NCBI GenBank assembly: GCA_016188785.1
Contig: JACPHD010000001.1
Span: 26,300-90,299 of the forward strand
Reading direction: 5' to 3'
DNA: 64,000 nt
Origin: Parcubacteria group bacterium
Lineage (GTDB): Bacteria > Patescibacteriota > Patescibacteriia > Patescibacteriales > GWC2-42-12
A program made the position numbers and the translations under genes. Below are positions 1-64,000 of the stretch, one piece after another. Each line of letters starts with the position of its first letter. Positions within the stretch are counted from its first letter, which is position 1. The notes beneath the pieces are model-generated. The model was not told the origin of the DNA and did not search any database. It saw only the letters and a program-made list of their open reading frames with translations.

Positions 1-96
1 GAAGGAATTTTTCTAATTTTATTTTTGTCTTGGCGTAGGGGCAGAGGGGCTGGGGGTGAATGCCCCGAAGCCAAGACTCCTTATTTGTATTATTTT

Positions 97-2247
97 TTAT
101 ACTGTTTCTTCTGCAAAAATAGTAACTTCTGTGTTCTGCGGAGTCATTAGTACTGGCCACCAAAATTCGGCATCCTTCCAACCATTATCTTTTCTACCGT
201 TTTGGCGAAACAACATAAGCGAAGGAGTATCAATTGAAACCTTTTTAGCTATGGCGTCATCGGTTTTCGAACCATCGGGTGCATCTGAAAATGTTCCGTC
301 ATCTTTAAATCGACTTAGGTTTCTTCCTTTTCTTATTAAAATCCATACTTTCCCTGTTTCTGAGTTATTTCGAGAGTGCAAAGACAGGTGTTCCAAACTC
401 GCTTTGAAAGTTTTCCAATTAAATGAATAAAACTCGTCGAGCTCAAGAGTTTTGGAAATTAGATCAATAATTTCCATGCAATCATTTAGTTTAATAAGCA
501 CTGGCTTATTTTCGTCCTTCCCTGGAAACCACCCGTCAATAATTGAATCGAGTTGTTCAACAATACCTCCGATATTTGTTTTATATTCTGTTTGAAAACC
601 AATTGGGAGTAATCTTTTATGCGGCCGTAATGTCGCGAGAGATGAAAGCAAGAGTTTGTTCGGAGAACAAGGTACAAGTCGTCCGGTAACATCTTTTCGT
701 ATGAAATAAACTCCGTTGGAGTGATCTCCTTTTTCAAAAGCTTCTCTTAACGCAGAATCAAATTCATGAATACGTCTCATAACTTCATAAATGTCTCTCG
801 TTGTATAGAACCGAGTTACGGCCAAATCATTGCGTGGCCGCGCACCATACATTCTTGCGTGTTGTAAAACCGTATCTTGCTGAAATCTTTTCGGTTTTCT
901 GCCGTAGTAAAATCCAATCAAATTATTTACCGTAACACCCCGGTCTAAAATCTGCCCGCCAATAAAAATATTCATTGGGTTACGCAGTTTAAGTTGTCCT
1001 TTATCATCCAATAATTCCTCGACTTCCTTATCAGAGTTTACTGTTGTAATCATTATATGTTCTTCAAGTAAAGATGTTATTACTCCATCCATCACTTCTT
1101 CTTTTGTCGGCATTTCTAAAGAATTAATTTTATCTACGGATTTTTTCATATCATCATATGATTCTTCAATGAGAAGATTTAGCGACTGTGGACTATCCTC
1201 TGCAATTTTTGCTAGCTCAGTTATTAACATGCGTATTATTTCAAGCTGCCATCCATGCGAATTCCTGTGTATTTCGCTGTGTGCAATAAAGGCATACTTC
1301 TGCTGAGTTTCCCCATTTTTGGCTTGTTGTTTGCGTCGAATAATCGCACCAACCAAAAAATTTACTATCGCTTTTCTTAAGACACTTATTTTACTCGACG
1401 AAACAACATCATCTAATTTTAATCGACGCGCATCAGGTTCTTTCAGTACAGCTCTCTCCTCGACAGAGACTTCTTCAAAAATAAAATGTGCAATGGAATT
1501 TTCATCCTCACTTTCATTAAAATAGAATTCACCACCAATATAATCATTGTGTTTTGGTAATAAAACCGTAAATGCTGGTCGTTTTGGCAAGAACTCGACT
1601 TTATCCTCGACCATGCTTGGCTGAAGATAAAGTGAATACGGGGTTGCAGTTACTTGGAGATAATCTACTTTTTTAACAATGCTTCTCAATTCATCAATTT
1701 GTGATGATATGCGACCAACCTCTATTGCCTCTGCATGTTTGCGGAAACTAATACTCGCGTAATCTGCCTCGTCATCAACTATCAGAACTTTTTTCTCACG
1801 AAGATCAGGGTAAACACTAGCTAATTTATCTAAAATCCGCTTCATATTGTTTACCTCTTTTTTCACAATTATTATGAGTTTCTTATTTCTCTCATATGCA
1901 GTTAGGTTATCTGGCATTACCATAACATCAAAAACATCAGCCTTGTCATATTGTATGAAATCTGCGAAATCACCCTCCATGCGCTGCACAGTTTGTTTTA
2001 GTAATGCCTTTGTACCTTTCGTGAGAATAATTGCCGCGTCATAGCCGTTGTCAAATGAAAGAGCCATTATTCCAATAAATGCCCGCGTCTTTCCGCTCTG
2101 GATTTTTCCAAGCAATATCCCCGGACTTTGTGAAGAGGTCTCTTTTTGCAAAAGCTTATTTACGGCATCTTCCATGCATAAAATTAAGTCTTCAGCGTCA
2201 TTTCGCTTCTTAATGAGTTTATTAAACATTTCTCCGCGAGTTGTCAT
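97..2247 (-). CDS. Z1-domain-like P-loop NTPase (Walker A GKIQSGKT, DEAD-like LIVDDEAD), R-M associated
   Basis: Motifs read in the 716-aa translation. Start lies 5 nt after the stop of the upstream REase, so same operon. Z1-family assignment is from memory of motif layout only. Confidence 0.45.
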   Translation of the reverse strand: MTTRGEMFNKLIKKRNDAEDLILCMEDAVNKLLQKETSSQSPGILLGKIQSGKTRAFIGIMALSFDNGYDAAIILTKGTKALLKQTVQRMEGDFADFIQYDKADVFDVMVMPDNLTAYERNKKLIIIVKKEVNNMKRILDKLASVYPDLREKKVLIVDDEADYASISFRKHAEAIEVGRISSQIDELRSIVKKVDYLQVTATPYSLYLQPSMVEDKVEFLPKRPAFTVLLPKHNDYIGGEFYFNESEDENSIAHFIFEEVSVEERAVLKEPDARRLKLDDVVSSSKISVLRKAIVNFLVGAIIRRKQQAKNGETQQKYAFIAHSEIHRNSHGWQLEIIRMLITELAKIAEDSPQSLNLLIEESYDDMKKSVDKINSLEMPTKEEVMDGVITSLLEEHIMITTVNSDKEVEELLDDKGQLKLRNPMNIFIGGQILDRGVTVNNLIGFYYGRKPKRFQQDTVLQHARMYGARPRNDLAVTRFYTTRDIYEVMRRIHEFDSALREAFEKGDHSNGVYFIRKDVTGRLVPCSPNKLLLSSLATLRPHKRLLPIGFQTEYKTNIGGIVEQLDSIIDGWFPGKDENKPVLIKLNDCMEIIDLISKTLELDEFYSFNWKTFKASLEHLSLHSRNNSETGKVWILIRKGRNLSRFKDDGTFSDAPDGSKTDDAIAKKVSIDTPSLMLFRQNGRKDNGWKDAEFWWPVLMTPQNTEVTIFAEETV

Positions 2248-2251
2248 ATTT

Positions 2252-2920
2252 TTAAAGTATTATTGTTTGCTTTTCGTATAACATTGGCAAAGCATCCTGC
2301 CTCATACGAAATTTTGTACCGTGATTGTGTCCGGTGCGAGCGTCAAAATCTACAAGAATTTTCCCCTCGTCTAATGCTTTCAAAAACCCTTCAAAATCGA
2401 ATTTCTGCAACATCATTACTTTTGTGTAATGATAAAATTCTTTTTTACGCCTAATTTCTACTTCAGCTTGAACATAAAACGCGTTAAGTAGTTTTGTTCC
2501 AGCTTTGTGTTCTAAATCATCAAAACCCCAATATGGTTGCGGGTTAAGTTCGTCAAGCCCTACATGTTTTTTGACTTGTTGTAGCCACTTTTTATGTCTT
2601 TTATCTACACATTTTGAGTCAAATGAAATCAAAATTTTTCGTTCTTTGCGGTCAATTACTACTTTGAAACCGCGATCACTACAAGAATTGCCGTGAATAG
2701 TCTGGCGGAAACTCATTTCACCTTTTGGATACTTTTTGCCGTCTTCTTGATGCGCCCAGCCATAAAATGGTAATAAGACTTGTGGCACAAATCGGATTGC
2801 TCGTGGCGAGGGCTCAATATGAAAAAGTGTTGTGAGAGATGTTGAATTCAAATGTTGAGCTTTCAATTCCCATTCGGCGGCATTTGGGATTGGTAGATTG
2901 TTTTCCTTAATTCCAAGCAA
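2252..2920 (-). CDS. Type II restriction endonuclease, MvaI/BcnI-like (tentative family)
   Basis: 222 aa, directly downstream of a beta-class SPPY methyltransferase. Size and context fit MvaI/BcnI. No in-frame ATG near the 5' end, so the start is TTG at 2920. N-terminal region has repeated IPNA. Confidence 0.45.
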   Translation of the reverse strand: MLGIKENNLPIPNAAEWELKAQHLNSTSLTTLFHIEPSPRAIRFVPQVLLPFYGWAHQEDGKKYPKGEMSFRQTIHGNSCSDRGFKVVIDRKERKILISFDSKCVDKRHKKWLQQVKKHVGLDELNPQPYWGFDDLEHKAGTKLLNAFYVQAEVEIRRKKEFYHYTKVMMLQKFDFEGFLKALDEGKILVDFDARTGHNHGTKFRMRQDALPMLYEKQTIIL

Positions 2921-3050
2921 ATCTTCAAGAGTGTTGCCGATTCCGCCGCTATTTCCTCGGCGAGCGTTTGGAATAAAATCCCACGTTAGATATTTCTTTT
3001 AGTTTAGCTATCAAGGCCGGTTTAGTGTAAATTTTTGGTTTTGACATAAA

Positions 3051-3797
3051 TTAAAATAATTTAGTTTGTGCTTGATGATTTTTTATTCTTTTTTTTGCTG
3101 ATTCGCAATATTCCGGCGAAATTTCAATACCAACAAAATTTCGTTTAAAGTTTATGGCAGATATTGCAGTCGTGCCAGATCCCATAAACGGGTCTAAAAT
3201 TATTTTTGCGTCTGTTGCTGAAACAATGCGATCAATTAGTTTGACCGGAAATGGTGCCGGATGTCCGTTTTTCATTTCTTGCGGTATTTCCCAAATGTCG
3301 CCATGTGCGTTGGCTTTCGGTAAAAGTTTGAATTTCGGTTTAGCAATTAAATAAATTACTTCATAAGTAGGCAAAAAATATCCAACATTAAAATTTAATC
3401 CGCCGGCGCGCTTCCAAATAATAATCTGGCGAATCGGAAAACCGCTAACAATATCTTGTCTATCTTGCAAAAGTCCAGCCTGAACACGCCACTTGTGATT
3501 ATAAAAAATTGCTCCATTTTCAGAGATCAACCTCATCATTTCGGTCAAACAATCTCTTTGCCACTTCACATATTCTTTGTGCGGCATATTATCGTTATAG
3601 TTAGAATAACCTTTTTGCAAGGCAGCGTTTGCCCATTTTCCGCCCCGGCCGTCTTTCATGCCGTTGCCAGTAGAATTTTTAAGATTATAAGGTGGTGAAG
3701 TCACGATTAAATCAACCGATCCGTCCGGCATTTTTTTCATTATTTCAATCGTATCTCCGCAGATTATTTTGTCTATAAATTTTGTTATATCTGACAT
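3051..3797 (-). CDS. DNA methyltransferase, beta class (TSPPY then DPFMGSGTT), probably N4-cytosine
   Basis: Motif IV 'IVTSPPYN' precedes motif I 'LDPFMGSGTT'. SPPY favours m4C. Likely start at MSDITKF (3797) rather than the ORF-track start 3869. Confidence 0.8.
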   Translation of the reverse strand: MSDITKFIDKIICGDTIEIMKKMPDGSVDLIVTSPPYNLKNSTGNGMKDGRGGKWANAALQKGYSNYNDNMPHKEYVKWQRDCLTEMMRLISENGAIFYNHKWRVQAGLLQDRQDIVSGFPIRQIIIWKRAGGLNFNVGYFLPTYEVIYLIAKPKFKLLPKANAHGDIWEIPQEMKNGHPAPFPVKLIDRIVSATDAKIILDPFMGSGTTAISAINFKRNFVGIEISPEYCESAKKRIKNHQAQTKLF

Positions 3798-3949
3798 ATC
3801 TTGATTATAGCTTGAAAAAATTATAAATAAATCGTTTTCTGAGCGACGAAAGGAGCGAAGAAAACACAATAGCCCCTTCTTAAAAAATAAAAATAAAATT
3901 TGTTCATTATAGAAAAGTGTTAGGCGTTAGCCGTAAAAAGAAAAGCATA

Positions 3950-4135
3950 TTTCAGCTAATGCGGCGGACTATGCGATGCGTCCGGAGCCCCGCATTTTGC
4001 GGGGCGACTGGCATTTCGCCTATCCCGGAGTTCTGCGAAGTCGCGACCCCGCGCTTGATGCGGGGGAGCGGCGGAGCAGAACGGAGGGGCACCCGCGCGT
4101 ATTCTGCAAATTTGCAGAATTGTATATTATGCGAA
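3950..4135. repeat. GC-rich structured intergenic element with a 20-bp perfect palindrome ATTCTGCAAATTTGCAGAAT and hairpins CCCCGCATTTTGCGGGG
   Basis: About 65% GC in an AT-rich context. Palindromes read directly. Overlapping ORFs on both strands look like GC artefacts. Confidence 0.5.
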
Positions 4136-4214
4136 ATCATGATATTATTTATTCAAAATAATGTTGCTAACTTTATCTATATCATAACAAAGAATCGTTA
4201 AAATTTACAAGTAT

Positions 4215-5372
4215 TTATAACTCCATTGCTTCTTCCAGCTTTTTAATATAATTTTCGGTTTTAAAAGCCGCGGCTTGACGCTTACCGGCTTCAATCAAAG
4301 CGCTTAAATTATTTTTATTGGCAATCAGCCAGGCCATTTTTTCAGCCAGATCATTAGCATCTGCCGGCTTAAATAAAACGCCGGCGCCGTCATTTAACAG
4401 TTCCGGAATGCCGCCCAGATTGCTGGCTAGTACGGGCAAACCGGCGGCCAGCGCCAACTCTATCGCGTTAGGGCAGTTTTCATAAACTAACGACGGATAA
4501 ACCAGACAATGACTGGAACTTAACAATCTATTAGCTGCTTCATCTGCTTGCCAACCTAAAAATTTAATATTTTTATTGCCCGCGGCTTGCCGTCGCGCTC
4601 TTTCTGTTTGCGAACCGTTGCCAGCCAATAGCAATTCTACGTCCGGATATTTTTCTTTAAGTTTATTTAAAGCGTTAATCAATAAAAATACGCCTTTATG
4701 CTTCTCAATTTGGCCTAAAAACAGGAATTTAAAATTACCGGCCAACTGCTTTGGCCGCGGCGTGGTTTCCATCGGATTAGGCAAAACATAAATTTTTGCT
4801 TGCGTGAAAAAATTCCTTTTTACATACAAATCTTTGAGCCAGCGCGAAGGAAAAATCACGGCAGGATATGTAAAAAGCCGGCGACAGAGACTTGAATAAA
4901 TTTCAGCAAAAAAACTGTCTACTGTCCCCTCTTGGCCATAATACATTAAACCTGACGGATGAATTAACTGAAGGTCATGCGCGATATGCAAATGGCTAAT
5001 GCCCAGTTTTCTAATGGCCAGCGGCGTTAAAAAACCCAGACCCATTAAATTATTAGTTATTACCGCCTCGCATTTATTTTCTCGCAGAATTCTTTTAATC
5101 TTAAAATAACTGATAATATTAAATAAATCCCAAACATGCCAAAATATCCGCAAAAATTTAGGCAGTTTATTTAAATTATAATAACCAGAATTTAAATAGT
5201 AAATTTGGGATTTGGGATTTGGGATTTGGGATTTTCTACCCCGTGGCTTGGTGGTAATTATTAAAACTTCATGGCTAGCCTGCCGCAAACCAGCCGCAAT
5301 CGTTTCGCAGACTTTCTCCGCCCCGCCCCGGTTAAACGGCTTATACAGATTATTTATCAGACAAATTTTCAT
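4215..5372 (-). CDS. Glycosyltransferase family 4 (GT1-fold, group 1)
   Basis: C-terminal EX7E-like 'ELALAAGLPVLASNLGGIPELL'. Carries an in-frame GGGATTT x4.5 repeat (5200-5236). Confidence 0.8.
   Translation of the reverse strand: MKICLINNLYKPFNRGGAEKVCETIAAGLRQASHEVLIITTKPRGRKSQIPNPKSQIYYLNSGYYNLNKLPKFLRIFWHVWDLFNIISYFKIKRILRENKCEAVITNNLMGLGFLTPLAIRKLGISHLHIAHDLQLIHPSGLMYYGQEGTVDSFFAEIYSSLCRRLFTYPAVIFPSRWLKDLYVKRNFFTQAKIYVLPNPMETTPRPKQLAGNFKFLFLGQIEKHKGVFLLINALNKLKEKYPDVELLLAGNGSQTERARRQAAGNKNIKFLGWQADEAANRLLSSSHCLVYPSLVYENCPNAIELALAAGLPVLASNLGGIPELLNDGAGVLFKPADANDLAEKMAWLIANKNNLSALIEAGKRQAAAFKTENYIKKLEEAMEL
5200..5236. repeat. Heptamer microsatellite (GGGATTT)n inside the GT4 coding sequence
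   Basis: gggatttgggatttgggatttgggattt encodes PKSQIPNPKSQI. Confidence 0.8.
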
Positions 5373-5388
5373 AAAAAGATAAACGTTT

Positions 5389-6570
5389 TTATTTCGGACT
5401 GTATTTTACATAATGATAAATAGAATTCAATTTTTTACCGACTTTAGTCCAGGTATATTTACTCTCAACTAATGCCCGGCCGGCCCGCCCCATGCTTTCC
5501 GCTAATTTTTTATCCTTTAAAATAATTTTTATCTTGTTAGCCAGATCATCAACGTCGCCAGGCTTAACCAGTAAGCCTTCTCGGCCGTTTTTAAAAATGC
5601 TCCTGACGCCGGGCAAATTCGAGGCAACCACCGGTTTAGCGCAAGCCATGGCTTCAAGTAGAACTAGACCAAAAGCTTCGGCTTTATTAACCGACGGCAA
5701 AACTAAGCAGTCCGAGCCGTTATAAAAATCAGTTAGTTGGCCGCTATCCACCTTGTCATAAAACTCAACGTTTTTTTCCACGCCAAAATTAAACGCGCAA
5801 TCTTTATAATAAGGCAGTAAGTTTCCCCGGCCAATCACTTTTAAAACAGTTGAACTTAATTCCTGATCTTTAATAATTACAGCCAAAGCTTTAAGTAAAA
5901 TTTCCAAACCCTTAAAATAATGGGCTTTATCCAGGCCGCCCACGAATAAAATAACTTTATTCGCTCGCTGTTTATTTATGTCGTCATGGTAAGTGACGAA
6001 CCGCTCAAGATCCACGCCGAATAATATTTGCCGAAATTTATTCGGTTTGATCAGATAATATTTTTTTAAATTAGAGTGTTTAACATAATCAAGCGAAGCG
6101 CAAGTAATAATTTCCGCCGCCCTGGCTAAAAGCGGCAAAATTAAAATACTGTATAAATAAAAAATCGCGCCCTTTAGTCCTCGCGCCTGGCTATCCATGT
6201 GATAATGCAAAATCAATTTCATTTTGCGGCTGGAAAATAACTTTAAAAAAAGTATGGCCTTAAGCGCGCCATAAAACGGGTAATGCAGATGAACTATGTC
6301 AAAATTTCTTAATTTCCAGGCCAGCTGAGGCACTAAAGCGGCGTTGCCATATTTAACCAGCGGCTTCAGACGAAGAACCGCAAATTTGCCTTCAGGCTGA
6401 CCGGCGCAGGCAGGCCGGTTAAATTCATTTTCAATTTTATGATTATAGTTAGGAGTGAAAACCGTCACTTCATGGCCTAAATCAGCCAGACTTTCGGAAA
6501 TATTATAAACACTATTGCCGATGCCGCTCCGATACGGCGGAAAAGCGCAGACGATTTGGGCTATCTTCAT
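5389..6570 (-). CDS. Glycosyltransferase family 4
   Basis: 'LEAMACAKPVVASNLPGVRSI' group-1 GT signature. Confidence 0.8.
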   Translation of the reverse strand: MKIAQIVCAFPPYRSGIGNSVYNISESLADLGHEVTVFTPNYNHKIENEFNRPACAGQPEGKFAVLRLKPLVKYGNAALVPQLAWKLRNFDIVHLHYPFYGALKAILFLKLFSSRKMKLILHYHMDSQARGLKGAIFYLYSILILPLLARAAEIITCASLDYVKHSNLKKYYLIKPNKFRQILFGVDLERFVTYHDDINKQRANKVILFVGGLDKAHYFKGLEILLKALAVIIKDQELSSTVLKVIGRGNLLPYYKDCAFNFGVEKNVEFYDKVDSGQLTDFYNGSDCLVLPSVNKAEAFGLVLLEAMACAKPVVASNLPGVRSIFKNGREGLLVKPGDVDDLANKIKIILKDKKLAESMGRAGRALVESKYTWTKVGKKLNSIYHYVKYSPK

Positions 6571-6574
6571 GTTG

Positions 6575-6901
6575 TTATAATTTATCTTTCAAGGCTATAT
6601 TTTGCACTATTTTAGTAATATCTTTTTCAATTTTTTCCAATTTTAACCGCAAGCGGAAAACGAAATAAAATAATACGGCCACGCTTAAATATAATAAAAC
6701 TTCAATGCCTGAACCGCTAAAACCCAGTCCGGCCACTAATTTATCAATAAATTTTAAAGCCATGATCAGGCCGGCGGCCAAAAGCCAAAAAATCAGCCAG
6801 AACAAAAATTCATTTATGCCGATATAATTTTTTTGTTTTTGCCAATAAAGCCGGGCGAGAATTAAAGCGATGATTATAAACGCGATTATTTGCTGCAGCA
6901 T
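6575..6901 (-). CDS. Small membrane protein (DUF2304-like, GT2-associated)
   Basis: 108 aa with 3 TM helices, directly downstream of a GT2. Confidence 0.45.
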   Translation of the reverse strand: MLQQIIAFIIIALILARLYWQKQKNYIGINEFLFWLIFWLLAAGLIMALKFIDKLVAGLGFSGSGIEVLLYLSVAVLFYFVFRLRLKLEKIEKDITKIVQNIALKDKL

Positions 6902-6905
6902 AAAT

Positions 6906-7595
6906 TTATTGATTAACCAATATAGCGATAAACAGCTCTTTTAAAATTTTCAAGCCGCTGAAAAAACTTTGTCCGAAATTATGGTAAATAACCCTGACTG
7001 GTATTTCTTTAACTTTAAAATTATGTTTTTTGACTTCAAACATTATTTCCGAGCAGTGCGCCATCCGATCCTGCTGCCAGCTAATCCGGCGCGCCGCCTC
7101 GCGCGACATGGCCCTAAAACCGCTCTGCGGATCAGTCAAATTAATGTTAAAAAATACTTTATTCACCGCTCTGGCCAAAGGCATGATAAAATATTTTTTA
7201 AAAACTGGCATGGCCGAACTATGCTCGCCATTAAGAAAACGGGAGCCGAAAACAACCTCGGCCGCGCCGGCTTTAATCGGTGCCGCGATACATTCTAGGT
7301 CGCGCGCTAAAAACTGGCCATCAGCGTCAAAATGAATAATTATGTCAGCGCCCTTAGCCAGACCATAGGCCGTGCCGGTTCTTAAAGCCGCGCCCTGGCC
7401 GCGGTTGATTATATGCTTAAGTAAAACCACGCCTTCTTCTGTAATAAAATCAGCCGTTTTGTCGGTTGAGCCGTCATCAACAATAACAAGTTTATCAACC
7501 AAGGGGTATACCTGGTTGATTATTTCCGCTATATTTTTTTCTTCATTAAACGCCGGAATAACGCAAAAAATTTTTACCCCATTAGAAGTTCGCAT
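6906..7595 (-). CDS. GT2 polyprenyl-phosphate glycosyltransferase (DPM1-like)
   Basis: 'VIPAFNEEKNI...VIVDDGSTDKT' motifs. Start taken at MRTSNGVK (7595). Confidence 0.8.
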   Translation of the reverse strand: MRTSNGVKIFCVIPAFNEEKNIAEIINQVYPLVDKLVIVDDGSTDKTADFITEEGVVLLKHIINRGQGAALRTGTAYGLAKGADIIIHFDADGQFLARDLECIAAPIKAGAAEVVFGSRFLNGEHSSAMPVFKKYFIMPLARAVNKVFFNINLTDPQSGFRAMSREAARRISWQQDRMAHCSEIMFEVKKHNFKVKEIPVRVIYHNFGQSFFSGLKILKELFIAILVNQ

Positions 7596-7657
7596 AAAAA
7601 TTATTCTACAGAACATTATCTTATTCTTTCCCGTTAAAATTATAACTTCTAACGGGG
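7577..7657. repeat. Inverted-repeat element ACCCC(A/G)TTAGAAGTT...AACTTCTAACGGGG enclosing the GT2 start codon (copy 1)
   Basis: Arms at 7577-7590 and 7644-7657. Near-identical to the copy at 20897-20978. Confidence 0.7.
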
Positions 7658-7665
7658 TTCATATT

Positions 7666-8679
7666 TTACACTACAGTTTTTAAGCCTTTGCTGGCCCGCA
7701 GATCATCAATGGTTTTCTTTAGGCCATTTTCCAGGGTAACGATCGGCGCCCAGCCCAGCTCTTCCCGCGCCTTAGTTATATCAGGCAAAGCTAACTCGCT
7801 AATAAACAAATGCCTAGCCGCGTATTTTATGTTTGACTTTGAATTTAAAATTTTTATAATCAGTTCGCAGATTTTCGTTAAATTAGCATCAACATCCGAA
7901 CCGATGTTAACCGGCGCAAGGACATCGCTAGCCATTAATTTTAAACAGCCGTCAAGGCAGTCGCTGATATAACAAAGCGAACTGGAAAAATTTTTATCTC
8001 CCGGAATAACCAGATCGGAATTTTCCAAAGCGCTATTTATGAAATCAGGAATTAAATTACCTTCGTTTAATTTCATCCTGGGGCCGTAGACGCGGAATAA
8101 ACGAATCACCCTTGAATTAACGCCGTAGACTTGGCGGTAATTTTCTATCATAGTTTCAGCAAACCTTTTACCTTCGTCGTATGAGCTTCTGGCCGAAAGA
8201 AAATCAACCTGGCCGATGTCGCTTTCCTTAATTTTACTCTGGCCGTCCCGCCTGGGGCCGTAGACTACGGAGGAAGAAAAATGCATAATCTTGGCCTGGT
8301 ATTTTACGGCCAAATCCAGCGCGTTCTTTAGTCCGTAAGACGAAGCCAGGATAGCGGGAATTTTATTTTTGTCAAAATCTTTAGGCGAAGCCGGGCAGGC
8401 CAAATTATAAATTTCTTGCAGGCCCTGAAATTCTATTTTAAATTTTTGCAATTCCGGCAATTTTTCCAAATCAATCGGCTCGGTAATATCATGTTTTATA
8501 AATTCAAAATTAGGCTCTTGCAGTAAATGATCAATATTCCTTTCGTCGCCGGTAGAAAAATTATCCAAACAGATAACTTTGCTGTCGGCAATCAGCCGAT
8601 CGCATAGATGCGAACCGATAAAACCGGCGCCGCCAACCACTAAAACATTTTTCTGGTCAAAAATCGCTCTTCTGCTCAT
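7666..8679 (-). CDS. NAD-dependent epimerase/dehydratase (UDP-sugar epimerase/dehydratase-type Rossmann enzyme)
   Basis: N-terminal 'VLVVGGAGFIGSHLCDRL' Rossmann motif; SDR-extended family. Confidence 0.8.
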   Translation of the reverse strand: MSRRAIFDQKNVLVVGGAGFIGSHLCDRLIADSKVICLDNFSTGDERNIDHLLQEPNFEFIKHDITEPIDLEKLPELQKFKIEFQGLQEIYNLACPASPKDFDKNKIPAILASSYGLKNALDLAVKYQAKIMHFSSSVVYGPRRDGQSKIKESDIGQVDFLSARSSYDEGKRFAETMIENYRQVYGVNSRVIRLFRVYGPRMKLNEGNLIPDFINSALENSDLVIPGDKNFSSSLCYISDCLDGCLKLMASDVLAPVNIGSDVDANLTKICELIIKILNSKSNIKYAARHLFISELALPDITKAREELGWAPIVTLENGLKKTIDDLRASKGLKTVV

Positions 8680-8746
8680 ATATTTTAAATTATAATTTAG
8701 AAGTGAAAAGTATTTAATTTTTTTCTCACTTCTTACTTCTAACTTC

Positions 8747-10870
8747 TCACTTCTTAATTCTTATACTGCCGACGTTTACTCCGCCGCTAAAGTTTTCCTC
8801 ATAAGCGTAAAACGAACCCACAATTTTGCCATTAGCTTTAAAAACGCGGACATGAGGCGCTCCTCCCGGGCCGGCGGCGGCCACGATTTCGTCCAGGCCG
8901 TCGTTGTCAACATCAGCTTTGGCTAAATTGACGCCGCCGCGGAAATTACTGTTAAAAGCAAAAAAATGCGACAGCAAATTTCCTTTACCGTCAAAAAATT
9001 TAACATGCGGCCCGCCGCCTTTTTCCGGCGCGGCCACAATGTCTTCATGATAGCTGCCGGAGCCGTTTCTGATTCTGGCTGAAGCAACCTTAACGCCGCC
9101 GCGGGAAGTTTTAGGATAAGCTAAAAAGCGCCTGGCTAAAACGCCGCTGGCTTTAAAAATTCTGATTTCGGGAATCTTTCCGGCCGCCAAGCCGGTTATA
9201 ATTTCAGCTTGGCCGTCGCCGTCTAGATCGCCGGCCGCGATATTCAAGCCGCCTCTGAATTTACTGTCGTAAGCGTAAAACGAACCCAAAAACTGGCCGC
9301 GGCCGTTAAAAATTTTTACTTCTGAATCCCCGCCCTGAGCCTCTACGGCGATAATTTCATCACTACCGTCATTATTGATGTCGGCGCTGGCGATATTTAC
9401 GCCGCCGCGGAAATTATTCTTAAAAGCAAAAAATTGCCTAAGCAGTTCTCCTTTAACATTAAAAATTTTTATATGCGGCCCGCCGCCTGATCCGGCCGCG
9501 GTGATAATTTCTTGAGTGCCATCGCCGTTTATATCTCCGGCGGCAAAATTGACGCTGCCTTTAAAATTGCCGTAAGCCTGAAATTCAGTATCTTTTTTAC
9601 CATCCTGATTAGTAATTTTTACCGGGCCGGCTGAACCAATTTTCGGACCGACTAATAATTTTTCAATTTTATTATTTAATAAGCTCTTGACGTAATTAAC
9701 CGCCGCCGCTAGGTTTAATCGGCCATTGCCCAGGCGGCCTAAATAATTCGGATTTACCCGGCTGATATTATCCGCGTTAGCCAATAGCGCTTGGATGATT
9801 TCGCTTCTATTTAGCGCCGGGTTGGCCGCGGCTATTAGCGCCAGAGCGCCGCTCACCATAGGCACGGCTACGGAAGTGCCGGACCAATAGCCATCATAAT
9901 ATTTATTAAAAGGCTGATCTTTTATATAATTATCAGGCGAATAGACCACGGCGCTAAAAACGCTGACTCCGGGCGCGGCAATATCAATGCATTTACTGCC
10001 AAAGCTGGAAAAGGCTGTTTTCTGGTCCATGGTATCGGTCGCGGCTACGCCAATTACCCGATTTTCGCCGCTCGAGCCGTCCAGACAAACCGGATACATG
10101 GGAGTTTCATCTAAATTATAACCATCGCTCTGCCCGACTTCATTGCCTCCGGCGGCGACTACGATTAAGCCGGCGTCATAAGCGCGTTTAATCGCTTCAT
10201 CAAGCCCCTGGCTATAGCCAAAGCCGACAAAACTTAAATTGATAATATTGGCGCCGTTGGCAATGGCGTAATCAATCGCTTTAATAACCTTGGAAGCGCT
10301 GCCCTCGCCCGTATCATCTAAAATTTTAAGCGGCATAATTTTAGCTTGCCAGGTTATACCGGTAACGCCGGCGGCGTTATTACCAGCCGCCGCGGCAATG
10401 CCGGCAATAATAGTGCCGTGTAAAACGCCATCTTCGGAAAAACCCGGCTTAAACTTTGGCGCCGGATCAGGTACATTATTGACAAAATCCCAGCCATTGA
10501 CATCATCAATAAAACCGTTCTTATCATCATCAATCTTATTACCGGCGATTTCTTTTTTATTCAGCCAAATATTGCCTTGTAAATCAGGGTGATTGATTTG
10601 CACGCCTGAATCCAAAATCGCGATAACAACGTCCGGGCTTTCCCTGATATTATCCCAGGCTTCAGTGGCTTTAATTTTCTGCAAATACCATTGATTATTA
10701 AAAAAAGCGTCAGACGGTATTATGGAAGCATGATAAGTCTGGTCTGGCTCGGCGGATAAAGCATGGTAGCCGGAAAATATAACAAATATAATTATTACGA
10801 CTAAAAATATAATAAAAAAAGATGTTTTTTTATTCTTCACCCCGTTAGATATTACTGATAATTTTTGCAT
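8747..10870 (-). CDS. Secreted S8 subtilisin-like peptidase with C-terminal FG-GAP/VCBS repeats
   Basis: Catalytic triad D ('DSGVQINHPDL'), H ('HGTIIAGI'), S ('GTSVAVPMVSG'). N-terminal TM/signal. Repeated 'DINGDG/DLDGDG...GGGPHIK(I/F)F' motifs. Confidence 0.75.
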   Translation of the reverse strand: MQKLSVISNGVKNKKTSFFIIFLVVIIIFVIFSGYHALSAEPDQTYHASIIPSDAFFNNQWYLQKIKATEAWDNIRESPDVVIAILDSGVQINHPDLQGNIWLNKKEIAGNKIDDDKNGFIDDVNGWDFVNNVPDPAPKFKPGFSEDGVLHGTIIAGIAAAAGNNAAGVTGITWQAKIMPLKILDDTGEGSASKVIKAIDYAIANGANIINLSFVGFGYSQGLDEAIKRAYDAGLIVVAAGGNEVGQSDGYNLDETPMYPVCLDGSSGENRVIGVAATDTMDQKTAFSSFGSKCIDIAAPGVSVFSAVVYSPDNYIKDQPFNKYYDGYWSGTSVAVPMVSGALALIAAANPALNRSEIIQALLANADNISRVNPNYLGRLGNGRLNLAAAVNYVKSLLNNKIEKLLVGPKIGSAGPVKITNQDGKKDTEFQAYGNFKGSVNFAAGDINGDGTQEIITAAGSGGGPHIKIFNVKGELLRQFFAFKNNFRGGVNIASADINNDGSDEIIAVEAQGGDSEVKIFNGRGQFLGSFYAYDSKFRGGLNIAAGDLDGDGQAEIITGLAAGKIPEIRIFKASGVLARRFLAYPKTSRGGVKVASARIRNGSGSYHEDIVAAPEKGGGPHVKFFDGKGNLLSHFFAFNSNFRGGVNLAKADVDNDGLDEIVAAAGPGGAPHVRVFKANGKIVGSFYAYEENFSGGVNVGSIRIKK

Positions 10871-10918
10871 AGAATATAAAATTTACTAAGTTTAAATAAA
10901 GACGATATCTAACGGGGT
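10839..10918. repeat. Inverted-repeat element ACCCCGTTAGATAT...ATATCTAACGGGGT enclosing the S8 start codon (copy 3)
   Basis: Arms at 10839-10852 and 10905-10918. Confidence 0.65.
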
Positions 10919-10932
10919 AAATAACATCTTTA

Positions 10933-12204
10933 CTATAACATATTTTCCATTAACGCCAAAGTTTCTTGAGCGCATTTAGTCAGGCTGAAATCTTTTGCTC
11001 GCTTAAGGCCGCGGCTGACTAATTGGCCGGCCAACTGCTTATCTAATAATATTTTTGCCATTTTTTCCGCCATATCATGCTGATCCTGCGGATTAAAAAG
11101 ACAAGCAGAATCTTTAACAACTTCCGGTATGGAGGCAATATTGGAAGCCGCCACCGGCACGCCGCAAGCCATGGCCTCTAAAACAGGTATGCCAAAGCCC
11201 TCATAAAGCGAAGGCAAAACAAATAAATCAGCGCCGTTATAAATGTAAGGCATGTCAGCTTCCGGAATCCAGCCGGTGATGATTATGCTATCATCAAGAT
11301 TAAATTCCTTAATGACGTATTTGACCTCATCAAAACCCAGCCCGGCCCGGCCCACTAAAACTAATTTATGTTTTATTTCCCTGAATTTTTGCCTCATAAT
11401 CGCGTAAGCTTCAACTAACTTAGCGGTATTTTTCTTCTTTTCCAAACGGCCGGCATAAAAAATATAAGGAGTGGTAAGACCATATTGGCTTAAAACCGGT
11501 TTGACTTTTTTTTGATCGCTAAGCCGATGATAAAGCTCGCTGTTAAAGCCGTTATGAACAACTTTAATTTTTTTCCCGTCAGCCTGATAGAATTCAATCA
11601 TTTCTTGTTTGGTAAATTCAGACACCGCGATAATCATTTTAGCTTTTTTAAGCGCGAATTTCGTTGACCAGCTATGGTAGTCAATAATATTAGGATGAAA
11701 TTTGCCCCAAGTGAGCAATCTGATTAAAAAGCTAAACGCGTCTGAAGTTAAGCCGCTTACCGGGCCGATTTTATCTAAGCTGTAAAGCTCGGCTTGGCGC
11801 TCAAAGCCGATGTCATGAATAGTAACGATTGATTTTCTGGGATAGATAATCGGCAGAGCGTGGGCCGGAATAAAAAGGAGATTGGGCCGATGCGCGATCA
11901 TTTCATAAGACAGGCGGATTTGCGTCCAAAAATAAGTAAACGGCCATTTTAAAATTTTAACGCGAAAATTTCCAAACGGACTTTTAATTTCTTGCCAGCC
12001 ATAACTATCTATTTTGCCCGGCGGAGCCGAATGATTTTCCTTGGTTAAATCAGCTAAACCGCCGACCAAGGGTTTGTCGCTATATAAAATATAACGATTT
12101 TTAGAATCAAGTTTAGCCAGCTCTCTTATTAAATAATAAGAATACCACTCGGTGCCGCCTTTAAATTCTCTATTCGCCCTTGAGGCGTCAATGCCTATAA
12201 GCAT
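10933..12204 (-). CDS. Glycosyltransferase family 4
   Basis: 'LEAMACGVPVAASNIASIPEVV'. Confidence 0.75.
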   Translation of the reverse strand: MLIGIDASRANREFKGGTEWYSYYLIRELAKLDSKNRYILYSDKPLVGGLADLTKENHSAPPGKIDSYGWQEIKSPFGNFRVKILKWPFTYFWTQIRLSYEMIAHRPNLLFIPAHALPIIYPRKSIVTIHDIGFERQAELYSLDKIGPVSGLTSDAFSFLIRLLTWGKFHPNIIDYHSWSTKFALKKAKMIIAVSEFTKQEMIEFYQADGKKIKVVHNGFNSELYHRLSDQKKVKPVLSQYGLTTPYIFYAGRLEKKKNTAKLVEAYAIMRQKFREIKHKLVLVGRAGLGFDEVKYVIKEFNLDDSIIITGWIPEADMPYIYNGADLFVLPSLYEGFGIPVLEAMACGVPVAASNIASIPEVVKDSACLFNPQDQHDMAEKMAKILLDKQLAGQLVSRGLKRAKDFSLTKCAQETLALMENML

Positions 12205-12214
12205 AAATAATACA

Positions 12215-12450
12215 TGTCATTGCGGGCTCCCGCCCGTTTCGCAAGCGAAGCGTTGCGGGCGGGTGACCCGCAATCCCCGCCCGCCTTGACTTCGCGGTTT
12301 AAAATTAAGATGAATATAATATTTTATACTAAATATTTAATCTTAATAAATAGGCTATACGGTCAAGGCGAAGTCGGGCGCGGCAGAAACTTGTTCTAAG
12401 CGAAAAAATCTGGATTCCGGCTCGCCTTCGGCTTAAAGGCCGGAATGACA
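12215..12450. mobile_element. MITE-like GC-rich element with TGTCATTGCGGG...CCGGAATGACA termini (family copy 1)
   Basis: Shares the GTCATT/AATGAC termini and internal GC palindromes with copies at 41779-41994, 45329-45473 and 48144-48258. Confidence 0.55.
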
Positions 12451-12459
12451 AGAAAAAAA

Positions 12460-13467
12460 TTACTTCGTCGCAAAGATGCTCCTTTTATACGAATCCAAGT
12501 TTTCTAAGGCAATGCCCGTGCCTTTGGCCACGCAAAGCAAAGCATCATCCGCTACGTAAGCCGGCACGTCGGTCGTGCGCGACAGCAATTGGTCAATATT
12601 TCGCAGTAGCGAACTGCCGCCGGATAGCACCATGCCTTTGTCCATTATATCGGCAGCTAATTCCGGCGGCGTTTCCTGAAGCACTCTTTTAGCCGCGCTG
12701 ATTATGGCTTCCAGCTCATTCTGAATCGCTTCGGTCACGTCATCGGAATTAACCATAATATTTCTAGGCAGGCCGGTTATCATGTCGCGGCCGCGGATTT
12801 CCATAGTCAGTTTGTCTTCAAGGTATAAAGCGCTGCCGATTTTAATTTTTATTTCCTCAGCCGTTCTTTCGCCGATGGCTAAATTATATTTGCGCCTGAT
12901 AAATTCCTGGATGGCCGCGTCAAATTTATTGCCGCCGATTCTAACCGAAGTTGAAGTCACCACGCCGCCCAAAGAAATTACCGCCATTTCGGCCGTGCCG
13001 CCGCCGATATCAATAATCATATGCCCGGAAGCCGAGCCGATGGGAATATCGGCGCCGATGGCCGCGGCAATCGGCTCTTTAATAATATAAGCCGCTCTGG
13101 CTCCGGCCGCGATGGTCGCGTCTATGACCGCGCGCCGTTCGGTTGAAGTAATGCCGGCCGGCACCGCCACCATAACTTCCGGCCGGAATAATCTAATGCC
13201 ACCCAAAGCTTTATTGATAAAGTATCTTAACATGGCTTCAGTCGTGTGATAATCGGCGATCACGCCGTCTTTTAGCGGCTTGATGGCGATGATCGTGTCC
13301 GGCGTCCGGCCCAGCATGTCTTTAGCTTCATTGCCCACGGCTAAAATCTTTTTGTCAATTAAAGAAACCGCCACCACGCTGGGTTCGTTAATAATAATGC
13401 CTCTTTTCGGCAAATGCACTAAAATATAAGTTGTGCCCAGATCTATGCCTAGACGTTTGATGAACAT
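12460..13467 (-). CDS. mreB: Rod-shape determining actin homologue MreB
   Basis: 'GIDLGTTYILV', 'DIGGGTAE', 'LSGGSSLL' actin-fold motifs. Start taken at MFIKRLG. Confidence 0.9.
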   Translation of the reverse strand: MFIKRLGIDLGTTYILVHLPKRGIIINEPSVVAVSLIDKKILAVGNEAKDMLGRTPDTIIAIKPLKDGVIADYHTTEAMLRYFINKALGGIRLFRPEVMVAVPAGITSTERRAVIDATIAAGARAAYIIKEPIAAAIGADIPIGSASGHMIIDIGGGTAEMAVISLGGVVTSTSVRIGGNKFDAAIQEFIRRKYNLAIGERTAEEIKIKIGSALYLEDKLTMEIRGRDMITGLPRNIMVNSDDVTEAIQNELEAIISAAKRVLQETPPELAADIMDKGMVLSGGSSLLRNIDQLLSRTTDVPAYVADDALLCVAKGTGIALENLDSYKRSIFATK

Positions 13468-13479
13468 AAGATAAAATAA

Positions 13480-13619
13480 AATTTTCAAATCACAATTTTC
13501 AATTTTCAATGAATTTTCAATGTTATAATTTTCAAATGTATTAATGCGTTACTTTAATTGTTTGTAAATTGGTTTATTGGAATTTCATTGAAAATTGGGA
13601 TTTGAAAATTGAAAATTTT
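13480..13619. repeat. Octamer repeats ATTTTCAA x5 then TTGAAAAT x3 (inverted blocks) upstream of mreB
   Basis: Read directly. The same octamer recurs at 15624-15660, 47378-47408 and 58446-58615. Confidence 0.7.
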
Positions 13620-15623
13620 TTAGAACCTTATCTCAAAGCTCCTGTCTATATTCAAATCCCCTTCCCACTTAATCCTAACCGGACCCAGTTTCTGCGTTGA
13701 CAGATTAGCCGGGCTATATGATTTTATAACATTTGCAAAGCTTAAGTCAACCGTAAGATTAGCTAGCTCTTTACCCGGCTGTTTCTGGATATAAAGATTG
13801 TAGTTATTATTTAATCTAAGGCCCGGCGGCAGCTTGTACTCAACCGTAATATTATTGATTTTTCCCGGCTCCACGGTTAAATAAAAACCAAACCAGGTTT
13901 TACCAGCCTCGCTACCAGTAGCTATGTCTTCAGGCTTATAGCCGCTAATTTTAATCAATTGACTGCCTAATGGCGCGTAGACTCTGGTATAACTTTTATA
14001 AGCGCTAGTTTTCCAGTCAAGCCGGCCGTTATGCGCGTAGTTAAGAGTTAATTTAGCGGACAGGCCGCGGCCAGCTTGCTCGGTTATTTTATAATTTAAG
14101 CTCCGGCTCATAACCGCGTCGGTTTTTAAAGCCGCTAAATTAGCGTCCACCACCATAAGATAATCGCCGTAATAATTTTTTATTTCTCCGGCCCAGCCGT
14201 TTTGCGCCGCCAGGCTTTCTAATTGGCTGTCGGCCAAATAAAGCAATAAATTTTTTTCAGTTAAGTTATTGATGGCGGTATTTATAATCTCCGACCATTG
14301 GCGCGCCGGCAAATCAAAAATTTTAATTTTTAATTGTTTGAATATTTCGCCGATAACTTCTTTTCTCTGCCAGGCCGAAACACCCAAAACCAGGTAGCCT
14401 TTTTCCACCCGATATTGCAGTAAATCTTGAAAATTATTTTGATCATAAGCTTGCCCTTCAATCGTTACCGGACCGGTTATTTTTAAAAAATCAGTAACTA
14501 ATTTCGGCGTGACGGCCAACAGGCCGCTAAATTCAGGAATTTTTTCCGCTGCCGGATTTAAAAAACTTTCGGTTTGATAGAATTTATTTATCGTCCTGGC
14601 CGCGGTTGGCCAGTCAGGCGACCAGTTAGCGTCGCGCAAATACCATTTGTCGTTTAAATATTTTTTAATCGGCTCCGGCGGCGCGATATTTATTTTTTTC
14701 TGCACCGGCATATCCAGATGATAAATATCATGTGTAGTAAAACTTAAGATATCGCCGTCTTTAATCCGTGAAATTCCATAAGTGCCTAAAAATCCTCCGG
14801 TTGGCCTTAACTCGTCGTTATTCTGCAACATCACTAAATAATTAGCTTGACTAGGGTAGCCGGCTAAGGCCGGAATTAGCTGCGACAACGGGACGGCTTT
14901 ATCTAAAATAAGGCCGGCTTGATTAATTTGTGTTTTAACCTGATTGATTTTATCTTTTAAGGCGAAAAAAATACCCGAGCCGTCAGCCCGCTCTAAATTG
15001 ATAGAGGCCAGGGCCAAATCAGCTTTTATGCCGTTTAATTCCGGCGCTGATTCAAATATTTTTTTAAGGATAAGGCGCTTGGTTTCAGGACTTAACCGGG
15101 AAAAACTGGTTTTTCTGTCTCCGGCCGAAAGGGCCGCCAGGCTTTGGCCGAAATTAGCGCCGCCGTGAACCGCCTTGCTTAAGAACAGCGCGCCGGTAAG
15201 CAGATTTTCTGCCTGGTTAAGCTGTCTTGAAATTATGGGCAAATTACTTATCAAATTACTTATTAAGAACTCTATTTTTATTTGCTCAATCGTGTCAAGG
15301 GAAACCGTAAAATTATTTTCCGCCTGCCTGGCCATGGTCGCGGCTAAAGTAAAATTATCATGTTGGACAAACTCCAGGGCCTGCTCCAGATTGCTTTTGC
15401 CTAGAGCGGCCTGATCATAAATTTGTTTTAAACTAAAAATTTTAGATGATAATAAAATCAAGAGCAGCAAAAATAAAAAAACTATCGCCAAACCGAAATA
15501 TTTTAAAATTTTATAAGACAAACGCAAGCGCCGGCGCCTTTTAACCGCCGGAAGACGGCCGATCAGGTTGTCGGCTTGCTCATACCAGGCTTTGAAATTT
15601 ATATGTTTTGAAAATTTAATCAT
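13620..15623 (-). CDS. Membrane-anchored DUF4012-like protein
   Basis: N-terminal basic stretch plus TM, then a large periplasmic domain. Family assignment from memory only. Confidence 0.4.
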   Translation of the reverse strand: MIKFSKHINFKAWYEQADNLIGRLPAVKRRRRLRLSYKILKYFGLAIVFLFLLLLILLSSKIFSLKQIYDQAALGKSNLEQALEFVQHDNFTLAATMARQAENNFTVSLDTIEQIKIEFLISNLISNLPIISRQLNQAENLLTGALFLSKAVHGGANFGQSLAALSAGDRKTSFSRLSPETKRLILKKIFESAPELNGIKADLALASINLERADGSGIFFALKDKINQVKTQINQAGLILDKAVPLSQLIPALAGYPSQANYLVMLQNNDELRPTGGFLGTYGISRIKDGDILSFTTHDIYHLDMPVQKKINIAPPEPIKKYLNDKWYLRDANWSPDWPTAARTINKFYQTESFLNPAAEKIPEFSGLLAVTPKLVTDFLKITGPVTIEGQAYDQNNFQDLLQYRVEKGYLVLGVSAWQRKEVIGEIFKQLKIKIFDLPARQWSEIINTAINNLTEKNLLLYLADSQLESLAAQNGWAGEIKNYYGDYLMVVDANLAALKTDAVMSRSLNYKITEQAGRGLSAKLTLNYAHNGRLDWKTSAYKSYTRVYAPLGSQLIKISGYKPEDIATGSEAGKTWFGFYLTVEPGKINNITVEYKLPPGLRLNNNYNLYIQKQPGKELANLTVDLSFANVIKSYSPANLSTQKLGPVRIKWEGDLNIDRSFEIRF

Positions 15624-15662
15624 TGTTTGAAAATTGAAAATTTGTAAATTGAAAATTAAACC

Positions 15663-16919
15663 TCATTCTTGCCTTAAGGCTTCAATCGGGTCAAGCCGCG
15701 CGGCTTGGCGCGCCGGATAAAGGCCGAAGCCTAAGCCGAAAATTACGGCAAAAGCCAAAGAAATGTAATAAGCGCGCCAGGGAACAAAAAATTTCCAGCT
15801 TAAGCCATTGTAATTGGCCGCGTAAGCGATTAAGTAAGCCGCGCTCAGGCCGATTAAAACGCCGAGCGCGGCGCCAATCAAGGTTATTATCAACGATTCA
15901 ACCAAAAATTGCAACATGATATCCTTAAATCTCGCGCCCACGGCCTTGCGCAAACCGATTTCGCTAGTCCTCTCGGTAACTATAACATACATTATGTTCA
16001 TTACGCCCACGCCGCCCACGATCAGCGAGATTGCCACGATGGCTAAAAGCAATAAAGTTATGGCCCCGGTTATGGTGGAAACCGTTTTCATGGCTTGGGC
16101 CATCGTGGTCACGCGAAAATCATCTTTAGCCGGATCAGCGATATTATGATTTTGTCGCAAGGCTATTTTTACGTCATCCGCGGTTAAATCAGCCAAGCTT
16201 ATATCGTTTAACTGGCTCATGATAAAATTAGCCTTATCCAGTCCCATTAATTTTTTTTGCAGTGTGCGCAAAGGCAAATAAATAAAATCATCAAAATCAA
16301 CGCCCGTGACCTGGCCTTTTTCTGCCATCGCGCCGATGATCAGAAATTTTTTTTGGCCGATTTTAAGGCTGGCACCGATTGGTTCGGAATCGCCGAACAG
16401 CTTATTCTTCATCCTATAGCCCAAAACAGCGACTTGAGTCAGGGATTTTTCTTCCGCGTCAGAATAAAAACGTCCGGACGCGACTTTGGTTTTATCAATC
16501 TCAATAAAATTAGCGCTAACGCCGTATAAAAAAGCTTTTCTAAACTCACTGCCATAGCTTACCGGCTGCTGGCTTAAAATGCCGGCGTAACTTTTCTTGA
16601 TGTTAGGCAGTTTGTCAATATCAGCCAGGTCTTTAAAAGTTAAATTAGCCGCCTGAATGCCTTGGACCGCGGCAATCGCGCTTTGAACGTCGCCGGCCGC
16701 GCCTTTTTTAGCGCTCGGAATTCTTGATTCAACATGAAGAGTATCCGTGCCAAAACTTTGAATTTGCCCTAAAATCAAAGCGCGCACGCCTTCGCCGGCG
16801 GCAAAAACAATTATCACCGCGCTAATGCCGATAATAATACCCAAAACCGTTAGCGCGGTTCTTAATTTATTGGCCATAATTGACCGCAGAGAAATTTTTA
16901 TAACTGATAAAATACTCAT
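15663..16919 (-). CDS. ABC transporter permease, MacB/FtsX family
   Basis: N-terminal TM, large periplasmic domain, C-terminal FtsX 3-TM with 'ERTSEIGLRKAVGA'. Confidence 0.85.
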   Translation of the reverse strand: MSILSVIKISLRSIMANKLRTALTVLGIIIGISAVIIVFAAGEGVRALILGQIQSFGTDTLHVESRIPSAKKGAAGDVQSAIAAVQGIQAANLTFKDLADIDKLPNIKKSYAGILSQQPVSYGSEFRKAFLYGVSANFIEIDKTKVASGRFYSDAEEKSLTQVAVLGYRMKNKLFGDSEPIGASLKIGQKKFLIIGAMAEKGQVTGVDFDDFIYLPLRTLQKKLMGLDKANFIMSQLNDISLADLTADDVKIALRQNHNIADPAKDDFRVTTMAQAMKTVSTITGAITLLLLAIVAISLIVGGVGVMNIMYVIVTERTSEIGLRKAVGARFKDIMLQFLVESLIITLIGAALGVLIGLSAAYLIAYAANYNGLSWKFFVPWRAYYISLAFAVIFGLGFGLYPARQAARLDPIEALRQE

Positions 16920-18173
16920 TTATTCATGTCTTAAGGCTTCAACCGGCTCTAACCGGCTAGCCTTAAACGCCGGGTACAAGCCGAAAATTAAACCGATCGC
17001 TGCCGACACGGCCACGGCTAAAGCGATTGACAGCCAGGAAATAACCAAATCCCAGCTATAGCCTAAAAATCTGGCGGCCAGGGAAATTAAAACCGCGGTT
17101 AAAACGCCAAGCGCGATGCCGATCAAGCCGCCCAGCAAAGTAATAATTACGGCTTGGGTTAAAAATTGCCGCCTGATGTCTTTATTGCTGGCGCCAACGG
17201 CCTTGCGTAAACCGATTTCGCGCGTCCTTTCGGTAACGCTCACTAACATAATATTCATAATGCCGATGCCGCCGACTAACAGCGACAAAGCGGCCATGGC
17301 GGCCAGAAAAAATCTAAGCGCGTCGGTGACCGTAGCGATGGCGCCCAGCGCCTGCGCCGCGCTGCGGACCGTAAAATCGTCCGACGCGCCGCTTTGATCA
17401 ATGATGTTATGCCGCTCGCGCAAAGTCAGGCTGATATCATTGATGGCGCGATTGATATTTTTTCCATCATCAACTTTAGCCCGGATAAAGCCTAAATAAT
17501 CCACGCCGGAGATAACTTTTTGCACCGTGGCCAGCGGCATGAAAATTTGGTCGTCGTAATTTTGAAAAGCGGCCAAACCCCGTTTTTTCATCACGCCGAT
17601 AACTTCAAATGATTGTTTTTTAAATTTTATTCTGGCGCCCGCCGGGTCGGAAGCGCCGAACAGCCGAGCCTTAACCTCACTGCCCAAAACCGCCACCCGC
17701 GCTAAATTTTTTTCTTCGTCAGCCGTAAAAAAACGGCCTTGTTCTAACTCACCGCCTTCAACGTCCAAGTACGAGGCCGTGGTGCCGCTGATGTTGGTGT
17801 CATAGCTGTCCGCCCCCCAGCTTACCGTGCCGATGGCTTTGCTGTAAGCGGCCACAGCCGTTAAGTTAGGAACATTGTTTTTATCGGCTAAAGCTAAAGC
17901 GTCGCCATAGTTTAAAGTGGTAATTATAATGCCCAGGACTTGCGCCGGCGGCCCCTTGTCTTCAGACTTGCCCGGCAGAACGCCGATTAAATTCGTGCCT
18001 AAATTTTTAATCTGCGATAAAATTAAGCCTTGCGCGCCCGCGCCCACGGCCATAATCACGATCACCGCGGCCACGCCGATAATTATGCCCAGCATGGTTA
18101 AAAAGCTCCTGGCCTTATTGGCTAAAAGCGCGCCGGCAGAAGTCTTAACCGATTGCCTAAAAAATTCTAACAT
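16920..18173 (-). CDS. ABC transporter permease, MacB/FtsX family (paralogue)
   Basis: 'ERTREIGLRKAVGA'. Stop/start abuts the next permease. Confidence 0.85.
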   Translation of the reverse strand: MLEFFRQSVKTSAGALLANKARSFLTMLGIIIGVAAVIVIMAVGAGAQGLILSQIKNLGTNLIGVLPGKSEDKGPPAQVLGIIITTLNYGDALALADKNNVPNLTAVAAYSKAIGTVSWGADSYDTNISGTTASYLDVEGGELEQGRFFTADEEKNLARVAVLGSEVKARLFGASDPAGARIKFKKQSFEVIGVMKKRGLAAFQNYDDQIFMPLATVQKVISGVDYLGFIRAKVDDGKNINRAINDISLTLRERHNIIDQSGASDDFTVRSAAQALGAIATVTDALRFFLAAMAALSLLVGGIGIMNIMLVSVTERTREIGLRKAVGASNKDIRRQFLTQAVIITLLGGLIGIALGVLTAVLISLAARFLGYSWDLVISWLSIALAVAVSAAIGLIFGLYPAFKASRLEPVEALRHE

Positions 18174-18332
18174 AAATACGAATTACAAATCCTATACGAA
18201 TTTACAAATTATTAAAGTAAAATATTTAATATCATCAACAGTATTAGAATTATATTTATTCGTAAATTTGTAACAGATTTGTAATTTGTATCCCTTTTAT
18301 TCGTAAATTCGTAACAAAATTCGTAATTCGTA
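18174..18332. repeat. Dispersed 8-9-mer repeats ATTCGTAAATT / TTGTAATTT in the intergenic region
   Basis: 'attcgtaaattcgtaacaaaattcgtaattcgtattac' and similar. Confidence 0.6.
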
Positions 18333-19046
18333 TTACTTAAGAATTTCTCCATCTTTAGCTATCCGCCTCTGCCCGACTTTATAATCATCAATAATCAAGC
18401 CGTCTTTTACTTTGATAATTCTTTTGGCATGCTCCGAAGTGTAAGTTTCGTGGGTTACCAAAACTATGGTATTGCCCGAATCGTTTAAGCCCTGCAGAAT
18501 TTCCATAATTTGTACGCCTGATTTTGAATCAAGATTGCCAGTCGGCTCGTCCGCGAAAATTACGGCCGGCTCGTTGACTAAGGCGCGAGCGATGGCCACG
18601 CGCTGTTTTTCACCGCCGGAAATCTGGTTGGTAAAATAATTTAAACGATGGTCTAAACCCACGCTGGCTAAAATTTTTTTAGCGCGGCGCTCCGGCGCTT
18701 CTCTATTTTTAGCATAAGCCAAAGGCAGCATGACATTTTCTAAAACCGTGGTGCGCGGCAAAAGATTAAAGGCCTGAAAAACAAAGCCGATTTTCCGGTT
18801 TCTTAACCCGGCCAACTCGTCATCCGAAAGCTCGGTCACATCTTTGTCCTCAAGATAATATTGACCGCCGCTCGGCCGGTCTAACAGCCCGAGAATATGC
18901 ATTAAGGTTGACTTGCCAGAGCCGGAAGGCCCCATAATGGCCACGAACTCGCCCTGGTCAATACTAAAAGTCAGCCCGTTTAATACCGGCGTAACCACCT
19001 CGCCGCTTGCATAATTTTTAGTTAAATTATTAACTTGGATTAGCAT
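18333..19046 (-). CDS. ABC transporter ATP-binding protein (MacB/LolD-type)
   Basis: Walker A 'GPSGSGKST', signature '[15 protein letters not shown]', Walker B '[11 protein letters not shown]'. Start taken at MLIQVNNL. Confidence 0.9.
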
Positions 19047-19112
19047 AATCAGAAAATTTTCAATCCGCCAACTGGCGGAGCGGACAATTTTCAAACAATT
19101 AAAAACCAAACA

Positions 19113-20915
19113 TTATTGATTCTGTTGAATAAATGTCACAACAATATCACCCTCGCTTAATCCTGACAAAACTTCAACCAAGCCGTTATCGCCGCGCAAA
19201 CCCAGGCTTACCGGAACTTCTTTAAGCTCCTGGCCGGACAGCAGTCTGGCGAATCGGCCATGGTTTTTTTCAACCACCGCCCGCGCCGGTATGATTAAAA
19301 CCCCGGGGTTTTTCGCTGTGATGATATTAGTGTTAGCGGTCATGCCTGATTTTACGGCCAGCTTTTTTCCGTCAAAATTAATTTTCACTTTGTAATAGAC
19401 TACCTCCTGAATCACGGTTTCAGCCGGCTCAATAAAATTAACCTGGCCGGCGAATTTAATATCCTGGCCGAAAGCGTCCAAGGTAATTTCCACCGGATTA
19501 TTGATCGCCACTTTGGTTATGTCAGCTTCGGAAACATTAACTTCAATTTGAAAATTACTTGCGCCCAAAAGAGAGAAAACCGTCTTACCTGGCGCGAACT
19601 GTTCGCCGGCTTCATAATTTTTTTTAGTAATAGCGCCGTCCGCCGGCGCTTTAATGATATTATTGGCGATTTGATTTCTTATTAAATCCAGGGCGGCTTG
19701 GGCCTGGCTTACTTGCGCCTGGCTCAAATTTATATCTTGAGCGCGCGCACCGGCCTTAAGCTGATTGAGCTGGGCTAAGGCCACCTGCCAGGCGCGGTAA
19801 GCATTATCAACCTTGGCGCTGGCCCCGGCCAGCTTTTCGGCCGCCTGGGCCTCGGCCGTAGCCAGCGCGTCTTTAGCCGCCGCCAGCGCATTGTTTAAAT
19901 TATTAAGCGCATCATTTAAATTATTCTGCGCGGTCTCTAAAGCGGAAATTCCGGTTGTCACGTTGGTTTGCTGGGCGCTCACATTGGTTTTGTAAGTATC
20001 AAGTTTAGTTTGCGTAAAACTGCCGCCGGCAATACTGGCTTCCAGCAAACTATAGCCGTCTTTTAAAGCGCTAAAAGTCTGATTTAGAGCCTTTGCAGTA
20101 TTATCCAGCGCCTGATTTATAGCCGAGCTGGACTGATTTAATTTAGCCGAAATTAAACTGACTTTAGCCGCGGCTAAAGCCGTATTAGCCTGGCCATAGC
20201 TATTCTTGGTGACGGCTAGCAGAGCGGCATTACCCGCGCCTAAAAAATTTTTAGCGTCGTTGTCTGTTAAAATAGTGTTAATATTATCCAGGGCGTTAGC
20301 GGCCACGGGAATTTTCGCCTCCATCACGGTTAAGGCCGCTACCTGGTAGTTTTTCACGGTTTGCTGTTCTTTAGTAATAAGGCCGCCTGAAGTTAAAGAC
20401 AAATCATCAAGATTTTTCTGCGCTTGAACTATACTTAAGGCAGTCGTGTTTTTTATTTTTTCCGCTTCATTCACGGCCGAAGCATAAGCGGTTTTCGCTT
20501 GGTCTACGTTGGCCTGGCTGACGGCTAACTCGCTGGCCGTGGCGCCGGCTAAAAGTTTGGCTAAATTAGCCTGGGCCACGCGCAGATTAGCTTGGGCTTC
20601 TTTGTCTTTTAAGGCCAAATCGCTTAAATCCAGCTCGGCCAAGACCTGATCTTTTTTAACTTTATCCCCGACCGCGACGTATATTTTAGCGATTTTACCC
20701 GTGGCCGGAAAATTCAAATCTATTTCCTGGTTAGATTTAACCGTTCCGGTCTCGCTCACGGTCTGGATTAAATCGCCGCGCGCGGCTTTAGCCGTAATAT
20801 ACTGGACGGCCGGTTTTTTATTTAAAAAGAAGTAAAAGCCAGCGCCCGCGGCTAGTAAAACTAAAATTATAAAATATTTATTTTTAAAAATTTTTACCCC
20901 GTTAGAAGTTTGCAT
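19113..20915 (-). CDS. HlyD/MacA-family periplasmic adaptor with a long Ala-rich coiled coil
   Basis: N-terminal TM, biotinyl-lipoyl-like 'VKSNQEIDL...GDKVKKDQVLAEL', long coiled coil, C-terminal beta-barrel. Confidence 0.7.
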   Translation of the reverse strand: MQTSNGVKIFKNKYFIILVLLAAGAGFYFFLNKKPAVQYITAKAARGDLIQTVSETGTVKSNQEIDLNFPATGKIAKIYVAVGDKVKKDQVLAELDLSDLALKDKEAQANLRVAQANLAKLLAGATASELAVSQANVDQAKTAYASAVNEAEKIKNTTALSIVQAQKNLDDLSLTSGGLITKEQQTVKNYQVAALTVMEAKIPVAANALDNINTILTDNDAKNFLGAGNAALLAVTKNSYGQANTALAAAKVSLISAKLNQSSSAINQALDNTAKALNQTFSALKDGYSLLEASIAGGSFTQTKLDTYKTNVSAQQTNVTTGISALETAQNNLNDALNNLNNALAAAKDALATAEAQAAEKLAGASAKVDNAYRAWQVALAQLNQLKAGARAQDINLSQAQVSQAQAALDLIRNQIANNIIKAPADGAITKKNYEAGEQFAPGKTVFSLLGASNFQIEVNVSEADITKVAINNPVEITLDAFGQDIKFAGQVNFIEPAETVIQEVVYYKVKINFDGKKLAVKSGMTANTNIITAKNPGVLIIPARAVVEKNHGRFARLLSGQELKEVPVSLGLRGDNGLVEVLSGLSEGDIVVTFIQQNQ

Positions 20916-20978
20916 AATAATTTAATCCTAGAAATATTACTTTATTCTTTCCCGTTAAAATTATAACTTCTAACGGGG
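20897..20978. repeat. Inverted-repeat element ACCCCGTTAGAAGTT...AACTTCTAACGGGG enclosing the HlyD start codon (copy 2)
   Basis: Arms at 20897-20910 and 20965-20978. Confidence 0.7.
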
Positions 20979-20996
20979 TTCCTCCTTGTAAAAGAT

Positions 20997-21404
20997 CTAG
21001 CTATGGCCGGCGGTTAAGTCCAGGTTGGCAATAATTTTTTTAAATTTAACCACGAATTCATCAAGATTAAAATCGGTTTTTATCAGATAAAAATCCGCTC
21101 CCAGCGCCTGGCCGCGTTGCCGGCTGTCCGCGTCGCTCAAATTGGTGAAAATAAAAACCGGTATCAGAGAAATCTCCGGCTCGGCTTTAATTTCGGCCAG
21201 CAAATCAAAACCGTTCACTTGCGGTAGAATAATATCCAAAATAATATAATCAGGCTTAAGAGTTTTTATCTTTTCCATCACCTCGGTTTTATCCGCGCCT
21301 TCATCGGTTATAACTTCAAAACCGGCCACTCTGAATTTAGCCTGCAGGCCGTAAAGCAGATTAGCCTCGTCTTCAATTATTAGAATTTTTTTGTTTTGGC
21401 TCAT
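20997..21404 (-). CDS. Stand-alone response regulator receiver (CheY-like)
   Basis: 'ILIIEDE', phosphoacceptor 'YIILDIILP', 'FTNLSD'. Confidence 0.8.
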   Translation of the reverse strand: MSQNKKILIIEDEANLLYGLQAKFRVAGFEVITDEGADKTEVMEKIKTLKPDYIILDIILPQVNGFDLLAEIKAEPEISLIPVFIFTNLSDADSRQRGQALGADFYLIKTDFNLDEFVVKFKKIIANLDLTAGHS

Positions 21405-21416
21405 AAAGTAATTATA

Positions 21417-21809
21417 CTAATTTTTCAATGATTTTACAACTCTAGCCGCTTTGGCCGCGCCCCGCTCGTCCGAGCCGAAATGATGCGCGATTTCATGCCT
21501 GACCGTGGCAATAATTTTTTGCTTTAGTTCGTTTTTAGTCACGCATTGGCTTAAAATGGCTTTCCTAAAGATAGTAATCCGGTCAGGCAAAACCGGGCCA
21601 AAATTCAATCTTTTAGCTTGAGCATAACCTTCAAACAAACCAAATAATAAATCGCCGCGCTTTAATTTCATTTTATTAAGTTGCGCGGAAGTCGGTTTGT
21701 CTTGAACGAAAATTGCCGCGTTATTCAGCTTGCTCTTAAATTTAGCCGGCAAGCCGTCCAGCGCTTGTTCAACCAATTTTTCAAATTCTTGTTTGCTTAT
21801 ATTTAACAT
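21417..21809 (-). CDS. Zincin-like metallopeptidase (HExxH: HEIAHHFG)
   Basis: Single HEIAHH motif near the C-terminus; 130 aa. Confidence 0.5.
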   Translation of the reverse strand: MLNISKQEFEKLVEQALDGLPAKFKSKLNNAAIFVQDKPTSAQLNKMKLKRGDLLFGLFEGYAQAKRLNFGPVLPDRITIFRKAILSQCVTKNELKQKIIATVRHEIAHHFGSDERGAAKAARVVKSLKN

Positions 21810-21893
21810 AATTTTTTGCTGATTTATAGCTTTATTTTAATAAAAATGCCCTCTTTAATAAAGGGAGCTACATAAATAATCTAAATAATTTTT

Positions 21894-22892
21894 TTAAAGG
21901 CAAGGCGAATATGATAATGATTTAATATAATTTTCCATAAATTCAAAATTAGGCTCGCCTTTTTTATTCACAGGCAAAAAGATTTTTTCTTGCATAATCC
22001 TTGTTCGCGATCTTTTTCTGCCAAAACTATATCTAAACGTTTGCATGTTTAATATTGAAGTAAAAAATAAGGCAATATATTTATTTAGAATAAAATTTAT
22101 TGGTTCTAAAATATTTGGATCACCCGAGGAGCTAAATCTATTTTCTTGATAAAAAGCTTTTCCATCTGTAGCGCCGTCAATCGTGATAACATTTCCATTT
22201 TCAACATACTTGTCAGAAGTACAAACAACCCCATTATTTTTATTGCTGGCTGTTATATATAAATACTCGCCAGAACAAATTTCATCCCTAGTAAAACTTT
22301 TTTTTGTTTTTCTTACATTAAATAATTTTGACAAATCAAATTCTTTAAATTCATTCTTTTTTAGTTTTAAAGCTTTATTTTTAATGATTTTACTATCATA
22401 TCTTATTTCTTTAGATAAACCTTTAATATAATTTTCCATAAATTCCCAATCAGGTAATTTATTTTTGGTAGCCGGAAGCAGTATTTTTTCTTTTTTTAAT
22501 CTCTCATTATTTATTTCTCTGGCAAAATTATATTTGCTTTTCATTGATTCAATGATTGGCTTAAGAAATAATGAAATATAATTATTTAATTTTATTTTTT
22601 TGTCTTTAATTTTAATTACTGTGCAATGGTCAGAGGCAACAAACTTGTAAGGGTGATAAAAACAATAACCAACGCTCCCGCTATTATTTAGTGTTAGTGC
22701 ATTCTTATATATCTTCATAAAACTCGGAGGAAGTATATAATTATCAACCCCATTATTTTTTTTGCTTGAAGAAATATACGATATATCACCCATAACTTGA
22801 TCTATTTTTACTAATCTCTTTCCCCGTGATATGGTAAAAACTTTAGCAAAATTAAATTCTTGCCAATTATTTTTATTAATCTTCATAATCAT
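21894..22892 (-). CDS. Specificity (S) subunit, HsdS/BcgIB-like with two TRD+CR halves
   Basis: Internal duplication: 'K(I/L)(F/L)LP..K...P(N/D)(F/W)EFMENYIK(S/G)LS' occurs twice. Confidence 0.6.
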   Translation of the reverse strand: MIMKINKNNWQEFNFAKVFTISRGKRLVKIDQVMGDISYISSSKKNNGVDNYILPPSFMKIYKNALTLNNSGSVGYCFYHPYKFVASDHCTVIKIKDKKIKLNNYISLFLKPIIESMKSKYNFAREINNERLKKEKILLPATKNKLPDWEFMENYIKGLSKEIRYDSKIIKNKALKLKKNEFKEFDLSKLFNVRKTKKSFTRDEICSGEYLYITASNKNNGVVCTSDKYVENGNVITIDGATDGKAFYQENRFSSSGDPNILEPINFILNKYIALFFTSILNMQTFRYSFGRKRSRTRIMQEKIFLPVNKKGEPNFEFMENYIKSLSYSPCL

Positions 22893-23295
22893 CGCCGTTA
22901 TTATTTAAAATTTCAGCCGCCCTAATATTATTCTCATTAAGAATTTCTAGTAATGTAATTTCATCAATATCCTTATCTAGCAAATCTAATTTTAGTTTTG
23001 TAGAGAAAATAACATACTCTTTAATGCTTTTTTCAAAAGTCTTTTCTGATAAATTATCATAATTTGTTTTTGCATGTGCTTGAATTATCCACTCGTCATT
23101 TCCTATTATTTCTTTATAGACTAAATTTATAAAATCTTCGTTTTCTTTTGGACGGTTAAGTTTTTTTAATAAATCTTTTTTTATACCATTCCATTTGTCT
23201 AAAACATCTGTTCTTCCTTTATTTTTAGATAAAACAAGACCATCATTTTTTAAATCATAAAAGACAACTTTGTTGTTATTATGAGGTTTATTTGT
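22876..23295 (-). pseudogene. Met-less 140-codon ORF, in-frame continuation of the upstream RM gene after a TAA
   Basis: Translation after the TAA at 23296-23298 reads TNKPHNNNKVVFYDLKNDGL...NNGDDYED with no stop until it overlaps the S-subunit start. Confidence 0.5.
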
Positions 23296-24858
23296 TTAAA
23301 AAACTGCTATGGCGGTATGCGTTGAGGCATTTGGTTGAAATAACTCAATCGGCATATTAATAACATATTTTAATGTGTGTTTTGATAAAATTCTATTTCT
23401 ATCAATATCATCTTTAAAATATGTGGAGAGCGGGGCAATTATAACCCCGTATCTACTAGAATTATCTAGCATCTTTTCTAAAAATTGAATTTCTTTTTTA
23501 GTGGGATTTTTTTTATTATCTTTACCGCCATACGGAGGATTTACAAATCCTATTGTAGGTTTATTCGGTAACTTATTTAAAATATTGTTTGTTTCATTTG
23601 AGAAAAAATCTTCATTAAAAATTTGAGATTTTCCATCTCCCCTAAAAAGCATGTTAGAAATCGCCAATGAATACATTGTACTACTTTTTTCAAGTCCAAT
23701 CAGTTGTTTGGTTTTTATATTTTTAATTCTTTCTTTTTTATCTGATAAATTTGATTTTTCAATTTCATCAACAAGTTTATTCATTCCCGCGATTAAAAAC
23801 GCCCCCGTTCCGCAAGCCGGATCAAAAATTACATCGTTTGTCTTAATATCAATTAATTCTGTAAATAAAGTAGTGATATGATTTGGAGTTAATATAATTC
23901 CTTTTTTTACACTTGTTATCCCCGCGTATCTTAAAAATTCTTCATAAAATTTTCCTATTATATCGTATGAAGTTTTTTTATCAAAAAGAGGTATTACTTT
24001 TTCTTCAAGTTCTTTTAAAATATCTTTTAAAATATTTGTGGAATTTAAATCATTATCAGTTTTTATAAAAGTTAATTCATTGGTTAATACCTCTATCTTA
24101 TTTTTATCAATTTTCTCACTTTCTAAAATATCGCTTATGGTCGTAGGCATATTTCTAATAATTGTTTGGGTATTCCATAAACTATAACTATTTTTAAAAT
24201 CTGACCCGCTATCTTTTGGGTATAGACAAATCATTAAAGCGCTTAAAAGCACCGGTCTTTTTTGAGAATCTAAGTTTCTTAACAACCTATTGATTTCGCT
24301 TGATGATTTTGAAATATCATTAGATATTTTTTCTAAATCAATGTTCTCAAAAAAAGCTAAATAATCTTCTTCGTCTAAAATTTCACTCTTACTAATATTT
24401 TGAATAAAGTTATTTTCAATAATATAAGTATCAAGTCTATGATTATATTCATCATTAATATCTCCAGAAAAAGCAATTCCTACTATTTTCCAATTTTTTA
24501 AATATTTTTTTATTGTTTCTTTTTCTTGACTTAATTTTTCGCTTGTGAAAAAAGATAAATAATGTTTTATTCCGTCAACGGCAAAATCCACAGGATCATC
24601 TTCATTTTTAGAAACATGGTTTTTTATTTGATCTTTATTTTCAATTAAAATCAATAATTTTTTTATTTCATTTACATAAATCAAATCCGGATAACCATGT
24701 TTTCCAGTTTCTTTTTTGCTTGTTTTATCTAAAATTTCTTGAATATATTTATTATTTTGTTTCTGGACATTCCAGCTATTAGTATACCGCCTATTCTCTT
24801 TAATAAAATTAAATAGATTAATATCTGTTTTTGCTTCGTTTTTTCTCAAATTTGCCAT
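23296..24858 (-). CDS. Type IIB/IIG (BcgI-A-like) restriction-modification subunit: N-terminal PD-(D/E)xK nuclease plus gamma-class N6-adenine MTase
   Basis: 'YPDLIYVNEIKKLLILIENKD' (PD...ENK). MTase motif I 'FDPACGTGAFLIAG', motif IV 'NPPYGG'. Confidence 0.7.
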   Translation of the reverse strand: MANLRKNEAKTDINLFNFIKENRRYTNSWNVQKQNNKYIQEILDKTSKKETGKHGYPDLIYVNEIKKLLILIENKDQIKNHVSKNEDDPVDFAVDGIKHYLSFFTSEKLSQEKETIKKYLKNWKIVGIAFSGDINDEYNHRLDTYIIENNFIQNISKSEILDEEDYLAFFENIDLEKISNDISKSSSEINRLLRNLDSQKRPVLLSALMICLYPKDSGSDFKNSYSLWNTQTIIRNMPTTISDILESEKIDKNKIEVLTNELTFIKTDNDLNSTNILKDILKELEEKVIPLFDKKTSYDIIGKFYEEFLRYAGITSVKKGIILTPNHITTLFTELIDIKTNDVIFDPACGTGAFLIAGMNKLVDEIEKSNLSDKKERIKNIKTKQLIGLEKSSTMYSLAISNMLFRGDGKSQIFNEDFFSNETNNILNKLPNKPTIGFVNPPYGGKDNKKNPTKKEIQFLEKMLDNSSRYGVIIAPLSTYFKDDIDRNRILSKHTLKYVINMPIELFQPNASTHTAIAVF

Positions 24859-24945
24859 ATCGTTTTATTGATATAAACTAGGATTATTTAAAGCTCTCTA
24901 TAATTATAGCGTAATTTAGCTTAAAATAAAAATTAGAATCAAAGT

Positions 24946-25560
24946 TTAAGCGAATTTTCTAATCACTCCCCTGACCACTCCCTGAATTAGCGGGTCGGCC
25001 GCGTAAATCGGCTTCATGGCTGAATTAGCCGGCTGCAGTCTGATGCGCGCCTGCTCGCGGTAAAATTTTTTCAAAGTGGCATAAGCATTGTTTAAAAGCG
25101 CTACCACCACATCGCCGTTTTGCGGCGACGGATTGCGCTCCACGATTACATAATCGCCGTCTAAAATTCCGTCTTCAATCATTGATTCGCCTTTAACTTT
25201 TAAAACGTAACTATTGGCGCTGTCGGTTACGAAATCAGCCGGCACGGCGATCGTGTCTTGTTCTTCAACCGCTTCGATCGGTTCGCCGGCTGTTATCAGG
25301 CCGACTAACGGCAATTCTAAACTGGCGGTCCAATTCACGGCCGTGGGAATAATTTCAATTGAGCGCGCTTGATTAAACGAAGTTTTTAGCATCTGCTTTT
25401 TCTCCAAAGTTTGCACATGCGCGTGAATCGTGGCCGGACTGGCTAAATTAAAATGCCGGCCGATTTCTCTTAAGCTGGGCGCGTAGCCGTTATCGCGCGT
25501 AAATTCAGTTATAAAATCCAGAATTTGCCTTTGTCTTTTGGTTAAATTGTTGCCCATATA
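24946..25560 (-). CDS. lexA: LexA repressor (HTH plus S24 peptidase)
   Basis: 'ITAG' cleavage site, Ser in 'KGESM', Lys in 'ATLKK'. Start taken at MGNNLTKRQRQIL. Confidence 0.85.
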   Translation of the reverse strand, partial: YMGNNLTKRQRQILDFITEFTRDNGYAPSLREIGRHFNLASPATIHAHVQTLEKKQMLKTSFNQARSIEIIPTAVNWTASLELPLVGLITAGEPIEAVEEQDTIAVPADFVTDSANSYVLKVKGESMIEDGILDGDYVIVERNPSPQNGDVVVALLNNAYATLKKFYREQARIRLQPANSAMKPIYAADPLIQGVVRGVIRKFA

Positions 25561-25597
25561 GTTTATGTTAAAAATTAGTTTTCCACAATACTCTTTT

Positions 25598-25626
25598 ATC
25601 ATACACGAACAAAATACGAAAGTCAA
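25598..25626 (-). promoter_or_regulatory. lexA promoter: TTGACT-N17-TATGAT with direct repeat TTCGTA-N5-GTTCGTG in the spacer (putative operator)
   Basis: Read on the minus strand: TTGACT TTCGTATTTTGTTCGTG TATGAT. Confidence 0.55.
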
Positions 25627-25727
25627 GAGCTTGCGCTATTTTGACTATTTTTTTTATTTATGCTTTAATAAATATTAACTGGCTCTGTCACCTTTTAACT
25701 TCAAAACTCTTAACAGGGGGATGAAAA

Positions 25728-26222
25728 ATGTTAGAGGAAAAAGCGGTAAGAGAGTTCTTTTTAGAAACTAACAAATGGATCTTAGAGGAAAAACCTACTC
25801 CAATAATGAACACGTATTCCTGCTTTTCCCAGGCGCTAATACATAATAATGGCGCGCTTCATTATATGAATGTCTGGACAGAAACAGAAGAAAAGAACGT
25901 TAGTCAGATCATTGGCCAGGTTCTTATCTGGCACCGAAAAAAAGGACCGCTTTGGGGAATGAATTACGACGGTTGGCAAAAGAATGACGAAAAGATAAAC
26001 GATCTGCGGAGCAATCTTCTGATAAAAACTTTATCAGGGGAAAAATATTTTCAACGTTCGGTCTCTGGATCTACAGTTGATGGGTTGTTGTATCAAAACG
26101 AAATAGAAGGAGGATTTCAATTATTTGAAATTAAAACCTCAATTTTTCCTAATAACGACCATGTTAATCCTGTAACCCGCTTCACCTATCACGGCCGCGC
26201 CTTAGTCAACCTCGGTCTCTAA
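25728..26222 (+). CDS. Hypothetical protein
   Basis: 164-aa ORF; no motifs recognised. Confidence 0.35.
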   Translation: MLEEKAVREFFLETNKWILEEKPTPIMNTYSCFSQALIHNNGALHYMNVWTETEEKNVSQIIGQVLIWHRKKGPLWGMNYDGWQKNDEKINDLRSNLLIKTLSGEKYFQRSVSGSTVDGLLYQNEIEGGFQLFEIKTSIFPNNDHVNPVTRFTYHGRALVNLGL

Positions 26223-26323
26223 CCCTTTCTTCCCGCCGGCTTGAACGTTCGGCGGGAATTTTTTTAAAAGAAAAGACTGGACGCGGTTAATAGCATCCAG
26301 TCCTGATTTATTGGCAAGCAAAA

Positions 26324-27811
26324 TTATTTAATGTGCAATTCGGTTACCTTGCGAAAATGATAACCGTTAATAGCCGACTCCACGGCCAAAGGAAATAGAC
26401 GCGGCCGGCAGAATAAAACCCAGGCCAATAGGGCCCAAAATTGCCGCCGTCCACCCGATTCTGCCAACCCCAAATGCCAGCAGGCGCGGAAAAAGGCTAA
26501 AACACGCTGGCAATTGATCGGCTGACTAACTTTCGGAGTTGGAAATTCTCTTAAAAACGTCCTTACCCGCCGGTAGTAATTGGGCGGCGAGTATAAGTAC
26601 TTCATCACGAAACCATAACCGTCGCGCAATACCTTAAAACCCATAAGCGGCACGATGTTGGTACTGCCGTCCACGTTGTCGCCGGACATTTGCCCGGTAA
26701 GCCGGTTAGCCAGCTTAAGCCTCTGCCAAAGCTTAGTGCCATAAGGCGCGCTAAGCATGCCAACCATAGCCATAGTAATACCGCTGCGCATGACAAAGAC
26801 AATCTGGCGATTGAAAATAGTAGCCGGATCATCCGGGTCAAAGCCGACGATAAAACCGCCCATTACTAAAAGGCCGGCCCGCTGTAAAGTTTCCACATCA
26901 GTCGCCAGATTACGCCCCATATTCTGCGTCTTGCGACAGTCTGATAGGGCCGCTTGATTCGGCGTCTCAATGCCGATGAAAACCGAATCAAATCCGGCCT
27001 CCACTATCAGGCTAACTAATTCGTTGTCTTGAGCCAGATTGATAGAAACTTGAGTGAAGAAAGGCGCGCGATAGTTCACTTTTTTTTGCCAAGCAATAAG
27101 CGCCGGCAGAAGTTCAGCCTTGAGACGCTTCTTGTCGCCGATTAAATTGTCATCAACGAAAAACACCTTGCCTCGCCAGCCGGCGGCCCATAATTGGTCA
27201 AGCTCGGCAATTACTTGCCTGGCGGTTTTAACGCGCGGACTATGGCCGAACAGCCGGGTCACGTCGCAGAATTCGCACTGAAACGGACAGCCGCGCGACC
27301 ATTGCACGCTCATGGAAGCGTAAGCCTCCATGTCTAAAAGGTCCCAGCGCGGAATAGCCGCCTGCTCCATGTCAGAAAATTCGCTGGAAGCATAGAGGCG
27401 CTTTAGTCTGCCTTGCGCCAAGTCGGCTAAAAAAAGCGGCAGGGTGATTTCCGCCTCATTAAGCACAAAATGATCCACCGCGGCAAAGGCCTCATGATCA
27501 ACCGTGAACAAGGGGCCGCCGGCCACGATTTTTTTTCCGGCTGAACTACAGCGAGCGATCAGCCGCTCGGCCGATGTTCGCTGTACCGCCATGGCGCTAA
27601 TAAAGACATAGTCAGCCCAATTCAGGTCATCATCAGTTAACGGTTCAACATTCAAATCAACTAAGCGCGCCTGCCAATCCGCGGGCAACATCGCCGCCAC
27701 GGTAATAAGACCAAGCGGCGGAAAAGCCGCCCGTTTGCGGATAAAGCGCAGAGCATACTTAAAACTCCAAAACGTGTCCGGATACTCCGGATAAACCAGT
27801 AAAATTTTCAT
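26324..27811 (-). CDS. B12-binding radical SAM enzyme (class B, CxxxCxxC = CPFQCEFC)
   Basis: N-terminal cobalamin-binding-like domain, rSAM cysteine triad, C-terminal DUF4070-like region. About 55% GC, far above neighbours. AGGAG Shine-Dalgarno. Confidence 0.85.
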   Translation of the reverse strand: MKILLVYPEYPDTFWSFKYALRFIRKRAAFPPLGLITVAAMLPADWQARLVDLNVEPLTDDDLNWADYVFISAMAVQRTSAERLIARCSSAGKKIVAGGPLFTVDHEAFAAVDHFVLNEAEITLPLFLADLAQGRLKRLYASSEFSDMEQAAIPRWDLLDMEAYASMSVQWSRGCPFQCEFCDVTRLFGHSPRVKTARQVIAELDQLWAAGWRGKVFFVDDNLIGDKKRLKAELLPALIAWQKKVNYRAPFFTQVSINLAQDNELVSLIVEAGFDSVFIGIETPNQAALSDCRKTQNMGRNLATDVETLQRAGLLVMGGFIVGFDPDDPATIFNRQIVFVMRSGITMAMVGMLSAPYGTKLWQRLKLANRLTGQMSGDNVDGSTNIVPLMGFKVLRDGYGFVMKYLYSPPNYYRRVRTFLREFPTPKVSQPINCQRVLAFFRACWHLGLAESGGRRQFWALLAWVLFCRPRLFPLAVESAINGYHFRKVTELHIK

Positions 27812-27862
27812 CTGTCTTACTCCTCTTGGTTGTTAGTTAACTCAATATTCCAGCGAACATAA

Positions 27863-28043
27863 TTTGAGATGGTTTCAAAACTCTTTCGTCGCGAAATTTC
27901 AGTTTTTCCGGCGAGACGAGGAAGGCGAGTAAAAAGGATTGAACCGTAATAGAATTACGGCGAAAGCCTTTTTACGAAGCCTGACGAAGTCGCAGCCGAA
28001 AAAATGAAATTGCAGCAGAAATGAGTTTTGAAACCATCTCATT
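27863..28043. mobile_element. MITE-like element with 18-bp perfect terminal inverted repeats GAGATGGTTTCAAAACTC
   Basis: TIRs at 27866-27883 and 28023-28040. Internal hairpin CCGTAATAGAATTACGG. Confidence 0.6.
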
Positions 28044-28151
28044 ATCTTACTAAAATTTAAACTGAACAACAAGGCGGCTGTTATTTATTCAGCTACACTA
28101 AAATAAAGAAGAACGCGCCCTTGGGAATTTATCCGAGGGCGCGAAACTGGT

Positions 28152-28448
28152 CTAGCCATGCCACTTTTTTGCCGTCCTCGGCGGCATTGATGGCTTTGCT
28201 TCTCTTAAAGCTTTAAGAAAGTTTTCCCTTTTTTCTTCGGTTCTTTCAACTATTTCCCGAAGCAGAAAAAATTTTTCTTCAAGCGAAAGTATCACTTGGG
28301 CAAGAGTGAGAAATTGTTCCACCCTTACCAATCTTTCTTGAGAAGACATTGAACGTCCGATAGAAAAAAGAGAAGTTAACTCCGAGCTAACACGGTCAAC
28401 AAATTGGAGCAATTTGTTGACCGTTTCTTCTAATAACCCTTTTTCCAT
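28152..28448 (-). CDS. Hypothetical helical protein
   Basis: 98-aa ORF downstream of the NYN gene. Confidence 0.3.
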   Translation of the reverse strand: MEKGLLEETVNKLLQFVDRVSSELTSLFSIGRSMSSQERLVRVEQFLTLAQVILSLEEKFFLLREIVERTEEKRENFLKALREAKPSMPPRTAKKWHG

Positions 28449-28573
28449 TTTATCTCCCTCCTTGTTCCATAATTATATTATAGCAGAAAAATTATTATTT
28501 TTCCATTAAAATTTTTGATTTTCCCTTTAATTATTTTATGGAAATATTACTTATTTAGCCGTCTTGATAAGAA

Positions 28574-29128
28574 TTATAATGGTAATTTTAAAACAATAAA
28601 TTCCTCTAAGTCATCTTTTATTAATAATCGTGATAACGATGATACTTTCTGCAATGAATAGCAAGGATTATGAGAAAATCCTATATATTCCACATTTTTA
28701 TTTAAATGTTTTACTTTTTTTATCGCTGGGTTTAAATCAGAATCAGATGAAATAATTATAGCCGTATCCCAGATATCGTCATACGCCCCAACCAATAAAT
28801 CAACTGCCAATTTAACATCAACGCCTTTTTCATGATAACCGCCACTGTTAAATAAAAAATTTCCTTTCTTAATAACAAATCCTTGCGCTGTTAAATTATT
28901 AAATAACCTTAACTGATTGGCTCGAAGATTTTGGCCTTTTTGATCGTTGTCTTTAGCTCTAATGGCCCCGACATAATAGCGGCAGGAAATAATTTCCCTG
29001 CCCCTGGCAAGTTTTTTACATAGCCCGACATAACTAAAATTAATAGTGTTAGTAATTTGTAGTTCCTTTAGTTTATGATATAAATTACTGCCATCAATAA
29101 AAACGGCCACTCTTTCATTTATTAACAT
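28574..29128 (-). CDS. NYN-domain (LabA-like) RNase
   Basis: 'VAVFIDGSNLY', 'KGVDVKLAVDLL', 'DTAIIISSDSDL'. Confidence 0.8.
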   Translation of the reverse strand: MLINERVAVFIDGSNLYHKLKELQITNTINFSYVGLCKKLARGREIISCRYYVGAIRAKDNDQKGQNLRANQLRLFNNLTAQGFVIKKGNFLFNSGGYHEKGVDVKLAVDLLVGAYDDIWDTAIIISSDSDLNPAIKKVKHLNKNVEYIGFSHNPCYSLQKVSSLSRLLIKDDLEEFIVLKLPL

Positions 29129-29333
29129 AATATCAAAAACCCACCGTGCCCCCGAAGGGAGCAGAGTGGGTGATTTTAGCTAAATAAAGGAATTTCATCC
29201 ATTTTTCTGCGATACTTCCATGCGATACTTCCAATAGGGTAATACTACTTTAAAAAATTTCACTTGTCAAGACTTATCCACAGATAATATCTATTATAGC
29301 ATAAATTTTTATGATAACGAAATTCAGACATAT

Positions 29334-29897
29334 TTATTTTATTTCATACTCCCAGCCCGGCCGCCACGACTTTGTCTTGCGCCAATCTTGGGCAAAAGCC
29401 TCGGTCCAGGTCTTACCATTCAGTAAAACATCAAGCGCGAGTTGCGGAGCTTTATGCCCTACTATGGCAATATTTTTCCCGTCATAATTTTGCTTTAAAA
29501 AATTAAGAAAATCAGCAATTCGCTTCTTTACATCCTCATAGCTCTCGCCATCAGGAAACTTCTCGGTTATCATTTTTTCTTGCATTGGTTCAACAATACT
29601 GGATGGCTGGTTATTATATTTGCCATAATTACATTCGCGCAAGCGCGCATCAGCAATAATTGGCGTTATGCCCTCAAAAGTCAATTTTGCCGAATCAACC
29701 GCTCTTTTTAAATCAGAACAAAACGCCACGGCAAATTTTTTACCTGCCTGCGCAGGCAGGTCTTTAATTTTATCTTTTAATTCAACTGCCTGTTTTTCGC
29801 CTAATTTAGAAAGTTCAGCATCAAACCAGCCGGATGAAATTTCTTTCTCGTTGTCTATTGTTGTCCCATGAACAAAATAAGTTATTTTTATGGCCAT
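29334..29897 (-). CDS. Histidine phosphatase superfamily (phosphoglycerate-mutase-like)
   Basis: N-terminal 'ITYFVHGTT' RHG-like motif; 'AIVGHKAP'. Confidence 0.7.
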   Translation of the reverse strand: MAIKITYFVHGTTIDNEKEISSGWFDAELSKLGEKQAVELKDKIKDLPAQAGKKFAVAFCSDLKRAVDSAKLTFEGITPIIADARLRECNYGKYNNQPSSIVEPMQEKMITEKFPDGESYEDVKKRIADFLNFLKQNYDGKNIAIVGHKAPQLALDVLLNGKTWTEAFAQDWRKTKSWRPGWEYEIK

Positions 29898-29939
29898 AGC
29901 GATAAAACTTTTTAATTTATTACCCTCTCCGGTTAAACG

Positions 29940-30131
29940 CTAACGTAGCGATAGAAACCATAATGGCTGAAAAAATATGCCAAAATTGCCTTTAGTCAAA
30001 GTACTGCCTAAGCCGGCGCCGTTAGGCCCTAAAAAACCAAACACCTCGCCTTTGCCCACTGAAAAAGAAATATTATCCACGGCCGTAAGCGCGCCGAATT
30101 TTTTAGTTAAATTTTTTACTTCTATTATCAT
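29940..30131 (-). pseudogene. Remnant of the N-terminus of an ABC ATPase gene
   Basis: '[38 protein letters not shown]' then a frameshift: Walker A broken ('GAGLGSTL'). Confidence 0.5.
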
Positions 30132-30253
30132 AGAAGCATCATAGCATTAACCAATTAAAGCTGGCAAAATCTATTGCCCTAATTACTGCCATGAGGTAAA
30201 ATGAAAAATAACAAAGGTCGGGAAAAATAAATTTATAATAATTTACAAATCAT

Positions 30254-30727
30254 ATGCTTAAAAAACTAACTATTTCAACATTAAGCCTGGCTCTGGCGGC
30301 CAGTTTGTCTTTGCCGGCCTTAGCCGAGGTTGACTATTCGGTCGCAACTTCGACTAATACAAAAAACGCGGCCGTAAAAGTCTGTAACCAAGCCTTTACT
30401 GCGGCAGTTAAAGCGGCCAACCAGACCTATAAAGCCGCGGTTAAAACGGCTAATGACGCTTATAAAACAGCTATTAAAGCCGCGGCTGACGCCCATAAAA
30501 CCGCAGTTCAAGCGGCCAATGACGCTTTTAAGGCTTCGGCCAAAACCAAAGATGACAAAGACGCTCTAAAAACCTCTAAAGCAGACGCTAAAAAAGCCCT
30601 TACTAAAGCGCTCAAAGATGCTAAAACCGCTCGCGGCGCGGCTCTAAAAACTGCTCGTGAAACGCAAAAAGCGGCTAAAAAAACCGCGGCCGACACCTTA
30701 AAAACCTGCCGCCAGAGCGCTAAGTAA
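30254..30727 (+). CDS. Secreted Ala/Lys-rich repetitive helical protein
   Basis: Signal peptide 'LSLALAASLSLPALA'. Repeats of 'AxKxAxxxYKxA'. Confidence 0.6.
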   Translation: MLKKLTISTLSLALAASLSLPALAEVDYSVATSTNTKNAAVKVCNQAFTAAVKAANQTYKAAVKTANDAYKTAIKAAADAHKTAVQAANDAFKASAKTKDDKDALKTSKADAKKALTKALKDAKTARGAALKTARETQKAAKKTAADTLKTCRQSAK

Positions 30728-30782
30728 TTGGCGATTCGCAAACTATAACAAAAATACCGGCTATAAAATCGGTTTGGCCATA

Positions 30783-31556
30783 TTATTTTATCAAAATTAT
30801 GGTGTGGCCTTCGGCATAACTATCGTCGCCCACATTCTCAATCGTATTCCAATCGCCCCACAGCTCCATGGCTTTGCCTACGTTAAAAGATTCTTCATTA
30901 AAGATCCAATGTTTTTTGTTGTCCGCGCCGATAGCGTAAATTTTTTGCGAAGACGGATTTTTGATAAGTTTCATAAGATTATTGCTAGTTATTATTGAAC
31001 TATTATATTCGCTGACTATGTCTTTAAGCAATTGCTCATAGGTGCGTCCGCTGGCCGCTAAGCCGCTTTTCGGGTCGGTTTTACGCGCCGGATCTAAAAT
31101 AAAATGCCCGGCCACGGCCGTGGCTGGATTTAACTTGAACTTATAGCAGACATAAGCCAAGACCCAGACATATCTTTTGTAGCTTTCAGCCGCGTTAATA
31201 TTAGAGCCATAGCAATATTCCACGCCGATGGCCGCGTCATTAGCGTCATAACCGTATAGTTCATTGTCTTTACTTACATTATATAGAACCTGCCAGGCTT
31301 TTTCCGGTTTGTCGCTCGTCAGGGCCGGAATGCATTCAATGATTTCTTTGTCATCGGTAAAAATATGGGCCGAGGCGTTAGCGTCATTGGCGGTTCTTTC
31401 ATAATATGCCACGTTGCCGGCCGCGGTTGAGTTGGGATTGCCCGTGTCATGCGCCACGACGAATTTAACGCCAGGAGATATTAAGAGACCTGACCGGCGG
31501 TTGGTATTATTAGTAAGATATCTGGTTATAATTGGGTATTTTTGTTTAAAGCTCAT
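30783..31556 (-). CDS. N-acetylmuramoyl-L-alanine amidase (Amidase_2/PGRP-type, lysin-like) with a C-terminal extra domain
   Basis: 'VVAHDTGNP', 'ASAHIF', 'GHFILDPARKTDP'. Confidence 0.7.
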   Translation of the reverse strand: MSFKQKYPIITRYLTNNTNRRSGLLISPGVKFVVAHDTGNPNSTAAGNVAYYERTANDANASAHIFTDDKEIIECIPALTSDKPEKAWQVLYNVSKDNELYGYDANDAAIGVEYCYGSNINAAESYKRYVWVLAYVCYKFKLNPATAVAGHFILDPARKTDPKSGLAASGRTYEQLLKDIVSEYNSSIITSNNLMKLIKNPSSQKIYAIGADNKKHWIFNEESFNVGKAMELWGDWNTIENVGDDSYAEGHTIILIK

Positions 31557-31590
31557 AAATTATTGTGTTAATTTGCTAGTATTTTATGAA

Positions 31591-31760
31591 TTAGCTCGAA
31601 CTGAATTCAAAAAAAGGTTTTAAACCAGCTTTTAAAAGCAAGAAATTCATTCACGGGCAAAGCCCGACTTTAGGCGACCGCGCCCGCCTTGACGCCGCAA
31701 GGCAGTCGGGCGGGTTTCAAGTTTTGGCGGCAAATTTTTTTAACACTAGGGCTTTTCAGT
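31591..31760 (+). repeat. ~170-bp repeat family, copy A
   Basis: 'GAATTAGCTCGAAC(T/C)GAATT(C/T)AAAAAAAGGTTTTAAAC...' is shared with 34360-34580 and, inverted, 39745-39972. Confidence 0.7.
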
Positions 31761-31840
31761 TACAATTATAAACTTTTTTAAATCATCAACTGGGATAATT
31801 CTTTGTATATCCGAATGATAGATCATGCTATTTGTCGGTT

Positions 31841-32212
31841 TTAATTCCTCTCTGTGGCTAATTTAACATCAATACCTTTAGCTAAAATATTTTGATAATC
31901 TTTAAAGCGATCGTCAACTTTAACAGTTTCTGTTCTGGTTCTAAGCTTACTGGTTTTAATAGTCCAACCGTAACTTTCCAGGGTGTTAAATAAATATGTT
32001 TGATTTGACATTGCCTTGGTGGTTTCATGATTACCGCCCCTTTCTCTAACGGTCCCAATGTAAAATCTTTTGCCTGGATATGCCAATTCTCTAACGCCAA
32101 TTAAAAATTTAGCGAATTCATCATAATTAAAATCACTATCATGACAACCAATCCGTTTTAATGCGAGATTATAAAAATTACCGCCGTCAATAAATATTTG
32201 TACTTTGTCCAT
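31841..32212 (-). CDS. NYN-domain protein, probably C-terminally truncated
   Basis: 'VQIFIDGGNFY', 'KGIDVKLAT' then a stop. An SDxxxxxPVDDLKK-like continuation is in another frame. Confidence 0.6.
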   Translation of the reverse strand: MDKVQIFIDGGNFYNLALKRIGCHDSDFNYDEFAKFLIGVRELAYPGKRFYIGTVRERGGNHETTKAMSNQTYLFNTLESYGWTIKTSKLRTRTETVKVDDRFKDYQNILAKGIDVKLATERN

Positions 32213-32315
32213 ATTTTAATGTTACACTGCAAGTAATTTTTTGGCAATAAAAAAACCTGCACACCACCCCGAAGGGCAGGCGCAGGCGACTTCTATAATT
32301 ATTATAGCAAAATGC

Positions 32316-33660
32316 CGGCGCGTGTCAATGGTTTGCACTCGTCCATGTCATACTTAACACCAGGGAGTGCAAAATATGTTAAACCATAGTAATATCTGTA
32401 GATTTGGCCATTTAAGCCAAACTAAAGCTACAGATATTATGCAAACACAAGCTGAAATAAAATTAAACCCTTTGCGGTGTTATCTTTCGCCGGAGGCGAA
32501 AAAAAGATTAAAATGGATGTATCTTGTAAAATACGAATGTGCCAATAATATTTCGCAGGCGGCCAACCGCCTCGGCATTTCTCGCGTCTGGCTGTCTCAA
32601 ATTCACAGCCGCTGGCAGAAACATCGCGAAGACCCCAGGAGTCTGGAGCCGGAGTCAAAAGCGCCGCATGACACGAGCAACCGTAAACGGATTGATGAAA
32701 AAGTTGAAAATAAAATTGTTGAAATCAGAAAAAAATACCAGCCCTGGGGCAAAGACAAATTATCGGTCATTTTAAAAAGGGATTATCAATTAATGGCCGG
32801 AGCCTCCACCGTCAATCGCTATCTCGTAAAACATAACCTGATTGATCCGAAACTATCCGAGAAAAATAAACTGGCCTGGCAGAGAAAAAAAGAAAAGGCA
32901 AATCTGAAATTTAAAATGAGGCCGCCGGCGGTAATCAAAGATTACAAACCCGGGGCGCTCTTAGAAAAAGACATGAAATTAGTCCTGAAAATGGGTATAT
33001 TCACTAACATGAATAAGCATCGCGCTAAAGAAAACTTCTGGTATCAGCATACCTTAATTGATTCTTTTACCCGCGTCAGAGCCGTTGGTTTAGCCGAGGA
33101 TTCTAACAGCCAAACAGCGGTAGCGGTTCAGGAGCAGGCGGTAAGCCGCCTGCCCTTCGCCATCGCGGCGATAAACAACGACAACGGCGGTGAGAATGAA
33201 AAAGATTTCTCTGTTTATCTGGAAAAAGAAAAAGTGGCTCAATTTTTTTCCCGCGCCGGCACGCCGACAGATAACCCGCGTGTTGAACGCTCTCATCTAA
33301 CGGACGAACTGGAATTTTACGCCCAAGGCAATCTGCATAAAAATTTTAACGATCAGGCTAAGGCAATATCAGAATGGGAACACACTTACAATTTCGTCCG
33401 GCCGCATCAGGCTCTCGGCTATCTAACACCCATGGAATTTTACAGGCTCTGGCAGAAAAACCCCGAAGAGGCCCATCGGATTAAAAATAAATACAGCGCT
33501 TATCTTAAAAAACAAAGTCGTCGTTTGGCTAAATCCAGACAAATGAAAAACAAGGAACAAATTGAAAATCTAATGAAATTTATTGATAAAAAATTGTCAA
33601 AATCTAATTCTTAAAAGTGTTAATTATGTTCGTGGACTTGAACATGTTATCAATGTTAAA
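32316..33660 (+). mobile_element. IS481-like insertion sequence (approximate ends, imperfect TIRs)
   Basis: Left end 'TGTCAATGG...CATACTTAACAC' versus right end 'GTGTTAATTATG...CATTGATAACA' gives partial inverted identity. Higher GC than the flanks. Confidence 0.45.
32367..33614 (+). CDS. DDE transposase (rve integrase core, IS481-like) with N-terminal HTH
   Basis: 'ISQAANRLGISRVWL' HTH. rve core '...NDNGGENEKDF...', 'RPHQALGYLTPMEFY'. Confidence 0.8.
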   Translation: MQNMLNHSNICRFGHLSQTKATDIMQTQAEIKLNPLRCYLSPEAKKRLKWMYLVKYECANNISQAANRLGISRVWLSQIHSRWQKHREDPRSLEPESKAPHDTSNRKRIDEKVENKIVEIRKKYQPWGKDKLSVILKRDYQLMAGASTVNRYLVKHNLIDPKLSEKNKLAWQRKKEKANLKFKMRPPAVIKDYKPGALLEKDMKLVLKMGIFTNMNKHRAKENFWYQHTLIDSFTRVRAVGLAEDSNSQTAVAVQEQAVSRLPFAIAAINNDNGGENEKDFSVYLEKEKVAQFFSRAGTPTDNPRVERSHLTDELEFYAQGNLHKNFNDQAKAISEWEHTYNFVRPHQALGYLTPMEFYRLWQKNPEEAHRIKNKYSAYLKKQSRRLAKSRQMKNKEQIENLMKFIDKKLSKSNS

Positions 33661-33716
33661 TTTGCTTTTCTCTATATCATCGTCATTATTAAGGTTTTTA
33701 ACCACTAAAAATACTT

Positions 33717-34286
33717 TTATTTTATCCTGAAAATTTCCTTGATTTTATTAACATTTTCTTTGGCCGCGAAAAAAGCTTCAATAAAAGCTGATTTAGGTAT
33801 CATTCTGCCTTCTAAGGCTTCTCTCTTTTTCGTAAAATCCCAGGCAATTATTGGATCCTGGTATATATAGAATATCACAACCGGCCGCGAATGGTCTAAC
33901 GATCTTTTAACATTTTTATAAGAAACATCATACTTGGAAAACGTCCCATCAACTATCGCCTCTAATTTCTTGGCGAGAATATGGTCATACAGCTTTTCAA
34001 CTCCAATTGAAGAAGCACCTTGGACAACATCAGAATTCTTACCATTATATTGAGGCATAATTTCTTTGATTTCATCGGCGTCGATCCTAACTAATTTCTT
34101 ATCCAATATTTTGGCTAAATTTTTAGAGAATTCGGTCTTGCCCGCCCCCGGCGAACCGGCCATAAAAATAGTAACTGGATTTACAATCGATTTATAAAAA
34201 TCAGGCTTAGCAAATTTTTCAATTAACAACTTTCTATTTTTCTTTATAAATTTTTTTGCTTCTTCCGCTTCTTTAATATTTATCAT
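33717..34286 (-). CDS. Zeta-toxin/AAA_33-like P-loop kinase
   Basis: Walker A 'MAGSPGAGKT'. 189 aa. Confidence 0.55.
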   Translation of the reverse strand: MINIKEAEEAKKFIKKNRKLLIEKFAKPDFYKSIVNPVTIFMAGSPGAGKTEFSKNLAKILDKKLVRIDADEIKEIMPQYNGKNSDVVQGASSIGVEKLYDHILAKKLEAIVDGTFSKYDVSYKNVKRSLDHSRPVVIFYIYQDPIIAWDFTKKREALEGRMIPKSAFIEAFFAAKENVNKIKEIFRIK

Positions 34287-34359
34287 GCTTTTATTATATC
34301 ATAAAATAATAAAAATATTAAAGAAACCAAAATATCACTTTATATTGGGAGCTTTGCTC

Positions 34360-34580
34360 AAGTTGGCTGGCATTTTACGAATTAGCTCGAACCGAATTTA
34401 AAAAAAGGTTTTAAACTATCTTTTAAAAGCGCCTCTGCCGGCAGGCAGGCGCCCCCGCTTTTAAAAGCAAACATTTTCCCGCGGGCAAAGCCCGATTTCA
34501 GGCGATTTCAAGTTTTTCTGCAGGCGAAAGCCCTCTCCGCCCCGCTTCTGCTGGGCGATTTGGCGGCAAATTATTTTTTG
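34360..34580 (+). repeat. ~200-bp repeat family, copy B (left flank of the R-M module)
   Basis: Begins 'AAGTTGGCTGGCATT' (like the tRNA-Gln 3' end). Core is near-identical to the inverted copy C. Confidence 0.75.
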
Positions 34581-34613
34581 TTTTATATCTACATTTGGAA
34601 CTAAGATTATAAA

Positions 34614-36131
34614 TTAATAATTGATAATTGGAAAACCTCTTGAACTTAAGATATTATTGAACTCTTTTCGAAATAAGAATACCGCGTTTTTTCTTTCTTT
34701 CTTGTAAAGAGTATTCACAAAAGGGTCAAAATCCCAATTCGTGTATTCTGGCGTAGCAAGTTTACTTTTCATAAATTTTTTAATACCAACAGCCTGCATT
34801 ATTTGCACTATTTCCTCGAATTCACGAATACCACATAAGGAATAAGGCATTTCTTCTAACCACTCTTTAGGCAATCCATTTTGTCTTAATTTTTCTATGA
34901 CTTTATTTTTTATTTCTTGGTAAATAGGATCTGCAAATGAATACCACTCCTCTAATGTCAAAATAACTGGATAAATTTCCCTTTTTTTGTCATATGGAAA
35001 ACTTGGATACTGTTTATCTATATGATCTTTTATGGTTTTATAAACCTGAACTATCGCATCAGAAATCTTTTCAAGTTCTTTGTCTAATAATAAAGTATCA
35101 TTTAATTCTATTTTTGCTGGTACAATTAGCCTTTTTGTCTTACATTCAATAAATAATGCGGCATCTTTTTCGTCTAATATCCAATCAACCGTATTTTTTT
35201 TATTTTTCTTCGGCCCATATTCTTCTTCGGGATAAATTGTCATTTTCTTATTGGCTTTATTTAATACCTCGCCAACATATTTCTGGAAAGTAAATCCAAA
35301 AGGTTTGTCAAAATCTTTTTCGCGACAAATCTCATAATAAATTCCGCTGGTAAACCGCCAATATAATAAAGTAGTCAATGGACAAAAGTAAACATTATCT
35401 CCTTTTAATTTATTTTTTATTATTGGGTATAATCTTAACATATAAGTATTATAAGCAAATTTTTCATCAACTGAGTGTTCACTTTGTATAATTTTTTTAA
35501 AATCATCCAGATCAATAGAAATTATGTTAAATAATTTTTTTATCTCATCATTAGTTATCCCTTTTATATTCGTACTAAATGGTTCTTTGATGATAAAATT
35601 ATTCTTGTAATGACCAAGTAGTGATGCGCCCATTAAAAATAAATTTTCGTAGTGTAAGCCGACTTTTTTATATAATATTTTATCAATGTCCAGTTCGTTA
35701 AAAATTCTATAATATCTATAAAAATACATGAGATTAATATTTAATTGCCACGGGAACTGTCTATGCGCAAGTCTAAACAATTCCTTTAAAACATTATTTT
35801 TATCAACATGACATAATTTATTTTCAATTTCCTTGATTTTATTTATTGCGCCAATAAAGTAATTCCATTTTTTTAATGTTTCCAATCCCTTTTCAGTATC
35901 TTGCGAATTAAGTATAATTTCACGCAATAAAAGTTCTAATTCCCATTGGTAAATCCTTTTTTCAGGTAAAGTTTTTGCATTAATAAATTCTGGTATAGTC
36001 TCGATATCGTTAGGAAACGAATTTCCAAATTGCAGATGGTTCGAATAAGCCCATATTACACAAAATGATTCATTTATGCTAAGTTTTCTTAAATGATTTT
36101 TCAATGGTTTGTATAATGAGTAATTATCCAT
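34614..36131 (-). CDS. Hypothetical protein with a possible PD-(D/E)xK motif (LDEKDAALFIECKTK)
   Basis: 505 aa, divergent from the LexA-MTase gene with an 88-bp shared promoter region. Confidence 0.4.
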   Translation of the reverse strand: MDNYSLYKPLKNHLRKLSINESFCVIWAYSNHLQFGNSFPNDIETIPEFINAKTLPEKRIYQWELELLLREIILNSQDTEKGLETLKKWNYFIGAINKIKEIENKLCHVDKNNVLKELFRLAHRQFPWQLNINLMYFYRYYRIFNELDIDKILYKKVGLHYENLFLMGASLLGHYKNNFIIKEPFSTNIKGITNDEIKKLFNIISIDLDDFKKIIQSEHSVDEKFAYNTYMLRLYPIIKNKLKGDNVYFCPLTTLLYWRFTSGIYYEICREKDFDKPFGFTFQKYVGEVLNKANKKMTIYPEEEYGPKKNKKNTVDWILDEKDAALFIECKTKRLIVPAKIELNDTLLLDKELEKISDAIVQVYKTIKDHIDKQYPSFPYDKKREIYPVILTLEEWYSFADPIYQEIKNKVIEKLRQNGLPKEWLEEMPYSLCGIREFEEIVQIMQAVGIKKFMKSKLATPEYTNWDFDPFVNTLYKKERKNAVFLFRKEFNNILSSRGFPIINY

Positions 36132-36153
36132 AATATTTATAAAATTAAATGTT

Positions 36154-36182
36154 TTGACTTCGGTAAATCTTCGGTATATACT
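36154..36182 (+). promoter_or_regulatory. Promoter of the LexA-MTase gene: TTGACT-N17-TATACT with direct repeat CTTCGGTA-N3-CTTCGGTA in the spacer
   Basis: Read directly; same architecture as the lexA promoter at 25598-25626. Confidence 0.6.
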
Positions 36183-36219
36183 ATAAATATAACATGTGGA
36201 TAAATAATGTCAAATAACT

Positions 36220-38712
36220 ATGCCTACTCTAACGAAGAGACAAAAGCAAATTTTAGACTTCATTCGTGAGTATATTAATAAACATAATATATCCCCTACC
36301 TTTGAAGAAATTAAAAAACATTTTAGATTATCTGCGCTATCTACCGTACATCAGCATATTGAAGCATTAATCAAAAAGGAATTTTTAGTAAAAAATAATA
36401 ACTTATCAAGAGGACTCGAGTTAAAAACAAAAGGGGAAGACATAGTTGAAATTCCTTTACTCGGCGTGATTGCTGCTGGTCAACCGATCGAAGTCTTTGA
36501 AGAACACGAGACTATAACCGTTCCGCGCACCAATTTATCTAACGCCGGTGAACATTTCGCATTGAAAGTACAAGGCAATTCCATGATTGATGAAGGAATT
36601 TTTAATGGCGATACTGTAATTATCAGAAAACAAAATACGGCCAGCAACGGAGAAACTATAGTGGCTATAATAAATGGCAATGAAGCGACATTAAAAAAGA
36701 TATATAGATTTCAAAATGGTTTTAGGTTACAACCGGCGAACCCAGAAATGAAACCGATCTTTGTAAAAAGTTTGCTTGTCCAAGGTAAAGTTGTAAGTGT
36801 TATAAGAAACTTTGAAAACAATACTATCATTGAACAAATTTCTAGCAATGAAGAATATATTGTTTCCAAAGAATATTCGGAAAAAGGTATAAATTTAGAT
36901 CAGCTCATAAGTGAGCTGGTAAATTTTAGAGATATTATAATATTTAAATACGGCTTTAATACAGCAGATGATTTTTTAAAAACACAAATTATTGACGGCT
37001 TAATTCTACAAGAAATTTTTAAGCACATCGCAAATAAAAAAAATGTAAATACTAACATCCAAGCAATAAACGAAATACTGAAAGAACTAAACCTAAATCA
37101 TGTAGAATTTACAAAGGATGATATAAAAATTTTTGGGGATATTTTAAAAAAATACAATTTTAGTAGCTGCGATGATGATGTGCTTGGTTTTATATATCAA
37201 AGCATTAGGCCCCAGAGTGGCAGAAAAGATGATGGCCAATATTACACCCCCAAAAAAGTAGTTAAATATATTTTAAATAATGTAAAAATAAATTTAAAAG
37301 AAAACAAAAATTTAAAAATTTTAGACCCAGCCTGTGGATCCGGACAATTTTTGCTGGAAACATACGATATTTTGTATAACCAATACAAAACAATGGGTGA
37401 AAAAAACGAAGCGGACATCCATTACAAAATCATTAATAATCACTTACTTGGCTTTGATATAGATAAAATCGCCGTGAGTTTGGCTAAACTTAATTTATTT
37501 CTAAAATCAAAAGGTACGTATACAGAAAAATTTAATATTTTAATAACAAATACGCTTAAGCGAGATTCTAACTTACTAGAACCAAATCAATTGGACAAAT
37601 ACAAAGGCAGTATTGATTTTGTAGTGGGCAACCCTCCCTGGGGAGCAAATTTAAATGAAGAACAAAAAAAATATTATAAAAAGCATTATGATATAGGAAA
37701 AAATGGATTAAACACATTTACTCTTTTTATTGAACGTGCTTTTGATTTTCTTAAAAAAAATGGAAAATTAGGATACTTAATACCTGAGGCCTATCTAAAA
37801 ATTAAAGTGCACCAACTTTCTCGCCTGCAAATATTAAATAGAGCCAAGATACTACTCCTTGGAATTAGCGGGGATATATTTCAAAAAGTTTACGCTCCTT
37901 GTTTAGTAATAATTTTCCAACAAGAAAAAGATAAAACAGCCAGGGAAAAAAATGAAATAAATATAGAAAATGGAGTTTTCAACGGACATGAAGAACATAA
38001 GACGATAATTCAAAAAAATTTTGAAAAATCCGCTGAAAATATTTTTAACATCAACCAAGTCGGCGAAACTGAAGAAATACTAAACCATATCCTTGAACAA
38101 AAAAATTATTATCTTAAAGATAACGCATTATTTATATTAGGTATCGTAACCGGTAACAATAAAAAGTATCTAATCCGAGAAAAGAAAGACAATAAATATT
38201 CCCCTATTATAGTGGGCAAAGATATAAGCAAATATAAAATCAACTTCAGCGGCAATTATTTTATCTATGACAAAAACATACTCCAGCAAATTGCTCCGAA
38301 AGAATATTATACCGTACCTGAAAAAATTATTTACAAGTTTATTGGAGAAAAAATCACATTTGCTTATGACGATAAACAATATTTTACTTTAAACAATGCT
38401 AATGCATTCGTGCCTAAAATAGAAAAAATAAAAACCAAATATATTTTGGCCTTATTAAATTCAAAATTGATGCAATTTTTTTACAATAAATCTTTTTTTA
38501 CCGTAAGAGTACTCCGTGGCAATTTAGAAAAATTGCCTTTAGTTTACGCGGATCAAAAAAAACAAGAACAAATTATCAGCCTAGTTAATCAAGCAATAAA
38601 TTCAGAAGAAGATAGAATACTAAAAATAATTTTAGACAAAATTGACGACGAGGTATTCTCTCTTTATAAAATATCAAAAAAGTGGCAACAATATATTTGT
38701 AAAGAGACATAA
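36220..38712 (+). CDS. Fusion protein: complete LexA (HTH plus S24 peptidase) fused to a gamma-class N6-adenine DNA methyltransferase with a C-terminal TRD
   Basis: aa 1-200 are LexA-like ('VIAAGQPIE', 'QGNSM', 'ATLKK'), a close paralogue of the lexA at 24946. Then 'LDPACGSGQFLL' (motif I), 'GNPPWG' (motif IV) and ~300 aa TRD. No stop or frameshift between the parts. Confidence 0.8.
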   Translation: MPTLTKRQKQILDFIREYINKHNISPTFEEIKKHFRLSALSTVHQHIEALIKKEFLVKNNNLSRGLELKTKGEDIVEIPLLGVIAAGQPIEVFEEHETITVPRTNLSNAGEHFALKVQGNSMIDEGIFNGDTVIIRKQNTASNGETIVAIINGNEATLKKIYRFQNGFRLQPANPEMKPIFVKSLLVQGKVVSVIRNFENNTIIEQISSNEEYIVSKEYSEKGINLDQLISELVNFRDIIIFKYGFNTADDFLKTQIIDGLILQEIFKHIANKKNVNTNIQAINEILKELNLNHVEFTKDDIKIFGDILKKYNFSSCDDDVLGFIYQSIRPQSGRKDDGQYYTPKKVVKYILNNVKINLKENKNLKILDPACGSGQFLLETYDILYNQYKTMGEKNEADIHYKIINNHLLGFDIDKIAVSLAKLNLFLKSKGTYTEKFNILITNTLKRDSNLLEPNQLDKYKGSIDFVVGNPPWGANLNEEQKKYYKKHYDIGKNGLNTFTLFIERAFDFLKKNGKLGYLIPEAYLKIKVHQLSRLQILNRAKILLLGISGDIFQKVYAPCLVIIFQQEKDKTAREKNEINIENGVFNGHEEHKTIIQKNFEKSAENIFNINQVGETEEILNHILEQKNYYLKDNALFILGIVTGNNKKYLIREKKDNKYSPIIVGKDISKYKINFSGNYFIYDKNILQQIAPKEYYTVPEKIIYKFIGEKITFAYDDKQYFTLNNANAFVPKIEKIKTKYILALLNSKLMQFFYNKSFFTVRVLRGNLEKLPLVYADQKKQEQIISLVNQAINSEEDRILKIILDKIDDEVFSLYKISKKWQQYICKET

Positions 38713-38716
38713 ACGA

Positions 38717-39349
38717 TTAAATAATTGCCGAGAATAAATTTCTTGGTTCGGTAGCAGATTCTTTCATCTGCTCGTAACCTGGGTGCCATTGATAAGTCGC
38801 ATTTGAACCTGTGGTACTGTGCTGTGGAGAAAATTTTGCGCCAAAAATCGGTTTGCCGGCCCTAATATCTCTTTTATTTAAAACCCAATAAAATTTTCCC
38901 TCTGGCGTTATTCCTAAAAAAATATAGTAATTAATCCTTGGGTCTTTTAAACGTATTTGTTCAAAAATAAACTTATTGCCTTGATAAATAGTGGCTGTTT
39001 TAACTTCTATATATTTATTCTTTTTCAATTCTAAAAAATCAGGATTCAATTGATTTTGGTTTCCTCTCTCGAACTTTTTAAGTGCATCTTTACCAGCAAC
39101 ATTCTCGTAATCGGCTCGAAATAAATCCTCTCCGGCACAACCTATTTGGCGTGAACGCAAAAGTTTAAATCGTAAATACAAATCAGCATCCTCAACTTCT
39201 TTGGTTATAGAGATACCTTTTGTCATGGCGAAACCCAAAACAAATTGATAGTTACCTTCATTAATTTTATCTTTCAATAAATCATCCACATCAACGCCTT
39301 TCAGGTGAGCGTCATAAAACCGATTAAATATTTCTTCAATAGTTTTCAT
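38717..39349 (-). CDS. Putative type II restriction endonuclease (PD-(D/E)xK: NPDF...YIEVK)
   Basis: Convergent with the MTase (4-bp gap). Start overlaps the upstream XRE gene (ATGA). Confidence 0.45.
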   Translation of the reverse strand: MKTIEEIFNRFYDAHLKGVDVDDLLKDKINEGNYQFVLGFAMTKGISITKEVEDADLYLRFKLLRSRQIGCAGEDLFRADYENVAGKDALKKFERGNQNQLNPDFLELKKNKYIEVKTATIYQGNKFIFEQIRLKDPRINYYIFLGITPEGKFYWVLNKRDIRAGKPIFGAKFSPQHSTTGSNATYQWHPGYEQMKESATEPRNLFSAII

Positions 39350-39564
39350 AAAAAATAGCTAATTTGTTTTTTATATAAACCCGCAAAATTTTTTAATTCA
39401 ATAATATCTATTCTCTGCTCACCGGCCTCAACTTTAGAAACATAAGACTGAGGTTTTTTTGTTTTTTCCGATACCTCTTTCTGGGTTAAACCCGCATCTA
39501 ATCTGGCCTGTTTAAGGAGTCCTATAACTCGTTGATATTCACTTGTTCGTATTGTTTTAGGCAT
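39346..39564 (-). CDS. XRE-family HTH protein, likely R-M controller (C protein)
   Basis: 72-aa HTH_3-like 'LTQKEVSEKTKKPQSYVSKVE', overlapping the downstream nuclease gene. Confidence 0.6.
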   Translation of the reverse strand: MPKTIRTSEYQRVIGLLKQARLDAGLTQKEVSEKTKKPQSYVSKVEAGEQRIDIIELKNFAGLYKKQISYFL

Positions 39565-39577
39565 TTATATATTATAT

Positions 39578-39607
39578 ATTCAAATCAAGAATATTCAAAG
39601 TTTGAAT
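39578..39607 (-). promoter_or_regulatory. Tandem C-box-like palindromes ATTCAAAGTTTGAAT (perfect) and ATTCAAATCAAGAAT (imperfect) upstream of the C gene
   Basis: Read directly, 14-45 nt upstream of the XRE start codon. Confidence 0.55.
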
Positions 39608-39744
39608 AGTATGATATAATACAACTGGGCATTAAGAAAAGTTTGCTTTTGGCTTAAAATATTCAGTAGATATAATCTGCACTCGCTCGGAAATAAAAAA
39701 AATGAATTTTTTATTTCTCTCGCTCGTTTGATTATAAAATTCGA

Positions 39745-39972
39745 GCCGATATTTTTTACAGGCTCGGCGCCTGTCCCGTTGCATAACGGGAGCAGTTTTT
39801 TAAAGCCGGGCTTTGCCCGCGGGGAAATTTTTACCCCGTTGAATAACTGGGGATTACTTTTAAAAGCGGGGGCGCCTGCCTGCCGGCAGAGGCAGAGGCG
39901 CTTTTAAAAGATAGTTTAAAACCTTTTTTTAAATTCGGTTCGGATTAAATCATACATTGCCAGCCAATTTGG
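39745..39972 (-). repeat. ~200-bp repeat family, copy C (inverted; right flank of the R-M module)
   Basis: The reverse complement matches copy B. Terminal 'CCAGCCAATTTGG' is an inverted copy of the tRNA-Gln 3'-end region 'CCAAATTGGCTGC'. Confidence 0.75.
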
Positions 39973-39988
39973 AATAAGCCTAAAATTT

Positions 39989-40017
39989 AAAGCCAAACCC
40001 CATTCGGGTTTGGCTTT
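39989..40017 (-). terminator. Rho-independent terminator downstream of tRNA-Gln
   Basis: Minus-strand read: AAAGCCAAACCCGAATGGGGTTTGGCTTT followed by a T-run. Confidence 0.6.
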
Positions 40018-40039
40018 AAATTGGGAGCGTTGTCCAAAT

Positions 40040-40113
40040 TGGCTGCGGGACCTGGATTCGAACCAAGATAACATCCTCCAGAGGGATGTGTCCTACCATT
40101 AGACGATCCCGCA
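40040..40113 (-). tRNA. tRNA-Gln (anticodon CUG)
   Basis: Minus-strand sequence TGCGGGATCGTCTAATGGTAGGACACATCCCTCTGGAGGATGTTATCTTGGTTCGAATCCAGGTCCCGCAGCCA. U1-A72, T-loop TTCGAAT, anticodon loop CTCTGGA. 3' half nearly identical to the E. coli tRNA-Gln 3' half. Confidence 0.75.
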
Positions 40114-40116
40114 AAA

Positions 40117-41715
40117 TTACCCCACCACCTTTCCGCCAAACGTCTTTAACAGATTGTCAATCATATTACCCGGCTCGCCTTGCGCCGGGGCCGCCGAGGC
40201 CTCTTTTTTCGCGGCTAACGGCTCATCTGAAACTAATTTATTAGCCGCCACTTCTAAATTTTCATCAATCACCGCTTCAATCATAATCGGCGCGCCATAA
40301 ACCTGATGCAAAACTTTTTCTATGACATTTTTTATGGCGGCTTCGCTTACCCGGTCTTTATGAAATTTATATTTAAAAGCTAAACAAAGCTGATTGCCGC
40401 TTAAATCTCGCGGCTGGCAGACGCGCAAAATAAATGATAAAGAATGATTATACTGCTTGACCTTGGCTAAAACTTCGTTCCATTTTTCCTGGATTTGGCT
40501 ATTAGTAAAATTTACCGGCTGGCCGGCTTCGGCTGATTGCTTAACTTCTATTTTAGCCGCGGCCGGCTGACTTTTAGGCAAACTGAATTTTGAGCCGGCG
40601 GAAAAACCCGGGACCGCGGCTTGAGCCGTGCAAATTTCGGCGATGGCCATTTCTAAAACTAACTGCTGGATAAAATCAGCTTTTAATTCAGCCGAAACCC
40701 TAATGAATTTTTCTAAAAATTTAAGCGCCTGTTCAACATTTAAATCCGCGGCCAGCTTATTTATCTTTAGTTCAAAGGTTTCGCCCAGCTCCAGGGATAA
40801 TTTATTTACCAGGCCAGGGCTTATTTTCATGAGCATAAGCTTTCTTAAAATTTCAATCGTGTCTTTAACAAAGGTTTTAAGATCAACGCCGTCGTCCATT
40901 AGTTTATTGACTAGCCTGATGCCGCCAGCCGCGTCTTTTTTTATTAAAAATTCCAGCAAATTTATAACTTCATTTAAATCCGAGCGCGGGATGACTAAGT
41001 CAGCTTCGGCTTGCGTTATGTCCGCGCCGCCGATAGCGATAATTTGACCGAGCAGGCTTTCCGCGTCCCGCATATGGCCGTCGGCCTGGCGGGCGATCGC
41101 TTCTAAAATACTTTTATCAACCTTTATTTTTTCCGCCTGAACTATATAAGTTAATTTTTTAACCGCGTCGTTAACCCCGATTCTTTTAAAATCAAAGCGC
41201 TGACAGCGGGAAATTATCGTAGCCGGCACTTTATGCGCTTCAGTCGTGCATAAAATAAACACCACGTTGGCCGGCGGCTCTTCAATCACTTTTAAGAGCG
41301 CGTTAAAAGCCTGAGCCGAGAGCATGTGCGCTTCGTCAATGATAAAAACTTTATATTTTGAGCGCGACGGCGCCACGTGCGCGCTGGCGATTATGTTATC
41401 CCTTACATTATCCACGCCAGTGTTGGAAGCCGCGTCAATTTCAATAATGTCCAAAGCCCGGCCCTGGGCAATTTCCCGGCAGCTTAAGCATTTATCGCAA
41501 GGATCGGCCGTATCACTTTTGCGCTCCAGACAGTTGATTGATTTAGCCAAAACTCTGGCTAAAGTGGTTTTGCCTACGGCCCGCGGCCCGCAAAACAGAT
41601 AAGCATGAGCCATTTTATCGGTCTTAATTTCCTGTTCCAGAGTTATTTTTATGTGATTTTGCCCGACCACTTCGCTAAAATTCTGGGGCCGGTACTTGCG
41701 GTATAAGGTTGACAT
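40117..41715 (-). CDS. dnaX: DNA polymerase III subunit gamma/tau
   Basis: 'YRPQNFSEVVGQ', Walker A 'GPRAVGKTT', zinc module 'CDKCLSCREI', 'FIIDEAHML'. Confidence 0.9.
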   Translation of the reverse strand: MSTLYRKYRPQNFSEVVGQNHIKITLEQEIKTDKMAHAYLFCGPRAVGKTTLARVLAKSINCLERKSDTADPCDKCLSCREIAQGRALDIIEIDAASNTGVDNVRDNIIASAHVAPSRSKYKVFIIDEAHMLSAQAFNALLKVIEEPPANVVFILCTTEAHKVPATIISRCQRFDFKRIGVNDAVKKLTYIVQAEKIKVDKSILEAIARQADGHMRDAESLLGQIIAIGGADITQAEADLVIPRSDLNEVINLLEFLIKKDAAGGIRLVNKLMDDGVDLKTFVKDTIEILRKLMLMKISPGLVNKLSLELGETFELKINKLAADLNVEQALKFLEKFIRVSAELKADFIQQLVLEMAIAEICTAQAAVPGFSAGSKFSLPKSQPAAAKIEVKQSAEAGQPVNFTNSQIQEKWNEVLAKVKQYNHSLSFILRVCQPRDLSGNQLCLAFKYKFHKDRVSEAAIKNVIEKVLHQVYGAPIMIEAVIDENLEVAANKLVSDEPLAAKKEASAAPAQGEPGNMIDNLLKTFGGKVVG

Positions 41716-41778
41716 GAATATATATTAAACTTGTTTAAATTAAAAGGCAAACTTTTTAGATTTTTGCCAAATAAAAAT

Positions 41779-41994
41779 TTTCATTGCGAGGAGCGTCTTC
41801 TTTTGTCATTCCGGCCTTGAGCCGGAATCCCCGCCCGCCTCGCCTTGCGGCTCGCATGGCGGGCGCGGCAGATTAAGCCCGTAGTTAGTTTGGTTTACTC
41901 TGATGATTATAAATTCAGAGGTTCGTGGCGCTTAAACCTGGATTGCGGGTCAAGCCCGCAATGACAATTAAAAAATTATTGCTCGCAATGACAA
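41779..41994. mobile_element. MITE-like element TTTCATTGCGAGG...GCTCGCAATGACAA (family copy 2)
   Basis: Nested palindromes GTCATTCCGGCC/GGCCGGAATCC and GGATTGCGGGTCAAGCCCGCAATGAC. Confidence 0.6.
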
Positions 41995-42001
41995 TTTAAT
42001 T

Positions 42002-42646
42002 TTACTCCGCCTTTCGCACAATATTCTCTACCGCCGCCCACTTTGATTCGCCGTTTTTAGGCACTAAAACGACCACTTCGTCGCCGCTTTCGCCTTTATA
42101 ATAAGTTACGCTAGCGGTTAAAAGTCGCCATCTTTTGCTATCGGCCAGAGCAAAATATTCGCCGCCTAAAGAACGCTCTAAAATGCCGACCAGACGCGCC
42201 CGTTCAATCGGACCGATCTGCTTATAAACGAAAGTACCGGTAGCGGTGATGGTAAGCTTTAAAATATCACCTTCAACTAATTTTGATTTTGAAGCATAAT
42301 TGGCCGGCACGCTGTACTGCTTGCCGTCCGGGCCGATCATATTTTCGCCGTCAAACACGCCTTCAATAATGCGGGCTTGATCAGAATTTTCTTCGCCTGA
42401 CTGAAAATTTTCCTCGCTTAACTGGGCAATGCTGATAGCCGCCTCGTCTTCGGCTGATAAATTGTCGGCTAAAAGCTGAATTAAACGTTCATTATTTTCT
42501 TTGATGTTAGCTAATAATTTTTTTGCTAAAACCATTTTTGATTTAGCAATAATAATATTATCTTCTTTTTCAACCGGCCGCTTAAGCGGCTCGACGTCAA
42601 TTTCTAAAGTTAAATCATCGTTTAAATTTTTGTTTTGATCTGGCAT
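42002..42646 (-). CDS. Hypothetical protein
   Basis: 214-aa ORF downstream of the VirD4-like gene; no motifs recognised. Confidence 0.4.
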   Translation of the reverse strand: MPDQNKNLNDDLTLEIDVEPLKRPVEKEDNIIIAKSKMVLAKKLLANIKENNERLIQLLADNLSAEDEAAISIAQLSEENFQSGEENSDQARIIEGVFDGENMIGPDGKQYSVPANYASKSKLVEGDILKLTITATGTFVYKQIGPIERARLVGILERSLGGEYFALADSKRWRLLTASVTYYKGESGDEVVVLVPKNGESKWAAVENIVRKAE

Positions 42647-42708
42647 AAATTTTGTTTTATTAGTTATTTAATTTGTCATAATCTTATCTAAAAAATTATA
42701 ATTTGTAA

Positions 42709-42763
42709 ACCCCGTTAGAAAAAGTGCTGCTTGCCCCGCTTAGAAATTTATTTCTAACGGGGT
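42709..42763. repeat. Inverted-repeat element ACCCCGTTAGAA...TTTCTAACGGGGT (copy 4) upstream of the 214-aa gene
   Basis: Read directly. Confidence 0.65.
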
Positions 42764-42773
42764 AAAGACAGGC

Positions 42774-45320
42774 TTAAAATTCAGCTTTTTTCGCCCGCCT
42801 CATAATCTCCGCTTCAATTATGCTCCGGTCCTGGCCGTATTTAAGCCGGGACAAAGTTTTAATTTTAGCGGCCGCGTCCAGGCGCTCAATTCCGGGTAAG
42901 GGCCAAATGGTTGACATGGAAAAAGGCCGCGTGGCCGTATTGTCTATTAACAACTTCACATAAGCCGTGTATTTTTCAATGTTAATCAAATCATACTGGT
43001 TAAAAACTGGCGCGAATTCTTTAGCCATGATTTCGGCGTCTTCGGAGCCGATTTTAAATAATAGCCAGGTGCCGACATTGCCGAAAACCGCGTTTTTAAT
43101 GGACGTGTCCTGGCCTTTGACTAACTGGCCCAAATATTGATGCGCGATAATTAAGTTCAAATTATATTTTCTGGCCTCGCTTAAAATTGAATTAATCGAG
43201 TCAGTGGTAAAATTCTGAAACTCGTCTATGTATAAATAAAAATCTAGCCGTTTTTCTTGTGGCATATCCGTGCGCGACAAAGCCGACATTAAAATTTTGC
43301 CCACTAGGATCATGCCCAATAGATGAGCGTTCATCTCGCCAATTAAGCCTTTAGACAGATCAACCAACAAAATTTTCCTTGAGTCCATAATATCGCGCAA
43401 ATTAAACGAGCTATCCTGCTGGGCGATAATCGGCCGCATGGTATCATTAGAAATAAACGAGGTTAATTTTGAAGTTACATACGGCACGACATTGGCTAAC
43501 GCCGCTTCGCCGCCGGCCTTTTCCGCCTCTTTGCGCCAGAAATCAACCACGGTCGGGTCAGAGCATTTTTCTAATTTCATTTTCCTGAATTCCGGATCGG
43601 CTAAAACTTTCGGTATTTCCATTAAAGTTGAACCGCTGGCCGGATCGCTCATAACTAGGAGCATGGCGTTTCTCATATACTGCTCAAAAATCGGCCCGCC
43701 GGTCGCTTTCAGATCGTATAATTTATCAAAAATTTTTATCATCTCATTGATGACGAAAGTTTTTTGCTCCGGATAGCGCGCGTCAAATTCCAATAAGTTT
43801 AAAGCCAACGGCCGGCTAATATCGGCCGGCGCGAATAAAATAACGTCGCCAGCGCGTTCCGGCGGAATACGACTGATGATGTCGCTAATTAAATCGCCGT
43901 GCGGATCAATGACCGCCACGCCTTCGCCGTTAGCAATATCTTGAATCGCCATGGAAGCCAGTAAAACCGATTTACCCACGCCGGATTTGCCGATGATATA
44001 ACTATGCCGCCGCCGGTCTTCGCGCTTCATTTTTATTTCCGTGGTTACGCCGCGGTAAATATTATTGCCTAAAATTATGCCTTGGTCAGGCATGTTGGAT
44101 GGCGCGGCCGAATATTTAGCCATGAGCCATTGGATATTGGGCGTTTCCGCGCTCGCGAGCGGCGGATGATAAAGGCTGGCTAGTTCTTCGGTATTTAAAA
44201 TAAAACCGAGCCTCGGCTTAAAGCGCCGATAAATAAAATCTTTGATTAAAAATTTCTGGATTAGCTGATTATAAAACGGCAATTTATTGGTTAAAATATT
44301 GCCATACTGATAATAATTATACTGGCTGAAAGCGCCAATTAGGTTGTTTAAAAAAACTTTGGCCCGCGGCAAGTCTTTAGCGCTGGCCACCAGTCTAATA
44401 TTCGTGTCCAATCCGGCTTTAGAATTTTTTTCTTCAATCAATTTTAAAACTTCCTGTTCCATAGCGGTTAAGCGGTTTTCTTTTTCTAGTTTGCCCGGTT
44501 CGGTTTTAGGCTGGGCCGCTTTAGTTAAATCGCCTAAAAAAGTTAAAATTCTGGCCAGCGAATTGACTTTTAAGCCGTCAGATAATTTCTTACCCTGATT
44601 AACCGCCGAAACTACGCGATTGACTTTATTGTGCCAGCCGGGTTTAGCGCTTCTAACCACATATTGGATGGCCAGGCTTTCGTCACGGCCTAATTTTGAC
44701 ATGGCATTAACCAAAGAATTTAACGGATCAGCTTCCATCTTATTGTAAGTTTTCAAGGGAAATAAAAAACTGCGCTTGGTCTTAATAAAACCGGCCACGG
44801 TTTGGCCGTGGGCGCTAAAAATATTATAGTCAGGCACAACTTCCAAAACCGCTTCCGGATAATAGGCTTGGATTTGCTGTTCCAGATAGCGGCCCATGGC
44901 GCGCGGCGCGATCGCGTAAAAGGAAATATATTTATGATCAGCCACTATTTCAAAAGAAAAATGATCGTTCCGGCCTAACAGCCAGGAAAAATTTTTATGC
45001 CAGGCCTCGGCTTTTAAGCCGCCGATGGCTTTAAAAATAGTTTCGCCGCGCGCGATATCTTCGCGCAATTTCTGCAGATAATTTTGCGTGTTCGGCTGCT
45101 GCTTTTCTTCAGGCTTTTCTTTGGGCAGGCGCAAAAGATAAATTATATGCTCATGGTATTTGGAGTTGAGCGACCAATATAATATCAGCTTGCGCGCGAG
45201 CAGAGCCAGAACGGCCAAAATCAGACCGGCCAATAAAAAAATCAGCCAGCCGTCAATATTAACGTTAAAGCTTAAATTGTTTATGACATTATCGTTTTGA
45301 CCGGATAAACCATAATCCAT
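42774..45320 (-). CDS. VirD4/TraG-like type-IV-secretion coupling ATPase
   Basis: N-terminal TM. Walker A 'IIGKSGVGKS', Walker B 'LYIDEFQNF'. ORF-track N-terminus (MTSVF) is probably contributed by the MITE end; start taken at MDYGLSG. Confidence 0.65.
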   Translation of the reverse strand: MDYGLSGQNDNVINNLSFNVNIDGWLIFLLAGLILAVLALLARKLILYWSLNSKYHEHIIYLLRLPKEKPEEKQQPNTQNYLQKLREDIARGETIFKAIGGLKAEAWHKNFSWLLGRNDHFSFEIVADHKYISFYAIAPRAMGRYLEQQIQAYYPEAVLEVVPDYNIFSAHGQTVAGFIKTKRSFLFPLKTYNKMEADPLNSLVNAMSKLGRDESLAIQYVVRSAKPGWHNKVNRVVSAVNQGKKLSDGLKVNSLARILTFLGDLTKAAQPKTEPGKLEKENRLTAMEQEVLKLIEEKNSKAGLDTNIRLVASAKDLPRAKVFLNNLIGAFSQYNYYQYGNILTNKLPFYNQLIQKFLIKDFIYRRFKPRLGFILNTEELASLYHPPLASAETPNIQWLMAKYSAAPSNMPDQGIILGNNIYRGVTTEIKMKREDRRRHSYIIGKSGVGKSVLLASMAIQDIANGEGVAVIDPHGDLISDIISRIPPERAGDVILFAPADISRPLALNLLEFDARYPEQKTFVINEMIKIFDKLYDLKATGGPIFEQYMRNAMLLVMSDPASGSTLMEIPKVLADPEFRKMKLEKCSDPTVVDFWRKEAEKAGGEAALANVVPYVTSKLTSFISNDTMRPIIAQQDSSFNLRDIMDSRKILLVDLSKGLIGEMNAHLLGMILVGKILMSALSRTDMPQEKRLDFYLYIDEFQNFTTDSINSILSEARKYNLNLIIAHQYLGQLVKGQDTSIKNAVFGNVGTWLLFKIGSEDAEIMAKEFAPVFNQYDLINIEKYTAYVKLLIDNTATRPFSMSTIWPLPGIERLDAAAKIKTLSRLKYGQDRSIIEAEIMRRAKKAEF

Positions 45321-45328
45321 AAAAACAC

Positions 45329-45473
45329 TTGTCATTGCGAGGAACGTTATTTTAATTTGTCATTGCGGGCTTGACCCGCAATCCAGGACGATGGAAATAT
45401 TGACCAACGTGGTTTTTCTGGATTCCTGCCTGCGCAGGAATGACGAAAGAAATTTGCTCGCTCGCAATGACAA
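45329..45473. mobile_element. MITE-like element TTGTCATTGCGAGG...CTCGCAATGACAA (family copy 3)
   Basis: Inner hairpins GTCATTGCGGGCTTGACCCGCAATCC and GGATTCCTGCCTGCGCAGGAATGAC. Confidence 0.6.
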
Positions 45474-45581
45474 TAAAAAAACATTACCCTTTTAACTTAA
45501 TCAATTCGTCCGCCTTGAGCTTGGCTTCTTGCTCTAAAAAATATTTATTTATACCCGGAATTAAAGACAGCCATTTTTTTA

Positions 45582-45992
45582 TCAATTTAATAATTTCTTA
45601 ATAATTTCACCGATATTTATTTTAGCCTTAGTTAAAAGCCGGCTGATTTTTTTCGCGGTTTCTTCGCCGGCTCGCTTAAATTCCTGCTGTTTTTGCGGCG
45701 CCAAATTCAAATATATATCTCTTAAATCTTGGGCTAAGATATTTTCCACCTGCTTTTGCCGCTTGGCCGGCGGCGCAGTCACGCCCCCGACCGGACCAAT
45801 CGCGGCCGGCGCCATGGTTTCGGTTTGGCTGATTTTTTCAGTCGCGCCAATTTTATCTTGCTCCAGGCTTTTCGCCTGCTCGCCATTAGCCAAGCGCTCC
45901 GGGTTTTGTTTTAATTTCTCGCCTTGAACTAACGGCCGCTCATTGGCCGCCGCGGCCTTTTCATTTGGCTGATCCAATTTTATGTCAGGCAT
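45582..45992 (-). CDS. Hypothetical low-complexity protein
   Basis: 136-aa ORF. Confidence 0.3.
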   Translation of the reverse strand: MPDIKLDQPNEKAAAANERPLVQGEKLKQNPERLANGEQAKSLEQDKIGATEKISQTETMAPAAIGPVGGVTAPPAKRQKQVENILAQDLRDIYLNLAPQKQQEFKRAGEETAKKISRLLTKAKINIGEIIKKLLN

Positions 45993-46098
45993 ATAACATT
46001 ATTATAACATAAAATAAAATAAATAAAAATACACTCTATTTTTATAAAATAAAATATATGCTATAATAAAAACAATTAAATCTCTTACTCCCATTTCT

Positions 46099-47067
46099 AT
46101 GTCTAACTCCAAAAAAATTTCTAAAAATATTCAGCAAATTGCCATCGCCAATCCGCAAAAAACTAATTACATTAACTGGGTTAATATCAATAGCGCGGGC
46201 AAAGCGGAAATTGAATTTTTAAGAAAAACCTACGGCTTTAAATTATCGCAATTAGCGGCCTCGGCGGCCAAAGCCAGCTCCCAAAGGCCGATTATTGCCC
46301 GCGAAGCCGATTATATTTTTATAATTTTACATTTTCCGGTTGAAACTAACGGCCGGATTATGGCCGCGGAAATTGAATTTTTTATCGGCCATGGCTTTTT
46401 AATAAGCCTGCCTGGCGCGGCGGTTAAACCGCTTAATGATTTTTTTAACTTATGCAAAAAAGATTCTAATTCGCTCTTATCTTATAAACTTGAATCTTCA
46501 GCCATCCTGCTTTATGAAATTTTAAACCAACTGCTTAAACATAGCTACGCGCTGTTAGATAATAACAGCCTGGCTATCAGCCAGGCCGAACAAACCGTCT
46601 TAAAGAGCCAAGACCAAAAAAAATCAGCCGCCTTAATTTTAAGCCTGCGCCATAATCTGATTAACACTCGTAAAATCATGCAGAATCATAAAAATATCAT
46701 TAAGCGGCTGATGGTCATGGAAAGCAGTCTGATCGCGCCGGAGCAGCTTAAAAAATATTATAGCCAGCTCGTGGATCAGACAAAAAATATTTGGGAAACT
46801 TTAGAAAACCAGCGCGACATGGTTGAAGCGCTGTCCGCCTCTTACGAGTCGCTCTCTAATTATCGCTTAAGCGCTATCATGAAAACTTTAACTATTTTTT
46901 ACGTGATCTTTTCTTCTCTGTCTTTAGTGGCGGCGATTTTTAGCCTGAACGTAGATAAAAATATGCCATTTATAAATCAGCCCAACGGTTTTTGGCTGGT
47001 GATTATTATTATGAGCCTAGTCGGCTTAAGCATGCTCTATTTATTTAAAAAGAAAAAGTGGCTGTAA
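46099..47067 (+). CDS. CorA-like divalent cation transporter (GMN motif not conserved)
   Basis: 322 aa; two C-terminal TM helices after a long cytoplasmic domain. 'LNV' sits in place of GMN. Confidence 0.5.
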   Translation: MSNSKKISKNIQQIAIANPQKTNYINWVNINSAGKAEIEFLRKTYGFKLSQLAASAAKASSQRPIIAREADYIFIILHFPVETNGRIMAAEIEFFIGHGFLISLPGAAVKPLNDFFNLCKKDSNSLLSYKLESSAILLYEILNQLLKHSYALLDNNSLAISQAEQTVLKSQDQKKSAALILSLRHNLINTRKIMQNHKNIIKRLMVMESSLIAPEQLKKYYSQLVDQTKNIWETLENQRDMVEALSASYESLSNYRLSAIMKTLTIFYVIFSSLSLVAAIFSLNVDKNMPFINQPNGFWLVIIIMSLVGLSMLYLFKKKKWL

Positions 47068-47145
47068 AAATATAAAATTACAAATAACAAATTACAAACA
47101 AATACTAATGACCAAAATTAAAATTATAATCCGTTTAAAATTAGG

Positions 47146-48117
47146 TCATTTGAATTTATAATTTGTTTGTAATTTGGTGTTTGTAATTTGGGATTTAATA
47201 ATGTTTTTTACATCCGATAAACTCTCTACTTGAATTAACTTTTTCCTTAATTCAGACGCATTATCCAGTCCCCTGACGTACCAGCATAAATGCTTACGCA
47301 TTTCTATTATTCCCTGCTTGCCTTTTAATTTATGAGCCAAACTCGTATGCTTTAAAGCTGTTTCAAAAATTTCTTTATTTGAAAATTGAAAATTGAAAAT
47401 TGAAAATTGTTTGAATATCCACGGCCGCCCCAGCGCGCCTCGGCCGATGCCAAGACCATCGGCTTCAGTCTTTTTCAACATCTCTTCGGCGCTGGCTTCA
47501 TCCTTAACTCCGCCATTGGCTAAAATAATACCGGAAAAATATTTTCTAGCTTGCTTAATTATTGTAAAATCCACTTCGCCCGAATGGCCTTGAGCTAAAC
47601 TGCGGCCATGAATCATAACCGCGGCCACTGGCAAATCTTTTATAGTTTTTAAAAAATCCAAAACCGTTATTGCCCCGACCCGCGAGCGGCATTTTATAGA
47701 CACTGGCAGATTAGTCGCGCCTAAAACCGCTTTAACAATTTCACGAGCTAATTTTAAATCATTCATTAAAACCGCGCCCGCGCCCTGCCGCGCTACTTTT
47801 TTTACCGGACAGCCGAAATTTATATCCAGGCCGTCCGGTTTTATTTTTTTAGTAATAAATTCAGCCGCGTAAGCGAAATGCTCCGGCTTACTGCCGAAAA
47901 GCTGGGCCACAAACGGCCGCTCTGCCTTACGATCAAACCGCGCCAACTCTAAAGTTTTTTTTGAATTATAAACAATAGCCGTAGCGCTAATCATTTCGCT
48001 GAAAACCGCGTCCGCGCCGAACGACTGGCAAATTTGCCTGAAAGCCGAATCGCTTATTCCGGCCATGGGCGCTAAAGCATAGATCGGTTTTTTAAAAGTT
48101 ATCCAAAAATTTCTCAT
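47146..48117 (-). CDS. dusB: tRNA-dihydrouridine synthase
   Basis: 'LAPMAGISDSAFRQ', 'DINFGCPVKKV'. In-frame (GAAAATT)4 encodes FSIFNFQFS. Start taken at MRNFWITF. Confidence 0.85.
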   Translation of the reverse strand: MRNFWITFKKPIYALAPMAGISDSAFRQICQSFGADAVFSEMISATAIVYNSKKTLELARFDRKAERPFVAQLFGSKPEHFAYAAEFITKKIKPDGLDINFGCPVKKVARQGAGAVLMNDLKLAREIVKAVLGATNLPVSIKCRSRVGAITVLDFLKTIKDLPVAAVMIHGRSLAQGHSGEVDFTIIKQARKYFSGIILANGGVKDEASAEEMLKKTEADGLGIGRGALGRPWIFKQFSIFNFQFSNKEIFETALKHTSLAHKLKGKQGIIEMRKHLCWYVRGLDNASELRKKLIQVESLSDVKNIIKSQITNTKLQTNYKFK

Positions 48118-48143
48118 AAAAACATCAGACCGCCAAAAAAATA

Positions 48144-48258
48144 CCGTCATTCCTGCGGAGGCAGGAATCCAGAAATTCCACGAACATTTTTTCTCCCCGC
48201 ATATGCGGGGCGGATTCAGGGGAATGACGATACTTTTCGGACAGTCTTGAAATGACAA
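48144..48258. mobile_element. MITE-like GC-rich element CGTCATTCCTGCGGAGGCAGGAATCC...GAAATGACAA (family copy 4)
   Basis: Includes palindrome CCCCGCATATGCGGGG. Lies between the cysS stop and the dusB start. Confidence 0.55.
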
Positions 48259-49686
48259 TCATTTTTTACTTACCCTCTGCCCGCTTTTAGTATCTTCCAC
48301 TCTATAGCCTTGTTTTTCAATTTCTTGCCGCAATTTATCCGATTCTTGAAAATTATTTTCTTGTCTGGCTTTTTCTCTGGTCTTAATTATAGCCTGAATA
48401 TTTTCAGGCAGGTCAATGTTTTGCAATTCCTCTTTAATATTTAAACCTAAAACTCTATCAAAATCTAAAATCGTGGCCAATTTCTCTTTACCAGATAACT
48501 TTGACTTTAAAACTTCCTGCGCTACTGCCAGCGCTTGCGGCGTATTCAAATCGTCATTTACAACCGATAAAAATTTATTTTTAAAATTTTCATTTACATT
48601 CCTAATTCCTAATTCATGATTCCTAATTCCTAATTCTCTTATTTGATTATATAAATGCTTTAGCCCTTTTTCCGCGTTTAAAATAGTTTCTTCACTATAC
48701 TCCATAGTCTTGCGGTAATGCGTTCCTAAAGCCGCGAACCTAAAGGCCAGCGGATCAATGCTCTTTTTTATTAAAGCATTTTCCAGCGTCAGGAAATTCT
48801 CTTCCGACTTAGCCATTTTCTTGCCGCCGGCGATATTTAAAAACGCGCCATGCAACCAAAAATTAAAAAACTTCTTGCCCGTGGCCGCCTGGCTTTGCGC
48901 GATTTCGTTGGTATGATGCACGTTGATATGATCAATGCCGCCGCAATGAATGTCCAATTGACTTTTGAGAATTGCCAAACTCATAGCCGAGCATTCAATA
49001 TGCCAGCCGGGAAAGCCGACCCCCCAAGGTGAATCCCATTCCATCTGCCTTTTTGCTATTTTCACCCCCCTGATAAGGGGGGTAAGGGGGGTTGAAAACT
49101 TCCATAAAGCAAAATCCGTTGGATTCTTTTTTTCCTCATTCTTTTCCACCCTGGCGCCTTCTTTTAAAGCCGCTAAATTTTGCCGGCTTAATTTAGCATA
49201 ATCTTTAAATTTAGCCGTATCATAGTAAAGGCCGTCAGTAGTTTTATAAGTATAGCCTTTGGTTTCTAAAATTTTTATTAAATCAATCTGCTCTTTAATG
49301 TAATCAGTGGCTTTGCACCAAACCTCCGGTTCTAAAATATTTAATTTTTTAATATCTTTTTTAAACTCTTGGGTATAAAACTCGGCGATTTGCCAAGCCG
49401 TCTTATGCTCCCGTTTAGCCCCGATTTCTAATTTATCCTCGCCCATATCGCGGTCGCCGGTTAAATGGCCAACATCGGTTATGTTCATGACGTGCCGTAC
49501 TTTGTAGCCGTTATAAATTAAAACGCGCTTTAAAATATCTTCAAACAAATAAGCGCGCAAATTGCCTAAATGCGCGTAATTATAAACCGTGGGCCCGCAA
49601 GTATAAAGTCCGACTTGTCCTTTTTTAATCGGCTTAAATTCCTGTTTTTTCCGGCCTAAAGTATTGTATAAAAATAGTTTGTTCAT
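48259..49686 (-). CDS. cysS: Cysteine--tRNA ligase
   Basis: 'HLGNLRAY' HIGH, 'GFPGWHIEC', 'KMAKS' KMSKS. C-terminal in-frame (CCTAATT)n encodes ELGIRNHELGIRN. Confidence 0.9.
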   Translation of the reverse strand: MNKLFLYNTLGRKKQEFKPIKKGQVGLYTCGPTVYNYAHLGNLRAYLFEDILKRVLIYNGYKVRHVMNITDVGHLTGDRDMGEDKLEIGAKREHKTAWQIAEFYTQEFKKDIKKLNILEPEVWCKATDYIKEQIDLIKILETKGYTYKTTDGLYYDTAKFKDYAKLSRQNLAALKEGARVEKNEEKKNPTDFALWKFSTPLTPLIRGVKIAKRQMEWDSPWGVGFPGWHIECSAMSLAILKSQLDIHCGGIDHINVHHTNEIAQSQAATGKKFFNFWLHGAFLNIAGGKKMAKSEENFLTLENALIKKSIDPLAFRFAALGTHYRKTMEYSEETILNAEKGLKHLYNQIRELGIRNHELGIRNVNENFKNKFLSVVNDDLNTPQALAVAQEVLKSKLSGKEKLATILDFDRVLGLNIKEELQNIDLPENIQAIIKTREKARQENNFQESDKLRQEIEKQGYRVEDTKSGQRVSKK

Positions 49687-49833
49687 ATTTTCTCACTTAT
49701 AAGGGGGGAAATTCCCACCCCCTTGACTTTTATTTTAAATTTGCTATATTGATATTAACATTGGCCGAACACTGTCCGTATGGCAGGTTTCCCTCGCGGG
49801 ATAGGCCATTCCCCCTTTAATGGGGGTTTTTTG

Positions 49834-50409
49834 TTACAATTCTTCCGAAATCTTATTTTTAATAAGCTCATCAACCGCCTTTTTCGCCCAATTATTTTTT
49901 TCTTCCCTAGAATCTCTGATTAAACCGCAAACCGCGTCAACCAATCTGATAAAAACATTATTTTCATCTTTTTTTACGCCCCTGACTTTTTTAGTCTTAA
50001 TTTTTAAATCTCTTAAACCCTTAATAAAAATCGCCAGTTCTTTTTTCCTTAAGCCGTCCACAAAAACCGTCGCTTTATAATCACCGCCGGATTTTTTTAA
50101 AATGGCTTTAGCCGTCACGTAGGCAGTAAGCTCCAAATATTTTTTCGTATCGCTGAAAATCTCAAAAAATATTTTATTGCGCAAAATATCAAGCCGGGAA
50201 ATTCCTTTAATATATTCTTGGCGGCATTCGCGCCGCGCTTTATGCCATTTAAGATTATTCTTGCCGCTGGCTTTTTCTATATTTTCCAATTTATCCGCCA
50301 AATTTTCCCTTTCACGCTCCATGATCAAAACGCTTACCACAAAGACTAAACCTTTAGTATCTTGGCCGGACTCATCCACATAAGCGTAGATTTTCTTTTT
50401 ATCTGCCAT
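49834..50409 (-). CDS. DUF3800-like protein
   Basis: N-terminal 'IYAYVDESG'. Confidence 0.5.
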   Translation of the reverse strand: MADKKKIYAYVDESGQDTKGLVFVVSVLIMERERENLADKLENIEKASGKNNLKWHKARRECRQEYIKGISRLDILRNKIFFEIFSDTKKYLELTAYVTAKAILKKSGGDYKATVFVDGLRKKELAIFIKGLRDLKIKTKKVRGVKKDENNVFIRLVDAVCGLIRDSREEKNNWAKKAVDELIKNKISEEL

Positions 50410-50558
50410 AAATTTAACCGCCCATTAACAAAGGGAATTATCTTGTATTTATTCTACCCCAGCCTATTTTTTTAGGCAAGAAAATTATAAAAAAGAAGCG
50501 GGTTATGGTATTTGCTTTTTTAGCATTTGCTTTTAGCATTTACCATAACCCGCCTAGA

Positions 50559-50816
50559 TTAAATTTCCGCGAGATTCCACTCACTCTCAAGGCAGTCCGC
50601 AGACTCCTTGTCAAAAGTCCGCGCCCTTCCGTCTCTCAGACTGTACTCCCAGGTACCGTCCGCTGTCCGCCGAAGAGAGTATTCAACTCTCTGACCCCAT
50701 CCAGCCGAGAAACCCCGTTCCGTCTTTTTGAGACAAAAACAGTACTGTTGATCAGTGACGAGCCAAAGGCGCCCGTCTACCTGGCTTTTTTGCACGCGCG
50801 TTTTTACCTTTTCCAT
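50559..50816 (-). CDS. Small hypothetical protein (85 aa), high GC, strong AGGAGG Shine-Dalgarno
   Basis: SD AAGGAGGAAGG 8 nt upstream. About 55% GC. Confidence 0.45.
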   Translation of the reverse strand: MEKVKTRVQKSQVDGRLWLVTDQQYCFCLKKTERGFSAGWGQRVEYSLRRTADGTWEYSLRDGRARTFDKESADCLESEWNLAEI

Positions 50817-50874
50817 TTTCCTTCCTCCTTTTTGTTTTTTATTCGCAAGCCGGGCGAGGTCGGCTTGCCTTTAT

Positions 50875-51399
50875 TTACTTTTTAGGCCTATAATCCTGCA
50901 TTTCTGGTGATACGGAAAAACCAAGCGACCAAGCAAGATTATGCGCACGCCAAAATTTTTCCCTCAACGCCATAAGTTTCGCGACATCGGGGCTCTTATC
51001 CAAGAACTCCTTCGCCAGCTCTTTTAGCTTGGCGTCTACCTTTTTTTGGTAGTGCTTAAACTCCCAAAACTCACATCTTGTTCTGATAACAAAAATTCTT
51101 CCATAACCTGCCCCAATTTCAAAAGTGGTTTTCCAGCCATAAGTATTCGGCAACTGAAAAAACATTTCTGAAAACTCCTGCTTGGCGCGTTTAAAAAAAC
51201 TCTCGGCGTAAAGGATAATTCCCAGGCAGATGAGGAGGGGAAGAGTTGCTGCCACAACAAAGTTTATTTCATAAATCTCCACAAAGGGCGGTGGAGACAG
51301 TAATGTAATCACCGTCAATACCTCTACTAAAAACCCTATGAACAAGGTAAATCTCTGGATTCCGCAGAGGTACCTTACGACCTTGTCCTGAAATTTCAT
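50875..51399 (-). CDS. Hypothetical 2-TM membrane protein
   Basis: GGAGGAG Shine-Dalgarno before MKFQDKVV. Higher GC than the flanks. Confidence 0.4.
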   Translation of the reverse strand: MKFQDKVVRYLCGIQRFTLFIGFLVEVLTVITLLSPPPFVEIYEINFVVAATLPLLICLGIILYAESFFKRAKQEFSEMFFQLPNTYGWKTTFEIGAGYGRIFVIRTRCEFWEFKHYQKKVDAKLKELAKEFLDKSPDVAKLMALREKFWRAHNLAWSLGFSVSPEMQDYRPKK

Positions 51400-51591
51400 G
51401 ATAACTCCTCCTGGCCGTTTTCCGCGGCAAATTTTTTCCTCCGTTAAAAACAAAATTAACTCCAACCCCACAACTCTGACTATTCTTTTTAAGAATCCTC
51501 GCCTATTCTTTAAAGATCAGCCAGCAGTAAACTGACTATAAAACTTATAGCCAATTTACTGCTGACTCATCTTATTTTTTAAAGTACAATC

Positions 51592-54348
51592 TTAATCAGC
51601 CTCGTCAACATTAAATACAACGGTATCGGTGGGCGCGCCGTTAACTATGGCGTTAACGCCTGAAAGCTGACCCCGGGCAGTTATGTCCCGGATAAATAAA
51701 CTAATCTGGTCGCCAACCGCGGTTTTATCCGCGTCTAAAAACAAATCTAAAATAAGGTTTTCCCCCGGATCTAAGCTAAGGCCGCCAAAACTTATTTCAT
51801 TAACATCCGCCACCGGCCGGGACAGCCGCGAGCCAGCTTGCCTTAACCGGCCATTATCATCAGTAAAAGCAAACTTTAAATTACTAAAGCCATTATTGTT
51901 GGATAAATTGCCGGCCGAACCGAAAGAATTTATAATAGCGCGGTCTAATCTTACTTTCTCCGCCGCATTATTACTAAGATTGAAACTGGCGATTTTATTT
52001 TCTTTCTGCCCTTTAACCGCGTTGCCGCCGCTCAAACTTTTAATCTGTAAAACCGTCTGCGTAATCTCAACTTCCGGGCTGGCCACGCCCCGATTATTAA
52101 TCGCGGCCGGAATTTTACTATTCTCCCCCATGGCCCTGGCGCTTTCTACAAAAAATTTCACCGTGCCGTCCGCGCTAAGGTCCAGATCAGCTTTAACAAA
52201 AATGTCAACCGAATCGCCGGCTCTTACCCCGGCCCTTAAATCGGCGAACTTATATGAATCCGCGTTTGGCTCGGCAATTATTTCGCTAATTCTGGAGCCG
52301 CCGCGATACAGGGCTAAATTACTGAAACCATTGGCAAAATTTACCGGCGTAAAACCGGCCACATTGGCCACGGTTAGGTTGGTGATAATTAAATCTTCCT
52401 CTTTGACCGCTTCGGCCTTAAAGGCCGCCAAGACCACCTGCTTTCTGCCGGCTACGGCTAATTCATTATCGCTGATTCGGCCGGCGAATAAATGAAGCGA
52501 AGGTTCAATTACCTGTATTTTCGGCCCGGCCAATAAAACATTATCACGGCGCAAAACATTATCATCAGCAATATTATAATTTACACTTTTAATCAAAATC
52601 TGATAGCTGTCGCCGGACAAAGCCGTTTCCGGAATATGCGCCCTTAACTGGAATTTAATAGTTTTGCCTTTAGGCGCGTTAAAACCGCTTAAACTGATTT
52701 CCGCAAAATTACCGTCAACTTTTCTGCCGTCAACCAGGCCCAGCTCGGCCTTGTTTTGCGCGTCAAAAATTTTTACCGACTTGTCTAAAGCCGGCGTTTC
52801 GCCTGATCTTACGACTTGCAAAGTCAGGGAAGAAAGTTTTATGTCGCTGGTATTATTACGCAGTTCAAGCGAGCCTAAAAGCGCCTCTTCCTGGCCGGCA
52901 TAAATTAAACGTTCATTATCTTTTAAAGGACTGGCGGTTAAGAAAACCGGCGCCCGCTTGATTAAAAAATTATTAGCTTGGCCGCTTAAGGCCGGGTCAA
53001 TTTCCGTGAAAATGTCATAATTATTATCATCAAAAGCGCTTAGATCATATTTGCTGGCAAGAATAAATTTTACCGTGCGGTCTTCGCCGTTTATAATATC
53101 AACTTTAAGAGTTAAATCCAGGGAATTATTTTTGCCTAAAAACAGGCCCCTAATAAAAACAAAGTCGGCTTTTTGGCCAGTCATGTTTCGGACTTGACCT
53201 ACGGTCCGTCCGTTGGCCGAGACTAAAGTTAAATTTTTTAAATCTTCCGGCCGGGCCGAACCCACGTTAGTTAAAGTGATTCTTTCAATCACGATGTCTT
53301 CGTTGCCGCTTACTTCGGTCAAGCGGAAAGCCGCCACGGCCTTATTAGTTGAACCGATAACCGCTTCCTGGCTGTTTGAATTCAAAACCAAAGGCGAGGC
53401 CTTAAGCCGGCCTAAATTATTAACCCCGTCAATTAGCTTGAATTCCGGGCCGAACTGAGGAAAATCTCCATTTAACGGAGCGTCAGCGTCAACCTGGCTA
53501 GCCTTGAGCAAACCGAATTTTAAAGTCTGGCCGAAAACGCCGCTAACCGGTTTTATATCGGCTTTTAAATAAAATATTTTCGCTTGACCGGCCGGAATAA
53601 CTAAAGGCTCGGCGCTTAAATTAAGATACAAGCGGCCATTGGTTAAACTATTTTTTTCGCCTTTAACCTGGCCGGCTTGATCAGTTAAATAAAGCGCGTC
53701 AATAATATCGTCCGCGGACACGCCCTGGCGGGTAAAAGTAAGCGCCCTGACTTTAATGTCGCGCGCGAAAGATTCAAATATAAATGCCGCCACTATATTA
53801 GCGCGGCTGCTGGTCGGCAGATACGGTGAAGCCAGGGCCAGCGGCTTGGAAGTAATTACTAACCGGCCATTAGCCTCTTCGCCGGTTAATTCGCGATCAA
53901 GCGCGCCGGCCGCTTTAAGCCCGGAAAAATCAACCGGTTTATATTCATTAAGATCAGCGGCCAGAACAGTGACAATCTGATTCCATTTAAAGCCGGAGTC
54001 AATAAACTGCTGTTCGGATTTAATCAAGGCTTTTTGGCCGTTAACAATATAATAAACCGAACGGCTGTTCTTGATTTTAACTAATTTCAGTTCCGGCCAT
54101 TTATTTAATTCCGCGCTGCTGATAATTTTAATGTCGCTCCATTTATTGCCATAAGCCAAAAAAGCTTTACTGTTCACATAAGCTTTTTTAAGCCCGCGCG
54201 CGTGATCCAAATAATATACTACCGGACTATCAGCGGTTTTAACCTGTTTAATTTTAGGATTAACAACGCCATAAGCCGCCCAGGCATTTGGCGCGCTAAT
54301 AAGCAAATAAATAATAGTAATTATGGCTAATTTTAAAAAATTTAACAT
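51592..54348 (-). CDS. Large secreted surface (S-layer-like) protein
   Basis: Signal peptide 'IIYLLISAPNAWA'. 918 aa, beta-rich repetitive. Confidence 0.55.
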   Translation of the reverse strand: MLNFLKLAIITIIYLLISAPNAWAAYGVVNPKIKQVKTADSPVVYYLDHARGLKKAYVNSKAFLAYGNKWSDIKIISSAELNKWPELKLVKIKNSRSVYYIVNGQKALIKSEQQFIDSGFKWNQIVTVLAADLNEYKPVDFSGLKAAGALDRELTGEEANGRLVITSKPLALASPYLPTSSRANIVAAFIFESFARDIKVRALTFTRQGVSADDIIDALYLTDQAGQVKGEKNSLTNGRLYLNLSAEPLVIPAGQAKIFYLKADIKPVSGVFGQTLKFGLLKASQVDADAPLNGDFPQFGPEFKLIDGVNNLGRLKASPLVLNSNSQEAVIGSTNKAVAAFRLTEVSGNEDIVIERITLTNVGSARPEDLKNLTLVSANGRTVGQVRNMTGQKADFVFIRGLFLGKNNSLDLTLKVDIINGEDRTVKFILASKYDLSAFDDNNYDIFTEIDPALSGQANNFLIKRAPVFLTASPLKDNERLIYAGQEEALLGSLELRNNTSDIKLSSLTLQVVRSGETPALDKSVKIFDAQNKAELGLVDGRKVDGNFAEISLSGFNAPKGKTIKFQLRAHIPETALSGDSYQILIKSVNYNIADDNVLRRDNVLLAGPKIQVIEPSLHLFAGRISDNELAVAGRKQVVLAAFKAEAVKEEDLIITNLTVANVAGFTPVNFANGFSNLALYRGGSRISEIIAEPNADSYKFADLRAGVRAGDSVDIFVKADLDLSADGTVKFFVESARAMGENSKIPAAINNRGVASPEVEITQTVLQIKSLSGGNAVKGQKENKIASFNLSNNAAEKVRLDRAIINSFGSAGNLSNNNGFSNLKFAFTDDNGRLRQAGSRLSRPVADVNEISFGGLSLDPGENLILDLFLDADKTAVGDQISLFIRDITARGQLSGVNAIVNGAPTDTVVFNVDEAD

Positions 54349-54360
54349 ATAATATAATTT

Positions 54361-54424
54361 ACCCCGTTAGAAAAATCTTTGACCAAACCAGGATAAACCC
54401 TGTTAAAAAAATTTCTAACTGGGT
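54361..54424. repeat. Inverted-repeat element ACCCCGTTAGAAAAAT...ATTTCTAACTGGGT (copy 5) upstream of the surface-protein gene
   Basis: Read directly. Confidence 0.6.
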
Positions 54425-54480
54425 AAATAATTTTAATAACTTATTACTATATCATATATTCAATATTATGTCAAACGAGC

Positions 54481-54509
54481 TTGACATAATACGCTGCTTT
54501 TACTAATAT
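54481..54509 (+). promoter_or_regulatory. Promoter TTGACA-N17-TAATAT, with two leader hairpins downstream (54521-54540, 54551-54571)
   Basis: Read directly; -35 lies inside palindrome ATGTCAAACGAGCTTGACAT. Confidence 0.55.
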
Positions 54510-54597
54510 TTATAGCAAAAGCGGCGAATGATGCCGCTTAACAAAAACAACCGGGCGTAAAAAATGCCCGGAAAATTTAATTTAGGAGGGTTAAAAA

Positions 54598-54798
54598 ATG
54601 AAGGAGAATAAGGAGAATAAGGTAGACGTTGTCTTGGCTCTAAACGCCGATCGGAAAAACACGGAACAAGCCACCGCGCCAGATCAGTGTACCTGCGGCA
54701 ACGATTGCTCTTGCCAGAAAAAAAACAACCAGCAAACCACAAGAGTAATCATAAGACGGCTAGGGTCACCGCTCGACGTGCCGCTCTTTTACCAGTAA
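54598..54798 (+). CDS. Small Cys-rich protein (CTCGNDCSC), 66 aa
   Basis: AGGAGGG Shine-Dalgarno 7 nt upstream; intrinsic terminator follows. Confidence 0.5.
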   Translation: MKENKENKVDVVLALNADRKNTEQATAPDQCTCGNDCSCQKKNNQQTTRVIIRRLGSPLDVPLFYQ

Positions 54799-54815
54799 AA
54801 TAAATAAGACTTCAA

Positions 54816-54856
54816 GGCCGGCAGTTCTTCTCTGAACTGCCGGCTCGCTTTTTTTG
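54816..54856 (+). terminator. Rho-independent terminator
   Basis: GGCCGGCAGTTC-TTCTCT-GAACTGCCGGC then a T-run. Confidence 0.7.
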
Positions 54857-54950
54857 ATTGGGTAGTATTTATAAAATTTTCGTGCGAGGACTGTTTGAGA
54901 CTGCCGCAGGCAGACGAGTTCCGCAGTAGAAAATTTTATAAATACTACCC
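54851..54950. repeat. 100-bp element bounded by 22-bp inverted repeats GGGTAGTATTTATAAAATTTTC
   Basis: Arms at 54851-54872 and 54929-54950. Confidence 0.6.
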
Positions 54951-54980
54951 AATAATCAAATGTCAATAATCTCTTGCCAT

Positions 54981-55595
54981 TTAACTTAATCCAACCTCAT
55001 CAATCACCACTAATTTTCGGCTGTCTAAAATGCCGTAAAGAAATATGTCCGTGATATCGCGGCGGTACTTAAACTCCTGGCTGTCAAAAACCGTGAAATT
55101 AATTTCTTTGCCCAACTCAACTTCCAGCTCCCTAATTAGTTTTACTAACTTGATTTTATTAATCTTGCCGACAATCAGTATATCAATTAAAGTATTTGGA
55201 TTATTAACAAAAATACCGGTCAAAATCAATAATTTTACTTTGCCGATGGCATTAAGCTTGCGCACAAAATCTTTTTCATACAAAATCTGCGCCTTAACGA
55301 TTAAAGCCTTAATCTCGTCAAACAAAACAAAATTAGGATTAGCGCGAAAATATTTTTTTTCCTGGCCGCCGGCCGCTTCTTTCTCGCCTTTCGTCGCTTC
55401 TTCTTTCATATCTGATTTTATATCTGACGTTAAAATGCCGAACTTTTCCAAGTTCTCCAGTTCGCGGCGCACCGAATTAAGCTGCAGTTTTAAGTCGCGC
55501 GATAATTGCCTGATATAAAACTTTTCCGCCGGATTAAGCAGAAATAATTTTAATATTTTAACCCTGGAATTTGAGCCGAATAATTTTTCAAGCAT
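54981..55595 (-). CDS. Winged-helix transcriptional regulator-like protein
   Basis: N-terminal 'RVKILKLFLLNPAEKFYIRQLSRDLKLQLNSVRRELENLEKFGIL'. Confidence 0.45.
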   Translation of the reverse strand: MLEKLFGSNSRVKILKLFLLNPAEKFYIRQLSRDLKLQLNSVRRELENLEKFGILTSDIKSDMKEEATKGEKEAAGGQEKKYFRANPNFVLFDEIKALIVKAQILYEKDFVRKLNAIGKVKLLILTGIFVNNPNTLIDILIVGKINKIKLVKLIRELEVELGKEINFTVFDSQEFKYRRDITDIFLYGILDSRKLVVIDEVGLS

Positions 55596-55702
55596 GTCTT
55601 AATTGCTTATGGCTTAACTTATTTACAGTTTTATTGTATAATAAATATGTTATTTAGTCAAAAACAAATAACTTGATTTTATATTAACTAAATTCGCCTT
55701 TT

Positions 55703-57988
55703 ATGAATTATAAAATAGCCCAGTTTATCATAACTCCGGGCCAGCGCCATGACTTAATCCATGAAATTTATATCGCTCAGCCGGACGCGGACAAAGAAGC
55801 TTTGGCCGGAAAGCTGTTTGCTTTAATCGAGCTTCAAGCGAAAAAAACCGACAGCCTTAAAATTATTAATTTTTTAATTAGCGCTCTTAACCATGATTAT
55901 TATCAAAACGAGAAAATGATCTTGCGCGAGCGGGTGGCCAGCATAAAGATAGAACATATTTTTGAATCGGCTCTGGCTAAAACCAATAAAAAACTGGCGG
56001 AATTTTTGCTAAGTGAAAAAATCAGGCTAAACCCGGCGCGAGCCAATATCACTATCGGCGTAATTTATAATGACAGCCTGCATTTTTCCAATTTAGGGAA
56101 AAATAAAGCCCTACTGATATATAAAAGCAAAACCGAAAACAGTCTAAAATATAAACTAGCCGATATCACCGAGCAAACGGACAAGGGCGAGACAAAAAAA
56201 CCTTCAAACATAATCAAATTATTTTCTAATGTCGTTAGCGGCGCTCTGCCGCCGGGCGGCTATTTTATTTTCTCAAGCGAAACTCTCTCCGAGTACCTTT
56301 CAGCCAAGCAGATTATTGGCATTATAACGGCCTTACCGCCGGGCGGCGCGGCCGAACAAATTAAAAATACCCTAAGTAAAATTAACGCTTACGTGCCCTT
56401 TTTGGGCATTATCATAAAAAATACCGCCGGCGCGGACCTGGCGGAAATAAAAATTAAAAAGCCGATCGCCTCAACCAGGGCTTCAATTGATAATTTAATC
56501 GCCACCGAAGAGCAAACGGAAAAATTACTTACTCCTTCCGGCTTAGTCAACGGTAAAACCTGGTCATCTTTTTTTAACGGCCTAACCGGCCGCTTTAGCT
56601 TTAAGCCGACCCATCAAATCGGCGGAAAAACGTTTTTACTTAAAGATAAAATTTTTTCCGGAAAAAGAACCAGCTGGTTTTCTCTTAAAAAAATCTTTAA
56701 CCTTTTAAAAAGCTATCTAGTCTGGCTTATCGGCTTATCGGCTTACCTGTTTAAAATATTATCCAACAAAGAAAAGCTGGCCGCATTGTTTAGCCAGTTA
56801 ATTTTAAGCGCGAAAAATTCCTATCGAAAAATCAAGACAGCTTCATTCAGGCTGTTTTTCTGGTACAAAAATCTTAACCGAATGAATAAAATTTTATTAT
56901 CGGCTTTTTTAGTTTGCCTGATAATTCTTTATTCCGGCTTAACCTGGCAAAATATAAAAAATAAACAAGTAAAAAACCAAGCCGCCCTGGGCGGTTTAAT
57001 CGCGGCGATTGAGCAGAAACAAAACCAAATTGACGCCAGTTTATTATATAATAATGAAGCCGGTGCCAAAAAACTGCTTGAAGAAGTTAACGAGTTGATA
57101 GCGGAACTGCCGCGAAAAAACCAAGCGCAAAAAGACCAATATAATATATTAACGGCCAAACAGCGGGTACAAACGGAAAAAATAAGCCGGGTTGTCCGCA
57201 CCGAGGCGGTGGAAGTGGCTAATTTTATAAACCTTAACGCCGGCGCCAAGCCGGCTAATATTACCCTAACGCAAGAAAAAATATTTGCCGCTGACGCGGC
57301 GCAAAAAACCATCTACAGTATTGATTTAAAAAGCAAACTTACCACGGCCATAAGTTTAACCGGCCAAACTATAAGCCGGCTTGATTTTCCAGGCCTTGAC
57401 AAAAACAATAATATCGCTTATTTTAATGTCGGCAGTATTATCGTTTTTGACGCTAAAACCGAAAAATTATCCGCCCTAGAAATTGACTATCCGGCCAAGC
57501 CGCAAAAAATAATTGGCTTTAAACAATACAATAACCGCTATTATCTGGCCGACCAGATTAACCGGCAAATTTATCGTTTTAATAAAAACGGCTCTAAGCT
57601 AACCGGCGCCGCCTGGCTAAACTCGCCGGAAGATTTAACCGGCGCGGCCAGTCTTGATATTGACGGCAATGTTTATCTCTTAAAAAATAACGGCGAGATT
57701 TATCAGTACAGCAAAGGTAAAAAGCAAGAATTTCTCCTGGCCGAGATTGAACCGAATTTTAGCCAAGCGGCTAAACTCGCTCTTTCAGAAAAACAAGATC
57801 GCCTTTATATCTTTGAACCAGCCGGCAAAAGATTGGTTGTCTTTGATAAAAAAGGCAATTTTATCAATCAATACGTGAATGATAAATTAGATAACTTAAA
57901 AGATTTTCAAATTGATGAAGCTAATAAAAAAATATATTTCTTAAATGGCGCCGCGGTTTATTCTGTTGATATGATTAACACCAAATAA
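55703..57988 (+). CDS. Membrane protein: N-terminal cytoplasmic domain (possibly degenerate PP2C-like), one TM, C-terminal beta-propeller-like repeats
   Basis: TM 'ILLSAFLVCLIILYSGL'. Repeated 'YxF/IY' beta-strand motifs at the C-terminus. Confidence 0.45.
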   Translation: MNYKIAQFIITPGQRHDLIHEIYIAQPDADKEALAGKLFALIELQAKKTDSLKIINFLISALNHDYYQNEKMILRERVASIKIEHIFESALAKTNKKLAEFLLSEKIRLNPARANITIGVIYNDSLHFSNLGKNKALLIYKSKTENSLKYKLADITEQTDKGETKKPSNIIKLFSNVVSGALPPGGYFIFSSETLSEYLSAKQIIGIITALPPGGAAEQIKNTLSKINAYVPFLGIIIKNTAGADLAEIKIKKPIASTRASIDNLIATEEQTEKLLTPSGLVNGKTWSSFFNGLTGRFSFKPTHQIGGKTFLLKDKIFSGKRTSWFSLKKIFNLLKSYLVWLIGLSAYLFKILSNKEKLAALFSQLILSAKNSYRKIKTASFRLFFWYKNLNRMNKILLSAFLVCLIILYSGLTWQNIKNKQVKNQAALGGLIAAIEQKQNQIDASLLYNNEAGAKKLLEEVNELIAELPRKNQAQKDQYNILTAKQRVQTEKISRVVRTEAVEVANFINLNAGAKPANITLTQEKIFAADAAQKTIYSIDLKSKLTTAISLTGQTISRLDFPGLDKNNNIAYFNVGSIIVFDAKTEKLSALEIDYPAKPQKIIGFKQYNNRYYLADQINRQIYRFNKNGSKLTGAAWLNSPEDLTGAASLDIDGNVYLLKNNGEIYQYSKGKKQEFLLAEIEPNFSQAAKLALSEKQDRLYIFEPAGKRLVVFDKKGNFINQYVNDKLDNLKDFQIDEANKKIYFLNGAAVYSVDMINTK

Positions 57989-58024
57989 AAAAAGACGTAT
58001 CATAAAAAACGTCTTTTTTATTTT
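57987..58024. terminator. Bidirectional intrinsic terminator between convergent genes
   Basis: AAAAGACGT-loop-ACGTCTTTTTT. Confidence 0.65.
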
Positions 58025-58028
58025 ACGC

Positions 58029-58445
58029 TTATTTAAGAGTAACTTTGGCGCCAACCTCTTCCAGCCTCTTTTTCATGGCTTCAGCGTCTTCTTTCTTAAC
58101 GGCCTCTTTTAAAATTTTAGGAGCGGCATCAACTAAGTCTTTAGCGTCCTTTAAGCCCATTTCGGTTAATTCACGGACCGCTTTAATAACCGCGATCTTG
58201 TTGGAGCCAGCTTCGGTTATTTCAACGTTAAAGCTGGTCTTCTCTTCCGCCTCGGCCGGAGCGGCGGCCCCGCTTGGCGGGGCCATCATCATGGCTGGAG
58301 CCGCGGCGGAAACGTCGAATTTCTTTTCTAAAATTTTAACCAACTCGGCTAAATCTAAAACCGACATTTTCTCAATAATTTCCACCAACGTTTTAAACTT
58401 TTCCGGCACTTCAATTTTTTCCTCCTGATTTATTTCTTCTGGCAT
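58029..58445 (-). CDS. rplL: 50S ribosomal protein L7/L12
   Basis: '[10 protein letters not shown]', Ala-rich hinge, '[17 protein letters not shown]'. Confidence 0.9.
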
Positions 58446-58615
58446 ATGTTTTTTAAATTTCTAATTTTCAATTTTTAATTTCTAAACAATTTTTTAGTTC
58501 TCCAATTCTCAATGATTTTTTTAATTTGAAAATTTCATCATTGAAAATTGTTTGAAAATTGAGAATTGAGAATTGAAAATTGAAAATTTTAATTATTATT
58601 TAATTATATAAATTA
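58446..58615. repeat. Octamer repeats (TTGAAAAT/ATTTTCAA) in the rplJ-rplL intergenic region
   Basis: 'gaaaattgagaattgagaattgaaaattgaaaatttt'. Confidence 0.7.
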
Positions 58616-59143
58616 TTATCTATCGCTAACGGCCTTTAAAACTTGAATTAAATTCCTAATATTACCGGCCAAAGCATTAACCAAACCGGAAACCGGGGCG
58701 TTAATGGCGCCGACGACTTTACTGTATAGCTCCTGCTTGCTCGGTAAAATCGCCAGATTAGCGACTTGGTCCATATCGATATATCTGTTTTCTAAAACGC
58801 CGCCGATAAATTCAATTTTTCCCTCCTTATCCTTATCTTTTTTAAACTGGCCGACTATCTTGGCCGGAGAAACTTCATCGCTATAACCGAAAATCGCGGC
58901 TACTTGCCCGGTAAATTTTTTTACATCCAAACCGGTAATTGCCTTGTCTTTTAAGGCCAGGCTGAATAAAGTCTTTTTAGCCACATAATATTCATTATTT
59001 TCTTGGCGCAATCTTAACCTTAAATCTTCATTTTCTTTTACTGTCAAACCGCTATATTTAGTAAAAATAATTGACTTGGCTTTGGTTATTTTATCGTTTA
59101 GCTGTTTTAAAATTGTTCTTTTCTGCTCTTTTGTTTTAGGCAT
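58616..59143 (-). CDS. rplJ: 50S ribosomal protein L10
   Basis: Typical L10 sequence, adjacent to rplL. Confidence 0.9.
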   Translation of the reverse strand: MPKTKEQKRTILKQLNDKITKAKSIIFTKYSGLTVKENEDLRLRLRQENNEYYVAKKTLFSLALKDKAITGLDVKKFTGQVAAIFGYSDEVSPAKIVGQFKKDKDKEGKIEFIGGVLENRYIDMDQVANLAILPSKQELYSKVVGAINAPVSGLVNALAGNIRNLIQVLKAVSDR

Positions 59144-59284
59144 AGAATAAGTTTATTAAACAAAAAATCTGCTAAAACGCAGACTAAAAGATTAGCTAAA
59201 ATTAGCTTTGTCTCGGCAGGATTTATCGGGTTTAATCCCCTACCCGCTGTCTGCGACTTGGTTATTATATATAATATACTAAAC

Positions 59285-59662
59285 TTATTTAGATGGCAAG
59301 ACCCTTACCTGATTTTCCAGTTGAACAACTCTTTTCTTCAAATTTTCAATTTCATTATTCATAACTAAAATATCTTCATTCAATGCTTTGTTAATTCTGT
59401 CCATTTTCTCTTCAAGCCGTTTAATATCCTGCCTGATAGAGCGTAATTCCTGCCAAATCGGACTTAATTTTTCTTCCAGCTTAGATTCCAGTTTTTCTTC
59501 CAGCTTAGATTCCAGTTTTTCTTCCAGCTTAGATTCCAGTTTTTCTAATTTTTCGTCCAATTTCTGATCAATCATCGTCCCTACCGCCGGTAGTAAAACT
59601 TCTTCGGTGAATTTACCAAGATCTTCCAAAGTTAATGGTTTTTGCAAATTATTTTCTATCAT
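59285..59662 (-). CDS. Coiled-coil protein with 24-bp tandem repeats (ESKLEEKL x3)
   Basis: Nucleotide tandem repeat at 59462-59540. Confidence 0.5.
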   Translation of the reverse strand: MIENNLQKPLTLEDLGKFTEEVLLPAVGTMIDQKLDEKLEKLESKLEEKLESKLEEKLESKLEEKLSPIWQELRSIRQDIKRLEEKMDRINKALNEDILVMNNEIENLKKRVVQLENQVRVLPSK

Positions 59663-59692
59663 AATAGTAGTTTAACACAGCTAAAAATTATG

Positions 59693-60140
59693 TCAATTTT
59701 TATCAGCTTTTTTCTTTTCTCGATCATCTTTGATAATGTTAGCAATTTCTGCCATAACCTCTCTCGGCGTGCAGTCGCGCTTGAAGATATAGGCTTCGGC
59801 TCCCATTTTCTCGCTTTTATCCCGATCTTGAGGCGTGTCTAAATTAGTAAAAACCACGATGGGAATATTTTTGGTTTTAGGATTTTTCTTGACCGCCGCC
59901 AGATATTCCCAGCCCTGTTCGGCAACGGCGTTGTCCGGCTTGGGAATAATAATGTCCAGGAGCACTAAATCAGGCTGTTCTAGCTCGGTTAGCATTAGGG
60001 CTTCGTTGATGTCTTTGGTTGATAAAAAATCATAGCCATGGCTTTCTAAAAAATAATGGTAAATATTTACCAATTCTTTTTCATCCTCAACAAAAAGGAT
60101 TCGGCCTTTGTCCGACTTCATAACGTTGGTTGGTTTCATA
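59693..60140 (-). CDS. Stand-alone response regulator receiver
   Basis: 'ILFVEDE', 'LVLLDIIIP'. Start taken at MKPTNVM. Confidence 0.75.
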
Positions 60141-60149
60141 TGGTTATAG

Positions 60150-62426
60150 TTAAACTTTTTTAAATCTGACGATCTTTTTCCGCGAGACCGGTTTTTCCTG
60201 ACTGGCGTCAGGTTGCTGATTCTTATAAATTGGCAGGGTAAAACTAAAAGTTGCGCCCTTATCCTGGCCTTGGCTAATACCGGCCAGCTCCCCCCAATTG
60301 CCCTCCACAATTTTTTTGGCGATGAAAAGGCCTAAACCTGAACCATCCGGCCGTAAATCCGTGGCGTTATTGCCGCGAGAAAATTTTTGAAATAACTTCT
60401 TTTTGTCTTCCTCGGAAATTCCGACGCCAGTGTCTTTAACATTGACTTGCAAATAATTGTCATCAAGCAGTTCATAGTATAGCGTGACTTTGCCTTGCCG
60501 AGTGTAGTAGACGGCATTGTCCAAGAGGTTGGAGACAACGTGAGCGATTTTTTTGTAGTCGCACCAAACTATCGGCATCTTGAATTTAGGTTCTAAAACC
60601 TCAATGGTTAAGTTTCTTTCCCGCGCCAATTGCATTTTTTGTTTTTCCGGAATAAGTCGGCTGACTATTTCAGTAATATCGGTTTTTTGCGGCTGCATTT
60701 TCATCCGTTCGCCTTCCAGCTCATAGGCGTCCCAGAAGTCGGCCACGGTTGAGCTGATTCTCTCCAGGCCGGCTTTAATTGACGGCATGGCTTTATCGGC
60801 CGGATATGAACCTTCCTCCATCATGGAAAAATAGCCTTTCATGACGGATAGCGGCGTATTGAGCTGGTGATTAACTGTTCGCAAAAAATCGGATTTCATT
60901 TCCAGCAGTTCTTGAAGGTATTTATTCTTTTCCTCAATTTCTCCGCTTTTTGTTCTGATGTCTTTAGTCTGTTCATCCACCTTGCCTTGCAAGGTCTTAC
61001 TGAAATCCTGAACTTGTTTATACAGCAGAGCGTTTTCTAAAGCGATGGCGGCTTGATAAGTAAAAACGTTTAAAAGCTGGATGTCGTCGATAGAAAACAC
61101 GTCACCCGATTGTTTGTCGCCTAACGCTAAAACTCCTATAAGAATATTATTTGAAATAATAGGAAGGCACACGGCGATATCAAGATTTTGCATCTCGCGC
61201 ACAATTGACTCCGCTTGCGCCATCGGCATTCTTAATTTACCACGCTCTATCTCAATCTTTAATTCTGCACTAACTAATTCCATTTTACTATCGGATAGAT
61301 ATTTAATTAAGGGTTTTTTCTTTGAAAAATAAATATCAAAAAGTATATTTAAATTAACCTGCTTAATCTCGGCTGGTAAATCTTTTCCGTTGTTCCACAA
61401 CACTATGGCAATTTTTTCCACCTTTAAGGCGTTTTTAATGGTAGCTGTGGTCGTATCCAGTAGATTCTGCAAATCCATTATCCGAGTCATTGATTCGGTC
61501 AATTCTCTAAAAATTTTTTGATAGTTATATTTTTCCTGAAAAAAATAACGGTCGGTAACACGACGAAAAAAATGGATAAGCGGCTCAAGACCTAGAGAAA
61601 TTACAACTGAACCAAGAATAATTCCCCGGAAAGTACTGCCTAAAATATTTTGGCCAAGAAAAAAAACAACAAAGATAAATATCATTCCAACCGCAACAAC
61701 TGTTAAGGTGTAAAGAATACTGCGAACAACAAAAAGGCGAATATCAAGAAGACGGTGGCGCATGATAGCGTAAGCAATTGAACTACTCCATATTATAGTA
61801 AATATCGGGCCTATCCAAATATATTGAAAATTGTGAAAAAGGGGAGAGGGTAAAATTAAATTAAATAACATTCCTAAAATACCAGCGATAGAACCACTTG
61901 ATACAATATAAAATATTTGTTTTGCCACTATTCCACTACTCGTAAAATATTTCTTCCAAAAAATTATCATCCCCCCTAAAAAAGTAAGTGTAAAAAATAA
62001 AGAAAAAATGTAATATCCAAAAGAATTTAACATCACATCGTTTCCCCAATTTTTTGCAACAATACTTTGAACTAAAAAACCAGGAATAAAAACTAAAAAT
62101 AATAGAAACAATGATACTAATAAAAGTATTATTCCCGTAAACCTATATTTCTTTTTCTTTAAAGGAAAAACCAAAGACATATAATAAAAAGAGGCGCCGA
62201 TTACAACAGCCGCCCCATAAGAACTTCTCATTAACAATTCATCAGTATTTAAACTTATAGATAGATGATAAAAACCTAACACTAATGCCCAAAGTCCAAC
62301 CGCGAAAGCAAAAATCGAAAAAAAAATATTAATCTGGCTTTTCTTGTTCCTAAAATACACAATCCAAGCAAGAAAAATATTTACTATAGCAACTATTATT
62401 AATAGAATAGCTTTGAAATTAAACAT
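60150..62426 (-). CDS. Sensor histidine kinase: multi-TM N-terminus, GAF-like, HisKA, HATPase_c
   Basis: H-box 'VNHQLNTPL', 'DTGVGISEE', 'GSGLGLFIAKKIVE'. Confidence 0.8.
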   Translation of the reverse strand: MFNFKAILLIIVAIVNIFLAWIVYFRNKKSQINIFFSIFAFAVGLWALVLGFYHLSISLNTDELLMRSSYGAAVVIGASFYYMSLVFPLKKKKYRFTGIILLLVSLFLLFLVFIPGFLVQSIVAKNWGNDVMLNSFGYYIFSLFFTLTFLGGMIIFWKKYFTSSGIVAKQIFYIVSSGSIAGILGMLFNLILPSPLFHNFQYIWIGPIFTIIWSSSIAYAIMRHRLLDIRLFVVRSILYTLTVVAVGMIFIFVVFFLGQNILGSTFRGIILGSVVISLGLEPLIHFFRRVTDRYFFQEKYNYQKIFRELTESMTRIMDLQNLLDTTTATIKNALKVEKIAIVLWNNGKDLPAEIKQVNLNILFDIYFSKKKPLIKYLSDSKMELVSAELKIEIERGKLRMPMAQAESIVREMQNLDIAVCLPIISNNILIGVLALGDKQSGDVFSIDDIQLLNVFTYQAAIALENALLYKQVQDFSKTLQGKVDEQTKDIRTKSGEIEEKNKYLQELLEMKSDFLRTVNHQLNTPLSVMKGYFSMMEEGSYPADKAMPSIKAGLERISSTVADFWDAYELEGERMKMQPQKTDITEIVSRLIPEKQKMQLARERNLTIEVLEPKFKMPIVWCDYKKIAHVVSNLLDNAVYYTRQGKVTLYYELLDDNYLQVNVKDTGVGISEEDKKKLFQKFSRGNNATDLRPDGSGLGLFIAKKIVEGNWGELAGISQGQDKGATFSFTLPIYKNQQPDASQEKPVSRKKIVRFKKV

Positions 62427-62464
62427 AAAAAATAACTAATTCTATTTTTATTATAAACTATTTT

Positions 62465-62523
62465 ACCCAAAATACAAGAGAAGCCCGGTGAAATGTTTTC
62501 TTAAAAAACAACATTTCACCGGG
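62465..62523 (-). terminator. Hairpin terminator after the KAS-III-like gene
   Basis: 14-bp perfect stem CCCGGTGAAATGTT/AACATTTCACCGGG. Confidence 0.45.
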
Positions 62524-62588
62524 CTGGTGGCTTCCTTATTATCGTCATAAGATCACCTCTCTTCCATAAATTATATAAAGAGTAGTGA

Positions 62589-63614
62589 TTATAGACGAAC
62601 CAGAAAAGCGCCATAATGTGCACCTGCGCCAACAGCGCAGAATAGCACTAAATCATTCTCCTTAACGATACCGTTACGCCGATCCTCATTGAGAAGTACT
62701 AAGGTGCTTGCGGCCGACAAATTGCCATACTTATCTACATTAACGGCCACTCGCTCAAATGGCACCTCTAGAAAGTTGGCGAAACTTTTCAGGACCCAAT
62801 AATTAGCCTGGTGAAAATAAAATCGTTTGACTTCATCTAATTCAAACGAGTATTTTTTCATCAGACCGTTAAGGCTACGCTTCATCAAGGCGGGAAATAA
62901 TTCTTTTACCGCCTTTGCGTCAATCTCGTAAACGGGAGTATCTGCCCCGCTCTTTTTGTGATAATACATGAGCGGATGAGATCCGTCCGCTCCATAATAA
63001 GTGGCAATAATTCCCGTTTTGCCATTTAAACTTCGTTGCAGAATCATGGCCCCGGCACCATCACCAAAAACATAGGCACTCAGCCATGCTCCCGTCTTGA
63101 TATAAGAATCAAGATTATTAAATTGGCCCGACGGTTTATTACTGGCCACCACAAGGATGTTTATCTTATCATCTCCTTTAATCATATCATTGGAAATACC
63201 AATCGCTTGCATGGTACCACCACATCCACTGTCAATTTCAAACGCAAACGCATGAGAACTGAGTTCAAGTCGGCTATGAAGCTCAATTGCCGCTCTACTA
63301 AAATGACAGTATTCCTCAAGATCCTGAGTACAGGTGACATACCATAAACCATCAATTTCGTCAGGTTTCAAGTCCGCATCCTTGATGGCTTCGAGAGCAG
63401 CGAAATATGCCATATCCAGGTCGCCGATCTCGTGTTTATCAGCAGTACCAATCAGCGATTCTATCCTGCCTGCAAACCTCCTTTCTTTTATACCAAGATT
63501 CTTATAGATCCACTCGGAATTTTTCTGTTTTACAATTGAAACCATTTCTTCATTTGTATAAATCTCCTTGGGAATAAAACTACCAGTTCCTGCAATCCTG
63601 ACTCTTTTACACAT
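62589..63614 (-). CDS. 3-oxoacyl-ACP synthase III-like (FabH/KAS III or type III PKS-like thiolase fold)
   Basis: Active-site Cys in 'EIDSGCGGTM'; His/Asn region 'FHQANYWVL'. AGGAGG Shine-Dalgarno. Confidence 0.7.
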   Translation of the reverse strand: MCKRVRIAGTGSFIPKEIYTNEEMVSIVKQKNSEWIYKNLGIKERRFAGRIESLIGTADKHEIGDLDMAYFAALEAIKDADLKPDEIDGLWYVTCTQDLEEYCHFSRAAIELHSRLELSSHAFAFEIDSGCGGTMQAIGISNDMIKGDDKINILVVASNKPSGQFNNLDSYIKTGAWLSAYVFGDGAGAMILQRSLNGKTGIIATYYGADGSHPLMYYHKKSGADTPVYEIDAKAVKELFPALMKRSLNGLMKKYSFELDEVKRFYFHQANYWVLKSFANFLEVPFERVAVNVDKYGNLSAASTLVLLNEDRRNGIVKENDLVLFCAVGAGAHYGAFLVRL

Positions 63615-63916
63615 TGTATACCTCCTTTTATATTATATACAAACTTCCTTAGAATTGTTAGCCAGAACATTTTAACGAGCCAACCGCTACCGCCCACGGC
63701 TTTAACCAAAAGCCATCAGCCAATAACAATTTTTATCTTAATTTTAACGGCGTTGCGTTAAAACTAAATTAAAAAGCGTTATTATAACGCTTTCACCATA
63801 GCCGAAAATGTTGGTTTTGTCAAAAATTTTTAATTTTTGGCTAAAATTTTATTAGGATCTATTTTTATTTTTAAGTTTTCATGATATTATATTAACATTA
63901 AGAATAAACCCAACAA

Positions 63917-64000
63917 CATGAAAAAAGAAAAAATTGTAATTTGTTCCAGCATGTCTTTTTTGGAGGAGATAAATCAATGGAGAGAAAAATTGGAAAAAAA
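63917..64000 (+). CDS. 5' end of an ORF running off the window (MKKEKIVICSS...)
   Basis: Partial ORF only. Confidence 0.25.

Follow-up and report, generated by a model that had tools for sequence, protein, structure and literature searches.

A LexA repressor joined in frame to the modification enzyme of a Patescibacteria type II restriction–modification system

In a cell with a restriction–modification (R-M) system, methylation must stay ahead of restriction, and little is understood of how type II systems recover when it lapses. Patescibacteria are largely without CRISPR, and R-M is believed to be a mainstay of their defence. In the type I restriction alleviation of E. coli, ClpXP degrades HsdR after DNA damage. 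Other mobile or defence elements carry a repressor of their own whose proteolytic inactivation ties expression to DNA damage. These include CapH, which regulates CBASS together with the separate metalloprotease CapP, and lambda CI, an S24-family protein that controls lysogeny. LexA itself (E. coli, 1JHH/3JSO; Thermotoga maritima, 3K2Z) is normally a stand-alone protein of ~200 aa. It has a winged helix–turn–helix (HTH), an Ala-Gly cleavage site and an S24-type Ser/Lys dyad, and it regulates itself negatively through an operator in its own promoter.

Among type II systems, methyltransferases (MTases) with an N-terminal HTH repress their own genes, and unbalanced R-M activity induces the SOS response (PMC3874152). 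In M.SsoII, M.Ecl18kI, M.EcoRII, M.MspI and M.ScrFIA, the N-terminal domain binds DNA and the operator overlaps the M promoter, so that M transcription responds to the amount of MTase (PMC3874152). The protein described here likewise has an N-terminal DNA-binding domain and a predicted operator at the M promoter, and a similar feedback is proposed for it. However, the enzymes of the SsoII/EcoRII type have a short HTH attached to a C5 MTase, lack protease or signal sensing, and usually have a divergent R gene. In contrast, the protein examined here has a 200-aa LexA module with its protease on a gamma-class N6-adenine MTase, its R gene is convergent and lacks the LexA-type operator, and an input from DNA damage is implied.

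The gene occupies positions 36220–38712 of the forward strand in the window, the 64-kb stretch of Parcubacteria DNA that was analysed. It encodes 830 aa in a single uninterrupted open reading frame, which starts MPTLTKRQKQILDF in the ORF listing. An earlier note on this DNA had claimed that a complete LexA is joined here in frame with a gamma-class N6-adenine MTase, and the family searches bear this out. Pfam recovers every expected domain in the 830-aa protein: LexA_DNA_bind (PF01726; residues 1–65, 51 bits against a cutoff of 23.7), Peptidase_S24 (PF00717; 79–192, 102 bits), N6_Mtase (PF02384; 319–606) with Eco57I (PF07669; 407–544), and TaqI_C (PF12950; 662–774, 99 bits). Residues 1–198 match the NCBIfam lexA equivalog TIGR00498 (179.3 bits, cutoff 110.95) as well as LexA chains in the PDB; the N-terminal domain is that of LexA and not a generic HTH. 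PADLOC assigns the protein to MTase_II (4.5e-106). The difference from an ordinary LexA is that ~630 aa of MTase are added at the C-terminus.

The winged HTH (36220–36414), whose recognition helix reads STVHQHI, is followed by the S24 catalytic and dimerisation domain (36454–36795). When the protein is aligned to E. coli LexA, the catalytic positions fall where expected. VIAAGQ places the predicted autocleavage bond between A86 and G87 (codons 36475–36480; A84–G85 in E. coli), QGNSM supplies S121 (36580–36582; S119 in E. coli), and ATLKK supplies K159 (36694–36696; K156 in E. coli). Among 18 aligned gamma-class fusions, G87, S121 and K159 are invariant and A85 and A86 are conserved in at least 90%. 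The Ala-Gly pair, the Ser and the Lys are all present in 85 of 85 aligned LexA modules.

A linker (residues 198–222; 36811–36885) separates the LexA module from the N-terminal helical domain of the MTase and is modelled by AF2 with low confidence (pLDDT <50 for residues 198–211 and 219–222). The MTase catalytic domain (37174–38037) contains motif I as LDPACGSGQF (residues 368–377; D369–F377 at 37324–37350) and motif IV as NPPW (residues 471–474; 37630–37641). A target-recognition domain of the TaqI_C type lies downstream (38203–38541). This order, with motif I before motif IV and the target-recognition domain last, is that of the gamma class. Across the 18 fusions, which share 34–82% identity, D369, C372, G373, G375, N471, P472 and P473 are invariant. 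Together with the catalytic residues kept in the LexA modules, these invariant motifs show that both halves of the protein are under selection.

An assembly error or frameshift might join neighbouring lexA and MTase genes. Such neighbours exist: in split lexA/M operons the two genes lie 10–30 nt apart or overlap by 4 nt, and a single indel could fuse them. However, more than 70 full-length in-frame fusions (803–939 aa, 33–82% identity) were found in independent assemblies from NCBI, JGI, ENA and Logan. All have the same architecture, with a variable linker and no stop at the LexA/MTase junction. In addition, an identical protein is present in a Parcubacteria MAG, and species-representative genomes hold ~70 further LexA fusions to other MTase families. 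This set of orthologues refutes the artefact explanation, whose probability we regard as negligible.

The earlier note had recommended a search for orthologous fusions and had not recognised a fusion that carries the full LexA module. The search shows that the protein, far from being singular, belongs to a large class of Patescibacteria proteins with fused and split forms. LexA is fused to MTases of four Pfam families, namely gamma-N6A, beta-N6/N4, D12 and C5. Four split loci (L088, L089, L090 and L091), traced through two LexAs of ~198 aa and two MTase-only relatives, have a lexA of 198–201 aa directly upstream of the MTase gene. The promoter grammar of the fusions is also found at L088 and L089. 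At L090 and L091, M and R are homologous to those of the fused loci L004, L005 and L008. In an alignment with the separate MTase of L091, residue 208 of the fusion corresponds to its residue 10, placing the split gene boundary near the linker. Since one R-M family thus includes both fused and split members, the function they share must be transcriptional control of M.

We dropped the idea that the fused LexA modules form a fusion-only clade. Many LexAs of ~198 aa are 55–64% identical to them, and the four loci examined proved to be the split lexA/M operons. With regard to a phage origin, one IMG/VR scan returned LexA-like or MTase-like genes apart from each other and no fusion. No description of a LexA–MTase fusion was found in the open-access and preprint full text that was searched.

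Together with a putative 210-aa nuclease and a controller (C) protein, the 830-aa fusion makes up a type II R-M system that was acquired horizontally, and it serves as the M subunit. The putative restriction endonuclease (R) gene (38717–39349, reverse strand) is convergent and begins 4 nt past the M stop codon. Its 210-aa product has no usable family in Pfam, NCBIfam or PADLOC, so a fold prediction was needed. A structure prediction of moderate quality (pLDDT 67) suggests a PD-(D/E)xK fold, and the adjacent gene thus appears to supply the nuclease partner of a type II system. The C gene (39346–39564, reverse strand), which overlaps the start of R, encodes a 72-aa HTH_3 protein (PF01381, 1.5e-11). 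The C/R operon is predicted to be transcribed from a promoter at 39571–39598 (reverse strand) with adjacent palindromic TTCAAA-n-TTTGAA boxes and without a LexA-type repeat. Locus L004 has an arrangement homologous to these C and R genes. The earlier proposal of a convergent nuclease under C-protein control is thus supported.

A convergent abutting neighbour is found at most loci of every MTase class. Among 70 such neighbours, Pfam identifies, among others, the families MvaI_BcnI (13), Bsp6I (9) and PDDEXK_5 (4), along with BsaWI, AccI, AlwI, NgoFVII_C, HNH/EndoVII and MutH. Classical C proteins such as C.PvuII, C.AhdI and C.Esp1396I are small dedicated repressors or activators within the R-M unit, and a split lexA before M is organised like a C gene; in the window, a classical HTH_3 C protein also precedes R. 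However, C proteins have no protease domain; they are dimers of the Xre HTH type that mainly time R expression, and they act at palindromic C-boxes rather than at direct repeats with an 11-bp period.

The R-M genes lie on a low-GC island beside a tRNA-Gln gene (CTG; 40040–40113, reverse strand), which the tRNA search and GC profile mark as its right-hand border. The island also carries a zeta toxin gene and a GapS1-like gene. A divergent 505-aa gene had been put forward as part of the system and as a candidate for the cognate nuclease. We rejected this gene: none of the orthologous loci that we examined contains it, unrelated genes lie upstream of the fusions there, and PADLOC finds no match. 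Its resemblance to GapS1 (NCBIfam NF047931) is weak, reaching 93 bits where membership in the family begins at 320.

The predicted M promoter (36154–36182) has a −35 box TTGACT (36154–36159), a 17-nt spacer and a −10 box TATACT (36177–36182), matching consensus at 10 of 12 positions, and the same layout is seen upstream of fusions at other loci. The spacer is filled by a direct repeat with a period of 11, TTCGGTA-aatc-TTCGGTA (36159–36176), which is the predicted operator of the LexA module. The region singled out earlier as a binding site thus does contain, by sequence, a LexA-type operator between the −35 and −10 boxes of the gene's own promoter. A TTC-type repeat with an 11-bp period is present in 60 of 77 upstream regions, whereas shuffled sequences give 0.42 on average; in 41 of 57 cases the repeat directly adjoins the −10 box. 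The LexA motif of Patescibacteria is reported to be a direct repeat (PMC7739468, which cites Sanchez-Osuna 2017, Environ Microbiol 19:3465).

The operator sequence tracks the LexA recognition helix rather than the MTase class. Among 69 loci with TTC-type repeats, the mutual information between the variable operator bases and the recognition helix is 1.49 bits, a value reached by none of 10,000 permutations; the association is inflated by common ancestry of the loci, yet it recurs across unrelated MTase classes. Helices of the class H[QE]H are paired with TTCGG operators at 35 of 35 loci. In contrast, operator class and MTase class share a mutual information of only 0.29, which 375 of 10,000 permutations reach. 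We therefore rejected the ideas that the repeat is or contains a target site of the MTase and that it depends on MTase class.

A simple explanation for these data is that the LexA module only binds DNA as a dimer and so fixes how much MTase is made, as the HTH of M.SsoII or M.EcoRII does, and that autocleavage has no physiological role. Precedents for such autorepression are known (PMC3874152), the predicted operator lies inside the promoter spacer, and the covariation of helix and operator is explained equally well without cleavage. However, if DNA binding were its only role, the cleavage site and dyad would not be maintained, yet they are kept in all 85 modules, down to 33% identity and on four MTase families. 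We consider this explanation unlikely. The reading that we prefer, and judge to be probable, is that a LexA-type autorepression of the M gene is relieved by RecA*-stimulated autocleavage, with cleavage itself being inferred.

The M promoter is faced by a reverse promoter (36186–36213, reverse strand) with TTGACA, a 16-nt spacer and a TG-extended TATATT (11 of 12 matches). Its −35 box corresponds to the conserved GTCAA immediately before the ATG, and its −10 box lies 3 nt from that of M. A reverse promoter matching at least 11 of 12 positions is present at 25 of 78 loci but at none of 78 shuffled ones, and the two facing −10 boxes are 3 nt apart in 17 of 36 strong promoter pairs. The 5′ untranslated region also contains, within the spacer of the reverse promoter, a DnaA-box-like element, TGTGGATAA (36195–36203, forward strand). 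This element occurs at three sites in the 64 kb, a count that is not significant by itself because 15 of 100 shuffles reach it; however, it is found in 56 of 77 fusion upstream regions compared with a shuffle mean of 0.38. Given the conservation of both elements, the M promoter has inputs that our model leaves unexplained.

Facing or competing promoters are also known from Ecl18kI, and the convergent-promoter loop of EcoRI offers a parallel in which mutual inhibition is possible (PMC3874152). The reverse promoters of EcoRI, in contrast, lie inside the R coding region and produce a defined antisense RNA (PMC3874152), whereas in the present locus only 3 nt separate the two −10 boxes, which lie in the M leader.

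A second lexA gene is present in the window (24946–25560, reverse strand; TIGR00498, 191 bits). It had been described as closely paralogous to the fused module. The gene does exist, but the two are only 44% identical, and its GC content of 47% is host-like whereas that of the fused module is 34%. The fused LexA module arrived with the low-GC island, and its relationship to the resident lexA is not that of a close paralogue.

It is conceivable that both LexA proteins belong to one SOS network. Host LexA could bind the operator of the fusion, or the fusion could bind host SOS boxes or form heterodimers with host LexA, so that the MTase gene would be a member of the SOS regulon or the fusion would modulate SOS genes. 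The host lexA promoter (25606–25620, reverse strand) has a similar TTCG-N7-TTCG repeat and shares the element TGTGGAAAA with the fusion promoter, and the S24 domains are 44% identical overall. However, the recognition helices differ (ATIHAHV in the resident protein, STVHQHI in the fusion) and so do the half-sites (TTCGTAT/TTCGTGT compared with TTCGGTA), and each locus has its own cognate pair of helix and operator. We therefore regard shared regulation as quite improbable. No further TTCGGTA-type repeat occurs in the 64-kb window besides the one in the fusion's own promoter. Unlike a stand-alone master regulator of repair genes, the fusion is tied to an MTase on a mobile R-M island and there is no sign of repair-gene control. 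E. coli RecA, used as a tblastn query, had no match in the window, a result that is uninformative about the whole genome.

According to the preferred model of relieved autorepression, the LexA module would dimerise through its S24 domain and bind TTCGGTA-N4-TTCGGTA between the −35 and −10 boxes of the M promoter. The MTase would thus repress its own gene and its level would stay constant. DNA damage, which may come in part from double-strand breaks that the cognate nuclease introduces whenever methylation falls behind, would produce RecA–ssDNA filaments. The filaments would stimulate self-cleavage at A86–G87, the DNA-binding domain would part from the dimerisation domain, and the loss of repression would yield more MTase. 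It had been suggested that cleavage detaches the repressor module from the MTase. This would hold for the 86-residue DNA-binding part, but the S24 domain would remain on the enzyme.

Restriction had also been proposed to come under LexA control, and here the evidence is negative for direct control. Within the 400 nt or less searched upstream of 56 convergent R genes, a cognate LexA operator was found at none. The nuclease operon would not be induced, because it has its own C-protein control and lacks a LexA operator. In addition, transcription of M may continue into the abutting R gene in the antisense direction and reduce nuclease expression further. Overall, the result would be a self-protective restriction-alleviation feedback driven by the SOS response.

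The fate of the cleavage products could reverse this outcome. In E. coli, ClpXP and Lon degrade the fragments of cleaved LexA, and ClpX recognises the VAA end of the N-terminal one. In the fused form, cleavage could thus lower rather than raise MTase activity. In this scenario autocleavage exposes degrons, the S24–MTase fragment is degraded, and methylation falls while the stable nuclease persists and cuts new phage or the cell's own DNA, in a manner resembling abortive infection. The MTase would still be covalently joined to the S24 domain after cleavage, and the N-terminal fragment is predicted to end in GVIAA, similar to the E. coli end. The zeta toxin and GapS1-like genes share the island, and R-M systems resemble toxin–antitoxin addiction modules (PMC3874152). 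However, the same R-M family occurs with a separate lexA (L090/L091 compared with L004/L005/L008), where cleavage can only derepress the operon, and derepression would also replenish the MTase. We hold this loss of protection to be improbable. Relief of autorepression remains our preferred reading: DNA damage probably switches on more protective methylation, and of the possible readings, one in which modification is coupled to DNA damage has the best support.

The proposed logic resembles type I restriction alleviation, in that damage would shift the R/M balance toward protecting unmodified self DNA. The type I process is post-translational and relies on host proteolysis of R, whereas the type II system described here would act on transcription, with its own LexA module releasing M from repression. 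The CapH/CapP system and lambda CI differ in that the repressor is not fused to the enzyme under control.

A complete LexA on a modification enzyme would tie R-M homeostasis to the universal DNA-damage signal, and restriction alleviation would then apply to type II systems as well as to type I. If the model is correct, then this would be the first hard-wired SOS-driven circuit for restriction alleviation or autoimmunity feedback described for type II systems. The distinct helix–operator specificities (TTCGG, TTCTA, TTCGA and TTCGC) would let several such systems coexist without cross-talk. These pairs also offer a natural panel of compact, apparently orthogonal LexA DNA-binding domains and operators, and the module a potential self-cleaving, damage-responsive tag. 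Many database proteins labelled only as 'transcriptional repressor LexA' are R-M methyltransferases, and this mislabelling could distort the inference of SOS regulons and motifs in candidate-phyla genomes.

Because it is seen with four unrelated MTase families and also as a split operon, the LexA–MTase arrangement is probably a major regulatory principle in Patescibacteria and not a curiosity. A broader proposal, which is plausible but which we put forward tentatively, is that LexA-type self-cleaving repressors are common dedicated controllers of type II R-M systems in Patescibacteria, whether as part of the MTase itself or as the product of a gene immediately before it. The MTase would then serve as a damage sensor: breaks from self-restriction would generate RecA*, repressor cleavage would follow, and a burst of MTase would close an SOS-driven feedback of restriction alleviation or autoimmunity, with orthogonal helix–operator pairs for the individual systems.

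A single ORF at 36220..38712 (+) encodes an 830-aa fusion protein in which Pfam confirms the LexA, S24, and MTase domains anticipated in the earlier note: LexA_DNA_bind (residues 1–65), Peptidase_S24 (79–192), N6_Mtase (319–606), Eco57I (407–544), and TaqI_C (662–774). Residues 1–198 score 179 bits against the NCBIfam lexA equivalog TIGR00498 (cutoff 110.95 bits); the resident lexA at 24946–25560 (−) scores 191 bits. The LexA motifs quoted previously all lie at canonical positions, with A86–G87, S121, and K159 aligned to A84–G85, S119, and K156 of E. coli LexA. A sequence search of the PDB retrieved LexA structures 3K2Z (3e-33), 1JHH, and 3JSO, which cover residues 1–198 end to end, and BsaXI, BREX PglX, and M.TaqI for the C-terminal part, but no solved chain covering both halves. 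An AF2 model (pLDDT 73) is confident for LexA and the MTase core, with a low-confidence linker at 198–222.

An identical 830-aa protein is present in a Parcubacteria MAG, and >70 full-length fusions (803–939 aa, 33–82% identity) were found in NCBI, JGI, ENA, and Logan assemblies. Their recovery from several assembly sources rules out an artefactual origin, and we hold it nearly certain that the fusion is real and widespread. Where the source gives these proteins a name, it is only “SOS regulatory protein LexA” or “transcriptional repressor LexA.” Across 18 aligned members, G87, S121, and K159 are invariant, as are D369, C372, G373, and G375 of MTase motif I and N471-P472-P473, and A85 and A86 are ≥90% conserved. 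This pattern indicates that both halves are under purifying selection.

The fusion alignment was also scanned against one genome per GTDB species, and in the best 80 loci the LexA matches lie nearly all within long ORFs. Clustering of the C-terminal parts, followed by Pfam confirmation, revealed four MTase families joined to LexA: N6_N4_Mtase (28 fusions), C5 DNA_methylase (24), the gamma N6_Mtase/Eco57I class of the window (8), and two subfamilies of MethyltransfD12 (4 + 4). By record title, the loci belong overwhelmingly to groups of Patescibacteria (Parcubacteria, Saccharibacteria, Moranbacteria, Paceibacterota, and others); a few bins are labelled otherwise. What had looked like a lone curiosity is instead a trait that Patescibacteria R-M systems share as a family. 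The Ala-Gly, Ser, and Lys residues are kept in 85/85 aligned LexA modules, which argues against the idea that self-cleavage is vestigial.

The predicted promoter of the fusion gene (M; 36154–36182) is near-consensus, with TTGACT and TATACT separated by 17 nt. Between the two hexamers, the direct repeat TTCGGTA-aatc-TTCGGTA (36159–36176) takes up the spacer. TTC-type repeats with an 11-bp period, counted when half-sites are ≥6/7 identical, occur in 60 of 77 upstream regions (dinucleotide-shuffle mean 0.42, maximum 2), and the repeat end overlaps or falls ≤2 nt from the start of the −10 hexamer in 41 of 57 forward cases. The variable half-site bases co-change in both copies, following the LexA recognition helix: H[QE]H is paired with TTCGG (35/35 loci), HYY, HHY, and NHY with TTCTA, HHH and HYH mostly with TTCGA, and HKH with TTCGC. 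The helix–operator mutual information is 1.49 bits, a statistic inflated by shared ancestry but reached by 0/10000 permutations (mean 0.37, maximum 0.67), compared with 0.29 bits for MTase class versus operator. Because the same helix–operator pair recurs whether the MTase is gamma, C5, N6/N4, or D12, the repeat is better read as the operator of the cis-encoded LexA than as an MTase feature, and this recurrence across unrelated families argues that the specificity is real. The direct repeat is thus very probably an autoregulatory operator. A paper citing Sanchez-Osuna 2017 (PMC7739468) describes the LexA motif of Patescibacteria as a direct repeat.

Restriction had been suggested as possibly coupled to LexA as well, but it is not directly so. 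The cognate repeat is absent ≤400 nt upstream of convergent R (putative restriction endonuclease) genes (0/56); about a third of these show a small ORF resembling an HTH gene instead. The window's predicted C/R promoter, at 39571–39598 (−), carries its own palindromic boxes. These observations indicate that LexA control is specific to the M gene.

In 5/5 gamma-class loci on the encoding contigs, the fusion is met at its 3′ end by a convergent gene of 210–238 aa, adjoining or overlapping it, and a convergent abutting gene occurs in most loci of every MTase class in the larger set. When 70 convergent neighbours were scanned with Pfam, matches to families of type II restriction enzymes and nucleases were MvaI_BcnI (13), RE_Bsp6I (9), PDDEXK_5 (4), BsaWI (2), NgoFVII_C (2), HNH/EndoVII (2–4), AccI, AlwI, and MutH; some neighbours are second MTases. 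The LexA-fused MTases are R-M methyltransferases. In the window, a 72-aa HTH_3 gene (39346–39564) overlaps the start of R, as in classical C-protein/R operons. Gamma-class MTase orthologues are 33–52% identical, and their R proteins form three classes without mutual BLAST similarity, of 210 aa (window, L001), 227–238 aa (L004, L005, L008, L090, L091), and 235–238 aa (L006, L007, L010). The pattern suggests that nucleases were replaced as the target-recognition domain diverged.

The R-M unit lies in an island of 27–34% GC (host genes, 45–52%) bordered by tRNA-Gln. The island also holds an rve-family transposase/integrase (32367–33614, +), a zeta-toxin kinase (33717–34286, −) for which no obvious epsilon antitoxin ORF was called, and the divergent 505-aa gene. 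This last gene had been considered a candidate member of the system but is not part of it: its GapS1 antiphage match is sub-threshold (93 bits, cutoff 320), synteny is absent, and upstream genes vary among the five gamma-class loci. A second NYN-like ORF (31841–32212) sits beside the mobile/defence genes of 32367–36131. Between the C gene and tRNA-Gln (39700–40030) are several hairpin-like repeats, rich in GC and ending in GGCTTTAAA(A) (e.g., near 39800–39880 and 39990–40020), and one terminator-like hairpin (39774–39791); these features may be island-boundary or att remnants. Defence islands host other LexA-MTase units, with a HinfI R-M pair and a SMODS/CBASS-like nucleotidyltransferase adjoining (L004 1–5918), with SMODS, SLATT, and GmrSD (L088 1–2843), or with a DpnI gene and HicA toxin nearby (L006 701–1471).

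The closest “free” LexAs (~198 aa, 55–64% identical to the fused module) are MTase-linked too. In L088, lexA and an N6_Mtase/Eco57I gene share 4 nt, and a convergent 267-aa gene comes next; in L089 (3001–5957) the order is lexA, vsr, C5 MTase, and a convergent 282-aa gene, making a LexA-headed C5 unit with its own T:G mismatch repair gene (vsr, very-short-patch repair endonuclease). Both promoters follow the operator grammar of fused forms. The closest MTase-only relatives of the window MTase (P0047, P0054; 45–48% identity) each have a 200–201-aa lexA 10–30 nt upstream and a convergent 234–238-aa gene downstream; P0074, more distantly related, lacks both. Between split L090 and L091 and fused L004, L005, and L008, R (47–53% identity) and M (41–44%) are homologous, whereas the LexA parts are only 35–42% identical. 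These comparisons support one R-M family occurring both fused and split, with exchange of its LexA partner. Transcriptional control of M must then be what the two forms have in common functionally. The existence of split forms also argues against a suicide-like outcome in which cleavage destabilises the MTase. Some ~200-aa Patescibacteria lexA genes directly precede stand-alone nucleases rather than MTases, namely a DpnI-family methyl-directed restriction enzyme (L028 3998–5377) and a NOV_C (PD-(D/E)xK-like) protein (L025 3220–4617), so control by LexA cassettes may extend to further defence nucleases.

The resident lexA had been described as a close paralogue of the fused module. It is only 44% identical, has a host-like GC content of 47%, and is the host gene. 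Cross-talk between host LexA and the fusion system is a rival to self-contained control: the host lexA promoter carries a related TTCG-N7-TTCG repeat (25606–25620), but recognition helices and half-sites differ. Within 21894–25626 (−), foreign 26%-GC genes for an HsdM-like N6_Mtase and a type I S subunit (Methylase_S) begin 87 nt after host lexA, with no R gene visible beside them; the M/S module appears to be an import that inserted immediately behind lexA. The MTase frame has an in-frame TAA (about 23296–23298) but runs on to 22893, so that its end overlaps the start of hsdS, which could reflect a pseudogene, sequencing error, or readthrough.

A strong predicted reverse promoter (36186–36213, −) points toward the M promoter, the two −10 hexamers being separated by 3 nt. 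A conserved GTCAA serves as its −35, 5–12 nt before the ATG, where no Shine-Dalgarno is evident. Matches of ≥11/12 occur in 25/78 loci (0/78 shuffled). It would transcribe through the LexA operator toward varied upstream genes, conceivably causing promoter interference. The 64-kb window has only three copies of a DnaA-box-like element, TGTGGAWAA(C) (reverse complement TTATCCACA), at 36195–36203 (+), 25579–25587 (−), and 29274–29282 (−), all adjoining a promoter that also bears a tandem direct repeat. The element recurs in upstream regions of L008–L091; 56/77 LexA-MTase genes have it ≤130 nt upstream (shuffle mean 0.38), and plain lexA promoters of L025 and L031 carry it too. In some cases (L001, L007, L088) two inverted copies flank the promoter. 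The element seems to belong to an ancestral grammar of lexA promoters in Patescibacteria; DnaA is one conceivable binding factor. At 29195–29290 (−), TGTGGATAAG is followed by TTGACA, 17 nt, TAGTAT, and a perfect tandem repeat of GGAAGTATCGCA (x2), about 70–110 nt upstream of an NYN-domain gene (28574–29128). A small RNA or a further operator of the repeat type may lie here.

The proteins themselves are already in public databases, named LexA. No account of LexA-MTase fusions turned up in our full-text literature search, whose scope excludes many subscription articles (Sanchez-Osuna 2017 among them), nor on targeted consultation of a review of R-M regulation (PMC3874152) and an SOS-component survey. 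The fusion is very probably a self-regulating R-M methyltransferase, and its DNA-binding domain is a complete, apparently cleavage-competent LexA. In the best-supported model, its LexA module would repress its own M gene, analogous to EcoRII, SsoII, Ecl18kI, and ScrFI, MTases with an N-terminal HTH treated in the same review (PMC3874152). RecA*-stimulated self-cleavage at A86–G87 would relieve this repression, freeing only the 86-residue DNA-binding domain and leaving the S24 domain on the MTase. M and R are convergent and 4 nt apart in the window, and induced M transcription would probably interfere with R too (antisense). Unbalanced R-M activity induces SOS, as stated in PMC3874152. We lean toward damage-induced derepression of M, by which methylation would be raised exactly while the cell's own DNA is cut.

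Follow-up and report, generated by a model that had tools for sequence, protein, structure and literature searches.

Is a stretch of 380 bases that reads as a complete miniature gene indeed a gene, and if so, where did it come from and what might it encode? This question is raised by a short chromosomal spacer in a Patescibacterium, which lies within a window of 64,000 nt (positions 26,300 to 90,299 of contig JACPHD010000001.1, assembly GCA_016188785.1, Parcubacteria group bacterium). The unit carries promoter-like boxes of its own, a ribosome-binding site, a single ORF, and a terminator, all read from the sequence. An initial annotation had drawn attention to these signals. The promoter boxes, two leader hairpins, a Shine-Dalgarno sequence, a 66-codon ORF with the motif CTCGNDCSC, and a terminator with its T-run were all found where it had placed them (Table 1).

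Table 1. Features of the cassette and its surroundings (window coordinates unless another locus is named)
Feature	Position	Strand	Remark
918-aa gene, N-terminal signal-like segment	51592-54348	-	Divergent from cassette; no Pfam match
Promoter of 918-aa gene, TTGACA-17-TATAGT with upstream TG	54446-54474	-	11/12 match; sole part of spacer kept in relatives
Perfect 11-bp inverted repeat TATTATGTCAA-ACGAGC-TTGACATAATA (N6 spacer)	54464-54491	.	Links -35 boxes of both divergent promoters
Cassette: promoter -10 region, leader, ORF, terminator	54476-54856 (381 bp)	+	Missing from equivalent spacer in all relatives (BLAST, alignment)
Sigma-70-like promoter TTGACA-17-TAATAT	TTGACA 54481-54486; TAATAT 54504-54509	+	10/12 consensus match; putative function
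Hairpin 1, AAGCGGC/GCCGCTT	54519-54539	+	Starts about 3 nt past predicted transcription start
Hairpin 2, CCGGGCGT/ATGCCCGG	54551-54571	+	One G.T pair; AACAAAAACAA directly before
Weak third hairpin, A-U/G-U	54576-54595	+	Half-encloses Shine-Dalgarno; absent from initial annotation
Shine-Dalgarno AGGAGG	54584-54589	+	8 nt upstream of ATG at 54598
ORF, 66 aa	54598-54798, stop codon included	+	Product MKENKENKVDVVLALNADRKNTEQATAPDQCTCGNDCSCQKKNNQQTTRVIIRRLGSPLDVPLFYQ
Intrinsic terminator	Stem 54816-54845; T7 54849-54855	+	12 bp (8 G-C), 6-nt loop
Neighboring hairpin, about 100 nt (54856-54958), with 3' flank motif ATGTCAATAAT	54856-54970	+	Outside cassette; part of downstream region of 204-aa gene
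204-aa winged-helix-like gene	54981-55595	-	Convergent; synteny anchor
Copies of neighboring hairpin family	L005:4093-4213; L006:14003-14122; L012:15457-15638; about 80 metagenome loci L039-L157
Copies of second repeat family	54358-54427; 42706-42766; 20893-20975; 10836-10921; 7573-7661		Intergenic or in 5' regions of minus-strand genes

Signals of a complete small gene

The AT-rich 2.5 kb around the cassette is rich in promoter-like sites (18 observed versus 6.9 ± 3.4 expected), and therefore the match of the promoter to its consensus is not decisive by itself. The combination of translation signals is far harder to obtain by chance. An ATG-initiated ORF of at least 66 codons arose in 3.1% of 5000 dinucleotide shuffles of the transcript, and a Shine-Dalgarno core upstream of the longest ORF arose in 1.9%, while the two occurred jointly in 0.08% (p about 0.0008). 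Because this conjunction is so rare among shuffles, the arrangement appears to have been built as a gene. The leader has a predicted folding energy of -27.5 kcal/mol, compared with -13.8 ± 2.8 in shuffles (z = -4.9), and the complete 341-nt transcript is likewise more structured than its shuffles (z = -3.6). An A7 run on the other side of the terminator makes it potentially bidirectional. Consensus scans, folding, and shuffles thus bear out the proposal that this is a self-contained unit, with a gene-like set of promoter-like boxes, Shine-Dalgarno sequence, ORF, and strong terminator.

The composition of the cassette sets it apart from the genes around it. Its GC content is 0.49 and its GC3 is 0.60, versus gene means of 0.40 and 0.41 in a genome of 39.5% GC. 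Of the six frames, the annotated one scores highest for codon usage (0.048 per codon, versus -0.32 to -0.85 for the rest), but this value is low for a gene, falling at the 3.9th percentile of 66-codon windows taken from the genes of the genome.

The mode of translation initiation is also unusual for this genome. A Shine-Dalgarno sequence precedes 5 of the 53 start sites in the window, that of the cassette ORF included. Among long genes it is recognizable in 4 of 52, which encode a KAS III-like protein, a B12/radical SAM protein (DUF4070), a DUF5680 protein, and a DNA methylase. Such a sequence also leads the 98-aa ORF at 28152-28448. The hexamer AGGAGG is not enriched in the window, where 12 occurrences were seen versus 14.9 expected. 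The presence of a Shine-Dalgarno sequence may be a marker of acquired genes in this host. As side observations, the accessory-looking genes that are led in this manner lie at 62589-63626, 28152-28462, 26324-27830, and 25710-26222, and most gene starts in the window have AT-rich or TATAAT-like sequence upstream.

Just past the start codon, the 9-nt repeat AAGGAGAAT occurs twice in tandem (54601-54618). Comparison of repeat copy number among the window (54601-54622) and two public contigs (L001:2629-2820 and L002:130-321) revealed a strain variant of 63 aa, in which one AAGGAGAAT unit fewer is present and the residues K-E-N are removed in frame. The variant also carries one synonymous third-position change (GCG to GCA at 54678), a single SNP that gives no power for a dN/dS estimate. 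Each AAGGAGAAT unit happens to hold the Shine-Dalgarno-like sequence AAGGAG.

A lineage-specific insertion

Relatives of the locus were gathered by scanning the 204-aa protein encoded downstream against one genome per species. This yielded 34 loci with 37-92% identity, all from Patescibacteria/Parcubacteria MAGs, several of which are named Candidatus Falkowbacteria. In the nearest relatives with the two genes still side by side, the flanking gene is about 73-92% identical. When the whole spacer was compared with the 34 related loci by BLAST, only positions 54423-54475 were conserved. Spacer comparison and alignment took in ten loci (L004, L005, L006, L008, L009, L010, L012, L018, L019, and L020), in all of which the two genes are adjacent and the next gene begins with MxNxLKLA, as does the 918-aa gene in the window. 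The spacer in these relatives is approximately 100 bp long and consists of a promoter of the 918-aa type and one A-run/GC terminator hairpin, which leaves an alignment gap of about 380 nt. No counterpart of the 381 bp of the cassette was found in 583 kb of related DNA.

Independent assemblies from three sequencing runs/samples each show the cassette joined to the 918-aa gene without a break. On its other side, the arms of the neighboring hairpin are unique to the window copy and are perfectly complementary across the join to the 204-aa side. An assembly artefact can accordingly be ruled out. An exact lookup of the 204-aa protein, made in search of a strain free of the cassette, returned only the same strain from five runs of one project, and all contigs recovered in this way end inside the neighboring hairpin element.

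The initial annotation had stated that a lack of conservation of the ORF among relatives would speak against its reading. Indeed, both the ORF and its leader are missing from every related locus and every database searched. Because the ORF is unconserved everywhere searched, it is a lineage-specific orphan and not a member of a conserved gene family. Birth of the gene de novo from local intergenic DNA is rejected because the relatives hold no DNA at the cassette site from which it could have evolved. The atypical composition, the translation signal, and the absence from relatives instead point to recent acquisition from a donor, no sequence of which was found in the collections searched.

The junction with the host DNA has a distinctive form. 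The left arm of the perfect inverted repeat that links the two divergent promoters is the -35 region of the 918-aa gene promoter, which is conserved in relatives, and its right arm is the -35 box of the cassette promoter, which is located in the new DNA. A perfect 11-nt match at such close range is unlikely to arise by chance (about 1e-6 per position by our own estimate). The palindrome suggests either the scar of a small inverted duplication that would have created a new promoter at the junction or an operator shared by the two genes.

The organization of the cassette resembles that of phage morons, with which it shares a small single ORF, promoter-like boxes and a strong terminator of its own, restriction to one lineage, an empty junction in relatives, and a composition atypical of the host. 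Unlike a moron, it resides in a chromosomal spacer of a Patescibacterium and not in a prophage, and it has no phage genes nearby and no phage or viral match. The domains of the neighboring genes, which further include a gene for a 761-aa protein and, about 3 kb away, rplL and rplJ, revealed no phage or mobile-element genes near the cassette.

The explanation that we favor, to which we would give roughly even chances, is that an orphan cassette of moron-like build was gained here recently, that its own promoter drives its transcription, and that the product is a soluble, hydrophilic peptide of 63-66 aa. According to this proposal, the cassette would have been inserted in a Falkowbacteria-like Patescibacterium between the conserved winged-helix-like gene and the gene for the 918-aa signal-peptide protein. 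Its sigma-70 promoter is predicted to fire at about position 54516. The hairpins near the 5' end would stabilize the 82-nt leader and, read on the opposite strand, would also halt transcripts that run through from the convergent gene. The cassette is probably translated, and the Shine-Dalgarno sequence would drive synthesis of the soluble hydrophilic peptide.

The most serious competitor is that the cassette is a neutral passenger, meaning a once-functional foreign mini-gene or fragment that was inserted recently, is intact only through its youth, and has no role in the host. Its confinement to one lineage with near-zero diversity would be expected of such a passenger, and so would codon usage that fits the host poorly, an atypical GC3, a Shine-Dalgarno-led start that is unusual for the genome, and the two other small insertions in the same spacer of the same lineage. 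However, all four expression signals are intact, the -35 box and the host promoter together make up an 11-bp palindrome without mismatches, which suggests integration into local control, and the repeat polymorphism is in frame. Reduced CPR genomes also seldom retain useless DNA, which may weigh against a passenger as well. We therefore regard this explanation as somewhat unlikely while still deserving of attention.

The leader hairpins read on both strands

The hairpins between the promoter and the ORF were originally viewed as leader structures of the plus-strand transcript, for which a riboswitch covariance search had been recommended. No described family in Rfam 15 gave a relevant match, either at the gathering threshold or at E up to 10, and no homologous leader was found in the collections searched. 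Scans of the full window and, with permissive settings (E up to 10), of positions 54300-55000 against Rfam 15 gave only spurious miRNA-type hairpin matches on the neighboring element, and ARAGORN found no tmRNA.

A second reading emerges when the opposite strand is considered. An A-run precedes each leader hairpin, and thus the minus strand reads each one as a hairpin followed by a U-run, as in a terminator. There, UUGUUUUUGUU comes after hairpin 2, and UUUUGCU comes after hairpin 1. On the plus strand no U-run follows hairpin 1 or hairpin 2, and therefore these structures are not attenuators. Relatives carry AACAAAAA and a GC hairpin at the same position, which MAFFT aligns onto hairpin 2, and the hairpin of the relatives is an intrinsic minus-strand terminator of the 204-aa gene. 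Because that terminator is placed alike, hairpin 1, hairpin 2, or both may terminate read-through from the 204-aa gene, either as the ancestral element or as its replacement.

The G.U pair that hairpin 2 forms on the plus strand corresponds to a C.A mismatch on the minus strand, where six G-C pairs remain around a 9-nt loop. This lone wobble pair is not enough to choose between the two strand readings, and the minus-strand terminator reading is equally good. On the plus strand, hairpin 1 could serve as a 5' stabilizer.

These structures invite the proposal that the functional product is RNA, either a small RNA approximately 340 nt long, which might have a dual function, or a convergent-transcription/termination module that would insulate the 918-aa promoter from 204-aa read-through. 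The excess of structure in the transcript fits this proposal, as do the minus-strand U-runs after hairpins 1 and 2, located where the terminator of the relatives resides, and the A7 and T7 runs on the two sides of the cassette terminator. Nevertheless, a Shine-Dalgarno sequence followed by an ATG and a 66-codon ORF would be very unlikely in a non-coding RNA, as the shuffles indicate, and a single 20-nt hairpin suffices in relatives. With neither an Rfam match nor a homologue in its favor, an RNA product seems improbable to us.

An orphan peptide with one cysteine cluster

The peptide has four cysteines among its 66 residues (6%), all in one cluster, C31-x-C-x3-C-x-C39 (CTCGNDCSC, encoded at 54688-54714). 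The cluster occupies residues 31-39, and 27 residues come after it. Both Phe and Tyr are present, and the C-terminus reads PLFYQ. An AlphaFold2 model made from the single sequence is of low confidence (pLDDT 57). A type I toxin was considered and excluded, since the peptide is hydrophilic and has no hydrophobic stretch.

Searches for homologues were extensive. None were found in about 15 billion proteins, in metagenome or viral contigs, in phages or plasmids, or in PDB, Pfam, and NCBIfam. A word-indexed search of 5.8 billion protein clusters returned only the peptide itself, its 63-aa strain variant, and low-complexity matches, and a full HMMER search of 1.84 billion representatives gave only the peptide, the strain variant, and multi-stretch low-complexity noise. 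Scans of JGI metagenome contigs and IMG/VR with back-translated patterns produced no match, and no match from the phage and plasmid collections rose above noise in tblastn or blastn searches. The NCBIfam search was likewise empty, as was the PDB search with phmmer at E up to 10, and the sole Pfam match at E up to 10 was a weak one to DUF7732 (E 0.07), with no metallothionein family among the results. Related or CPR loci, 1.27 Mb in total, contained no other small ORF with the pattern CxCx3CxC.

The peptide is thus an orphan outside any described family. Like other ORFan small proteins, it is shorter than 70 aa, has no homologue in the databases searched, and is confined to one species-level lineage. 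It differs from them in that its expression signals are unusually complete and canonical, and in that the boundaries of the insertion are clear by comparison with relatives.

The initial annotation had offered two possible identities for the cysteine motif. One was the core of a RiPP, with the caveat that no maturase is adjacent. The caveat is correct, because the neighboring winged-helix-like, 918-aa, and 761-aa proteins have no modifying-enzyme domain, and the only radical SAM gene, at 26324-27811, is 27 kb from the cassette. The identity itself did not hold up. That the cysteines of a RiPP precursor are modified by a maturase encoded elsewhere would agree with the small size of the peptide, with its clustered Cys and Ser/Thr, and with the existence of this radical SAM gene, which is B12-binding and also Shine-Dalgarno-led. 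This explanation is very improbable considering the distance of the enzyme, the lack of any precursor-family HMM match in Pfam or NCBIfam, and the lack of a similar peptide in the 1.27 Mb of related CPR DNA; the central rather than C-terminal position of the cysteine cluster may also speak against it.

The other proposed identity was a metallothionein. The spacing CxCGxxCxC recurs in plant type 1/2 and fungal Cu-metallothioneins, and the bacterial protein BmtA has CxCxxCxC. Metallothioneins typically contain about 15-30% Cys in several CxC/CxxC clusters and have few or no aromatic residues. The resemblance to the plant and fungal clusters is genuine within one 9-residue stretch, where the cysteine spacing and the Gly after the second Cys are the same, and this much of the proposal stands. 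The remainder does not, because the peptide has a single cluster, a low Cys content, aromatic residues, long flanks free of Cys, and no match to a metallothionein model. A true metallothionein, whether similar to bacterial BmtA/SmtA or of another type, is hardly credible for a peptide with one CxCGxxCxC motif, four Cys in 66 residues, Phe and Tyr, no Pfam family match at E up to 10, and no PDB relative. Because both candidacies fail, the peptide should not be used to seed either family.

The single CxCGxxCxC cluster is the only clue to what the peptide might do. In view of the recurrence of its spacing in plant and fungal metallothionein domains, our best guess, which we hold with low confidence, is that the four cysteines form one tetrathiolate metal site for Cu(I) or Zn(II), maybe bridging two chains. 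In its most far-reaching form, which we hold to be quite doubtful, the proposal would be that the gain of a donor-less mini-gene by an ultra-reduced CPR genome has been caught nearly as it happened, that the mini-gene acquired its promoter by mirroring the -35 box of the host (the palindrome possibly being a shared operator), and that it yields an abundant, metal- or redox-active tetracysteine micropeptide whose KEN repeat varies in length.

If the peptide is made, the cassette would provide a clean and datable case of a new expressed gene in the tiny, streamlined genome of a symbiont-type bacterium. It has known insertion boundaries, a strain polymorphism, and expression signals (a strong Shine-Dalgarno sequence) unlike the norm of the host. 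Re-examination of the locus was also worthwhile for other reasons: it corrected how the leader hairpins are read, and it exposed a neighboring hairpin family that is far more widespread than the cassette and under clear structural selection.

A widespread hairpin family next to the cassette

The element that begins where the cassette ends belongs to a large family. At least 120 metagenome stretches match its 18-nt core CGTRCGAGGACTGYTTGA, and the partner strand CGAGTTCCGCAGTAG is also present in 86 of 128 core matches across all loci. A covariance model uncovered more copies in L006, L012, L016, L019, and L035 and, at the site occupied in the window, in L005, all of them related MAGs. Some genomes hold several copies, with three in L059 and two each in L066 and L085. 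This family is absent from Rfam 15, and no description of it was found in the literature searched.

When 80 distinct copies were analyzed with RNAalifold, a hairpin of 39 pairs was obtained, 27 of which show compensatory double changes. The outer and apical stems covary freely, and no variation is seen in the internal loop (CUGUUUGA against GAGU). The invariant internal-loop sequences of the family are UUUUCGUGCGAGGACUGUUUGAG ... CGAGUUCCGCAGUAGAAAAUUU, an invariance that is partly built in by the search pattern. Of the two strands, the one with the motif gives the better fold in 77 of the 80 copies. The number of G.U pairs exceeds that of A.C pairs (228 versus 55), although 146 of the former come from three columns.

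In 54 of the 67 copies for which both flanks are available, both neighboring genes are on the opposite strand and only 10-30 nt away. The element thus fills short intercistronic spacers between co-oriented genes, mostly in antisense orientation; one copy adjoins rplF. For Patescibacteria, this is a candidate new family, either of structured RNAs or of REP-like elements. The candidate functions are an intercistronic hairpin for mRNA processing or stability, an antisense small RNA, and a REP-like element.

In some copies (L097:590-730, L102:1902-2040, and L012:15457-15638), UUCC and GCAG of the conserved 3' strand are separated by an additional GC-rich hairpin or by about 60 inserted nt (UUCC^GCAG). 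Optional inserted stems are typical of structured RNAs. A weak covariance-model match (19.8 bits, E 0.13) was noted at 51505-51569 on the minus strand, in the spacer between the gene for a 198-aa protein and the 918-aa gene. It may be a degenerate copy of the family or a mere hairpin.

Public short-read contigs break within the 18-nt core. L001, L003, and L158-L161 have ends at window positions 54884 and 54901. One contig crosses the core, L002 (373-1013), and continues into the rplF locus, where its right arm TTTAGCAC is unpaired with the left arm. Because these arms do not pair, we conclude that L002 is a chimera formed through a second genomic copy of the element.

A second repeat family in the window

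The window holds at least five occurrences of another repeat, whose inverted arms TTTACCCCGTTAGAAA and TTTCTAACGGGGTAAA are separated by about 40-75 nt. Two copies have the start codon and a TATAAT box between their arms. The copy nearest to the cassette, which relatives lack, falls within the 918-aa gene's 5' UTR. A few single TTTACCCCGTTAGAAA/TTTCTAACGGGGTAAA arms were also seen in other CPR loci.
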